Of a stretch of 64,000 bases of DNA, positions 1-64,000 are shown one piece after another. Numbering within the stretch: position 1 is the stretch's first letter; each line of letters starts with the position of its first letter. Under the pieces are notes generated by a model. That model was not told the DNA's origin. It worked only from the letters and a program-made list of their open reading frames with translations, and ran no database searches. The DNA comes from Selaginella moellendorffii (Eukaryota; Plantae; Lycopodiophyta): the NCBI RefSeq assembly GCF_000143415.4, contig NW_003314402.1, forward strand, positions 135,804-199,803, read 5' to 3'. The translations under genes were made by a program, and so were the position numbers.

Positions 1-625
1 GGACAAACTCAGCATCCGGAAGAGTATCGTGGGAGATACGTAAATGGAGAGGCCGAATTTGAGCCCGGAGGCGATGACTTTAGAGGTGCGGGAAGGCGTC
101 GAGGTCCCGGTCGTGCAGACGCCAGACGCGGTGGTCGGGGTGCTGTTGGCCAGTGGATTGCGGTAAATGAGAGGCATAAAGATGCTGAGCCAAGACATCA
201 CCTCCTGCGATATCTCTGATGGAAGGGACGAGTCGCTTAAATCTTCAAACGGGACTTAGTCGAATGCTAGGAGAAAACATCAACAGGAATGGAGGATCCG
301 GACTACAAGGTTGCAAAGGCACGGTCTTTGGCATCTCAACTTGAACGTCCAGGCTTGCCATCGGGAAGTACGCAAAACTCTTCCGTTGGCGCGGCTTTTG
401 AGGAGTCCAAACAGAGGCTCCATAATCTAGATGCTTTGGAAGGAGAAGGCGTGACGACCTCTCTAGATCTCGAGGAGCTACAAATTGACGGTCACCGTCG
501 TGAGGGTAAAGCTCCACAGTTTTACAAGGTTTGTGCTTGCTTTTTTTCTTTCTCTATTTTCATGTGTTTGTATCTCTGGTTACAGCCGAAGGAGAACCGT
601 TTCAGGACCTCTGAAGAACTAAAGG
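1..625 (+). pseudogene. URT1-like fragment (partial), fused to the NLR 3' flank
   Basis: Near-identical to ~10087-10745; lacks the catalytic exon. Confidence 0.65.
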
Positions 626-887
626 TATGCATATGCATATTCTTAATATTGTTATGTTTTCCATGTTTTACCATTTACTCTATACACCAGATTTTAAAAT
701 ACTCAAAACCACGAGAGTAAAGTAATATCCTGAGAATACGATTTGTAAGAAAAACAGAAACTGTGTCTTCTCCAAACGCTGCTGACGGCTTGGAAATCTC
801 TGTTTTTGTTTTTTGAGTGATGCAAAATGGTGTAGCATTTGCGCAGATCTTCAAAAACCCAATCGATGTCCACTGAAGGAGCAAGGT

Positions 888-3800
888 TTAATCCCTGAAT
901 TTTATCTGGAGATCCGGCCGCTCCTCAAGCCATGGTGGAACTTTCGTACCTTTTTGGCAGCGTAGGTCTTTGAGCCTGGGAAATAAGCCAAGGCCGTGAT
1001 TGTCTGAACTCAATTGGGACCACACTACATCATCATGATCAGAGAGCACAAGTTCCTCCAATCCGGGAAGGGATGCAATGGATGATGGAATATTTTCGAT
1101 CCTATTCAAGGTTACATCTCTTAGAGCAGTCATCTGGTCTGTTGGCTCAAAGAAATCATTGGGGAGCTGCCTCATACAGCCCTTCCGCAAAGATAATGCG
1201 AACCGTTTCACCTTCAGCTGTGATCTCTCGGTTGGCATCAAGAGTCTCCTCATGTAACCTTCTACTCTCAGTTCATCAAGGTCTTTGGGGAGTTGTGTCA
1301 CAAAGAGAGGCAAATGCTCCCATGTATTATCAGGAGCCAGATAGAATCTTAACCACTTCAGGTTTGGAAGACTTGCTGTGAACTCGGACTGTGCAATGTG
1401 TAGATTTTGAAGGCCCAGAACTTCAAGGCATGGGAACGATCCATCCAGACTGAAGAACTGGATACCACTGCAGTCTAGGTGAAGTACTTGTAGCCGTTGA
1501 AAGCCCTTTAGCCAAGACAGGTCTTTCATTGTCTCATTGTTTGTGATCCTTAAATATTGTAGCTGTAGCCATTCGAGGCTTTCGGCATTGTTTTCACCGT
1601 CTTGTACCCCGTCAATCGAAAAGAGCTGAAGCTGTTTGGAATTCTTAAACATTCGCTTCCAGTCAAGTTTGATAGTCGATTGCACGCTAATGTGACATCG
1701 TCTTAGATTGACAAGTTGCCACGGGCCGGTGAAATCGCCAAAGTCCATGCTCTTTGCACGCAACTCCAGTGTCTCAATGTCCACTAGTGCACCAAGGTTG
1801 TGAGGTATTTTTATTGTTGCACCTTTGAAGTCTAGCTTTAAATCTCTTAGCTTGTGTAGGCTTGAAATTCCACTCAAATCCATAGCCACAGCTAACTCCT
1901 TACAAGATTCAAGCTCCAGACGTTTGAGGCATGGGAACGATCCATCCAGACTGAAGAACTGGATACCACTGCAGTCTAGGTGAAGGTCTCGTAGCCGTTG
2001 AAAGCCCTTTAGCCAAGACAGGTCTTTCATTGTCTCATTGTTTATGATCGTTAAAAGTTGTAGCTGTGGCCATTCAAGGCTTTCGGCATTGTTTTCACCG
2101 TCTTGTACCCCGTCAATGGTAAAGTCCTGAAGCTGTTTGGAATTCTTAAACATTCGCTTGCAGTCAAGTTTGATAGTCGATCCCACCCTAATCTGACATC
2201 GTCTTAGATTGACAAGTTGCCACGGGCCGGTGAAATCGCCAAAGTCCATGCTCTTTGCCCACAACTCCAGTGTCTCAATGTCCTCTAGTGCACCAAGGCC
2301 GTGAGGTATTTTTATTGTTGCACCTTTGAAGTCTAGCTTTAAATCTCTTAGCTTGTGTAGGCTTGAAATTCCACTCAAATCCACAGCTAACTCCTCAAAG
2401 GAATAAAGCTCCAGCTCTTCCAAGTTGAATAATTGGGGCACTAATCCAAAGTTGAGATTTCTGGTAGCCTTGCATTTCAAAACCTTCAGTGATGTCAAGC
2501 TGAAGAGCGCATCTGGTAATATTGTCACACTTGATGGTACAAGGCACATCTCTCGAAGGTCAAGCACTTGAAGGTTTCTCAGCTTGGATATGCTCTCTGG
2601 AATAAAAGGGACCAAATTATCGCATCCCTTGAAGCTCAATACCTTGACATTTTGGATGTGATCTATAATAAGACTGACATCCACACCAGAAATTTCATGA
2701 CATCCATCGAGAAGCAAGACATCTCGCACATGAATGTCAGACAAAAGGCTGCTTGTAACCTTCTTTCCAATGAATGAAACTTTAGAAAATGTTGGAGAAA
2801 TCCCAGGTGGACAATCATAGCCAAACAGGCATCCCTTCTCGTGCTCTTCCTGGGGTGGGTACTTCCCTTTCAAGATTCTTATGCACAGCTTGCGTACCAT
2901 ATCGTGCACAGTTACAGACTTTTCCCGAAGTCTTTTCCCACTTAAATATGTCTTCACTAGGCATCTTCGTTTCAGTTCACTAACAATCTGCAGAGGCGAG
3001 AGTTCTGACCCAACCGCTATCCAACATTTTCTCAGATCATCAAAGTCGATTTGCTCATCTTCTGGAAACGCAGCCACATAGAGAAAGCACTCTTGCAGCT
3101 TTTCATCCTTATTAAAGCGTCCCAGCTCGTCATAGCTAAACTTCAAGCGCTGGAACATCCGCTTCTCAATGTCCCCGTCATTCAACAAATGCATCTTCTG
3201 ATAGCGTTCTTTCCACACCTGTGGCCCCTCATTCCTGTAGACAGCCATGGCACTGCCAATCACTTCAAGAGCTAAAGGGAGCCCCTCACATTTGCTAGCT
3301 ATTCTCTCGGCAACTTTCACAATGTCCGGATCACTAGGTAGTGAATCATAAAAGGCAAACTTCCAAAACATCTTTTTGCTCTCGTCCTCTGATAGCTTAT
3401 GCACAGGAAATACCTTTGCACCCAGCTTGCTCAAAATGTCTTCCTTTCTGGTTGTTACCAGCACCCGGCTGTAAGAGGACAGCCCTGCTATAAAATCCAG
3501 TCCCTTGGCCAAGCTCATCTCCCACACATCATCCAGTATCAGCAAGACACGAATTCCACGAGCAACATTTTGTGCCAAGTGCTGCACATGCTCAAGGGTG
3601 CCTGCATTTTGGGCCCTCTCTTTCATGCCGCCCCAGTCAAGAGCGTTGAGGAGCTGGGCCCTGAGATCATCCTCCGATGCATCTTTCTTGACAGTGATCC
3701 ATACAATGTTGTCATGGAAATGCTGCCGGACCCTCTGGTCATTGTGCACGAAGCTTGCAAGGGTGGTCTTGCCACACCCTCCCATTCCCAGGAGTCCAAA

Positions 3801-4741
3801 CCATTTCCCCGGGGCTTGTGGATCCAGGAGGGCATTCACCACCTCATCCAGCTGCTCCCCATGGCGGCCAAACATGTCGTTGGCCTCGGGAACACCATGC
3901 CGTACATAGTTTACGAGACCTCTGTCTTGTGGACAACTCCGTACGGAAAAGCTGGTGCTCGGCTGTATCCCTCTCAACTCTCGCTCGTACCTTTCAATGT
4001 GCGGGAGGAGATCGTTCTCGCAAGTGCGTACCAGCTCCGAAATCGCGCCAGATCGCTTCTCCCTGCGCGACAGATCCATCTTTTAGCTCCATTGCTTCAA
4101 ACATGAATTCGAATAAGCCTTACTGTGATCCAAGCAGCGCTTGCGCCTTCTTAGTCCATTCAGTCAGTTCAGTCAGCCACGCCTCAGCCTCACCAGAGTA
4201 GCGGAAATCTGGATTCCTGTGCTTGGGAGCATTAAACTTGTCAAGCGTGGCCTGGATTCTGGATGCCCTCTTCTTTAGCTCCTCAATGTGGACATTCAGC
4301 TCATGCTCGTGACCTTGGATCTGCGACAGGAGATCGCCGTAGGCACTTAAGGACTTCGCGATCTCGTTACTCCGCTTGTACCTATAGGAAGTGGAGAAGT
4401 TCAACCAGCTGCCTGCCATTTCTACACACACACACACAAAAGATAAAATGCTACTGTACCGACCGCTTTATGGGGCTCCAGATCCTGTTGTGGCGTGATC
4501 CCAAGAGTGCTTGTGCCGTGGTGTTCCATTTCCTGACACGCTCCAAGCATTCCTCGGCCGCTTGAGAGAACGTGAAGCCAGGATTCTGCTGCTTGTGATC
4601 ACTGAAAGCGTTGATCTTGTGCCGGATGTGGGGCGCCTTGTTCTCCAGCGTTTCAATGTTGGCATTGCAGTCCCATATCTTCTTAGCAGGGCGCAGAGCC
4701 AAGCCACACAAGGCGCTTGCCAAGGAGCCCACAACCTCCAT
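888..4741 (-). CDS. NLR copy 1: tandem-CC-NB-ARC-LRR, 3 coding exons (4741-4464, 4381-4124, 4062-888), ~1236 aa, with 501-bp LRR duplication
   Basis: NB-ARC motifs: P-loop GMGGCGKTT, kinase-2 LLILDDVW, RNBS-B SRVLVTTR, GLPL (CEGLPLAL), RNBS-D CFLYVAAFPED, VHD (MHD position); LxxLxL repeats follow. GT-AG introns 4463-4382 (82 nt, ends cttcctatAG) and 4123-4063 (61 nt, GTaagg...cgcAG) are both phase 2 and join the exons in frame. Confidence 0.9.
1420..2420 (-). repeat. Tandem 501-bp (167-aa) LRR duplication in NLR copy 1
   Basis: Anchors atgggaacgatcc at 1430/1931 and ccactcaaatc at 1870/2371 give a period of 501. Confidence 0.95.
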
Positions 4742-4834
4742 GCCTGTAGACCTACAAGTCAAGGTCGTTTCCCTCTTGCAATGCCAGCTGTGGCTCTCTA
4801 TCTCTCTCTCTCTCTCATACACAAAATAGCTGGG

Positions 4835-5596
4835 AGGCCTTGACAGATTTTCGATGGCCTGCACAAACCAAACCAGTTCTCGTGGAACATCTTGCTGCGA
4901 ACGTATGTTGCAAATCGTAGGATGCCCCCGATTCCATGGGAACAGGTTTATGGATGAGGAAAAGAAGCTGTTTGATTCGATCGCTTCTCGTGAAATATTA
5001 TGATCAAGGGGCTCGACTTCGCAAAGAGGAAAGATGCTATCTCTTCTGGCAGCACCTGCTCGAATAAGGCATTTGGAAGAAGCAAAAACTCTCCTTTTAA
5101 TGCGATGCCTCGGAGGAAAAACGTGCTTGCAAGAAACACAATGATTGTCAACCATACGCTCTCAAAGAGCCTATTTGACCAGAGCCATACAGGAATCTTG
5201 TGTCTTGGGCAGGCATGCTACAACGCATCTTTAAATGAAGGTGGAAGTTGCAACTTCGATGATGCCGAACTAAAACTCTCTCTCATAACTCTGGCTCTCT
5301 CTCTCTCTCTCTCTCTCAATAATAACGTTTTGAGCAGCTGTTCTTCCATCCAGGCATTTGCTGTATTCGTTCATCTTTGCATAAACCCCAGCGACCTTCA
5401 CAACATAAGAGCTAGAGTGATTCACGGTGAGCACTGCAACGATTGCTACCTCGCCAATCTCATCGTCCAAAAGTATGGGGGGCTGTGGGGTACTCGACAG
5501 ATGTTCACTGGAACATCTTTCTGGGAAAAATCGGTTGAGCGGAGATCCAAGAGCGATGTGGTCGCATGGAACTTGATCCTCGCAGCGTATGCCTAA
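4835..5596 (+). pseudogene. PLS-class PPR gene relics
   Basis: QIFDGLHKPNQFSWNILLRTYVAN (~4845-4915); YLANLIVQKYG and DVVAWNLILAAYA (5445-5596). Confidence 0.65.
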
Positions 5597-5963
5597 AACG
5601 CTCAGTCTAAAGAGATGTTTCTTTAGAAAAACAATGATCATTCTTTGTTTTACGAGCACGCAAAGTACTTGTGTCTGAGAGTATGAGCATCGTCTTGTCT
5701 CTTGTACGGCGTTGATGCAGGCGTTTTGAAATATATGGCTCCTCTGCCGATCTTTGATGGGATCATGGCGATCTTGTCACCGACGTCTTGAAAGATCTTA
5801 GATACTATCCACGATCGCCCAGTCGCCTCCTCGAACGCGATCATGGCGATGGGTGCTGCATATCATTCTATTCCCACCCGGACGTGATCTGCAATTATCG
5901 TCTTTACTTCTCCATTCTAGGGTTCTTTCTTGGAGGGGATTTAGGTTTTTAATTGCCCGCGTG

Positions 5964-8528
5964 ATCGATGCGGCTTGCCGGCGGAGAAGGCTCAGAAATC
6001 CCCATTACCTTGTGCAGCTCCAGAACGCCGATCAAGGCCGCCCCCAGCGCCGTCTCCTTGACAACGAAAGCTTTCGGGCCGTGCGGGATGTCCTTGGCAG
6101 CGATGTCTGCGACATGGATCTCGTCCACGCGCTACACTTGGCGAGGAACGATTTGCAAGTGGCCGTGCTCGACACTCCGGGTTTTAGAAATAGGAAGAGG
6201 CTCCAGGCGAGGAACGATTTGCAAGTGGCCGCCCACATTGTGCTCGACACTCCTGCAAAAAACTCCTGCAAAAGCTGAGGCTTCTAGGACAGCAAAAATT
6301 TCCGAGGTGAGCAATGATAGTGGAGCAGAGGATTTATATGATTCGGGAGTAGAAAGTGGAGCAATCGATGGTGGGGAAGAAGAGGTAAACAAGATTATGA
6401 CTGGAGGAGGAAACGATGCCGAGGTGGAAAGAACAACAGTGGTGGAGAGCTCCATTGAGACTGTCAGGAAACATGGCGAGGCTGTTTCTAGCGCCTTAGC
6501 TGGACTTTCAATCAGAGGTAGTGCCTTGACCCACGGTAATCCCGTTAAGATGGAAGCTGGCTGTGATTCCGTGAAAGCTGAAGCTTCGGTTTCGATCGCA
6601 GCTGGATGTGATCCTACGAAAGTAGATGGCTTGGTGAAGATGGAAGCTGGTTGTTTTAGATGCAGAGAGGTGGTGGCTTCTCCAAGAGACTGAAGTTGCC
6701 GGGTACTCGACGTCCAGGGGATGCCGGATTCGAGTTGGCGAGTTCGTGTCCTTCAATTTTCCCAAGCCTGAAGCCGAAAGTAAGAAGAAGTTCTTTGAGC
6801 ACAAGAAGGTTCGGCCGAAAGCAAGCTCCGACATTGTAAGGTTCTTGACAAAAGCTTCAGGAGAGGTACGTTTCACTTGACTTGTTTCTTCGTTTTAATT
6901 CTAACCATTTGCTCACAGAGAGGACGGCTTCCAGCCGACTGGTGATACCTTTGGGAAGTGCAAAATGGCACCAGAGGCTCTTTCTCTTATGAGCAGCATA
7001 GTTCTCCATTTGAGGTAGAGTTTTCTGTGTTTACCAGAGACGTTACGTATATGATGTGCTTGCAGAGTTTAAAGCCTTACGAGGAGGGGGATGAGCGCGG
7101 ATTGAAGCTTCTGCAAGCTATCTTGAAGCCGTTAATGCTTCGAAGAAAAAAAGATTCAACTGATAAAGAAGAAAGGTAAGCATTTTTTTCTTTGCACCGT
7201 GCCTTGTCTTGTATTCACTCACAAGTTGGATTCACAGACCAATTCCTGTTCTCCAACCGGCTCAATGTGAAGTTATTGAATGCAAACTATCTGAGCCTGA
7301 ATGCCCTTTACCACAGATCTAAGGCATGAAGAACTTCTCTTTCTTTTATTTTCTCGTTTTTTCTGAACACGTTTTTGCTTTTGTGATCAGGTAAAATTCG
7401 ATCAGTTCGTTGAACAAGGTAAAGTTCTCCATAACTATGCCTCGATCCTCGAACTGCTACTTCGATTACGGCAAGCTTGTGATCATCCTTTTCTTGTTCT
7501 GAGGTAGAAAATGCATCCTCTTATGTCTGAAGTTCCTGACGTTTTCTTCGTCACGCAGCCGTGGCGATACTGAAGACTTTGCGGACCTGGGAAAGCTGGC
7601 TAGACGTTTCTTGGACAAGAATTCCTCCCAGGTGCCTTCGACGGCTATGTCAAAGAGGTGGTGGATGATATTCGTAAAGGAGAAAGTGCTGAGTGCCCAA
7701 TTTGTTTGGAGATGCACGCAGTTCTTACACCATGCGCTCATTGAATGTGAGCGCCGGAGGTCCCTGTCCAATATCCGAGGTAACATATTGTTTTTTTTCT
7801 CGAGCTCTTTTCCATATCCATAGCTATCATGCAGGCGTTCCTGTACGAAATAGGAACTCATAACTGTACCAACAAGTAATCGGTTTCGAATAAATGTCGA
7901 GGAGCAGTGGAAGGAGTCGTCCAAAGTCGAGGCTCTGCTGCACCACCTCCAGACGTTAAGTGAGGCCGGGTCGAAAAGCGTTGTTTTTAGTCAGTGGACA
8001 GCGTTTCTCGACTTGTTAGAGATACCATTGAAAAGGTACGAGCGTCTTTCCTTTTGGTGCTTTCTCTTTGTTTGTGTTTCTAACAATGCACTGCCAGGAA
8101 GAACTTCTGTTTCGTCCGCTTGGACGGAACACTATCGCAGCGTCAGCGAGAACAAGTGCTCAAAAACTTCAGCAATATTCCAGCCGTGGCCGTAAGCTTT
8201 TCGTGTTGCTTACCTCCAAGAAACCACTCTATTTTGTGGACAGGTCATGCTCATGCTTTTCTCATGGTATGCGCTATAGTTATCTTTTTTAGCCATCTTC
8301 CGAGTCGAGCATCGGTCAGACGAAGAACGTATCGATCAAGCGATTCATCGTCAAAGTAAGCGCCAGTTGAAACTCTCTTTGACGTTTCTCATGTCTCTAG
8401 AGCAGGACTCGGTGGAGGAGAGAATGCAACAGGTCCAAGCGAGGAAGCAGCGATTGATCGCGGGGGCTCTCACAGACGAAGAGGTGCGAAGCGCTCGAAT
8501 CGAGGAGCTCAAAATGCTATTTAGATGA
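5964..8528 (+). pseudogene. RAD5: RAD5-like (HIRAN-SNF2-RING-HELICc) pseudogene A
   Basis: N-terminus ESFRAVRDVLGSDVCDMDLVHALHLARND; HIRAN WWLLQETEVAGYSTSRG...DIVRF; KPYEEGDERGLKLLQAILKPLMLRR; [36 protein letters not shown]; KSVVFSQWTAFLDLLEIPL; C-terminus DSVEERMQQVQARKQRLIAGALTDEEVRSARIEELKMLFR*. Introns are retained, there are many frameshifts, and ATPase motifs I-III are absent. Confidence 0.88.
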
Positions 8529-8665
8529 GAAGAACTGGAACATAGTTAAAGAGGGGAATATTAAAGAGGGGAATATGCTTCTAGCATCGGCGCGTAGATA
8601 GTTCATAGGCTATGGATATAGGAGCTTTGGCTAGGTTACAAGCATTTCTAGGTTTCTTCGCGGCT

Positions 8666-11035
8666 ATGGCGGACAGCGAAGGAGCAGGCGATCGCGTCGC
8701 AAGCGCGTTTGATTCCGGCAGCATCGGCGACGAGCAAGGTATGCATGCTAGGATCGCCTCGAGAAGCAGCAGCAGCGCCGGCGCCGGCGCCGCGCCGCGA
8801 TTTCGCTGGCCTAGAGCCGAGTAGCCGATCTAGATTCATGCAAGCATATGATCTCTAGGAAATTGAGCTGAACGCTGAGGCTTTGCAGGCGATCGCGTCG
8901 ATTCCTCTGGTCTCCGCGGCCGGGGCGGCTAGAAAGCCGGGGCGCATTCTAGAGTTTCGGGGTTTCTGGGGCGATCAGTCATGTAGCGGGCAGTGATTCT
9001 CTCACAGGGAGCTGGAAGTCAGCCATGACGTGGAATCCGCCACAAGTTCCTCCCAGCTTGTCCGCCTTGACTGCCACTACTCAGGCCGACGATGAACTGG
9101 GCGTGGATGTGTCGTCTCCCAGCGGCGATTTGCTACTCCAATTTCTCAAGAGTGGTGGGGGCGACGAGCAGCTGAGGAGCAGTAGCAGCTACAGGACCCA
9201 GCAGTCGCAGCTCACGGTCCCTGCCACAGCTTTGCTCCTTCTGGAGGAGGAGGAGAAGGTCCTCCTCCACGACCACTCTACGTCCCAGCAACAAGATTTG
9301 GTGGGTGGTCACCTCACTTCCAGCGGCACCAAAACCCACTTTTCCCTTCGGATCCATTCTTGACTCCGTCGGACCACTGATTTCGACGCTCGTTTGCTCC
9401 TCTTCCAGTCGAGAGACCGTTCCATCCGCCAGTGCCGTATCCTTCTCCAAATGCTCCGACTTTCCAGCCTGCTGATAATGTGGTTCATCCGCCGCATTCC
9501 TCTGGGGAGCTTAAAGCTCGTCCTGGCCTTCACTTCGAGTCTCCGGTGTTTGGACCCAGCGCAGCAGAGACCTCGGACTCCAAGCGCGCCCCAGAGCAGC
9601 CGAGGAGATCGGTTACACCTGCGAAGGATGACAAGCAACAATTCCACGGCAATGGTTCCGAGCTCCTTCAGTTGTTACAGGGTGGTCCTGGTCGTGTGAA
9701 GCCCACAGCCTCCACAAAGGTGGATGCTACACAGGACAGTGGGGATTCTGGAGAGCCATCAAAGAAAGGAAGTCCATCTGCTGTTCACGGCCCCATAGGA
9801 CCGCCGAGGCGTCATGTCGTTTCTCCTCCGCAGAGTCCAAATGACCTCCTTGGACGTTTGTGGGCTGCTCTTCCGTCGTCAAGCCACACTTCGTTTGACG
9901 GAGAAAGCGAATGCAAGACGTCAGCCCGGAGCTTTGGCGTTGAAGTGAACGAGATGTCCCGGGAAGTCGATGGAGGTGGAGCTGCTGGTTTCGCACTTTT
10001 GAAGCGAAGGGGATCGGAGCCTGCCGCCTCGCACTACCTTTAAACGACTACGACTATAACGACTCTTAAGACAAATGATAAGCCGAGGACAAACTCAGCA
10101 TCCGGAAGACTACAGGACTATCGTGGGAGATACGTAAATGGAGAGGCCGAATTTGAGCCCGGAGGCGATGACTTTAGAGATGCGGGAAGGCGTCGAGGTC
10201 CCGGTCGTGCAGACGCCAGACGCGGTGGTCGGGGTGCTGTTGGCCAGTGGATTGCGGTAAGTGAGAGGCATAAAGATGCTGAGCCAAGTGACATCACCTC
10301 CTGCGGTATCTCTGATGGAAGGGACGAGTCGCTTAAATCTTGAAACGGGACTTAGTCGAATGCTCGGAGAAAACATCAACAGGAATGGAGGATAAAACAG
10401 GCCGACTCAAAGGCAGCATTTCCAGCGGAGGAAAAACCGGACTACAAGGTTCCAAAGGCACGGTCTTTGGCATCTCAACTTGAACGTCCAGGCTTGCCAT
10501 CGGGAAGTACGCAAATCTCTTCCGTTGGTGCGGCTTTTGAGGAGTCCAAACAGCGGCTCCATAATCTAGATGCTTTGGAAGGAGAAGGCGTGACGACCTC
10601 TCTAGATCTCGAGGAGCTACAAATTGACGGTCACCGTCGTGAGGGTAAAGCTCCACAGTTTACAAGGTTTGTGCTTGCTTTTTTTCTTTCTTTATTTTCA
10701 TGTGTTTGTATCTCTGGTTACAGCCGAAGGAGAACCGTTTCAGGGAGTCCAGACGCGTCATTCCCATGCACAGACGTGATCTTCTTTACCGACTGGATCT
10801 GCTGAGTTTCACTCGTGAGCTTTTCTGCCTCTACGACGAGCTTATACCAACCGAAGAAGGGGAGGTCCGGAGAAGGAAGTTCTTCTCGAAGCTTAAGTCC
10901 CTTTTCGAGAGGGAGCTCCCGGGAACACGGCTCTTTCTTTTCGGATCGTGTGTTAATGCGTTTGGAGTTTGTAACAGTGACATCGATGTTTGCCTCTCCA
11001 TTGATGAGGAAGAACCAAACAAGATCGAAACTCAA
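8666..11035 (+). pseudogene. URT1: URT1-like terminal uridylyltransferase fragment (disordered N-terminus plus start of the catalytic domain)
   Basis: Exon 1 MADSEGAGDRVASAFDSGSIGDEQ, intron ~8739-9007, then a low-complexity exon with GDLLLQFL and SELLQLLQ motifs. Followed by LYDELIPTEE...LFLFGSCVNAFGVCNSDIDVCLSI (pol-beta NTase GS-x-DxD motif resembling plant URT1). Frameshifted and truncated. Confidence 0.7.
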
Positions 11036-11069
11036 CGTGACTCATGGGATAGTTTCTTATCCGAATTCT

Positions 11070-11477
11070 TAGCCATCCTCCGATCCAGAGAACTTTCCTT
11101 TCATTGTTCTTGGCAACAGGGTTGATGTCGATGGAGAGAACAGTAGAGTGGTGAGCTCTTTTGTTTCATCTCTTGCCTCACTTTAAAGCTTGTGTGTCCA
11201 GGTTTCCGAGAAGAAAGCCAAGGCCTGGTGTGCTTCCAAGGGAAACATTCTATACTTTGAGGCGTCTGCCAAGGAAGACTACAACCTGGAGGCTGCGTTT
11301 CAATGCATTGCCAAGAATGCCTTGAGGAGCGAACCCGAGGAAGACTTGTAACTTTTGCTTGTTTCTTCTTGTGATGTTTCAAGCTCACATTTAACTTCTG
11401 GCAGCAGCTATCTTCCAGAGACAATGGACATTACAAATAACAACAGATGGCCAAGATCGTCTGGCTGCGAGTGCTGA
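11070..11477 (+). pseudogene. RABG3: Rab7/RabG3 small GTPase 3' fragment with two introns
   Basis: [24 protein letters not shown]|[49 protein letters not shown]|YLPETMD...SSGCEC* (CXC prenylation end). G1-G3 motifs are absent and NKxD reads NRVD. Confidence 0.85.
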
Positions 11478-11864
11478 TCTACTACTACTGTCCCTCTATC
11501 GATGAGTGTTTTCGCTTTCATTTTATATGTTTTTTTAATTTCTTTTTATTTTTACTCTCTCCTTTCGATCGTTGGCCTTGGATTTTTTCCCTTCTCAATT
11601 TTTTTTTCTTTTTGCTACGAAATAATTTTTCTTCTTCGATCTTGTATCTATTTACTACTAGTAGTGTGCAAATTCTTGTGTTTGTGTATTATTAAATTTT
11701 CTTCGTTTCTAATGGATTGCTAGTTGACGATAATTGTGTCACAACATGCCTAGTTTTTCTGGATTCCACAAGTCTGGGTTGAAAATAAGCAAAGGCTGTG
11801 ATTGACACAAGAGTTTCCAATCCTTGGCAGTGATGCAACTTCGAAGCTGTGTAACCCTTTCATT

Positions 11865-11945
11865 GTCTTATTCAGCCACCAACTTCATTGTCCAAAAGTA
11901 TGGGGAATGTGGCAATGTGGATGGCTTGCACAAACCAAACCAATC
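11865..11945 (+). pseudogene. Short PPR relic
   Basis: Reads ATNFIVQKYGECGNVDGLHKPNQ; related to 4850-4875 and 5450-5480. Confidence 0.5.
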
Positions 11946-12213
11946 AGGATCGAGAGAGATCGCGCTACATTGATCTCGAAAGTGCATATTCTTAATATTG
12001 TTATGTTTTCCATATTTTACCATTTATTCTATACACAAGGTTTTAAAATACTAGTAATATCGATTTGTAAGAAAAAAAAAGAAACTGTTTCTTCTCCAAA
12101 CGCTGCTGACGCTGTGAAATCTCTGTTTTCGTTTTTTGATGTCCTGCTTGTGATGCAAAATAGTCGCAGATCTTCAAGAACCCAATCAACGTCCACGGAA
12201 GGAGCAAGGTTTA

Positions 12214-15200
12214 TTAGGCGCCGAAACTTATCTGGAGATCCGGCCGTTCCACAAGCCAAGGTGGAACTTTCGTACCTTTTGGGCACCATAGGAATTTGAG
12301 CCTTGGAAATAAGTGATTGTCTGAACTCAATTGGGGCCACACTACATCATCATGATCAGAGAGCACAAGTTCCTCCAATCCTGGAAGGGATGCAATGGAT
12401 GATGGAATATCTTCGATCCCAGACAAGCGCACACGTCTTAAAAGAGTCATTTGGTCTGTTGGCTCAAAGAAATCATTGGGGAGCTTACAGCGCAAAGATA
12501 ATGTGAACCGTTTCACCTTCAGCTGTGATCTCTCGGTTGGCATCAAGAGTCTCCTCATGTAACTTTTTATATCAACATCCAGTGTATCAAGGTCTTTGGG
12601 GAGTTGTGTCACAAAGAGAGGCAAATGCTCCCATGCATTATCAGGAGCCAGATTGAATGTTAAACTTTTCAGGTTTGGAAGACTTGCTGCCAAATCGTCC
12701 TTGAACTCGGACTGTGCAATGTGCAGATTTCGAAGCTCCAGACGTTCGAGGCATGGGAACGATCCATCCAGACTGAAGAACTGGATACCAATGCAGTCTA
12801 GGAGAAGTTCTCGTAGCCGTTGAAAGCCCTTTACCCAACACAAGTCTTTCATTGTCTCATTCTTTCTGATCCATAAAATTTGTAACTGTGACCATTCAAG
12901 GCTTTCGGCATTGTTTTCACCATCTCGTACCCCGTCAATGGAAAAGCTCCAAAGCTGTTTGGAATTCTTAAACATTCGCTTCCAGTCAAGTTTGATAGTC
13001 GATTGCACGCTAATGTCACATCGTCTTAGATTGACAAGTTGCCACAGGCTGGTGAAATCACCAAAGTCCATGCTCTTTGCACGCCACACCAGTGTCTCAA
13101 TGCCCTCTAGTGCACCAAGGCTGTGAGGTATTTTTATTGTTGCACCATAGAGGTTTAGCTTTAAATGTCTTAGCTTGTGTAAGATTGAAATTCCACTCAA
13201 ATCCACAGCTAACTCCTCAAAGGAATCAAGCTCCAGCTCTTCCAAGTTGAATAATTGAGGCAGTAATGCAAAGTTGAATTTTCTGATGTCATTGCATTTC
13301 AAAACCTTCAGTGATGTCAAGCTGAAGAGCGCATCTGGTAATATTGTCACACTTGAATATAGAAGGTCAAGCACTTGAAGGTTTCTCAGCTTGGATATGC
13401 TCTCTGCAATAAAACGGACCAAATTAACGCATCTATTCAAGCTCAATACCTTGACGTTTTGGATGTGATCTATATCCACACCAGAAATTACATTACATCC
13501 ATCGAGAAGCAAGACATCTCGCACATGAATGTCAGACAAAAGGCTGCTTGTAACCTTCTTTCCAATGAATGAAACTTTAGAAAATGTTGGAGAAATCCCA
13601 GGTGGACAATCATAGCCAAACAGGCATCCCTTCTCATGCTCTTCCTGGGGTGGGTACTTCCCTTTCAAGATTCTTATGCACAGCTTGCGTACCATATCGT
13701 GCACAGTTACATACTTATACCATGGAGAACCAGTTGTCTTCACTAGGCATCTTCGTTTCAGTTCACTAACAATCTGCAGAGGCGGGAGTTCTGACCCAAC
13801 CGCTATCCAACATTTTCTCAGATCATCAAACTGGATTCGCTCATCTTCTGGAAACGCAGCCACATAGAGAAAGCATTCTTGCAGCTTTTCATCCTTATTA
13901 AAGCGTCCCAGCTCGTCATAGCTAAACTTCAAGGGCCGGAACATCCGCTTCTCAATGTCCCCGTCATTCAACAAATGCATCTTCTGATAGCGTTCTTCCC
14001 ACACCTGTGGCCCCTTATTCCTGTAGACAGCCATGGCACTGCCAATCACTTCAAGAGCTAAAGGGAGCCCCTCACATTTGCTAGCTATTCTCTCGGCAAC
14101 TTTCACAATGTCCGGATCACTAGGTAGTGAATCACGAAAGGCAAACTTCCAAAACATCTTTTCGCTCTCGGCCTTTGATAGCATACACACACGAAATGTT
14201 TTTGCACCCAGCATGCTCAAAATGCCTTTCTTTCTGGTTGTTACCAGCACCCGGCTGTAAGAGGACGGCCCTGCTGTAAAATCCAGTCCCTTGGTCAAGC
14301 TCATTTCCCACACATCATCCAGTATCAACAAGACATGGTTGCCACGAGCAACATTTTGTGCCATCTGTTGCACATGCTCAATGGTGCCTGCATTTTGGGC
14401 CCTCTCCTTCATGTCGCCCCATTCAAGAGCGTTGAGGAGCTGGGCCCTGAGATCATCCTCCGATGCATCTTTCTTGACAGTAATCCACACAATGTTGTCA
14501 TGGAAATGCTGCCGGACCCTCTGGTCATTGTGCACGAAGCTTGCAAGGGTGGTCTTGCCACACCCTCCCATTCCCAGGAGTCCAAACCATTTCCCCGGGG
14601 CTTGTGGATCCAGGAGGGCATTCACCACCTCATCCACCTGCTCCCCATGGCGGCCAAACATGTCGTTGGCCTCGGGAACACCACGCGGTACATAGTTTAC
14701 GAGACCTCTGTCTTGTGGACAACTCCGTACGGAAAAGCTGGTGCTCGACTGTATCACTCTCAACTCTTCTCGCTCGTACCTTTCAATCTGCGGGAGGAGA
14801 TCGTCCTCGCAAGTGCGTACCAGCTCCAAAATCGCGCCAGATCGCTTCTCCCTGCGCGATAGATCCATCTTTTAGCTTCATTGCTTCAAACATGAATTCG
14901 AATAAGCCTTACTGTGATCCAAGCAGCGCTTGCGCCTTCTCAGTCCATTCAGTCAGTTCAGTCAGCCACGCCTCAGCCTCACCAGAGTAGCGGAAATCTG
15001 GATTCCTGTGCTTGGGAGCATTAAACTTGTCAAGCGTGGCCTGGATTCTGGATGCCCTCTTCTTTAGCTCCTGCCATTTCTACACACAGCTGCCTGCCAT
15101 TTCTACACACACACACACACAAAAGATAAAATGCTACTGTACCGACCGCTTTATGGGGCTCCAGATCCTGTTGTGGCGTGATCGCAAGAGTGCTTGTGCC

Positions 15201-15419
15201 GTGGTGTTCCATTTCCTGACACGCTCCAAGCATTTCTCGGCCGCTTCAGAGAACATAAAGCCAGGTCCATTTCGCTCCTTGTGGCGATCGAAAGCGTTGA
15301 TCTTGGCCTGGATGTGGTGCGCCTTGTTCTCCAGCGTTTCAATGTTGGCATTGCAGTCTCTTAGCAGGGCCCAGAGCCAAGCCACACAAGACGCCTGTCA
15401 AGGAGCCCACAACCTCCAT
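12214..15419 (-). pseudogene. NLR copy 2: NB-ARC-LRR exon open (12214-14851) but N-terminal exons disrupted
   Basis: 884-aa ORF with all NB-ARC motifs. Exon 1 has an 8-nt deletion near 15358 (gcagtc^tcttagc vs gcagtcccatatcttcttagc). A ~130-nt deletion near 15072 removes the intron-1 acceptor and the 5' half of exon 2. Confidence 0.75.
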
Positions 15420-15613
15420 GCCTGTAGACCTACAAGTAAAGGTCGTCTCCCAGAACTCTTGGCCTTGGTACCCCCTCTTAAAATGAACAGTAATTCTCAG
15501 AGGGGTATAAGCTGTTACAAGTGACTTGAGTTTAATTGGAGTTGATTGCTTGCAGTAGAGCGCGTAGTAGAGGGCCTCGTGCAGCACCCTCCCTCTTGCA
15601 ATGCCAGCTGTGG

Positions 15614-15675
15614 CTCTCTCTCTCTCTCTCTCTCTCCTCGTGCAGCACCCTCCCTCTCTCTCTCACTCTCTCTCA
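15614..15675. repeat. (CT)n/(GA)n microsatellite upstream of NLR ATG (also ~4794-4816, 5295-5317, 23211-23233, 35860-35880, 52953-52975)
   Basis: Direct dinucleotide runs of variable length. Confidence 0.9.
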
Positions 15676-15849
15676 TTGCTCCGACAAGCATGCTCCGACA
15701 TTGTAAGTTTCTCCAGGAGAGGTAACTTTTGTCGCTTTGTTTTAGTTGCACACAGATAGGACGCGTTCCAGCTGACTGGGCCACGTGTTTGATTGCTTTG
15801 GGTCAGGAAAGCGTACTCTGGGTCATTCTTCACTATTTTTGAGACTAGA

Positions 15850-16697
15850 ATTTTTGGTTTATTTTGTAATGGAAAACAATATACTTTTGAACTTGCCAAG
15901 CTTGTATATATTATATAATATATGAGGAAAAAGAAGTGAAATACACTGTAAATGCATAAAAAAATAACAACTATTAATAAAGTAATATAATAACAAATTA
16001 ATATAAGTAGTTTTATTTTTTTCCACTCAAATTTAGCAAATACTTGCAAGAATTTTCTAAGCTTAATATAACAATTTTAAAAAAATTAGTGGAATTACTT
16101 CTTGAATTTAAGTTTTCTCTTGCTAACATGAAGTAATTCTATAAGAATGAAAACTATATTTATCAGTTGCCAAATGCCTACAAAATTAAAACTGAATAAA
16201 CCTTAAAGTACATTGTTGAGCAGAGTGTGAAATTTAGACAATTGATTATATCTAAAGAGGCTTGGTCCATAAATACTTGGGACTACACCACTATGACATT
16301 AAAAAATTAAAATGTAATTAAAACCATAACTATTATATAAAAATTTATATGCAACACTATATCTGAATTGTGAATAAAATTATATGAACAAAATTGGCAA
16401 ACATCAGTTTCAAAACTATATAGGTATCAGTAAATTATATAGAAAAGTATATGTACATTTATTCTCAAAATACAACTCAATCATATGCAAAACTATACAA
16501 AAAACCATTCATTATGATTGCCAAATAGAGCATCTATCATGATGAAAACTATGTACAAAACCATTAGTAATTAAGAAACCAATCATGAAACCATTAAAGT
16601 CACATATGGTTTAACACAACCATCTTGTTTTGGTACTAGTTATAGTAAAAAACCATATTGATGAGCGTGTTGTGGTTGTAATGCTGGGCAACACTAT
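15850..16697. repeat. AT-rich block, internally deleted copy
   Basis: Retains both ends (matches ~36060-36100 and ~27460-28292). Confidence 0.6.
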
Positions 16698-16698
16698 G

Positions 16699-18755
16699 CG
16701 ACACTCCGGGTTTTAGAAATAGGAAGAGGCTCCAGCTTAAGGCTCCGACCCCAGCGTTGGTAAATCGTCGACGACAGGGAGTTCTAGATCTACGGTGACA
16801 ACATAGGCCCCTGCGGCAAAATGTTCCATCGGCAGTGGATCGCCAAAAACTCCTGCAAAAGCTGAGGCTTCTAGGACAGCAAAACTTGCCGAGGTGAGCA
16901 ATGATAGTGGAGCAGAGGATTCATATGATTCGGGAGTAGAAAGTGGAGCAATCGATGGTGGAGAAGAAGAGGTAAACAAGATCATGACTGGAGGAGGAAA
17001 CAATGCCGAGGTGGAAAGAACAACAGTGGTGGAGAGCTCCATTGAGACTGTCAGGAAACATGGCGAGGCTGTTTCTAGCGCCTTAGCTGGACTTTCAATC
17101 AGAGGTAGTGCCTTGACCCACGGTAATCCCGTTAAGATGGAAGATGGTTGTGGTTCCGTGAAAGCTGAAGCTTCGGCTTCGATCGCAGCTGGATGTGATC
17201 CTATGAAAGTAGATGGGTTGGTGAAGATGGAAGCTGGTTTTGAGTCTGCAAGAGTCGAAGCTCCGGTTGGCTCAGTGAAGATGGAACCTGGTAATGATCC
17301 TGTGAAAGTTGAAACTCCATTCGGGGGTGGTAAAGCTGCCCATTTGTCTGAAGCGCAGTTGGTTCCAATAGAAAATGACACGGCTAAAGCTGCAGAGAAG
17401 CAACCGGTTGTTTTAGATGCAGAGAGGTGGTGGCTTCTCCAAGAGACTGAAGTTGCCGGGTACTCGACGTCCAGGGGATGCCGGATTCGTGTTGGCGAGT
17501 TCGTGTCCTTCAATTTTCCCAAGCCTGAAGCCGAAAGTAAGAAGAAGTTCTTTGAGCACAAGAAGGTTCGGCCGAAAGCGAGCTCCGACATTGTAAGGTT
17601 CTTGACAAAAGCTTCAGGAGAGGTACGTTTCACTTGACTTGTTTCTTCGTTTTAATTCTAACCATTTGCTCACAGAGAGGACGGCTTCCAGCCGACTGGT
17701 GATACCTTTGGGAAGTGCAAAATGGCACCAGAGGCTCTTTCTCTTATGAACAGCATAGTTCTCCATTTTTCTGTGTTTACCAGAGACGTTACGTATATGA
17801 TGTGCTTGCAGAGTTTATATCAACAAGTCAGAAGCCTTACGAAGAGGGGGATGAGCGCGGATTGAAGCTTCTGCAAGCTATCTTGAAGCCGTTAATGCTT
17901 CGAAGAACAAAAGATTCAACTGATAAAGAAGGAAGGTAAGCATTTTTTCCTTTGCACCGTGCCTTGTCTTGTATTCACTCACAAGTTGGATTCACAGACC
18001 AATCTTGTTCTCCAACCGGCTCAATATGAAGTTATTGTATCCATATCCATAGCTATCATGCAGGCGTTCCTGTACGAAATAGGAACTCATAACTGTACCA
18101 ACAAGTAATCGGTTTCGAATAAATGTCGAGGAGCAGTGGAAGGAGTCGTCCAAAGTCGAGGCTCTGCTGCACCACCTCCAGACGTTAAGTGAGGCCGAGT
18201 CGAAAAGCGTTGTTTTTAGTCAGTGGACAGCGTTTCTCGACTTGTTAGAGATACCATTGAAAAGGTACGAGCGTCTTTCCTTTTGGTGCTTTCTCTTTGT
18301 TTGTGTTTCTAACAATGCACTGCCAGGACGAACTTCTGTTTCGTCCGCTTGGACGGAACACACTCGCAGCGTCAGCGAGAACAAGTGCTCAAAAACTTCA
18401 GCAATATTCCAGCCGTGGCCGTAAGCTTTTTGTGTTGCTTACCTCCAAGAAACCACTCTATTTTGTGGACAGGTCATGCTCATGCTTTTCATGGTATGTG
18501 CTATAGTTTTCTTTTTTAGCCATCTTCCGAGTCGAGCATCGGTCAGACGAAGAACGTATCGATCAAGCGATTCATCGTCAAAGTAAGTGCCACTTGAAAC
18601 TCTCTTTGACGTTTCTCATGTCTCTAGAGCAGGACTCGGTGGAGGAGAGAATGCAACAGGTCCAAGCGAGGAAGCAGCGATTGATCGCGGGGGCTCTCAC
18701 AGACGAAGAGGTGCGAAGCGCTCGAATCGAGGAGCTCAAAATGCTATTTAGATGA
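16699..18755 (+). pseudogene. RAD5: RAD5-like pseudogene B
   Basis: Paralog of A; HIRAN exon open (16894-17637); RING region deleted. Confidence 0.85.
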
Positions 18756-18869
18756 GAAGAACTGGAGTCCTTAGCAACTTATATCAGTGTACATAGTTAA
18801 AGAGGGGAATATGCTTCTAGCATCGGCGCGTATATTCTTCTGATAGTTCAATGTAGGTTTCTTCGCGGC

Positions 18870-19415
18870 TACGGCGGACAGCAGGCGATCGCGTCGCAAG
18901 CGGCGACGAGCAAGGTATGCATGCTAGGATCGCCTCGAGAAGCAGCAGCAGCGCCAGCGCCGGCGCCGCGCCGCGATTTCGCTGGCCTAGAGAGCCGGAG
19001 TAGCCGATCTAGATTCATGCAAGCATATCATCTCTAGGAAATTGAGCTGAACGCTGAGGCTTTGCAGGCGATCGCGTCGATTCCTCTCGTCTCCGCGGCC
19101 GGGGCGGCTAGAAAGCCGGGGCGCATTCTAGAGTTTCGGGGTTTCTGGGGCGATCAGTCATGTAGCGGGTAGAGCCGTTGGTGCGGCTTTTGAGGAGTCC
19201 AAACAGAGGCTCCATAATCTAGATGCTTTGGAAGGAGAAGGCGTGACGACCTCTCTAGATCTTGAGGAGCTACAAATTGACGGTCACCGTCGTGAGGGTA
19301 AAGCTCCACAGTTTTACAAGGTTTGTGCTTGCTTTTTTTCTTTCTCTATTTTCATGTGTTTGTATCTCTGGTTACAGCCGAAGGAGAACCGTTTCAGGAC
19401 CTCTGAAGAACTAAA
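18870..19415 (+). pseudogene. URT1-like fragment, internally deleted
   Basis: Paralog of 8666-10745 with a ~1.5-kb deletion at ~19170. Confidence 0.65.
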
Positions 19416-19676
19416 GGTATGCATATGCATATTCTTAATATTGTTATGTTTTCCATGTTTTACCATTTACTCTATACACCAGATTTTAAAATACTCAAAA
19501 CCACGAGAGTAAAGTAATATCCTGAGAATACGATTTGTAAGAAAAACAGAAACTGTGTCTTCTCCAAACGCTGCTGACGGCTTGGAAATCTCTGTTTTTG
19601 TTTTTTGAGTGATGCAAAATAGTGTAGCATTTGCGCAGATCGAGAACCCAATCGATGTCCACTGAAGGAGCAAGGT

Positions 19677-22600
19677 TTAATCCCAGAATGTTATCTGGAG
19701 ATCCGGCCGCTCCTCAAGCCATGGTGGAACTTTCGTAGCTTTTTGGCAGCGTAGGACTTTGAGCCTGGGAAATAAGCCAAGGCCGTGATTGTCTGAACTC
19801 AATTGGGGCCACACTACATCATCATGACCAGAGAGCACAAGTTCCTCCAATCCTGGAAGGGATGCAATGGATGATGGAATATTTTCGATCCTATTCAAGG
19901 TTACATCTCTTAGAGCAGTCATTTGGTATGTTGGCTCAAAGAAATCATTGGGGAGCTGCCTCATACAGCCCGTCCGCAAAGATAATGCGAACCCTTTCAC
20001 CTTCAGCTGTGATCTCTCGGTTGGCATCAAGAGTCTCCTCATGTAACCTTCTACTCTCAGTCCATCAAGGTCTTTGGGGAGTTGTGTCACAAAGAGAGGC
20101 AAATGCTCCCATGTATTATCAGGAGCCAGATAGAATCTTAACCACTTCAGGTTTGGAAGACTTGCTGCCAAATCATCCTTGAACTTCGACTGTGCAATGC
20201 GCAGATTTCGAAGCTCCAGATGTTTGAGGCATGGGAACGATCCATCCAGACTGAAGAACTGGATACCACTGCGGTCTAGTTGAAGTTCTCGTAGCCGTTG
20301 AAAGACCTTTAGCCAAGACAGGTCTTTCATTGTCTCATTGTTTATGATCGTTAAAAGTTGTAGCTGTGGCCATTCAAGGCTTTCGGCATTGTTTTCACCG
20401 TCTTGTACCCCGTCAATGGAAAAGCTCCAAAGCTGTTTGGAATTCTTAAACATTCGCTTCCAGTCAAGTTTGATAGTCGATTGCACACTAATGTCACATC
20501 GTCTTAGATTGACAAGTTGCCACAGGTCGGTGAAATCACCAAAGTCCATGCTCTTTGCCCGCAACTCCAGTGTCTCCATGGCCACTAGTGCACCAAGGCT
20601 GTGAGGTATTTTTATTGTTGCACCATAGAGGTCTAGCTTTAAATGTCTTAGCTTGTGTAGGCTTGAAATTCCACTCAAATTCACAGCTAACTCCTTACCG
20701 GAATGAAGCTCCAGCTCTTCCAAGTTGAATAATTGGGGCAGTAATGCAAAGTTGAATTTTGTGGTATTATCGCATTTCAAAACCTTCAGTGATGTCAAGC
20801 TGAAGAGCGCATCTGGTAATATTGTCACACTTGAATATAGAAGGTCAAGCACTTGAAGGTTTCTCAGCTTGGATATGCTCTCTGGAATAAAACGGACCTG
20901 ATCAGAGCAGTGAAGCAAGCTCAATACCTTGACATTTTGGATGTGATCTATAATAAGACTGACATCCACACCAGAAATTCCATAACATCCATCGAGAAGC
21001 AAGACATCTCGCACATGAATGTCAGACAAAAAGCTGCTTGTAACCTTCTTTCTGATGAATGAAACTTTAGAAAATGTTGGAGAAATCCCAGGTGGACAAT
21101 CATAGCCAAACAGGCATCCCTTCTCGTGCTCTTCCTGGGGTGGGTACTTCCCTTTCAAGATTCTTATGCACAGCTTGCGTACCATATCGTGCACAGTTAC
21201 ATACTTACCCCATCGATCATCAGTTGTCTTCACTAGGCATCTTCGTTCCAGTTCACTAACAATCTGCAGAGGCGAGAGTTCTGACCCAACCGCTATCAAA
21301 CATTTTCTCAGATCATCAAAGTCGATTGGCCAATCTTCTGGAAACGCAGCCACATAGAGAAAGCACTCTTGCAGCTTTTCATCCTTATTAGACAGCTCGT
21401 CATAGCTAAACTTCAAGGGCTGGAACATCCGCTTCTCAATGTCCCCGTCATCCAACAAATGCATCTTCTGATAGCGTTCTTCCCACACCTGCGGCCTGTC
21501 ATGCCTGTAGTCAGCCATGGCACTGCCAATCACTTCAAGAGCTAAAGGGAGCCCCTCACATTTGCTAGCTATTCTCTCGGCAACTTTCACAATGTCCGGA
21601 TCACTAGGTAGTGAATCATAAAAGGCAAACTTCCAAAACATCTTTTTGCTCTCGTCCTCTGATAGCTCATGCACAGGAAGTTCCTTTGCACCCAGCATGC
21701 TCAAAATGCCTTTCTTTCTGCTTGTTACCAGCACCCGGCTGTAAGAGGACGGCCCTGCTGTAAAATCCAGTCCCTTGGCCCAGCTCATTTCCCACACATC
21801 ATCCAGTATCAGCAAGACACGAATTCCACGAGCAACATTTTGTGCCAAGTGCTGCACATGCTCAAGGGTGCCTGCATTTTGGGCCCTCTCTCTCATGCCG
21901 CCCCAGTCAAGAGCGTTGAGGAGCTGGGCCCTGAGATCATCCTCCGATGCATCTTTCTTGACAGTGATCCATACAATGTTGTCATGGAAATGCTGCCGGA
22001 CCCTCTGGTCATTGTTCACGAATTTTGCAAGGGTGGTCTTGCCACACCCTCCCATTCCCAGGAGTCCAAACCATTTCCCCGGGGCTTGTGGATCCAGGAG
22101 GGCATTCACCACCTCATCCACCTGCTCCCCATGGCGGCCAAACATGTCGCTGGGCTCGGGAACACCATGCCGTACATAGTTTACGAGACCTCTGTCTTGT
22201 GGACAACTCCGTACGGAAAAGCTGGTGCTCCGCTGTATCACTCTCAACTCTTCTCGCTCGTACCTTTCAATGTGCGGGAGGAGATCGTTCTCGCAAGTGC
22301 GTACCAGCTCCGAAATCGTGCCAGATCGCTTCTCCCTGCGCGAAAGATCCATCTTTTAGCTTCATTGCTTCAAACATGAATTCGAATAAGCCTTACTGTG
22401 ATCCAAGCAGCGCTTGCGCCTTCTCAGTCCATTCAGTCAGTTCAGTCAGCCACGCCTCAGCCTCACCAGAGTAGCGGAAATCTGGATTCCTGTGCTTGGG
22501 AGCATTAAACTTGTCAAGCGTGGGCTGGGTTCTGGATGCCCTCTTCTGTAGGTCCTCAATGTGGACATTCAGCTCATGCTCGTGACCTTGGATGTGCGAC

Positions 22601-23016
22601 AGGAGATCGTCGTAGGCACTTAAGGACTTCGCGATGTCGTTACTCCGCTTGTACCTATAGGAAGTGGAGAAGTTCAACCAGCTGCCTGCCATTTCTACAC
22701 ACACACACACACAAAAGATAAAATGCTACTGTACCCACCGCTTTATGGGGCTCCAGATCCTGTTGTGGCGTGATCCCAAGAGTGCTTGTGCCGTGGTGTT
22801 CCATTTCCTGACACGCTCCAAGCATTTCTCGGCCGCTTCAGAGAACGTGAAGCCAGGATTCTGCTGCTTGTGAACACTGAAAGCTTCGATCTTGTCCTGG
22901 ATGTGGGGCGCCTTGTTCTCCAGCGTGTCAATGTTGGCATTGCAGTCCCATATCTTCTTAGCAGGGCCCAGAGCCAAGCCACACAAGACGCCTGTCAAGG
23001 AGCCCACAACCTCCAT
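19677..23016 (-). CDS. NLR copy 3: tandem-CC-NB-ARC-LRR, exons 23016-22739, 22654-22397, 22335-19677, ~1064 aa, apparently intact
   Basis: Same motifs and splice sites as copy 1; all three exon frames are open. Confidence 0.9.
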
Positions 23017-23236
23017 GCTTGTAGCCCTACAAGTAAAGGTCGTCTCCCAGAACTCTTGGCCTTGGTACCCCCTCTTAAAATGAACAGTAATTTTCAGAGA
23101 GGTATAAGCTGTTACAAGTGACTTCAGTTTAATTAGAGTTGATTGCTTGCAGTAGAGCGAGTAGTAGAGGGCCTCGTGCAGCACCCTCCCTCTTGCAATG
23201 CCAGCTGTGGCTCTCTCTCTCTCTCTCTCTCTCATT

Positions 23237-23347
23237 GCTCCGACATTGTAAGTTTCTCCAGGAGAGGTAACTTTTGTCGCTTTGTTTTAGTTGCACACAG
23301 ATAGGACGCCTTCCAGCTGACTGGGCCACGTGTTTGATTGCTTTGGG
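23237..23347 (+). pseudogene. Older diverged RAD5 HIRAN exon-intron-exon relic in the NLR upstream region (also 15692-15803, 35898-36008, 52979-53089)
   Basis: gctccgacattgtaag...caggagag|gta...cacag|ataggacgccttccagctgactgggccacgtgtttgattgctttggg aligns with 28989-29130 (SDIV..GE|IGRLPADW). Confidence 0.75.
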
Positions 23348-23394
23348 TCAGGAAAGCGTACTCTGGGTCATTCTTCACTATTTTTGAGACTAGA

Positions 23395-26300
23395 AATGTA
23401 TATGGTTTTACTTTTGAACTAGGATAGTTTATATGTTTTAATATAGTTAACACTCTGGAACTTGATTTATAATATTAAGGACATCAAGAATTATTTTAAA
23501 ATTGGACTAAAACTTGATTTTCCTTATGGATTTTCAACTACATATAAAAGATGTACATTCATGTAATTTATTCATATGACAATATTCTTTTGATAAGAGC
23601 ATAGGTTGTGCTGTTTAACAAACATATGATGTTTTTGACTGGAACTTTTATGAAAAAATTCCCACACTTCAATAAGAAAATAAACAAATTTATATTGTTT
23701 TTATTTGCTGCAGAATGTCCTTTTTTAATTCTATATGAATTGGGATTGTTGGTTACAACTTCCATACATATAACATATAAATGTTCTATTGCAAACATCT
23801 TTACCACATATTTAATTCTTCCTTGGATCCTCATAATATAATCAATTGCCACTTCTATAGAATTGTCTTTATTGTTACTTCTATAGTAGTGTCCTTATTG
23901 TGGGCACCTTCTGGAAATTTGTGATAAATTACATCCAAAACTAAATAAAAGTAATTCCAAACATTGTTATAGTATGGCACAATGTAAACTTCTCTAACTA
24001 GAGTATTCATTAGTAAGATGCAAATATGATTAAATTGAATATTCCCTAAAACTAAAATATGAGAACCTATGTGGTGATATTTCATTAGAGTTCTTCTTAG
24101 TTCACCTACATAGTAACTGAGAAAAAATTATTAACTTCTACCAAAGAAATAGATAGATAGACAATTTCTCACTAGTAGTATTTAACACAAATAAAGATTT
24201 CAATTGCACCCCTAATCCCAACTAAGAATATCTTTATAATTTGAGTAAAATATATATCACTTGGAAAACCATATAGTTATAAGCATGAAATATAATATGA
24301 TTATTACAAACCTACCACCATAGTTGTGTTTTGCTTTTGCACTATGATCTTAGCATGTATTGCCACAATTTTTAATTCTTCCTCTTTCATGACATTTTCT
24401 TCAACCAAATTATCATTAGGTAAACTATTCATCACTCATTCCAACATCACTAATGACAAATATAATGTTCTCTCACAAATCATATCCAAACCCATTTGCT
24501 AGATTATATGGTTCTGACTTTCCTCCCAAATCCACTCTATTATTTGTCACCGTGCTAACTTATGCATTTTTAGTGAGAGTAAGTGTTTGCCTATGCTTAT
24601 AGAAAGTAGATTTGGTGAAAAAATAACCTTTTGCTGCCCTTGTTGTAACATATGATAGACAACAATAATTTTTCTTTCTTTTTTGCTTTAGTTTGGTATG
24701 AACCATTGAGATGTGTCATTTTCTGGCTAATCTAGTGATTCCAATCCCCAGACAAATATTACAATCAACATTACAAGGCAAGCACATTCTTGCAAAACTT
24801 GTGAAACTTAAAAATACACAATTATCACATATCTTTTAGTGTTTTTAATGTTGTCAGCCTCGTGGTTTTTTGCTGCTTTCTTTCAAAAACATAATATTGT
24901 TATAAATATTTTTTTTGAGGTATTTTTCAAGTCCTTATTTAGCAAATTCATAATGGAGGTAGAGGAGATAAATTGCCCAATCCGTAATGCTTTTTGGGAT
25001 TGGGCTTATAAGTAACATTTGATAAGCATAGAACATAGGAAGGTTAAAGCTTTTTACTTGTTTTTATTGATAGAAGTTTTTTTATTTTGGTATCATGCTT
25101 ACTTTAGCAAAAATCTTTAACTCTTTGAGTTAGGTAAGGATAATTGCTTTTCTCTAAGGCTATAAAGGTTTTATGAAGATCTTGCTTATATCCTTATGCA
25201 TCTAATGTGCCAGTTATGTTTTTAAATGATTTTTTATTTGATTTTGGAAATCTTTTATTTACAATTCTTATATGCACTACTATTTTGTGTTGTTAGAGCT
25301 TACCATTGCATCCACAATAACATTAATATGTCTTCAATTGATCTTAATATGATGCAAGATAAATGACTATTTAAGGATGACCTGTGATTTGCAAATGATT
25401 TTGGACTTGGAAGATGATTGAGGTTGGGATCGATGGCATAGATGGCATGCTGTTGTTTTATATTATAGCAAGGTCCACCAACCATGGTGCTATTTGGCCT
25501 ATAAAGCAATTAGAATTGGTAAAGTGATGTTTTTAATTATACATTTTTTAATATAGTTATGTGTTTGGATTATTAGGGTATAAGTTGTTTGAAAGAAACT
25601 CCATACCCTAGAAGTAAATAAAGAGTCAAAATAGTCTAATGATGCAACTATGGAGATAGAGCGAGCATAATTAGCTAAAATCAATATAAATTTGTTACTT
25701 AATTTATATATATTTTTTACATTTGAACTTCCCACATGTGAGATAGGGTTTGCATAGTAGGGTTTAGTGGGCGGCGAGATTGTAAAGGTGTTAAGTTTTG
25801 TATCTGCTTATCGTTCTATTTGAATTGACAAGCTGAGATAAGGTAAGCAATGGGTGAAAATACACAAAGTGAATCCCTTTTTTTTTTCCTAAAATATTGA
25901 TGACCTTAGCAAAATTGAATGGACCATTTAGCAAGGGATTGTATAAATATATTATGAGTGTTTGTTTGGCTAGAGTGTTGCCAAACTTCAATAACAAAAT
26001 TGAGAGTGATGGATTTTTTAGAGAGGATTATTTCAAGCTTAACATTCCGATATGGATGAGCATTGGAGCAAAAAAAAAGGATGCAATCCAATTGACAAAG
26101 AAACTCAAAAATCTCAATGATTCGTCGGAATAGATATGCTATAAAAAGCATGCCCAAAATAAAAGCCCTTCACGAAAACAATAGTACCAGCCAACACTCA
26201 CTTAAGAATAAAACACACAAAATCAAGGATTATAAAAATAGCAACCAAGGTTTGCAACACCAATTTTTAATGTTAAGTACTCCAAGCGCTTACTAGATTT

Positions 26301-28292
26301 TTTATTAACTTTATTTAGCAAGAATCTACTTTATGAGTTATTGTAAATCTTTCCTAACTACAAAAGAGGATACTTCAAATGTGAAAGGTAAGTGGAGCAA
26401 AGAACTAAACTAATTGAGCAAGTTTTTGAGTGTAAAATAAATAATCAGTTCCTTTTGTATTTATGAGTTCAAAATAAAAGAGATCTTCATTATATTGTGA
26501 TATCAACTTCAGAAAGTAGTGGTTGCTAAAATAGAGCAAATAAAAGAGTTTATAAAGTACTTGTATGACTAGAGTGTTGTAAATCTCCTTGCATTTAAGT
26601 TAAATATGTAGATCTTGAGTTTTTTAAAGTACAAACCATATTAGTTTCAATAGAAAAAACCTCATAGTTTTCAATATAACTTTTGCAATATCTTCAAATA
26701 GCAAGGATAACAATTTTAGATAAATGGCAATGAGTTAGAACTACAATAGTTAAGAAAGTTTATAGTGGCACATTCATTTGAAAGTATAAAGCTCTACGAG
26801 TGAGGATAATTTCACTCATAGATAAGGATTTACTGGCCAATATAAAGGTTTTTTTTCATATGTGAGGTAAATTTTTTTTAGGATGGCATTTTAAAATTAT
26901 GCTCAACACTAAAGAAAAAGGTATGGACTAATTTTAAATTTTAAGTTCAGGAGATGTATTGGCCTAAGTGCATGAAGGCCATTGTCATTGGCAAGGATAA
27001 TGAAAAAATTATTAAAGCAGTATTATTTTCAAAAGAATTTTATAGTTTTTTAATTTTTGTTTATGTAGCTCTAGACTGAATCATATGGCAACGGATGTGA
27101 GGAGCAACCCCCATACCCTACTAAACAAAATTGATGAAGAAATTGAGTGTGAGATTATAACCAAAGAAGAAAAAGGTAAATTTCATAGTATAACTTAATT
27201 GTATATATGGATTAATATTTTCTGGCTCTATTTACAAATAGAAGAACACTGAAAGTGCTTCCTTAAATAATTTTTTATTAAAATGTGGATAATATTATAA
27301 AAATTTTTTATTGTTTTGCAACAATCTTCACTAAATTTTTTTTTTTTGGCTTGTGTGTATTAATTATAACTAACTTGTATAACTTTGTAAGTGTCATCCA
27401 CAATAGTAAAAGCTTAGCCTATGGCCATAAATATTTATAAGGAGGTGTATTGATTCTTAAGCTTGTATATATTATATAATATATGAGGAAAAAGAAGTGG
27501 AATACACTGTAAATGCAAAAAAAAAATCAACAACTATTAATAAAGTAGTATAATAACAAATCAATATAAGTAATTTTATTTTTTTCCACTCAAATTTAGC
27601 AAATACTTGCAAGAATTTTCTAAGCTTAACATAGCAATTCTAAGAAAATTAGTGGAATTGCTCCTTGAATTTAAGTTTTCTTTTGTTAACATAAAGCAAT
27701 TTTATAAAAATGAAAACTATATTTACCAATTGCCAAATGCTTGCAAAATTAAAACTGAACAAACCTTAAAGGACATTGTTGAGAAGAGTGTGAAGTTTGA
27801 ATAATTGATTATATTTAAAGAGGCTTGGTCCATAAATACTTGGGACTACACCACTATGATATTAAAAAATTAAAATGTAATTAAAACCATATCTATAAAT
27901 ATGGTTTTATATATAAAAATTTATATGCAACACTATATCTGAATTGTGAATAAAATTATGTGAACAAAATTGGCAAACATCAGTTTCAAAACTATATAGA
28001 TATCAGTAAACTATATAGAAAAGTATATGTACATTTATTCTCAAAATACAACTCAATCATATTCAAAATTATACAAAAAACCATTCATTATGATTGCCAA
28101 ATAGAGCATAAATCATGATGAAAACTATGTACAAAACGATTAGTGGTTGTGGTCCCAAAAGCAATGCATTAACAATTAAGAAACCAATCATGAAACCATT
28201 AAAGTCACATATGGTTTAACACAACCATCTTGTTTTGGTACTAGTTATAGTAACAAACCATATTGATGAGCGTGTAATGCTGGGCAACACTA
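23395..28292. repeat. AT-rich decayed block (probable degenerate TE or captured gene debris)
   Basis: CpG-poor, no long ORF, sharp junctions with GC-rich flanks, repeated in four units; family not identifiable. Confidence 0.6.
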
Positions 28293-28294
28293 TG

Positions 28295-30144
28295 CGACAC
28301 TCTGGGTTTTAGAAATAGGAAGAGGCTCCAGCTTAAGGCTCCAACCCCAGCGTTGGTAAATCGTCGACGACAGGGAGTTCTAGATCTACGGTGACAACAA
28401 AGGCCCCTGCGGCAAAATGTTCCATCGGCAGTGGATTGCCAAAAACTCCTGCAAAAGCTGAGGCTTCTAGGACAGCAAAAATTGTCGAGGTGAGCAATGA
28501 TAGTGGAGCAGAGGATTTATATGATTCGGGAGTAGAAAGTGGAGCGAGGTAAACAAGATCATGACTGGAGGAGGAAACGATGCCGAGGTGGAAAGAACAA
28601 CAGTGGTGGAGAGCTCCATTGAGACTGTCAGGAAACATGGCGAGGCTGTTTCTAGCGCCTTAGCTGGACTTTCAATCAGAGGTAGTGCCTTGACCCACGG
28701 TAATCCCGTTAAGATGGAAGCTGGTTGTGGTTCCGTGAAAGCTGAAGCTTCGGTTTTGATCGCAGCTGGATGTGATCCTACGAAAGTAGATGGCTTGGTG
28801 AAGATGGAAGCTGGTTGTTTTACATGCAGAGAGGTGGTGGCTTCTCCAAGAGACTGAAGTTGCCGGGTACTCGACGTCCAGGGGATGCTGGATTCGTGTT
28901 GGCGAGTTCGTGTCCTTCAATTTTCCCAAGCCTGAAGTCGAAAGTAAGAAGAAGTTCTTTGAGCACAAGAAGGTTCGGCCGAAAGCGAGCTCCGACATTG
29001 TAAGGTTCTTGACAAAAGCTTCAGGAGAGGTACGTTTCACTTGACTTGTTTCTTCGTTTTAATTCTAACCATTTGCTCACAGATAGGACGGCTTCCAGCC
29101 GACTGGGCCAAGTGTTCGATACCTTTGGGAAGTGCAAAATGGCACCAGAGGCTCTTTCTCTTATGAGCAGCATAGTTCTCCATTTTTCTGTGTTTACCAG
29201 AGACGTTACGTATATGATGTGCTTGCAGAGTTTATATCAACAAGTCAGAAGCCTTACGAGGAGGGGGATGAGCGCGGATTGAAGCTTCTGCAAGCTATGT
29301 TGAAGCCGTTAATGCTTCGAAGAACAAAAGATTCAACTGATAAAGAAGGAAGGTAAGCATTCTTTTCTTTGCACCGTGCCTTGTCTTGTATTCACTCACA
29401 AGTTGGATTCACAGACCAATTCTTGTTCTCCAACCGACTCAATGTGAAGTTATTGAATGCAAACTATCTGAGCCTGAACGTGATTTTTATGATGCCCTTT
29501 ACCACAGATCTAAGGCATAAAGAACTTCTCTTTCTTTTACTTTCTCTTTTTTCTGAACACGATTTTGCGTTTGTGATCAGGTAAAATTCGATCAGTTCGT
29601 TGGACAAGGTAAAGTTCTCCATAACTATGCCTCGATCCTCGAACTGCTACTTCGATTACGGCAAGCTTGTGATCATCCTTTTCTTGTTCTGAGGTAGAAA
29701 ATGCATCCTCTTATGTCTGAAGTTCCTGACGTTTTCTTCGTCACGCAGCCGTGGCGATACTGAAGACTTTGCGGACCTGGGAAAGCTGGCTAGACGTTTC
29801 CTCCCAGGTGCCTTCGACGGCGTATGTCAAAGAGGTGGTGGATGATATTCGTAAAGGAGAAAGTGCTGAGTGCCCAATTTGTTTGGAGATGCCAGAGGAC
29901 GCAGTTCTTACATTGAAAGTGCCGTGAGTGCCGAGAATGTGGACGATCGAGCATCGGTCAGACGAAGAACGTATCGATCAAGCGATTCATCGTCAAAGTA
30001 AGCGCCACTTGAAACTCTCTTTGACGTTTCTCATGTCTCTTAAGCAGGATCCAAGCGAGGAAGCAGCGATTGATCGCGGGGGCTCTCACAGACGAAGAGG
30101 TGCGAAGCGCTCGAATCGAGGAGCTCAAAATGCTATTTAAATGA
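28295..30144 (+). pseudogene. RAD5: RAD5-like pseudogene C
   Basis: Paralog of A; retains RING start CPICLEMPEDAVLT; most HELICc exons deleted. Confidence 0.85.
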
Positions 30145-30259
30145 GAAGAACTGGAGTCCTTAGCATTTTTTTAACTTACATCAGGTTAAAGAGGGGAATA
30201 TGCTTCTAGCTTCGGCGCGTATATTCTTCAATGTGTCATAGCTAGGTTTCTTCGCGGCT

Positions 30260-32080
30260 ATGGCGGACAGCGAAGGAGCAGGCGATTGCGTCGCAAGCGC
30301 GTTTGATTCCGGCAGCATCGGCGACGAGCAACGTATGCATGCTAGGAGCAGCAGCAGCGCCAGCGCCGGCGCCGCGCCGCGATTTCGCTGGCCTAGAGCC
30401 GGAGTAGCCGATCTAGATTCATGCAAGCATATGATCTCTGGGAAATTGAGCTGAACGCTGAGGCTTTGCAGGCGATCGCGTCGATTCCTCTCGTCTCCGC
30501 GGCCGGGGCGGCTAGAAAGCCGGGGCGCATTCTAGAGTTTCGGGGTTTCTGGGGCGATCAGTCATGTAGCGCGCCTTGACTGCCACTACTCAGGCCGAGG
30601 ATGAACTGGGCGTGGATGTGTCGTCTCCTCCACGACCACTCTACGTCCCAGCAATAAGATTTGGTGGGTGGTAGCAGCACCAAGACCCACTTTTCCCTTC
30701 GGATCCATTCTTGACTCCGTCGGACCACTGATTTCTACGCTCTCCTCTTCCAGTCGAGAGACCGTTCCATCCGCCAGTGCCGTATCCTTTTCCAAATGCT
30801 CGGACTTTCCAGCCTGCTGATAATGTGGTTCATCCGCCGCATTCCTCTGGGGAGCTTAAAGCTCGTCCTGGCCTTCACTTCGAGTCTCCGGTGTTTGGAC
30901 CCAGCGCAGCAGAGACCTCGGACTCCAAGCGCGCCCCAGAGCAGCCGAGGAGATCGGTTACACCTGCGAAGGATGACAAGCAACAATTCCACGGCAATGG
31001 TTCCGAGCTCCTTCAGTTGTTACAGGGTGGTCCTGGTCGTGTGAAGCCCACAGCCTCCACAAAGGTGGATGCTACACAGGACAGTGGGGATTCTGGAGAG
31101 CCATCAAAGAAAGGAAGTCCATCTGCTGTTCACGGCCCATGTCCTTTCTCCTCCGCAGAGTCCAAATGACCTCCTTGGACGTTTGTGGGCTGCTCTTCCG
31201 TCGTCAAGCCACACTTCGTTTGACGGAGAAAGCGAACGCAAGACGTCAGCCCGGAGCTTTGGCGTTGAAGTGAACGAGATGTCCCGGGAAGTCGACGGAG
31301 GTGAAGCTGCTGGTTTCGCACTTTTGAAGCGAAGGGGATCGGAGCCTGCCGCCTCGCACTACCTTTAAACGGCTACGACTATAACGACTCTAAGACAAAT
31401 GATAAGCCGAGGACAAACTTGGCATCCGGAAGACTACAGGACTATCGTGGGAGATACGTAAATGGAGAGGCCGAATTTGAGCCCGGAGGCGATGACTTTA
31501 GAGGTGCGGGAAGGCGTCGAGGTACCGGTCGTGCAGACGCCAGACGCGGTGGTCGGGGTGCTGTTGGCCAGTGGATTGCGGTAAGTGAGAGGCATAAAGA
31601 TGCTGAGCCAAGTGACATCACCTCCTGCGATATCTCTGATGGAAGGGACGAGTCGCTTAAATCTTCAAACGGGACTCAGTCGAATGCTAGGAGAAAACAT
31701 CAACAGGTATGGAGGATAAAACAGGCCGACTCAAAGGCAGCATTTCCAGCGGAGGAAAAACCGGACTACGAGGTTCCAAAGGCACGGTCTTTGGCATCTC
31801 AACTTGAACGTCCAGCATCGGAAAGTACGCAAAACTCTTCCGTTGGTGCGGCTTTTGAGGAGTCCAAACAGCGGCTCCATAATCTAGATGCTTTGGAAGG
31901 AGAAGGCGTGACGACCTCTCTAGATCTCGAGGAGCTACAAATTGACGGTCACCGTCGTGAGGGTAAAGCTCCACAGTTTTACAAGGTTTGTGCTTGCTTT
32001 TTTTCTTTCTCTATTTTCATGTGTTTGTATCTCTGGTTACAGCCGAAGGAGAACCGTTTCAGGACCTCTGAAGAACTAAA
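30260..32080 (+). pseudogene. URT1-like fragment
   Basis: Paralog of 8666-10745 with several small deletions. Confidence 0.65.
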
Positions 32081-32344
32081 GGTATGCATATGCATATTCT
32101 TAATATTGTTATGTTTTCCATGTTTTACCATTTACTCTATACACCAGATTTTAAAATACTCAAAACCACGAGAGTAAAGTAATATCCTGAGAATACGATT
32201 TGTAAGAAAAACAGAAACTGTGTCTTCTCCAAACGCTGCTGACGGCTTGGAAATCTCTGTTTTTGTTTTTTGAGTGATGCAAAATAGTGTAGCATTTGCG
32301 CAGATCGAGAACCCAATCGATGTCCACTGAAGGAGCAAGGTTTA

Positions 32345-35300
32345 CTAGCGCCCGTAGAATGTTATCTGGAGATCTGGCCGCTCCTCAAGCCATGGTGGAA
32401 CTTTCGTACCTTTTAGGCAGCGTAGGACTTTGAGCCTGGGAAATAAGCCAAGGCCGTGATCGTCTGAACTCAATTGGGGCCACACTACATCATCATGACC
32501 AGAGAGCTCAAGTTCCTCCAATCCTGGAAGGGATGCAATGGATGATGGAATATTTTCGATCCCTATCAAGTGCGCCCATCTTAAAAGAGTCATCTGGTCT
32601 GTTGGCTCAAAGAAATCATTGGGGATACAGCCCTTCCACAAAAATAATGTGACGCATTTCACCTTCAGCTGTGATCTCTCGGTTGGCATCAAGAGTCTCC
32701 TCATGTAACCTTCTACTCTCAGTTCATCAAGGTCTTTGGGGTGTTGTGTCACAAAGAGAGGCAAATGCTCCCATGTATTATCAGGAGCCAGCTTGAATGT
32801 TAAAAGCTGCAGGTTTGGAAGACTTGCTGCCAAATCGTCCTTGAACTCCGACTGTGCAATGTGTAGATTTTCAAGGCCCAGAACTTCAAGGCATGGGAAC
32901 GATCCATCTAAACTGAAGAACTGGATACCACTGTCTAGGCGAAGTTCTCGTAGCCGCTGAAAGCCCTTTAACCAGGACAGGTCTTTCATTGTCTCATTGT
33001 TCCTGATGGTTAACAATTGTAGCTGTGGCCATTCAAGGCTTTCGGCATTGTTTTCACCGTCTTCAACCCCGTCAATCGCAAAGCCCTCAAGCTGTTTGGA
33101 ATTCTTAAACATTCGCTTCCAGTCAAGTTTGATAGTCGATTTCACCCAAATCTCACATCGTTTCAGATTGACAAGTTGCCACGGGCCGGTGAAATCGCCA
33201 AAGTCCATGCTCTTTGCACGCAACACCAGTGTCTCAATGTCCACTAGTGCACCAAGGCTGTGAGGTATTTTTATTGTTGCACCATAGTAGAGCTCTAGCT
33301 TTAAATGTCTTAGCTTGTGTAGGCTTGAAATTCCACTCAAATCCACAGCTAACTCCTCAAAGGAATGAAGCTTCAGCTCTTCCAAGTCGAATAATTGGGG
33401 CAGTAATGCAAAGTTGAGATTTCTGGTAGCCTTGCATTTCAAAACCTTCAGTGATGTCAAGCTGAAGAGCGCATCTGGCAATTGAGGCACATCATCGTAG
33501 GATGGAAAGTGAAGCACTTGAAGGTTTCTCAGCTTGGATATGCTCTCTGGAATAGAACGGGCCAAATTATAGCATCCATTCAAGCTCAATACCTTGACAT
33601 TTTGGATGTGATCTATATCCAAACCAGAAATTTCATGAGGTCCATCGAGAAGCAAGACATCTCGCACATGAATGTCAGACAAAAGGCTGCTTGTAACCTT
33701 CTTTCCAATGAATGAAACTTTAGAAAATGTTGGAGAAATCCCAGGTGGACAATCATAGCCAAACAGGCATCCCTTCTCGTGCTCTTCCTGGGGTGGGTAC
33801 TTCCCTTTCATGATTCTTATGCACAGCTTGCGTACCATATCGTGCACAGTTACATACTTACCCCATCGATCATCAGTTGTCTTCACTAGGCATCTTCGTT
33901 CCAGTTCACTAACAATCTGCAGAGGCGAGAGTTCTGACCCAACCGCTATCCAACATTTTCTCAGATCATCAAACTCGATTCGCACATCTTCTGGAAACGC
34001 AGCCACATAGAGAAAGCACTCTTGCAGCTTTTCATCCTTATTAGACAGCTCGTCATAGCTAAACTTCAAGCGCTGGAACATCTGCTTCTCAATGTCCCCG
34101 TCATTCAACAAATGCATCTTCTGATAGCGTTCTTCCCACACCTGCGGCCCGTCATGCCTGTAGTCAGCCATGGCACTGCCAATCACTTCAAGAGCTAAAG
34201 GGAGCCCCTCACATTTGCTAGCTATTCTCTCGGCAACTTTCACAATGTCCGGATCACTAGGTAGTGAATCATAAAAGGCAAACTTCCAAAACATCTTTTT
34301 GCTCTCGTCCTCTGATAGCTCATGCACAGGAAGTTCCTTTGCACCCAGCATGCTCAAAATGTCTTCCTTTCTGGTTGTTACCAGCACCCGGCTGTAAGAG
34401 GACGGCCCTGCTATAAAATCCAGTCCCTTGGCCAAGCTCATCTCCCACACATCATCCAGTATCAGCAAGACACAAATTCCACGAGCAACATTTTGTGCCA
34501 AGTGCTGCACATGCTCAAGGGTGCCTGCATTTTGGGCCCTCTCTCTCATGCCGCCCCAGTCAAGAGCGTTGAGGAGCTGGGCCCTGAGATCATCCTCCGA
34601 TGCATCTTTCTTGACAGTGATCCATACAATGTTGTCATGGAAATGCTGCCGGACCCTCTGGTCATTGTTCACGAATCTTGCAAGGGTGGTCTTGCCACAC
34701 CCTCCCATTCCCAGGAGTCCAAACCATTTCCCCGGGGCTTGTGGATCCAGGAGGGCATTCACCACCTCATCCACCTGCTCCCCATGGCGGCCAAACATGT
34801 CGTTGGCCTCGGGAACACCACGCCGTACATACTTTACGAGACCTCTGTCTTGTGGACAACTCCGTACGGAAAAGCTGGTGCTCGGCTGTATCACTCTCAA
34901 CTCTTCTCGCTCGTACCTTTCAATCTGCGGGAGGAGATCGTTCTCGCAAGTGCGTACCAGCTCCGAAATCGCGCCAGATCGCTTCTCCCTGCGCGACAGA
35001 TCCATCTTTTAGCTCCATTGCTTCAAACATGAATTCGAATAAGCCTTACTGTGATCCAAGCAGCGCTTGCGCCTTCTTAGTCCATTCAGTCAGTTCAGTC
35101 AGCCACGCCTCAGCCTCACCAGAGTAGCGGAAATCTGGATTCCTGTGCTTGGGAGCATTAAACTTGTCAAGCGTGGCCTGGATTCTGGATGCCCTCTTCT
35201 TTAGCTCCTCAAGTGGACATTCAGCTCAAGCTCGTGACCCTTGATCTGCGACAGGAGATCGCCGTAGGCACTTAAGGACTTCGCGATCTCGTTACTCCGC

Positions 35301-35671
35301 TTGTACCTATAGGAAGTGGAGAAGTTCAACCAGCTGCCTGCCATTTCTACACACACACACACACAAAAGATAAAATGCTACTGTACCGACCGCTTTATGG
35401 GGCTCCAGATCCTGTTGTTGCGTGATCCCAAGAGTGCTTGTGCCGTGGTGTTCCATTTCCTGACACGCTCCAAGCATTCCTCGGCCGCTTCAGAGAACAT
35501 AAAGCCAGGTCCATTTCGCTCCTTGAGATCACCAAAAGCGTCGATCTTGTCCTGGATGTGGGGCGCCTTGTTCTCCAGCGTGTCAATGTTGGCATTGCAG
35601 TCCCATATCTTCTTAGCAGGGCCCAGAGCCAAGCCACACAAGGCGCTTGCCAAGGAGCCCACAACCTCCAT
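32345..35671 (-). pseudogene. NLR copy 4: NB-ARC-LRR exon open, 1-nt deletion in exon 2 (~35212)
   Basis: 886-aa ORF with NB-ARC and LRR. Exon 2 reads ctcctcaagtggac versus ctcctcaatgtggac in copies 1 and 6, and the exon-2 ORF is missing from the ORF track. Could be a sequencing error. Confidence 0.65.
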
Positions 35672-36054
35672 GCCTGTAGACCTACAAGCAAAGGTCGTCT
35701 CCCAGAACTCTTGGCCTTGGTACCCCCTCTTAAAATGAACAGTAATTTTCAGAGAGGTATAAGCTGTTACAAGTGACTTGAGTTTAATTGGAGTTGATTG
35801 CTTGCAGTAGAGCGCGTAGTAGAGGGCCTCGTGCAGCACCCTCCCTCTTGCAATGCCAGCTCTCTCTCTCTCTCTCTCTCATTGCTCCGACAAGAATGCT
35901 CCGACATTGTAAGTTTCTCCAGGAGAGGTAACTTTTGTCGCTTTGTTTTAGTTGCACACAGATAGGACGCCTTCCAGCTGACTGGGCCACGTGTTTGATT
36001 GCTTTGGGTCAGGAAAACGTACTCTGGGTCATTGTTCACTATTTTTGAGACTAG

Positions 36055-39000
36055 AAATGTATATGGTTTATTTTGTAATGGAAAACAATATACTTTTGAA
36101 CTAGGATAGTTACAAGATAAACATTAGCACTTTCTCAAGAAATTCTAAAAATGAGAAAAAATAAAAATATGAAAATTACAAATGCATAATCAAATGAAGC
36201 AAAATTTTGTTATAGTTAAATTTTCAGGATTCATGGTACTTGAGGAAATGAGAATCTTGGCTAGCTGGAACTTGATTTAGGACATCAAGAATTATTTTAA
36301 AATTGGAATAAAACTTGGTTTTCCTTATGGATTTTCAACTACATATAAAAGATGTACATTCATTCGTATGACAATATTCTTTTGATAAGAGCATAGGTTG
36401 TGCTGTTTAACAAACATATGATGTTTTTGACTGGAACTTTTATGAAAAAATTCCCACACTTCAATAAGAAAACAAACAAATTTATATTGTTTTTATTTGC
36501 TGCTGAATGTCCTCTTTTAATTTTATATGAATTGGGATTGTTGGTTACAACTGCCATACATATAACATATAAATGTTCTATTGCAAACACCTTTACCACA
36601 TATTTAATTCTTTCTTGGATCCTCATAATATAATCAATTGCCACTTCTATAGAATTGTCTTTATTGTTACTTTTATAGTAGTGTCCTTATTGTGGGCACC
36701 TTTTGGAAATTTGTGATAAATTACATCCAAAACTAAATAAAAGTAATTCCAAACATTGTTATAGTATGGCACAATGCAAACTTCTCTAACTAGAGCATCC
36801 ATTAGTATTAAACTGAATATTCCCTAAAACTAGAATATGAGAACTTATGTGGTGATATTTCATTAGAGTTCTTCTTAGTTCACCTACATAGTAATTGAGA
36901 AAAAATTATTAGCTTCTACCAAAGAAATAGACAGATAAACAATTTCTCACTAGTAATATTTAACACAAATAAAGATTTCGATTGCATCCCTAATCCCAAC
37001 TAAGAATATCTTTATAATTTGAGTAAAACATATATCACTTGGGAAACCATACAGTTATAAACATGAAATATAATATGATTATTACAAACTTACCATCATA
37101 GTTGTGTTTTGCTTTTGCACTATAGCCTTAGCATGTATAACCACAATTCTTAGCTCTTCTTCCTCCAAGACATTTTCTTCAACAAAATTATTATTAGATA
37201 AATTATTCATCATTACTTCTAACATCACTAGTGATAAATATAATATTCTCTTGCAAATCATATCCAAACAAATTTGCTAGATTATATGGTTTTAACTTTC
37301 CCCCCAAATCCGATTTATTATTTTCCACCGTGCTATGTTGTGCATTTTTAATGAGAATAAGTGTTTGCCTATGCTTATAAAAAGTAGATTTGGTGAAAAA
37401 ATAACCTTTTGCTGCCCTTGTTGCAACACATGATAGATAACGATAATTTTTCTTTCCTTTTTGCTTTAGTTTGGTATGAACTATTGAGATGTGTCATCTT
37501 CTGGCTAATCTAGTGATTTCAATCCCCACACAAGTATTGCAACCAACATTACAAGGCAGACACATTTTTCCAAAATTTGTGAAACTTAAAAATACACAAT
37601 TATCACATATCTTTTAGTGTTTTTAATGTTGTCAGCCTCGTGATTTTTTGCTACTTTCTTTCAAAAACATAATATTGTTACAAATATTATTTTTGAGGTA
37701 TTTTTCAAGTCCTCACATAGCAAATTCATGATGGAGGTAGAAGAGATAGATTGCCCAATCTGTGATGCTTTTTGGGATTGGGCTCATAAGTAACATTTGA
37801 TAAACATAGAATATAGGAAAGTTAAGACTTTTTACTTGTTTTTATTGATAGAAGTTTCTTTATTTTGGTATCATGCTTACTTTAGCAAAAATCTTTAACT
37901 CTTTGAGTTAAGTAAGGATAATTGCTCTTCTCTAAAGCTATGAAGGTTTTAGTGAAGATCCGGCTCATATCCTTATGCATCCAATGTGCCAATTATGTTT
38001 TTAAGTGATTTTTTATTTGGTTTTGGAAATCTTTTGTTTACAATTCTTATATGCACTACTATTTTGTGTTGTTAGAATTTACCATTGCATCCACAATAAC
38101 ATTAATATGTCTTCAATTGACCTTGACATGATACAAGGTAGATGAGTATTCAAGGATACCCTGTGATTTGCAAATAATTTTGGACTTGGAAGATGGTTGA
38201 GGTTGGGATTGGTGGAATAGATGGCATGCTATTGTTTTACATTATAACAAGGTTCACCCCACCATGGTGCTATTTGGCCTATAAAGAAATTAGAGTGATA
38301 TTTTTAATTATACATTTTTTAAGATAGTTATGTTTTGGATTATTAGGGTATAAGTTGTGATTTGACGTTTGGAAGAAACTCTATAACCTAGAAGTAATTG
38401 AAGAGTCAAAATAGTCCAATGATGCAACTATGGAGATAAAAAGTCTTTTTAGCGAGACCATAATATTGGATATGGTAACAAATAAATTTGATTTTGGAGA
38501 AAGTGAAGTAAAAGTTTTTAGTGCACATAGTTATAAAAGCATAATTAGCTAAAATTAATACAAGTTTGTTACTCAATTTATATATATTTTTTACATTTGA
38601 ACCTCCCACTTGTGAACTAGAGTTTGTATAGTAGGGTTTAGTGGGCGGCGAGATTGTAGAGGTGCTAGGTTTTGTATTTGCTCATCATTCTAGTTGAATT
38701 GACGAGCTGAGATAAGGTAAGCAATGGGTGAAAATACACAAAGTGAATCCCTTTTTTTTTTTCCTCAAATATTGATAACCCTAGCAAAATTGAATGGACC
38801 ATTTAGCAAGGGATTGTATAAATAAATTATGAGTGTTTGTTTGGCTAAAGTGTTGCCAAACTTCCATAACAAGATTGAGAGTAATGGATTTTTTAAAGAG
38901 GATCATTTCAAGCTCAACATTTTGATATGGATGAGTATTAGAGTAAAAACAGGAGATGCAATTCAATTGACAAAGACACTCAAAAATCTCAATCGTCAAA

Positions 39001-41588
39001 GTAGGTATGCCTTAAAAAGCATGCCCAAAATAAAAGCCCTCCACGAAGACAATAGTGCCAACCAATACCCACTTAAAAATAAAACACACCAAATCAAGGA
39101 TTATGAGAGTAGCAACCAAGGTTTGCAACACCAATTTTCAATGTTAAAAAGTACTCTAAGCGTTTACTAGATTTTTTATTAACTTTATTTGGCAAAAATC
39201 TACTTTATGAGTTATTGTAAATCTTTCCTAATTACAAAAGAGGATACTTCAAATGTGAAAGGTAAGTGGAGCAGAGAACTAAGCTAATTGAGCAAGTTTA
39301 TGAGTGCAAATTGGATAATCATTTCATTTTGTGTTTATAAGTTCAAGATAAAAGACATCTTCATTGTATTGTGATATTAACTTAAAAAATCAATAGTTGC
39401 TAAAATAGAGCAAATAAAAGAGTTTATAAAATACTTGTATGACTACAGTGTTGTGGATCTCCTTGCATTTAAGTCAAATATAAGGTTAGCATTGATAGAT
39501 CTTGAATTTTTTAAGGTACAAACCATATTAGTTTCAATGGAAAAAACCTCATAATTTTCAATATAGCTTTTGCAATATCTTCAAATAGCAAGGATAAAAA
39601 ATTTTTAAAAATGGCAATGAGTTAGAACTACAATAATTAAGAAAGTTTATAATGGCACACTCATTTGAAAGTATAAAGCCCTACGAGTGAGGATAATTTC
39701 ACTCATAGATAAGGATTTACTTCCCATATAAAGGTTTTTTTCACATGTGAAGTAAATCTTTTTTAGGATGGCATTCTAAAATTATACTCAACATTAAAGA
39801 TAAAGGTATGCACTAATTTTAAATTTTAAGTTCAGGAGATGTATTGGCATAAGTGCATAAAGGCCATTGTCATTAGCAAGGATAATGAAAAAATTATTAA
39901 AGTGGTATTCTTTTCAAAATAATTTTGTAGTTTTTAATTTTTATTTATGTAGCTCTAGACTAAATCATATGGCAACGAACGTGAGGAGCAACCCCCATAC
40001 CTTACTAAACAGGATTGATGAAGAAATTGAGTGTAAGATTATAACCAAGAAGAAAAAGGTAAATTTCATAGTAAAGCTTAATTGTATATATGGACTAATA
40101 TTTTCTGGCACTATTTACAAATAGAAGAACACTGAAAGTGCTTCCTTAAATATTTTTTATTAAAATGTGGATAATATTATAAAAATAATTTATTGTTTTG
40201 CAACAATCTTCACTAAACATTGTTTTTTTTATGCTTGTGTGTATTAATTATAACTAACTTGTATGACTTTCTAACTATTATCCACAATAGTAAAAGCTCA
40301 GCCTATGGCTATAAATATTTATAAAGAGGTGTGTTAATTCTTATGCTTGTATATATTATATAATATAACTTTATTTATTTATTTAGTTAATATTGGCAAA
40401 ATTGCAAAACAACAAAAAAGTCCAGCTAAATAATAAGACTACTCTTTCTGTGTATGAGGCAAAAGAAGTGGAATACACTATAAAAGCACAAAAAGAATCA
40501 ATAACTATTAATAAAGTAATATAATAACAAATCAATTTAAGTAGTTTTTTTTTTCACTCAAATTTAGCAAATACTTGCAAGAATTTTCTAAGCTTAACAT
40601 AGAAATTCTAAAAAAATTAATGGAATCGCTCCTTGAATTTAAGTTTCATGAAGTAATTCTATAAGAATGAAAACCATATTTACCAGTTGCTAAATGCTTG
40701 CAAAATTAAAACTGAACAAACCTTAAAGGACATTGTTGAGCAGAGTGTAAAGTTTGGACAATTGATTATATCTAAAGAGGCCTGGTTCATAAATACTTGG
40801 GACTATACCACTATAACATTAAAAAATTAAAATGTAATTAAAACCATATCTATAAATATGGTTCTATATATAAAAAATTGCTACGCCTTGCATGTAGCAA
40901 CGCTTGGTTTGCTTAATAGTAGTTTTATTATTACTTATTAATCTAATTGATCAAATAAAGTTTATAATTATAAGCATGTTTGTAATTTATAAACACAAGA
41001 TTAATCTTATTGCATATCAACCATTAGATGATAGAATAAAAAAGAATATACTAGAAAGGGTTTAGGAAAGTTTATAAATTATAAACATGTTTATAAATTA
41101 TAAATACCAGATTAATCTAAATGAATACCAACCGTTAGATGGTAGAATATCCTAGAATATCCAAGCTTATTCTAGGTATATTCACTACCATCCTATAGGT
41201 TTGCTTAAGCAAACCAAAAATTTATATGCAACACTATATCTGAATTGTGAATAAAATTATGTGAACAAAATTGGCAAACATCAGTTTCAAAACTATATAG
41301 GTATCAGTAAACTATATAGAAAAGCATATGTACATTTATTCTCAAAATACAACTCAATCATATTCAAAACTATACAAAAAACCATTCATTATGATTGCCA
41401 AATAGAGCATAAATCATGATGAAAACTATGTATGGTTGTAGTCCCAAAACCAATGCATTAACAATTTAGAAACCAATCATGAAACCATTAAAGTCACATA
41501 TGGTTTAACACAACCATCTTGTTTTGGTACTAATTATAGTAAAAAACCATATTGATGAGCGTGTTGTGGTTGTAATGCTGGGCAACAC
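36055..41588. repeat. AT-rich decayed block, second long copy (contains the HINE-like insertion)
   Basis: Colinear with 23395-28292, with many transition differences. Confidence 0.6.
40878..41217 (-). mobile_element. Non-autonomous Helentron/DINE-1(HINE)-like element, ~340 bp
   Basis: 13-bp subterminal inverted repeats ttggtttgcttaa (40904-40916) and ttaagcaaaccaa (41205-41217); palindrome ggtttgcttaagcaaacc (41198-41215); terminal stem-loop ttgctac..gtagcaa (40878-40900). Inserted in an A/T run; empty site at ~27911-27925. Confidence 0.7.
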
Positions 41589-43480
41589 TCCGGGTTTTGG
41601 NNNNNNNNNNNNNNNNNNNNNNNNNNNNNNNNNNNNNNNNNNNNNNNNNNNNNNNNNNNNNNNNNNNNNNNNNNNNNNNNNNNNNNNNNNNNNNNNNNNN
41701 NNNNNNNTTCCATCGGCAGTGGATCGCCAAAAACTCCTGCAAAAGCTGAGGCTTCTAGGACAGCAAAAATTGCCGAGGTGAGCAATGATAGTGGAGCAGA
41801 GGATTTATATGATTCGGGAGTAGAAAGTGGAGCAATCGATGGTGGGGAAGAAGAGGTAAACAAGATCATGACTGGAGGAGGAAACGATGCCGAGGTGGAA
41901 AGAACAACAGTGGTGGAGAGCTCCATTGAGACTGTCAGGAAACATGGCGAGGCTGTTTCTAGAGCCTTAGCTGGACTTTCAATCAGAGGTAGTGCCTTGA
42001 CCCACGGTAATCCCGTTAAGATGGAAGCTGGTTGTGGTTCCGTGAAAGCTGAAGCTTCGGTTTCGATCGCAGCTGGATGTGATCCTACGAAAGTAGATGG
42101 CTTGGTGAAGATGGAAGCTGGTTGTTTTAGATGCAGAGAGGTGGTGGCTTCTCCAAGAGACTGAAGTTGCCGGGTACTCGACGTCCAGGGGATGACGGAT
42201 TCGTGTTGGCGAGTTCGTGTCCTTCAATTTTCCCAAGCCTGAAGCCGAAAGTAAGAAGAAGTTCTTTGAGCACAAGAAGGTTCGGCCGAAAGCGAGCTCC
42301 GACATTGTAAGGTTCTTGACAAAAGCTTCAGGAGAGGTACGTTTCACTTGACTTGTTTCTTCGTTTTAATTCTAACCATTTGACAGATAGAACGGCTTCC
42401 AGCCGACTGGGCCAAGTGTTTGATACCTTTGGGAAGTGCAAATGGTACCAGAGGCTCTTTCTCTTATGAGCAGATTACGGCAAGCTTGTGAACATCCTTT
42501 TCTTGTTCTGAGGTAGAAAATGCATCCTCTTATGTCTGAAGTTCCTGACGTTTTCTTCGTCACGCAGCCGTGGCGATACTGAAGACTTTGCGGACCTGGG
42601 AAAGCTGGCTAGACGTTTCTTGGACAAGAATTCCTCCCTGGTGCCTTCGACGGCGTATGTCAAAGAGGTGGTGGATGATATTCGTAAAGGAGAAAGTGCT
42701 AATTTGTTTGGAGATGCACGCAGTTCTTACACCATGCGCTCATCGACTGTGCCGTGAGTGCCTATTTAATAGCTGGCGTACTAGCGCCGGAGGTCCCTGT
42801 CCAATATCCGAGGTAACATATTGTTTTTTTTTCTCGAGCTCTTTTCCATATCCATAGCTATCATGCAGGCGTTCCTGTACGAAATAGGAACTCATAACCT
42901 CCAAACGTTAAGTGAGGCCGGGTCGAAAAGCGTTGTTTTAAGTCAGTGGACAGCGTTTCTCGACTTGTTAGAGATACCATTGAAAAGGTACGAGCGTCTT
43001 TCCTTTTGGTGCTTTCTCTTTGTTTGTGTTTCTAACAATGCACTGCCAGGAAGAACTTCTGTTTCGTCCGCTTGGACGGAACACTATCGCAGCGTCAGCG
43101 AGAACAAGTGCTCAAAAACTTCAGCAATATTCCAGCCGTGGCCGTAAGCTTTTTGTGTTGCTTACCTCCAAGAAACCACTCTATTTTGTGGACAGGTCAT
43201 GCTCATGCTTTTCTCATGGTATGCGCTATAGTTTTCTTTCTTAGCCATCTTCCGAGTCGAGCATCGGTCAGACGAAGAACGTATCGATCAAGCGATTCAT
43301 CGTCAAAGTAAGCGCCACTTGAAACTCTCTTTGACGTTTCTCATGTCTCTAGAGCAGGACTCGGTGGAGGAGAGAATGCAACAGGTCCAAGCGAGGAAGC
43401 AAGGATTGATCGCGAGGGCTCTCACAGACGAAGAGGTGCGAAGCGCTCGAATCGAGGAGCTCAAAATGCTATTTAGATGA
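41584..43480 (+). pseudogene. RAD5: RAD5-like pseudogene D (spans the N gap)
   Basis: Paralog of A; RING remnant TPCAHRLCRECLFNSWRTSAGGPCPI. Confidence 0.85.
41601..41707. other. Assembly gap (107 N)
   Basis: Run of N characters. Confidence 1.
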
Positions 43481-43594
43481 GAAGAACTGGAGTCCTTATC
43501 ATTTTTTTAACTTATATCTAGTTAAATAGGGGAATATGCTTCTAGCATCGGCGCGTATATTCTTCGGATAGTTCAATGAATGAATGTGTTATAT

Positions 43595-44088
43595 GCGGAC
43601 AGCGAAGGAGCAGGCGATCGCGTCGCAAGCGCGTTTTGCATCGGCGACGAGCAAGGTATGCATGCTAGGATCGCCTCGAGAAGCAGCAGCAGCGCCAGCG
43701 CCGGCGCCGCGCCGCGATTTGAGCCGGAGTAGCCGATCTAGATTCATGCAAGCATCCGATCTCTAGGAAATTGAGCTGAAAGCTGAGGCTTTGTAGGCGA
43801 TCGCGTTGATTCCTCTCGTCTCCGCGGCCGGGGCGGCTAGAAAGCCGGGGCACATTCTAGAGTTTCGGGGTTTCTGGGGCGATCAGTCATGTATCGGGCA
43901 GTGATTCTCTCACAGGGAGCTGGAAGTCAGCCATGACGTGGAATCCGCAACAAGTTCCTCCCAGCTTGTCCGCCTTGACTGCCACTACTCAGGCCGAGGA
44001 TGAACTGGGCGTGGATGTGTCGTCTCCCAGCGGCGATTTGCTACTCCATTTTCTCGAGCGGTGGGGGCGACGAGCAGCTGAGGAGCAA
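43595..44088 (+). pseudogene. URT1-like 5' fragment fused directly to NLR/RAD5 intergenic sequence
   Basis: Paralog of 8666-9180; junction gaggagca|atattaactcttgacc. Confidence 0.65.
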
Positions 44089-44689
44089 TATTAACTCTTG
44101 ACCTTGTAGATCGGAATTCTTCACTTTTTTCACAGCTGTGACTCACTCACTCTAAGAGATTCACAGTGAGCACCGCAACGATCGCTACATCGCTCGCAAG
44201 AAACACCTCTATTTGTACAAACAGACAAACGTGGAGCACGTAAAGTACTTGTGCCTTTGGCCTAAAACGGGCATCTTAAAGATGCGACACGCCCGAGAAG
44301 AACATCGTCTTTTCTCTTGTACGGCGTTGATCCAGGCGTACGGGAATAGAGGGCTCCTCTGCCGATCTTTGATGGGATCCGGGCGATCTTGTCACCGACG
44401 TCTTGAAAGATCTTAGATTCTATCCGCAATCGCCCAGTCAATGCGATCCTGGCGATGGGTGCTCCATATCATTCTATTCCCGCCCGGACGTGATCTCCAG
44501 GATTTGCGAAGAAGAAGCTCGTCGATCAGATGGCGCGCAATTGATTGGGGCTTCCCGCTACATTTTCCCGCGCTACTTCTCCATTCTAGGGTTCTTTCTT
44601 GGAGGCGACGTAGGTTTTCTATTGCCCGCGTGGTCGAGGAGACGGCGCTGGGGGGCGGCCTTGATCGGCGTTCTGGAGCTGCACAGGTA

Positions 44690-46980
44690 ATGGGGCTCGA
44701 CACTCCGGGTTTTAGAAATAGGAAGAGGCTCCAGCTTAAGGCTCCGACGAGCAGTGCCAAGGCGAGGAGCCCCAGCCAGCGTTGGTAAATCGTGGACGAC
44801 AGGGAGCTCTAGATGTACGGTGACAACAAAGGTCCCTGCGGCAAAATGTTCCATCGGCTGTGGATCGCCAAAAACTCCCGCAAAAGCTGAGGCTTCTAGG
44901 ACAGCAAAAATTCCCGAGGTGATTGTTGATAGTGGAGCAGAGGATTTAGATGATTCGGGAGTAGAAAGTGGAGCAATCGATGGTGGGGAAGAAGAGGTAA
45001 ACAAGATTAAGACTGGAGGAGGAAACGATGCCGAGGTGGAAAGAACAACAGTGGTCGAGAGCTCCATTGAGACTGTCTGGAAACATGGCGAGGCTGTTTC
45101 TAGCGCCTTAGCTGGACTTTCAATCAGAGGTAGTGCCTTGACCCACGGTAATCCCGTTAAGATGGAAGCTGGTTGTGGTTCCGTGAAAGCTGAAGCTTCG
45201 GTTTCGATCGCAGCTGGATGTGATCCTATGAAAGTAGATGGCTTGGTGAAGATGGAAGCTGGTTTTGAGTCTGCAAGAGTCGAAGCTCCGGTTGGCTCGC
45301 TGAAGATGGAACCTGGTTATGATACTGTGAAAGTTGAAACTCCATTCGGGGGTGGTACAGCTGCCCATTTGTCTGAAGCGAAGGTGGTTCCAATAGAAAA
45401 TGACACGGCTAAAGCTGCAGAGAAGCAACTGGTTGTTTTAGATGCAGAGAGGTGGTGGCTTCTCCAAGAGACTGAAGTTGCCGGGTACTCGACGTCCAGG
45501 GGATGCTGGATTCGTGTTGGCGAGTTCGTGGCCTTCAATTTTCCCAAGCCTGAAGCCGAAAGTAAGAAGAAGTTCTTTAAGCACAAGGGGTTCGGCCGAA
45601 AGCGAGCTCCGACATTGTAAGGTTCTTGACAAAAGCTTCAGGAGAGGTACGTTTCACTTGACTTGTTTCTTCGTTTTACTTCTAACCATTTGCTCACAGA
45701 TAGGACGGCTTCCAGCCGACTGGTCCAAGTGTTTGATACCTTTGGGAAGTGCAAAATGGCACCAGAGGCTCTTTCTCTTATGAGCAGCATAGTTCTCCAT
45801 TTGAGGTAGAGTTTCTGTGTTAACCAGAGACGTTACGTATATGATGTGCTTGCAGAGTTTATATCAACAAGTCAGAAGCCTTACGAGGAGGGGGTTGAGC
45901 GCGGATTGAAGCTTCTGCAAGCTATCTTGAAGCCGTTAATGCTTCGAAGAACAAAACAAAAGATTCACAAGTTGGATTCACAGACCAATTCTTGTTCTCC
46001 AACCGGCTCAATGTCAGGTTATTGAATGCAAACTATCTGAGCCTGAACGTGATTTTTATGATGCCCTTTACCACAGATCTAAGGCATGCTTTCGGATTGA
46101 ACTTCTTTTCTCTTTTTTCTGAACACGTTTTTGCGTTTGTGATCAGGTAAAATTCGATCAGTTCGTTGGACAAGGTAAAGTTCTCCATAACTATGCGTCG
46201 ATCCTCGAACTGCTACTTCGATTACGGCAAGCTTGTGATCATCCTTTTGTTGTTCTGAGGTAGAACATGCATCCTCTTATGTCTGAAGTTCCTGACGTTT
46301 TCTTCGTCACGCAGCCGCGGCGATACTGAAGACTTTGCGGACCTTGGAAAGCTGGCTAGACGTTTCTTGGACCCAAAGTCCAGGCTCTGCTGCACCACCT
46401 CCAGACGTTAAGTGAGGCCGGGTCGAAAAGCGTTGTTTTTAGTCAGTGGACAGCGTTTCTCGACTTGTTAGAGATACCATTGAAAAGGTACGAGCGTCTT
46501 TCCTTTTGGCGCTTTCTCTTTGTTTGTGTTTCTAACAATGCACTGCCAGGACGAACTTCTGTTTCGTCCGCTTGGACGGAACACTATCGCAGCGCTCAAA
46601 AACTTCAGCAATATTCCAGCCGTGGCTGTAAGCTTTTTGTATTGCTTACCTCCAAGAAACCACTCTATTTTGTGGACAGGTCATGCTCATGCTTTTCTCA
46701 TGGTACGCGCTATAGTTTTCTTTTTTAGCCATCTTCGGAGTCGAGAATGTGGACGATCGAGCATCGGTCAGACGAAGAACGTATCGATCAAGCGATTCAT
46801 CGTCAAAGTAAGCGCGAGTTGAAACTCTCTTTGACGTTTCTCATGTCTCTAGAGCAGGACTCGGTGGAGGAGAGAATGCAACAGGTCCAAGCGAGGAAGC
46901 AGCGATTGATCGCGAGGGCTCTCACAGACGAAGAGGTGCGAAGCGCTCGAATCGAGGAGGTCAAAATGCTATTTAGATGA
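44690..46980 (+). pseudogene. RAD5: RAD5-like pseudogene E
   Basis: Paralog of A; ends ARIEEVKMLFR*. Confidence 0.85.
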
Positions 46981-47104
46981 GAAGAACTGGAGTCCTTAGC
47001 ATTTTTTTAACTTGTATCAGTCTACATAGTTAAAGAGGGGAATATGCTTCTAGCATCGGCAGAGGATGGCTAGGTTACAAGCATTTCTAGGTTTCTTCGC
47101 GGCT

Positions 47105-49155
47105 ATGGCGGACAGCGAAGGAGCAGGCGATCGCGTCGCATGCGCGTTTGATTCCGGCAGCATCGGCGACGAGCAAGGTATGCATGCTAGGATCGCCTCG
47201 AGAAGCAGCAGCAGCGCCAGAGCCAGAGTAGCCGATCTAGATTCATGCAAGCATATGATCTCTAGGAAATTGAGCTGAACGCTGAGGCTTTGCAGGCGAT
47301 CGCGTCGATTCCTCTCGTCTCCGCGGCCGGGTGGCTAGAAAGCCGGGGCGCATTCTAGAGTTTCGGGGTTTCTGGGGCGATCAGTCATGTAGCGGGCAGT
47401 GATTCTCTCACAGGGAGCTGGAAGTCAGCCATGACGTGGAATCCGCCACAAGTTCCTCCCAGCTTGTCCGCCTTGACTGCCACTACTCAGGCCGAGGATG
47501 AACTGGGCGTGGATGTGTCGTCTCCCAGCGGCGATTTGCTACTCCATTTTCTCAAGAGCTGTGAGCAGCTGAGGAGCAGTCGCAGCTACAGGACCCAGCA
47601 GTCGCAGGTCACGGTCCCTGCCACAGCTTTGCTCCCTCTGGAGGACCTGGAGGAGAAGGTCCTCCTCCACGACCACTCTACGTCCCAGCAATAAGATTTG
47701 GTGGGTGGTCACCTCACTTCCAGCAGCACCAAGACCCACTTTTCCCTTCGGATCCATTCTTGACTCCGTCGAACCACTGATTTCTACGCTCGTTTGCTCC
47801 TCTTCCAGTCGAGATCCGCCAGTGCCGTATCCTTTTCCAAATGCTCCGACTTTCCAGCCTGCTGATAATGTGGTTCATCCGCCGCATTCCTCTGGGGAGC
47901 TTAAAGCTCGTCCTGGCCTTCACTTGGAGTCTCCGGTGTTTGGACCCAGCGCAGCTGAGACCTCGGACTCCAAACGCGCCCCAGAGCAGCCGAGGAGATC
48001 GGTTACACCTGCGAAGGATGACAAGCAACAATTCCACGGCAATGGTTCCGAGCTCCTTCAGTTGTTACAGGGTGGTCCTGGTCGTGTTAAGCCCACAGCC
48101 TCCACAAAGGTGGATGCTACACAGGACAGTGGGGATTCTGGAGAGCCATCAAAGAAAGGAAGTCCATCTGCTGTTCACGGTCCCATAGGACCGCCGAGGC
48201 GTCATGTCGTTTCTCCTCCGCAGAGTCCAAATGACCTCCTTGGACGTTTGTGGGCTGCTCTTCCGTCGTCAAGCCACACTTTGTTTGACGGAGAAAGCGA
48301 ACGCAAGCCGCCAGCCCGGAGCTTTGGCGTTGAAGTGAACGAGATGTCCCGGGAAGTCGATGGAGGTGGAGCTGCTGGTTTCGCACTTTTGAAGCGAAGA
48401 GGATCGGAGCCTGCCGCCTCGCACTACCTTTAAACGGCTACGACTATAACGACTCTAAGACAAATGATAAGCCGAGGACAAACTCGGCATCCGGAAGACT
48501 ACAGGACTATCGTGGGAGATACGTAAATGGAGAGGCCGAATTTGAGCCCGGAGGCGATGACTTTAGAGGTGCGGGAAGGCGTCGAGGTACCGGTCGTGCA
48601 GACGCCAGACGCGGTGGTCGGGGTGCTGTTGGCCAGTGGATTGCGGTAAGTGAGAGGCATAAAGATGCTGAGCCAAGTGACATCACCTCCTGCGGTATCT
48701 CTGATGGAAGGGACGAGTCGCTTAAATCTTGAAACGGGACTTAGTCGAATGCTCGGAGAAAACATCAACAGGAATGGAGGATAAAACAGGCCGACTCAAA
48801 GGCAGCATTTCCAGCGGAGGAAAAACCGGACTACAAGGTTGCAAAGGCACGGTCTTTGGCATCTCAACTTGAACGTCCAGGCTTGCCATCGGGAAGTACG
48901 CAAAACTCTTCCGTTGGCGCGGCTTTTGAGGAGTCCAAACAGAGGCTCCATAATCTAGATGCTTTGGAAGGAGAGGGCGTGACGACCTCTCTAGATCTCG
49001 AGGAGCTACAAATTGACGGTCACCGTCGTGAGGGTAAAGCTCCACAGTTTTACAAGGTTTGTGCTTGCTTTTTCTCTTTCTTTATTTTCATGTGTTTGTA
49101 TCTCTGGTTACAGCCGAAGGAGAACCGTTTCAGGACCTCTGAAGAAGAACTAAAG
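47105..49155 (+). pseudogene. URT1-like fragment
   Basis: Paralog of 8666-10745. Confidence 0.65.
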
Positions 49156-49415
49156 GTATGCATATGCATATTCTTAATATTGTTATGTTTTCCATGTTTT
49201 ACCATTTACTCTATACACCAGATTTTAAAATACTCAAAACCACGAGAGTAAAGTAATATCCTGAGAATACGATTTGTAAGAAAAACAGAAACTGTCTCTT
49301 CTCCAAACGCTGCTGACGGCTTGGAAATCTCTGTTTTTGTTTTTTGAGTGATGCAAAATAGTGTAGCATTTGCGCAGATCGAGAACCCAATCGATGTCCA
49401 CTGAAGGAGCAAGGT

Positions 49416-52400
49416 TTAATCCCAGAATGTTATATGGACATCCGGCCGCTCCTCAAGCCATGGTGGAACTTTCGTACCTTTTTCGCAGCATAGGACTTTG
49501 AGCCTTGGAAATAAGCCAAGGCCGTGATTGTCTGAACTCAATTGGGGCCACACTACATCATCATGATCATAGAGCCTAAGCATCTCCAATCCTGGAAGGG
49601 ATGCAATGGATGATGGAATATTTTCGATCCTAACCAAGGTTACATATTCTAGAGCAGTCATCTGGTCTGTTGGCCCAAAGAAATCATTGGGGAGCTGCCT
49701 CATACAGCCCTTCCGCAAAAATAATGTGAATTGTTTCACCTTCAGCTGTGATCTCTCGGTTGGCATCAAGAGTCTCCTCGTGTAACCTTCTACTCTCAGT
49801 TCAAAAAGGTCATTGGGGAGTTGTGTCACAAAGAGAGGCAAATGCTCCCATGTATTATCAGGAGCCAGATTGAATGTTAAGGTCTTCAGGTTTGGAAGAC
49901 TTGCTGCCAAATCATCCTTGAACTCCGACTGTGCAATGTGCAGATTTTCAAGCTCCAGCCATTCGAGGCATGGGAACAATCCATCCAGACTGAAGAACCG
50001 GATACCACTGCAGTCTAGGTGAAGTTCTCGTAGCCGTTGAAAGACCTTTAGCCAAGACAGGTCTTTCATTGTCTCATTGTTTGTGATGGATAAAGCTTGT
50101 AGCTGTGGCCATTCAAGGGTTTCGGCATTGTTTTCACCGTCTTGTACCCCGTCGATTGAAAAGTGCTGAAGCTGGTTGGAATTCTTAAACATTCGCTTCC
50201 AGTCAAGTTTGATAGTCGATTCCACATAAATGTGACATCGTCTTAGATTGACAAGTTGCCACGGGCCTGTGAAATCGCCAAAGTCCATGCTCTTTGCACG
50301 CAACACCAGTGTCTCAATGTCCACTAGTGCACCAAGGCTGTGAGGTATTTTTATTGTTGCATTGTAGAGTTTTAGCTCTAAATGTCTTAGCTTGTGTAGG
50401 CTTGAAATTCCACTCAAACCTATGACCACAGCTAACTCCTTACAAGATTCAAGCTCCAGCTCTTCCAAGTTGAATAATTGGGGCAGTAATGCAAAGTTGA
50501 ATTTTCTGATCTTCTTGCATTTAAAAACCTTCAGTGATGTCAAGCTGAAGAGCGCATCTGGCAATTGAGGCGCATCATCGAAGGATCGAACGTCAAGCAC
50601 TTGAAGGTTTCTCAGCTTGGATATGCTATCTGGAATAAAACGGACCAAATTATAGCATCTATTCAAGCTCAATACCTTGACATTTTGGATGTGATCTATA
50701 ATAAGACTGACATCCACACCAGAAATTCCACGACATCCATCGAGAAGCAAGACATCTCGCACATGAATGTCAGACAAAAGGCTGCTTGTAACCTTCTTTC
50801 CAATGAATGAAACTTTAGAAAATGTTGGAGAAATCCCAGGTGGACAATCATAGCCAAACAGGCATCCCTTCTCGTGCTCTTCCTGGGGTGGGTACTTCCC
50901 TTTCAAGATTCTTATGCACAGCTTGCGTACCATATCGTGCACAGTTACATACTTATCAGTTGTCTTCACTAGGCATCTTCGTTCCAGTTCACTAACAATC
51001 TGCAGAGGCGAGAGTTCTGACCCAACCGCTATCCAACATTTTCTCAGATCATCAAACTCGATTTGCTCATCTTCTGGAAACGCAGCCACATAGAGAAAGC
51101 ACTCTTGCAGCTTTTCATCCTTATTAAAGCGTCCCAGCTCGTCATAGCTAAACTTCAAGCGCTGGAACATCCGCTTCTCAATGTCCCCGTCATTCAACAA
51201 ATGCATCTTCTCATAGCGTTCTTCCCACACCTGCGGCCCGTCATTCCTGTAGTCAGCCATGGCACTGCCAATCACTTCAAGAGCTAAAGGGAGCCCCTCA
51301 CATTTGCTAGCTATTCTCTCGGCAACTTTCACAATGTCCGGATCACTAGGTAGTGAATCATAAAAGGCAAACTTCCAAAACATCTTTTTGCTCTCGTCCT
51401 CTGATAGCTCATGCACAGGAAGTTCCTTTGCACCCAGCATGCTCAAAATGCCTTTCTTTCTGCTTGTTACCAGCACCCGGCTGTAAGAGGACGGCCCTGC
51501 TGTAAAATCCAGTCCCTTGGCCAAGCTCATTTCCCACACATCATCCAGTATCAACAAGACATGGTTGCCACGAGCAACATTTTGTGCCATCTGTTGCACA
51601 TGCTCAATGGTGCCTGCATTTTGGGCCCTCTCCTTCATGTCGCCCCATTCAAGAGCGTTGAGGAGCTGGGCCCTGAGATCATCCTCCGATGCATCTTTCT
51701 TGACAGTAATCCACACAATGTTGTCATGGAAATGCTGCCGGACCCTCTCGTCATTGTGCACGAAGCTTGCAAGGGTGGTCTTGCCACACCCTCCCATTCC
51801 CAGGAGTCCAAACCATTTCCCCGGGGCTTGTGGATCCAGGAGGGCATTCACCACCTCATCCACCTGCTCCCCATGGCGGCCAAACATGTCGTTGGCCTCG
51901 GGAACACCACGCCGTTCATACTTTACGAGACCTCTGTCTTGTGGACAACTCCGTACGGAAAAGCTGGTGCTCCGCTGTATCGCTCTCAACTCTTCTCGCT
52001 CGTACCTTTCAATGTGCGGGAGGAGATCGTTCTCGCAAGTGCGTACCAGCTCCGAAATCGCGCCAGATCGCTTCTCCCTGTGCGAAAGATCCATCTTTTA
52101 GCTTCATTGCTTCAAACATGAATTCGAATAAGCCTTACTGTAATCCAAGCAGCGCTTGCGCCTTCTCAGTCCATTCAGTCAGTTCAGTCAGCCACGCCTC
52201 AGCCTCACCAGAGTAGCGGAAATCTGGATTCTTGTGCTTGGGAGCATTAAACTTGTCAAGCGTGGCCTGGATTCTGGATTGCCTCTTCTGTAGGTCCTCA
52301 ATGTGGACATTCAGCTCATGCTCGTGACCTTGGATGTGCGACAGGAGATCGTCGTAGGCACTTAAGGACTTCGCGATGTCGTTACTCCGCTTGTACCTAT

Positions 52401-52758
52401 AGGAAGTGGAGAAGTTCAACCAGCTGCCTGCCATTTCTACACACACACACACACAAAAGATAAAATGCTACTGTACCCACCGCTTTATGGGGCTCCAGAT
52501 CCTGTTGTGGCGTGATCCCAAGAGTGCTTGTGCCGTGGTGTTCCATTTCCTGACACGCTCCAAGCATTTCTCGGCCGCTTCAGAGAACGTGAAGCCAGGA
52601 TTCTGCTGCTTGTGAACACTGAAAGCTTCGATCTTGTCCTGGATGTGGGGCGCCTTGTTCTCCAGCGTGTCAATGTTGGCATTGCAGTCCCATATCTTCT
52701 TAGCAGGGCCCAGAGCCAAGCCACACAAGACGCCTGTCAAGGAGCCCACAACCTCCAT
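49416..52758 (-). CDS. NLR copy 5: tandem-CC-NB-ARC-LRR, exons 52758-52481, 52396-52139, 52077-49416, ~1065 aa, apparently intact
   Basis: Same motifs as copy 1; splice sites conserved (intron-2 acceptor tcgcacAG); all frames are open. Confidence 0.9.
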
Positions 52759-53136
52759 GCTTGTAGCCCTACAAGTAAAGGTCGTCTCCCAGAACTCTTG
52801 GCCTTGGTACCCCCTCTTAAAATGAACAGTAATTTTCAGAGAGGTATAAGCTGTTACAAGTGACTTCAGTTTAATTAGAGTTGATTGCTTGCAGTAGAGC
52901 GAGTAGTAGAGGGCCTCGTGCAGCACCCTCCCTCTTGCAATGCCAGCTGTGGCTCTCTCTCTCTCTCTCTCTCTCATTGCTCCGACATTGTAAGTTTCTC
53001 CAGGAGAGGTAACTTTTGTCGCTTTGTTTTAGTTGCACACAGATAGGACGCCTTCCAGCTGACTGGGCCACGTGTTTGATTGCTTTGGGTCAGGAAAGCG
53101 TACTCTGGGTCATTCTTCACTATTTTTGAGACTAGA

Positions 53137-54822
53137 AATGTATATGGTTTTACTTTTGAACTAGGATAGTTTATATGTTTTAATATAGTTAACACTCTGG
53201 AACTTGATTTATAATATTAAGGACATCAAGAATTATTTTAAAATTGGACTAAAACTTGATTTTCCTTATGGATTTTCAACTACATATAAAAGATGTACAT
53301 TCATGTAATTTATTCATATGACAATATTCTTTTGATAAGAGCATAGGTTGTGCTGTTTAACAAACATATGATGTTTTTGACTGGAACTTTTATGAAAAAA
53401 TTCCCACACTTCAATAAGAAAATAAACAAATTTATATTGTTTTTATTTGCTGCAGAATGTCCTTTTTTAATTCTATATGAATTGGGATTGTTGGTTACAA
53501 CTTCCATACATATAACATATAAATGTTCTATTGCAAACACCTTTACCACATATTTAATTCTTCCTTGGATCCTCATAATATAATCAATTGCCACTTCTAT
53601 AAAATTGTCTTTATTGTTACTTCTATAGTAGTGTCCTTATTGTGGGCACCTTCTGGAAATTTGTGATAAACTACATCCAAAACTAAATAAAAGTAATTCC
53701 AAACATTGTTATAGTATGGCACAATACAAACTTCTCTAACTAGAGCATCCATTAGTAAGATGCAAATATGATTAAACTGAATATTCCCTAAAACTAGAAT
53801 ATGAGAACCTATGTGGTGATATTTCATTAGAGTTCTTCTTAGTTCATCTACATAGTAACTGAGAAAAAATTATTAGCTTCTACCAAAGAAATAGACAGAT
53901 AGACAATTTCTCACTAGTAGTATTTAACACAAATAAAGATTTCAATTGCACCCCTAATCCCAATTAAGAATATCTTTATAATTTGAGTAAAATATATATC
54001 ACTTGGAAAACCATATAGTTATAAGCATGAAATATAATATGATTATTACAAACCTACCACCATAGTTGTGTTTTGCTTTTGCACTATGATTTTAGCATGT
54101 ATTGCCACAATTTTTAATTCTTCCTCTTTCATGACATTTTCTTCAACCAAATTATCATTAGGTAAACTATTCATCACTCATTCCAACATCACTAATGACA
54201 AATATAATGTTCTCTCACAAATCATATCCAAACCCATTTGCTAGATTATATGGTTCTGACTTTCCCCCCAAATCCACTCTATTATTTGTCACCGTGCTAA
54301 CTTATGCATTTTTAGTGAGAGTAAGTGTTTGCCTATGCTTATAGAAAGTAGATTTGGTGAAAAAATAACCTTTTGCTGCCCTTGTTGCAACATATGATAG
54401 ACAACAATAATTTTTCTTTCCTTTTTGATTTAGTTTGGTATGAACCATTGAGATGTGTCATTTTCTAGCTAATCTAGTGATTCTAATCCCCAGACAAATA
54501 TTACAATCAACATTACAAGGCAAACACATTCTTGCAAAACTTGTGAAACTTAAAAATACACGATTATCACATATTTTTTAGTGTTTTTAATGTTGTCAGC
54601 CTTGTGGTTTTTTGCTGCTTTCTTTCAAAAACATAATATTGTTATAAATATTTTTTTTGAGGTATTTTTCAAGTCCTTATTTAGCAAATTCATAATGGAG
54701 GTAGAGATAAATTGCCCAATCCGTAATGCTTTTTGGGATTGGGCCTATAAGTAACATTTGATAAACATAGAACATAGGAAGGTTAAGGCTTTTTACTTGC
54801 ATTTATTGATAGAAGTTTTTTT
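53137..54822. repeat. AT-rich block, truncated on the right side
   Basis: Nearly identical to 23395-25080. Confidence 0.6.
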
Positions 54823-54990
54823 CTGCTGCTTGTGATCACTGAAAGCGTTGATCTTGGCCTGGATGTGGTGCGCCTTGTTCTCCAGCGTTTCAATGTTGGC
54901 ATTGCAGTCCCATATCTTCTTAGCAGGGCCCAGAGCCAAGCCACACAAGGCGCTTGCCAAGACGCTTGTCAAGGAGCCCACAACCTCCAT
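54823..54990 (-). pseudogene. Orphan NLR exon-1 fragment (MEVVGSLTSVLASALCGLALGPAKKIWDCNANIETLENK...)
   Basis: Near-identical to exon 1 of the NLR copies; truncated at HKQQ and fused to the AT-rich block. Confidence 0.9.
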
Positions 54991-55757
54991 GGCTGTAGAC
55001 CTACAAGTAAAGGTTGTCTCCCTCCCAGAAAGAAGCACAATATTAACTCTTGACCTTGTAGATCGGAATTCTTCACTTTTTTCACAGCTGTGACTCACTC
55101 ACTCTAAGAGATTCACAGTGAGCACCGCAACGATCGCTACATCGCTCGCAAGAAACACCTCTATTTGTACAAACAGACAAACGTGGAGCACGTAAAGTAC
55201 TTGTGTCTTTGGCCTAAAACGGGCATCTTAAACGCCATAGCCAGAAAATGGACGGCGGAGATCTTTTGAGCAAGAACCCTAAGCCCCAATTTCTCTTGGC
55301 GAGGCGGCGAGAGAGCGATGGCGCAGAGAGATGCGACACGCCCGAGAAGAACATCGTCTTTTCTCTTGTACGGCGTTGATCCAGGCGAACGGGAATAGAG
55401 GGCTCCTCTGCCGATCTTTGATGGGATCCGGGCGATCTTGTCACCGACGTCTTGAAAGATCTTAGATTCTATCCGCAATCGCCCAGTCAATGCGATCCTG
55501 GCGATGGGTGCTCCATATCATTCTATTCCCGCCCGGACGTGATCTCCAGGATTTGCGAAGAAGAAGCTCGTCGATCAGATGCGCGATGCTGGCGCGCAAT
55601 TGATTGGGGCTTCCCGCTACATTTTCCCGCGCTATCGTCTCTACTTCTCCATTCTAGGGTTCTTTCTTGGAGGCGACGTAGGTTTTCTATTGCCCGCGTG
55701 GTCGAGGAGACGGCGCTGGGGGGCGGCCTTGATCGGCGTTCTGGAGCTACACAGGTA

Positions 55758-58269
55758 ATGGGGCTCGAAATAGGAAGAGGCTCCAGCTTAAGGCTCCGAC
55801 GAGCAGTGCCAAGGCGAGGAGCCCCAGCCAGCGTTACGGTGACAACAAAGGCCCCTGGGGCAAAATGTTCCATCGGCAGTGGATCGCCAAAAACTCCTGC
55901 AAAAGCTGAGGCTTCTAGGACAGCAAAAATTGCCGAGGTGAGCAATGATAGTGGAGCAGAGGATTTATATGATTCGGGAGTAGAAAGTGGAGCAATCGAT
56001 GGTGGGGAAGAAGAGGTAAACAAGATTATGACTGGAGGAGGAAACGATGCCGAGGTGGAAAGAACAACAGTGGTGGAGAGCTCCATTGAGACTGTCAGGA
56101 AACATGGCGAGGCTGTTTCTAGCGCCTTAGCTGGACTTTCAATCAGAGGTAGTGCCTTGACCCACGGTAATCCCGTTAAGATGAAAGCTGGTTGTGGTTC
56201 CGTGAAAGCTGAAGCTTCGGTTTCGATCGCAGCTGGATGTGATCCTATGAAAGTAGATGGATTGGTGAAAATGGAAGCTGGTTTTGAGTCTGCAAGAGTC
56301 GAAGCTCTGGTTGGCTCGGTGAAGATGGACCCTCGTTATGATACTGTGAAACTTGAAACTCCATTCGGGGGTTGTTTTAGATGTTGAGAGGTGGTGGCTT
56401 CTCCAAGAGACTGAAGTTGCCGGGTACTCGACGTCCAGGGGATGCCGGATTCGTGTTGGCGAGTTCATTTCCTTCAGTTTTCCCAAGCCTGAAGCCGAAA
56501 GTAAGAAGAATTTCTTTGAGCACAAGAAGGTTCGGCCGAAAGTGAGCTCCGATATTGTAAGGTTCTTGACAAAAGCTTCAGGAGAGGTACGTTTCACTTG
56601 ACTTGTTTCTTCGTTTTACTTCTAACCATTTGCTCACAGATAGAACGGCTTCCAGCCGACTGCGCCAAGTGTTTGATACCTTTGGGAAGTGCAAAATGGC
56701 ACCAGAGGCTCTTTCTCTTATGAGCAGCATAGTTCTCCATTTGAGGTAGAGTTTTCTGTGTTTACCAGAGACGTTACGTATATGATGTGCTTGCAGAGTT
56801 TATATCAACAAGTCAGAAGCCTTACGAGGAGGGGGTTGAGCGCGGATTGAAGCTTCTGCAAGCTATCTTGAAGCCGGTAATGCTTCGAAGAACAAAAGAT
56901 TCAACTGATAAAGAAGGAAGGTAAGCATTTTTTTCTTTGCACCGTGCCTTGTCTTGTATTCACTCACAAGTTGGATAATTCTTGTTCTCCGACCGGCTCA
57001 ATGTGAAGTTATTGAATGCAAACTATCTGAGCCTGAACGTGATTTTTATGATGCCCTTTACCACAGATCTAAGGCATGAAGAACTTCTCTTTCTTTTATT
57101 TTCTCTTTTTTGTGAACACGTTTTTGCGTTTGTGATCAGGTAAAATTCGATCAGTTCGTTGAACAAGGTAAAGTTCTCCATAACTATGCCTCGATCCTCG
57201 AACTGCTACTTCGATTACGGCAAAGCTTGTGATCATCCTTTTCTTGTTCTGAGGTAGAAAATGCATCCTCTTATGTCTGAAGTTCCTGACGTTTTCTTCG
57301 TCACGCAGCCGTGGCGATACTGAAGACTTTGCGGACCTGGGAAAGCTGGCTAGACGTTTCTTGGACAAGAATTCCTCCCAGGTGCCTTCGACGGCGTATG
57401 TCAAAGAGGTGGTGGATGATATTCGTAAAGGAGAAAGTGCTGAGTGCCCAATTTGTTTGGAGATGCACGCAGTTCTTACACCATGCGCTCATCGAATGTG
57501 CCGTGAGTGCCTATTGAATAGCTGGCGTACTAGCGCCGGAGGTCCCTGTCCAATATCCGAGGTAACATATTGTTTTATTTCTCGAGCTCTTTTCCATATC
57601 CATAGCTATCATGCAGGCGTTCCTGTACGAAATAGGAACTCATAACTGTACCAAGAAGTAATCCAAAGTCGTCCAAAGTCGAGGCTCTGCTGCACCACCT
57701 CCAGACGTTAAGTGAGGCCGGGTCGAAAAGCGTTGATTTTAGTCAGTGGACAGCGTTTCTCGACTTGTTAGAGATACCATTGAAAAGGTACGAGCGTCTT
57801 TCCTTTTGTGCTTTCTCTTTGTTTGTGTTTCTAACAATGCACTGCCAGGAAGAACTTCTGTTTCGTCCGCTTGGACGGAACACTATCGCAGCGTCAGCGA
57901 GAACAAGTGCTCAAAAACTTGAGCAATATTCCAGCCGTGGCCGTAAGCTTTTTGTGTTGCTTACCTCCAAGAAACCACTCTATTTTGTGGACAGGTCATG
58001 CTCATGCCTTTCTCATGGTACGCGCTATAGTTTTCTTTTTTAGCCATCTTCCGAGTCGAGAATGTGGACGATCGAGCATCGGTCAGACGAAGAACGTATC
58101 GATCAAGCGATTCATCGTCAAAGTAAGCGCCACTTGAAACTCTCTTTGACGTTTCTCATGTCTCTAAAGCAGGATCGAAGCGAGGAAGCAGCGATTGATC
58201 GCGGGGGCTCTCACAGACGAAGAGGTGCGAAGCGCTCGAATCGAGGTGCTCAAAATGCTATTTAGATGA
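55758..58269 (+). pseudogene. RAD5: RAD5-like pseudogene F
   Basis: Paralog of A; RING CPICLEMHAVLTPCAHRMCRECLLNSW in ORF 57361-57645. Confidence 0.85.
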
Positions 58270-58418
58270 GAAGAACTGGATTTTTTTAACTTATATCAGT
58301 GTACATAGTTAAAGAGGGGAATATGCTTCTAGCATCGGCGCGTATATTCTTCGGATAGTTCAATGTGTCATGGATGTAGGAGCTTTGGGTACAAGCATTT
58401 CTAGGTTTCTTCGCGGCT

Positions 58419-58972
58419 ATGGCGGACAGCGAAGGAGCAGGCGATCGCGTCGCAAGCGGCGACGAGCAAGGTATGCATGCTAGGATCGCCTCGAGAAGCA
58501 GCAGCAGCGCCAGCGCCGGCGCCGCGCCGCGATTTCGCTGGCCTAGAGAGCCGGAGTAGCCGATCTAGATTCATGCAAGCATATTATCTCTAGGAAATTG
58601 AGCTGAACGCTGAGGCTTTGCAGGCGATCGCGTCGATTCCTCTGGTCTCCGCGGCCGGGGCGGCTAGAAAGCCGGGGCGCATTCTAGAGTTTCGGGGTTT
58701 CTGGGGCGATCAGTCATGTAGCGGGTAGAGCCGTTGGTGCGGCTTTTGAGGAGTCCAAACAGAGGCTCCATAATCTAGATGCTTTGGAAGGAGAAGGCGT
58801 GACGACCTCTCTAGATCTTGAGGAGCTACAAATTGACGGTCACCGTCGTGAGGGTAAAGCTCCACAGTTTTACAAGGTTTGTGCTTGCTTTTTTTCTTTC
58901 TCTATTTTCATGTGTTTGTATCTCTGGTTACAGCCGAAGGAGAACCGTTTCAGGACCTCTGAAGAACTAAAG
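58419..58972 (+). pseudogene. URT1-like fragment, same internal deletion as 18870-19415
   Basis: Shared junction tgtagcgggtagagccgttggtgcgg. Confidence 0.65.
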
Positions 58973-59232
58973 GTATGCATATGCATATTCTTAATATTGT
59001 TATGTTTTCCATGTTTTACCATTTACTCTATACACCAGATTTTAAAATACTCAAAACCACGAGAGTAAAGTAATATCCTGAGAATACGATTTGTAAGAAA
59101 AACAGAAACTGTGTCTTCTCCAAACGCTGCTGACGGCTTGGAAATCTCTGTTTTTGTTTTTTGAGTGATGCAAAATAGTGTAGCATTTGCGCAGATCGAG
59201 AACCCAATCGATGTCCACTGAAGGAGCAAGGT

Positions 59233-62200
59233 TTAATCCCAGAATGTTATCTGGAGATCCGGCCGCTCCTCAAGCCATGGTGGAACTTTCGTACCTTTTT
59301 GGCAGCATAGGACTTTGAGCCTGGGAAATAAGCCAAGGCCGTGATCGTCTGAACTCAATTGGGGCCACACTACATCATCATGATCAGCGAGCTCAAGAAC
59401 CTCCAATCCTGGAAGGGATGCAATGGATGATGGAATATCTTCAATCCCAGACAAGTGCACACGTCTTAAAAGAGTCATCTGGTCTGTTGGCTCAAAGAAT
59501 TCATTGGGGAGCTGCCTCATACAGCCCTTCCACCAATATAATATGAACAATTTCACCTTCAGCTGTGATCTCTCGGTTGGCATCAAGAGTCTCCTCATGT
59601 AACCTTCTACTCTCAGTCCATCAAGGTCTTTGGGGAGTTGTGTCACAAAGAGAGGCAAATGCTCCCATGTATTATCAGGAGCCAGATAGAATCTTAACCT
59701 CTTCAGGTTTGGAAGACTTGCTGCCAAATCATCCTTGAACTTCGACTGTGCAATGTGCAGATTTCGAAGCTCCAGCCATTCGAGGCATGGGAACGATCCA
59801 TCCAGACTGAAGAACTGGATACCACTGCAGTCTAGTTGAAGTTGTTGTAGCCGTTGAAAGCCCTTTAGCCAAGACAGGTCTTTCATTGTCTCATTGTTTC
59901 TGATCGTTAAAATTTGTAGCTGTGGCCATTCAAGGCTTTCGGCATTGTTTTCACCGTCTTGTACCCCGTCAATGGTAAAGTCCTGAAGCTGTTTGGAATT
60001 CTTAAACATTCGCTTCCAGTCAAGTTTGATACTCGATTGCACGCTAATGTCACATCGTCTTAGATTGACAAGTTGCCACGGGCCGGTGAAATCGCCAAAG
60101 TCCATGGTCTTTGCACTCAACTGCAGTTTCTCAATGTCCACTAGTGCACCAAGGTTGTGAGGTATTTTTATTGTTGCACGTTTGAAGTCTAGCTTTAAAT
60201 CTCTTAGCTTGTGTAGGCTTGAAATTCCACTCAAATCCATAGCCACAGCTAACTCCTTACAAGATTCAAGCTCCAGATGTTCGAGGCATGGGAACGATCC
60301 ATCCAGACTGAAGAACTGGATACCACTGCAGTGTATGTGAAGTTCTCGTAGCCGTTGAAAGCCCTTTAACCAAGACAGTTCTTTCATTGTCTCATTGTTT
60401 CTCATCCTTAAATATTGGAGCTGTGGCCATTCAAGGCTTTTGGCATTGTTTTCAACGTCTTGTACCCCGTGAATGACAAAGTCCTCAAGCTGTTTGGAAT
60501 TCTTAAACATTCGCGTCCAGTCAAGTTTGATAGTCGATACCACCCTAATGTGACATCGTCTTAGATTGACAAGTTGCCACGGGCCGGTGGAATCGCCAAA
60601 GTCCATGCTCTTTGCCCACAACTCCAGTTTCTCAATGTCAGGCTGTGAGGTATTTTTATTGTTGCATTGTAGAGTTTTAGCTCTAAATGTCTTAGTAGGC
60701 TTGAAATTCCACTCAAATCCACAGCAAACTCCTCATTGGACTTAAGCTCCAGCTCTTCCAAGTTGAATAATTGGGGCAGTAATGCAAAGTTGAATTTTCT
60801 GATCTCATTGCATTTCAAAACCTTCAGTGATGTCAAGCTGAAGAGCGCATCTGGGAATATTGTCGTCACAAATAAAACTCGAAGGTCAAGCACTTGAAGG
60901 TTTCTCAGCTTGGATATGCTCTCTGGAATAAAACGGACCAACTTAAAGCATCTATTCACGCTCAATACCTTGACATTTTGGATGTGATCTATAATAAGAC
61001 TGTCATCCATTACTTTACATCCATCGAGAAGCAAGACATCTCGCACATGAATGCCAGACAAAAAGCTGCTTGTAACCTTCTTTCCAATGAATGAAACTTT
61101 AGAAAATGTTGCAGAAATCCCAGGTGGACAATCATAGCCAAACAGGCATCCCTTCTCGTGCTCTTCCTGGGGTGGGTACTTCCCTTTCAAGATTCTTATG
61201 CACAGCTTGCGTACCATATCGTGCACAGTTACAAACTTATACCATCGAATCTGATTCTCGAATCTGAATCGATCATCAGTTGTCTTCACTAGGCATCTTC
61301 GTTCCAGTTCACTAACAATCTGCAGAGGCGAGAGTTCTGACCCAACCGCTATCCAACATTTTCTCAGATCATCAAACTCGATTCGCCGATCTTCTGGAAA
61401 CGCAGCCACATAGAGAAAGCACTCTTGCAGCTTTTCATCCTTATTAGACAGCTCGTCATAGCTAAACTTCAAGCGCTGGAACATCCGCTTCTCAATGTCC
61501 CCGTCATTCAACAAATGCATCTTCTGATAGCGTTCTTCCCACACCTGCGTCCCTTCATTCCTGTGGACAGCCATGGCACTGCCAATCACTTCAAGAGCTA
61601 GAGGGAGACCCTCACATTTGCCAGCTATTCTCTCGGCAACTTTCACAATGTCCGGATCACTAGGTAGTGAATCATAAAAGGCAAACTTCCAAAACATCTT
61701 TTTGCTCTCGTCCTCTGATAGCTTATGCACAGGAAATACCTTTGCACCCAGCTTGCTCAAAATGTCTTCCTTTCTGGTTGTTACCAGCACCCGGCTGTAA
61801 GAGGACAGCCCTGCTATAAAATCCAGTCCCTTGGCCAAGCTCATCTCCCACACATCATCCAGTATCAGCAAGACACAAATTCCACGAGCAACATTTTGTG
61901 CCAAGTGCTGCACATGCTCAAGGGTGCCTGCATTTTGGGCCCTCTCTTTCATGCCGCCCCAGTCAAGAGCGTTGAGGAGCTGGGCCCTGAGATCATCCTC
62001 CGATGCATCTTTCTTGACAGTGATCCATACAATGTTGTCATGGAAATGCTGCCGGACCCTCTGGTCATTGTTCACGAAGCTTGCAAGGGTGGTCTTGCCA
62101 CATCCTCCCATTCCCAGGAGTCCAAACCATTTCCCCGGGGCTTGTGGATCCAGGAGGGCATTCACCACCTCATCCAGCTGCTCCCCATGGCGGCCAAACA

Positions 62201-63077
62201 TGTCGTTGGCCTCGGGAACACCACGCCGTACATAGTTTACGAGACCTCTGTCTTGTGGACAACTCCGTACGGAAAAGCTGGTGCTCGGCTGTATCACTCT
62301 CAACTCTTCTCGCTCGTACCTTTCAATGTGCGGGAGGAGATCGTTCTCGCAAGTGCGTACCAGCTCCAAAATCGCGCCAGATCGCTTCTCCCTGCGCGAC
62401 AGATCCATCTTTTAGCTCCATTGCTTCAAACATGAATTCGAATAAGCCTTACTGTGATCCAAGCAGCGCTTGCGCCTTCTCAGTCCATTCAGTCAGTTCA
62501 GTCAGCCACGCCTCAGCCTCACCAGAGTAGCGGAAATCTGGATTCCTGTGCTTGGGAGCATTAAACTTGTCAAGCGTGGCCTGGATTCTGGATGCCCTCT
62601 TCTTTAGCTCCTCAATGTGGACATTCAGCTCATGCTCGTGACCCTGGATCTGCGACAGGAGATCGCCGTAGGCACTTAAGGACTTCGCGATCTCGTTACT
62701 CCGCTTGTACCTATAGGAAGTGGAGAAGTTCAACCAGCTGCCTGCCATTTGTACACACACACACACAAAAGATAAAATGCTACTGTACCCACCGCTTTAT
62801 GGGGCTCCAGATCCTGTTGTCGCGTGATCCCAAGAGTGCTTGTGCCTTGGTGTTCCATTTCCTGACACGCTCCAAGCATTCCTCGGCCGCTTCAGAGAAC
62901 ATAAAGCCAGGTCCATTTCGCTCCTTGTGGCGACCGAAAGCGTTGATCTTGTCCCGGATGTGGGGCGCCGGATTTGTTCTCCAGCGTTTCAATGTTGGCA
63001 TTGCAGTCCCATACCTTCTTAGCAGGGCCCAGAGCCAAGCCACACAAGGCGCTTGCCAAGGAGCCCACAACCTCCAT
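59233..63077 (-). pseudogene. NLR copy 6: frameshifted, with 501-bp LRR duplication
   Basis: Split into 615-aa and 462-aa ORFs by a 13-nt deletion near 60640 (ctcaatgtc^aggctg). A 4-nt insertion (ggat) in exon 1 near 62970 is a second frameshift. Confidence 0.85.
59770..60760 (-). repeat. Tandem 501-bp LRR duplication in NLR copy 6
   Basis: atgggaacgatcc at 59787 and 60288; same ELESCKELAVAMDLSG junction as copy 1. Confidence 0.9.
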
Positions 63078-63698
63078 GGCTGTAGACCTACAAGTAAAGG
63101 TTGTCTCCCTCCCAGAAAGAAGCGCAACATTAACTCTTGACCTTGTAGATCGGAATTCTTCACTTTTTTCACAGCTGTGGCTCACTCACTCTATGAGATT
63201 CACAGTGAGCACCGCAACGATCGCTACATCGCTCGCAAAAAACACGTAAAGTACTTGTGTCTTTGGCCAAAACCCTAAACATCGACACGCCCGAGAAGAA
63301 CATCGTCTTTTCTCTTGTACGGCGTTGATCCAGGCGTACGGGAATAGAGGGCTCCTCTGCCGATCTTTGATGGGATCCGGGCGATCTTGTCACCGACGTC
63401 TTGAAAGATCTTAGATTCTATCCGCAATCGCCCAGTCAATGCGATCCTGGCAATGGGTGCTCCATATCATTCTATTCCCGCCCGGACGTGATCTCCAGGA
63501 TTTGCGAAGAAGAAGGTCGTCGATCAGATGCGCGATGCTGGCGCGCAATTGATTGGGGCTTCCCGCTACATTTTCCCGCGCTACTTCTCCATTCTAGGGT
63601 TCTTTCTTGGAGGCGACGTAGGTTTTCTATTGCCCGCGTGGTCGAGGAGACGGCGCTGGGGGGCGGCCTTGATCGGCGTTGTGGAGCTGCACAAGGTA

Positions 63699-64000
63699 AT
63701 GGGGCTCGACACTCCGGGTTTTAGAAATAGGAAGAGGCTCCAGCTTAAGGCTCCGACGAGCAGTGCCAAGGCGAGGAGCCCCAGCCAGCGTTGGTAAATC
63801 GTGGACGACAGGGAGCTCTAGATGTACGGTGACAACAAAGGTCCCTGCGGCAAAATGTTCCATCGGCAGTGGATCGCCAAAAACTCCTGCAAAAGCTGAG
63901 GCTTCTAGGACAGCAAAAATTGCCGAGGTGAGCAATGATAGTGGAGCAGAGGATTTAGATGATTCGGGAGTAGAAAGTGGAGCAATCGATGGTGGGGAAG
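63699..64000 (+). pseudogene. RAD5: RAD5-like pseudogene G (5' part, runs off the window)
   Basis: Near-identical to the start of copy E. Confidence 0.8.

Follow-up and report, generated by a model that had tools for sequence, protein, structure and literature searches.

Two CC segments ahead of an NB-ARC domain have been described before. In Marchantia, Mp3g09180 and Mp3g09210 have been predicted to be tandem CC-CC-NLRs, and in Mp3g09210 only the internal CC triggered cell death (PMC11218826); the NLRtracker 'CCNL' class, with examples in sweetpotato, carries two CC annotations before the NB-LRR (10.1101/2025.01.13.632774). Two-CC NLRs as such are already known, though the layout in Marchantia appears to be different, and the doubling that the first-pass annotation presented as a departure from a normally single domain has these precedents. 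Other systems that bear on the locus discussed here are the Cbl-N/MAEPL NLRs of non-flowering plants (Chia et al. 2024, PMC11218826), the EDVID-less CC(G10) NLRs RPS2, RPS5 and WAI3, which have a single CC and whose clade has been reported as absent from Selaginella (PMC7756659), and the EDVID-type CNLs ZAR1, Sr35 and NRC.

The window analyzed here, 64,000 nucleotides of Selaginella moellendorffii (contig NW_003314402.1, positions 135,804 to 199,803), is a tandem NLR cluster on the minus strand, with its nearest proteins among the RefSeq entries of the same species at 83-92% identity. The gene that starts at 4741 is organized as follows:

4741-4464 (278 nt), minus strand: exon 1, with the start codon, helix 1 (residues 1-23), repeat 1 helices 2-3 and the IWSP loop
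4463-4382 (82 nt), minus strand: intron 1, GT-AG, phase 2, with joints in contigs
4381-4124 (258 nt), minus strand: exon 2, repeat 1 helix 4 joined to repeat 2 helices 2-3
4123-4063 (61 nt), minus strand: intron 2, GT-AG, phase 2, with joints in contigs
4062-888, minus strand: exon 3, repeat 2 helix 4, linker, NB-ARC and LRR
4673..4741, minus strand: helix 1, amphipathic and hydrophobic, occurring once; a candidate membrane-inserting helix, judging from the CCs of ZAR1, NRC and the MAEPL group
4297..4672, minus strand: CC repeat 1 (residues about 24-121), a three-helix bundle across intron 1, by AF2 and fold match
3975..4296, minus strand: CC repeat 2 (residues 122-208), a three-helix bundle across intron 2, lacking helix 1

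What appears to be new is this layout, two three-helix bundles behind a single helix 1, together with a single-CC sister that documents its origin; no paper on the Selaginella duplication of helices 2-4 was found in a literature search of partial coverage. The Cbl-N/MAEPL NLRs provide the best CC profile and the nearest NB-ARC neighbors and share the absence of EDVID, but the Selaginella family has no MAEPL, forms a long-branched clade of its own and has helices 2-4 doubled. The Marchantia CC-CC-NLRs are alike in having two CC-labelled segments ahead of the NB-ARC; their internal CC, however, has its own MAEPL-type helix and, in the parts of that publication considered here, the external segment looks by eye, unaligned, unlike a copy of the internal one, whereas the Selaginella repeats are true duplicates with helix 1 on the outer repeat only. 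The 'CCNL' label, for its part, is an annotation string with origin and mechanism undemonstrated, while the Selaginella origin can be traced and a single-CC sister survives.

Joined, exons 1-3 give a 1236-aa open frame encoding a CC-NB-ARC-LRR protein, and the first-pass proposal of a gene model spliced at two phase-2 introns has held up. Contigs from four studies, whose runs were called RNA by a tool's guess, show the 61-nt joint of intron 2 in every run; that of intron 1 (82 nt) is seen in two, and the other two have loose ends that fit it. Both joints have CT..AC ends in the contigs, which indicates spliced RNA. At the diagnostic letters (4693, 3970, 3636 and a 3-nt insert at 3978) the contigs carry mostly or wholly those of a paralogue or allele, so the support for splicing is at the level of the family and not provably of the window copy. 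The N-terminus can hardly be called hidden, as had been suggested: RefSeq already has the same spliced form in a dozen proteins, and P0009 holds exon 1 of the window copy, identical letter for letter. The M-E start is common to every family member, including the single-CC protein P0018. A start at MDLSRR, raised earlier as an alternative, is out, since its in-frame ATG sits within intron 2, the one spliced in all runs. An upstream extension, as in RefSeq P0009 and P0013, is also unlikely; the open stretch upstream is 36-140 codons long, varies by copy and in several copies has no Met. Those extended models stem from the 140 open codons preceding the window gene (4742-5161), which are not conserved among the copies.

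Two further joints were seen. A minor alternative acceptor (4463-4217, a 247-nt skip) occurs in one contig (X14, depth 5.6); it stays in frame, drops 55 codons that make up repeat 1 helix 4 and repeat 2 helix 2, and is probably splicing noise. A joint from 5480 to 4853, with 14 extra letters, is found in all four runs; it runs backward and so is not an intron of the window gene, and it may come from a circular form or from a paralogue or allele whose 5' region has been rearranged.

Seven copies within the window, six of them full-length and one a 5' fragment, have the N-terminal region in common at 90-97% DNA identity. Three of the full-length copies are intact (starts 4741, 23016 and 52758) and three are broken. 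Apart from the gene at 4741, they are:

19677..23016, minus strand: intact paralogue of 1064 aa; N-terminus doubled, both introns present, first 200 aa the same as in RefSeq P0011
49416..52758, minus strand: intact paralogue, 1065 aa, with the doubled N-terminus laid out as in the 4741 copy
32345..35671, minus strand: broken paralogue, 1-nt loss in exon 2 and a stop after 128 aa
59233..63077, minus strand: broken paralogue, frameshifts in exon 1 and the LRR
12214..15419, minus strand: broken paralogue, exon-1 frameshift and a deletion over the intron-1 acceptor
54821..54990, minus strand: 5' fragment of a further copy, exon 1 in part only

Within the LRR of the window gene, a 167-residue segment has recently been duplicated, with 139 residues identical (residues 740-1073, window about 2380-1400), which accounts for the extra length of this copy; the one at 63077 seems to have the same duplication. 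A second sequence has been co-duplicated between the NLR copies (5968-6693, 16894-17637, 44754-45620 and 55452-56597). It resembles the N-terminal stretch of RAD5-like helicases, but had no match in Pfam.

The tandem homology of the two N-terminal repeats, as first proposed, is borne out by 34 identities in 86 positions and an alignment score of 129, where 5000 shuffles gave a mean of 26.5 and a maximum of 59. The repeats are alike as DNA too (score 148 against a shuffle maximum of 85), and their profile-profile probability is 99.7%. In a repeat screen of about 100 NLR matches, a clear N-terminal repeat was found in this family only (z 17-36); P0121 is a spurious repeat protein. Helix 1 (hydrophobicity 0.37, moment 0.31) is indeed confined to repeat 1; repeat 2 consists of helices 2-4 and also lacks the 10-residue loop HNRIWSPIKR that precedes the intron in repeat 1, giving helix 1 plus two three-helix bundles rather than two complete CC domains. 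An intron at the same position and phase in both repeats had been claimed as well, and this stands in part: the phase is 2 in both and the acceptor sides coincide (before Y/E-KRS), whereas in repeat 2 the missing loop shifts the donor 10 codons upstream.

The origin of the doubling is documented by P0018, a 946-aa family member on another scaffold with a single CC. Its P-loop lies at 180, against 271 in the doubled form, and its one intron, of 63 nt and phase 2, interrupts V-R^Y where intron 1 does. (Its gene, L001 10001-12904, stands alone amid housekeeping genes; the doubled members lie in tandem clusters.) The NB-ARC tree places P0018 as the sister of the whole doubled group (SH-aLRT 97), and this placement, taken with its single CC and intron, shows that helices 2-4 were duplicated once within the gene, as a derived event, and took the intron along. 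A distant subfamily represented by P0014 has both introns at the same positions. The dS values, which are small, noisy estimates, are 1.5-2.5 (near saturation) to P0018, 0.84-0.89 between repeats 1 and 2, and 0.24-0.53 between subfamilies, an order that places the P0018 split first, then the duplication and then the split of the subfamilies. The duplicated unit extends from just past helix 1 through the end of helix 4, intron included, with the junction at 4297/4296, inside exon 2; exon 2 is therefore chimeric, and what was duplicated was a segment of the gene whose breakpoints (near residues 24 and 121) fall within exons. The duplication put forward in the first-pass annotation is thus retained, but not as the duplication of a whole exon. 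The sequences of introns 1 and 2 did not align above chance, so that position and phase alone count as intron evidence. These comparisons show an ancestor whose single CC consisted of helix 1 followed by one three-helix bundle and whose CC region had one phase-2 intron; from it a single tandem duplication of about 90 codons produced the order helix 1, bundle 1, bundle 2, NB-ARC and LRR; repeat 2 never possessed helix 1, and the 10-residue loop has been lost there.

When 1.84 billion representative proteins were searched by profile, this family, a weak match to P0122 (E 5e-4) and one spurious repeat were returned and nothing else, and a metagenome scan gave no match; the N-terminal domain is a CC that is divergent and apparently restricted to one species. 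P0122 (L002 166-1023) comes from transcriptome-like contigs and has 285 aa in two CC-like halves that repeat each other weakly (z 7.9), with no NB-ARC; it may be a separate case of CC doubling in another plant.

The rest of the protein is that of a plant NLR, with an NB-ARC (about 3854-3129; Pfam E 3.5e-40) in which the P-loop GMGGCGKT, Walker B LLILDDVW, GLPLA and VHD are all intact, followed by a C-terminal LRR (LRR_14, E 1.5e-25). In the N-terminal region, Pfam detected nothing above a CC cut-off in any exon or repeat. Rx_N reached 16-19 bits against a cut-off of 27.7, and RPW8 (PF05659) was absent from repeats 1 and 2 and from P0018, the controls P0023 and P0033 passing its cut-off. There is no EDVID motif, and no MAEPL motif in helix 1, where the family scores at most about 3 bits with a home-built motif HMM that gives 36-53 bits for the sequences it was trained on and 15 for a single moss protein kept out of the training. 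The hhalign ranking of CC profiles places the non-seed Cbl-N/RPW8-related group first (94.9%, E 4e-8), ahead of G10 (83%, E 9e-6) and Rx_N (19%); the Atlas feature score of P0018 against Rx_N clusters is 0.93. The NB-ARC lies on a long branch, sister to and outside the sampled non-seed Cbl-N clade (SH-aLRT 84-90), and also falls outside G10 in the best trees, although a forced grouping with G10 was not rejected (AU p 0.146). Judged from sequence, the closest CC type would be the non-seed Cbl-N/RPW8-related group, with G10 less likely. The resemblance to RPS2/RPS5-clade (non-EDVID) or RPW8-type CCs suggested earlier has to be adjusted: the Cbl-N/RPW8-related profile outranks that of G10, and Pfam finds no RPW8.

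AF2 models and profiles were made from RefSeq proteins as stand-ins for the window gene, with shallow alignments of 13-17 sequences in the case of AF2. The model of the doubled N-terminus has helices at 2-52, 60-81, 90-121, 123-148, 156-177 and 183-209 (pLDDT 66, pTM 0.46, with helix 1 below 50 in pLDDT), while that of repeat 2 with its preceding helix has them in the same order at 2-59, 67-88 and 94-120 (pLDDT 82, pTM 0.65). From 90 to 148 the helix is near-continuous, repeat 1 helix 4 running on as repeat 2 helix 2, and one long helix is thus modelled as linking the bundles end to end. Among 48,161 chains, repeat 1 had near the top of its matches the wheat G10 resistosome CC of WAI3 (Z 9.4, rmsd 2.4, 96 residues) and the ZAR1 resistosome (Z 9.2), and repeat 2 had the ZAR1 resistosome joint first (Z 10.3, rmsd 5.9), though Z values of 9-10 are in the generic helical-bundle range and count only alongside the sequence evidence. 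In Foldseek the ZAR1 resistosome stood in the first row for repeat 2 at a non-significant E of 0.39, and neither model had a match below E 0.001; the Atlas shape search and the PDB sequence search gave none. A shared fold had been anticipated, and both repeats are modelled as three-helix bundles with resistosome CCs among their top matches; both are CC-like, but repeat 2 is not a full four-helix CC. By hhalign, AF2 and fold search, the family has a helical-bundle CC homologous to known NLR CCs, and is a CC-NLR in this broad sense; for repeat 2 alone, the CC assignment leans mainly on its homology to repeat 1. With the G10 NLRs it shares the lack of EDVID, the second-ranked profile and the fit of repeat 1 on the WAI3 CC, and differs in having more than one bundle and, in the best tree, in its NB-ARC placement; with ZAR1, Sr35 and NRC it shares a CC bundle onto which both repeats can be modelled, but it has no EDVID, an Rx_N score below the Pfam cut-off and a weak profile match.

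Selection on the two repeats has been compared by dN/dS, which is 0.43-0.47 for repeat 2, 0.40-0.45 for the NB-ARC and 0.64-0.66 for repeat 1. By these estimates, repeat 2 is under purifying selection similar to that on the NB-ARC, which argues both against decay and against a diversifying decoy. The first-pass annotation had offered a decoy role for repeat 2, and integrated decoys are common in NLRs; as a sensing surface for effectors aimed at CC domains, repeat 2, which has no helix 1 and would make no pore by itself, would be exposed. It shows no surplus of amino-acid change, however, and is nearly invariant across close paralogues while the LRR varies, and we consider such a role very improbable. 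It also seems rather unlikely that repeat 2 is a tolerated passenger: the product of a one-time event that cost little, given a CC directed away from the LRR, and that was multiplied with the expansion of the clade, selection maintaining no more than its fold. The single origin, the occurrence in one species among all the representative proteins searched, the parts lost from repeat 2 and a dN/dS near 0.45, which is moderate, would all fit; yet the frame is kept in all members examined, on four scaffolds, the constraint on repeat 2 equals that on the NB-ARC, and the ancestral residues have been partitioned between the repeats. Of these residues, 26 are kept in both repeats, 20 in repeat 1 only (beside helix 1, in helix 3 and in the IWxP loop) and 12 in repeat 2 only (in the helix 2-3 loop and the C-terminal YERE by the linker, at the NB-ARC-facing end).

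The reading we prefer, and hold to be about evenly balanced between right and wrong, is that repeat 1 serves as the pore-forming executioner and repeat 2 as a structural extender. On activation, the NB-ARC would oligomerize; repeat 1, as sole bearer of helix 1, would build a funnel or cation channel in the membrane, in the manner of other CC resistosomes; and repeat 2 would be the conserved extender that keeps the NB-ARC-side contacts and places the funnel farther from the NB-ARC ring. In the WAI3 resistosome, the EDVID-less CC is directed outward from the LRR (10.1101/2025.08.26.672026), and a CC pointing that way would leave room for a second bundle in line. This reading is weakened by a helix 1 without MAEPL, by the shallow AF2 alignments and by the Marchantia case, where it is the internal CC that kills cells (PMC11218826), though that CC is equipped with a helix 1.

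Many contigs keep intron 1 (X1, 112 against 274 spliced; X2, 52; X10, 102), and an in-frame ATG at 4419, within it, is the start of RefSeq isoforms P0002 and P0004, which have no helix 1. Both observations, like the purifying selection on repeat 2, would suit a brake, in which repeat 2 packs on repeat 1 or helix 1 at rest, or the helix-1-less isoforms are dominant-negative, raising the activation threshold. Against this, the AF2 models show no fold-back of repeat 2, the retained intron could be pre-mRNA or DNA, and a transcript that begins with exon 1 and retains intron 1 runs from the normal start to a stop after 96 aa, yielding no helix-1-less protein; a brake seems unlikely. Pore geometry may be altered, as the first-pass annotation suggested. 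A further reading is a two-tier resistosome in which a ring of helix-1-less CCs beneath the pore ring would alter funnel length, stoichiometry or ion flux, intron 1 retention switching between pore-competent and inert subunits. This is speculative and rather unlikely; if true, it would be a natural experiment in which the pore function of an EDVID-less CC is separated from its scaffold function.

The importance of these findings is limited by the single species, the already public gene models and the earlier mentions of two-CC NLRs, and the family may be seen as a modest twist on a known receptor type. The analysis does describe the N-terminus, unrecognized by Pfam, of a sizeable lycophyte NLR clade. 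Structural work on how EDVID-less CCs assemble and reach the membrane is only recent (WAI3), and P0018 and its doubled sister clade form a natural pair for testing CC length and surfaces against resistosome geometry and activity.
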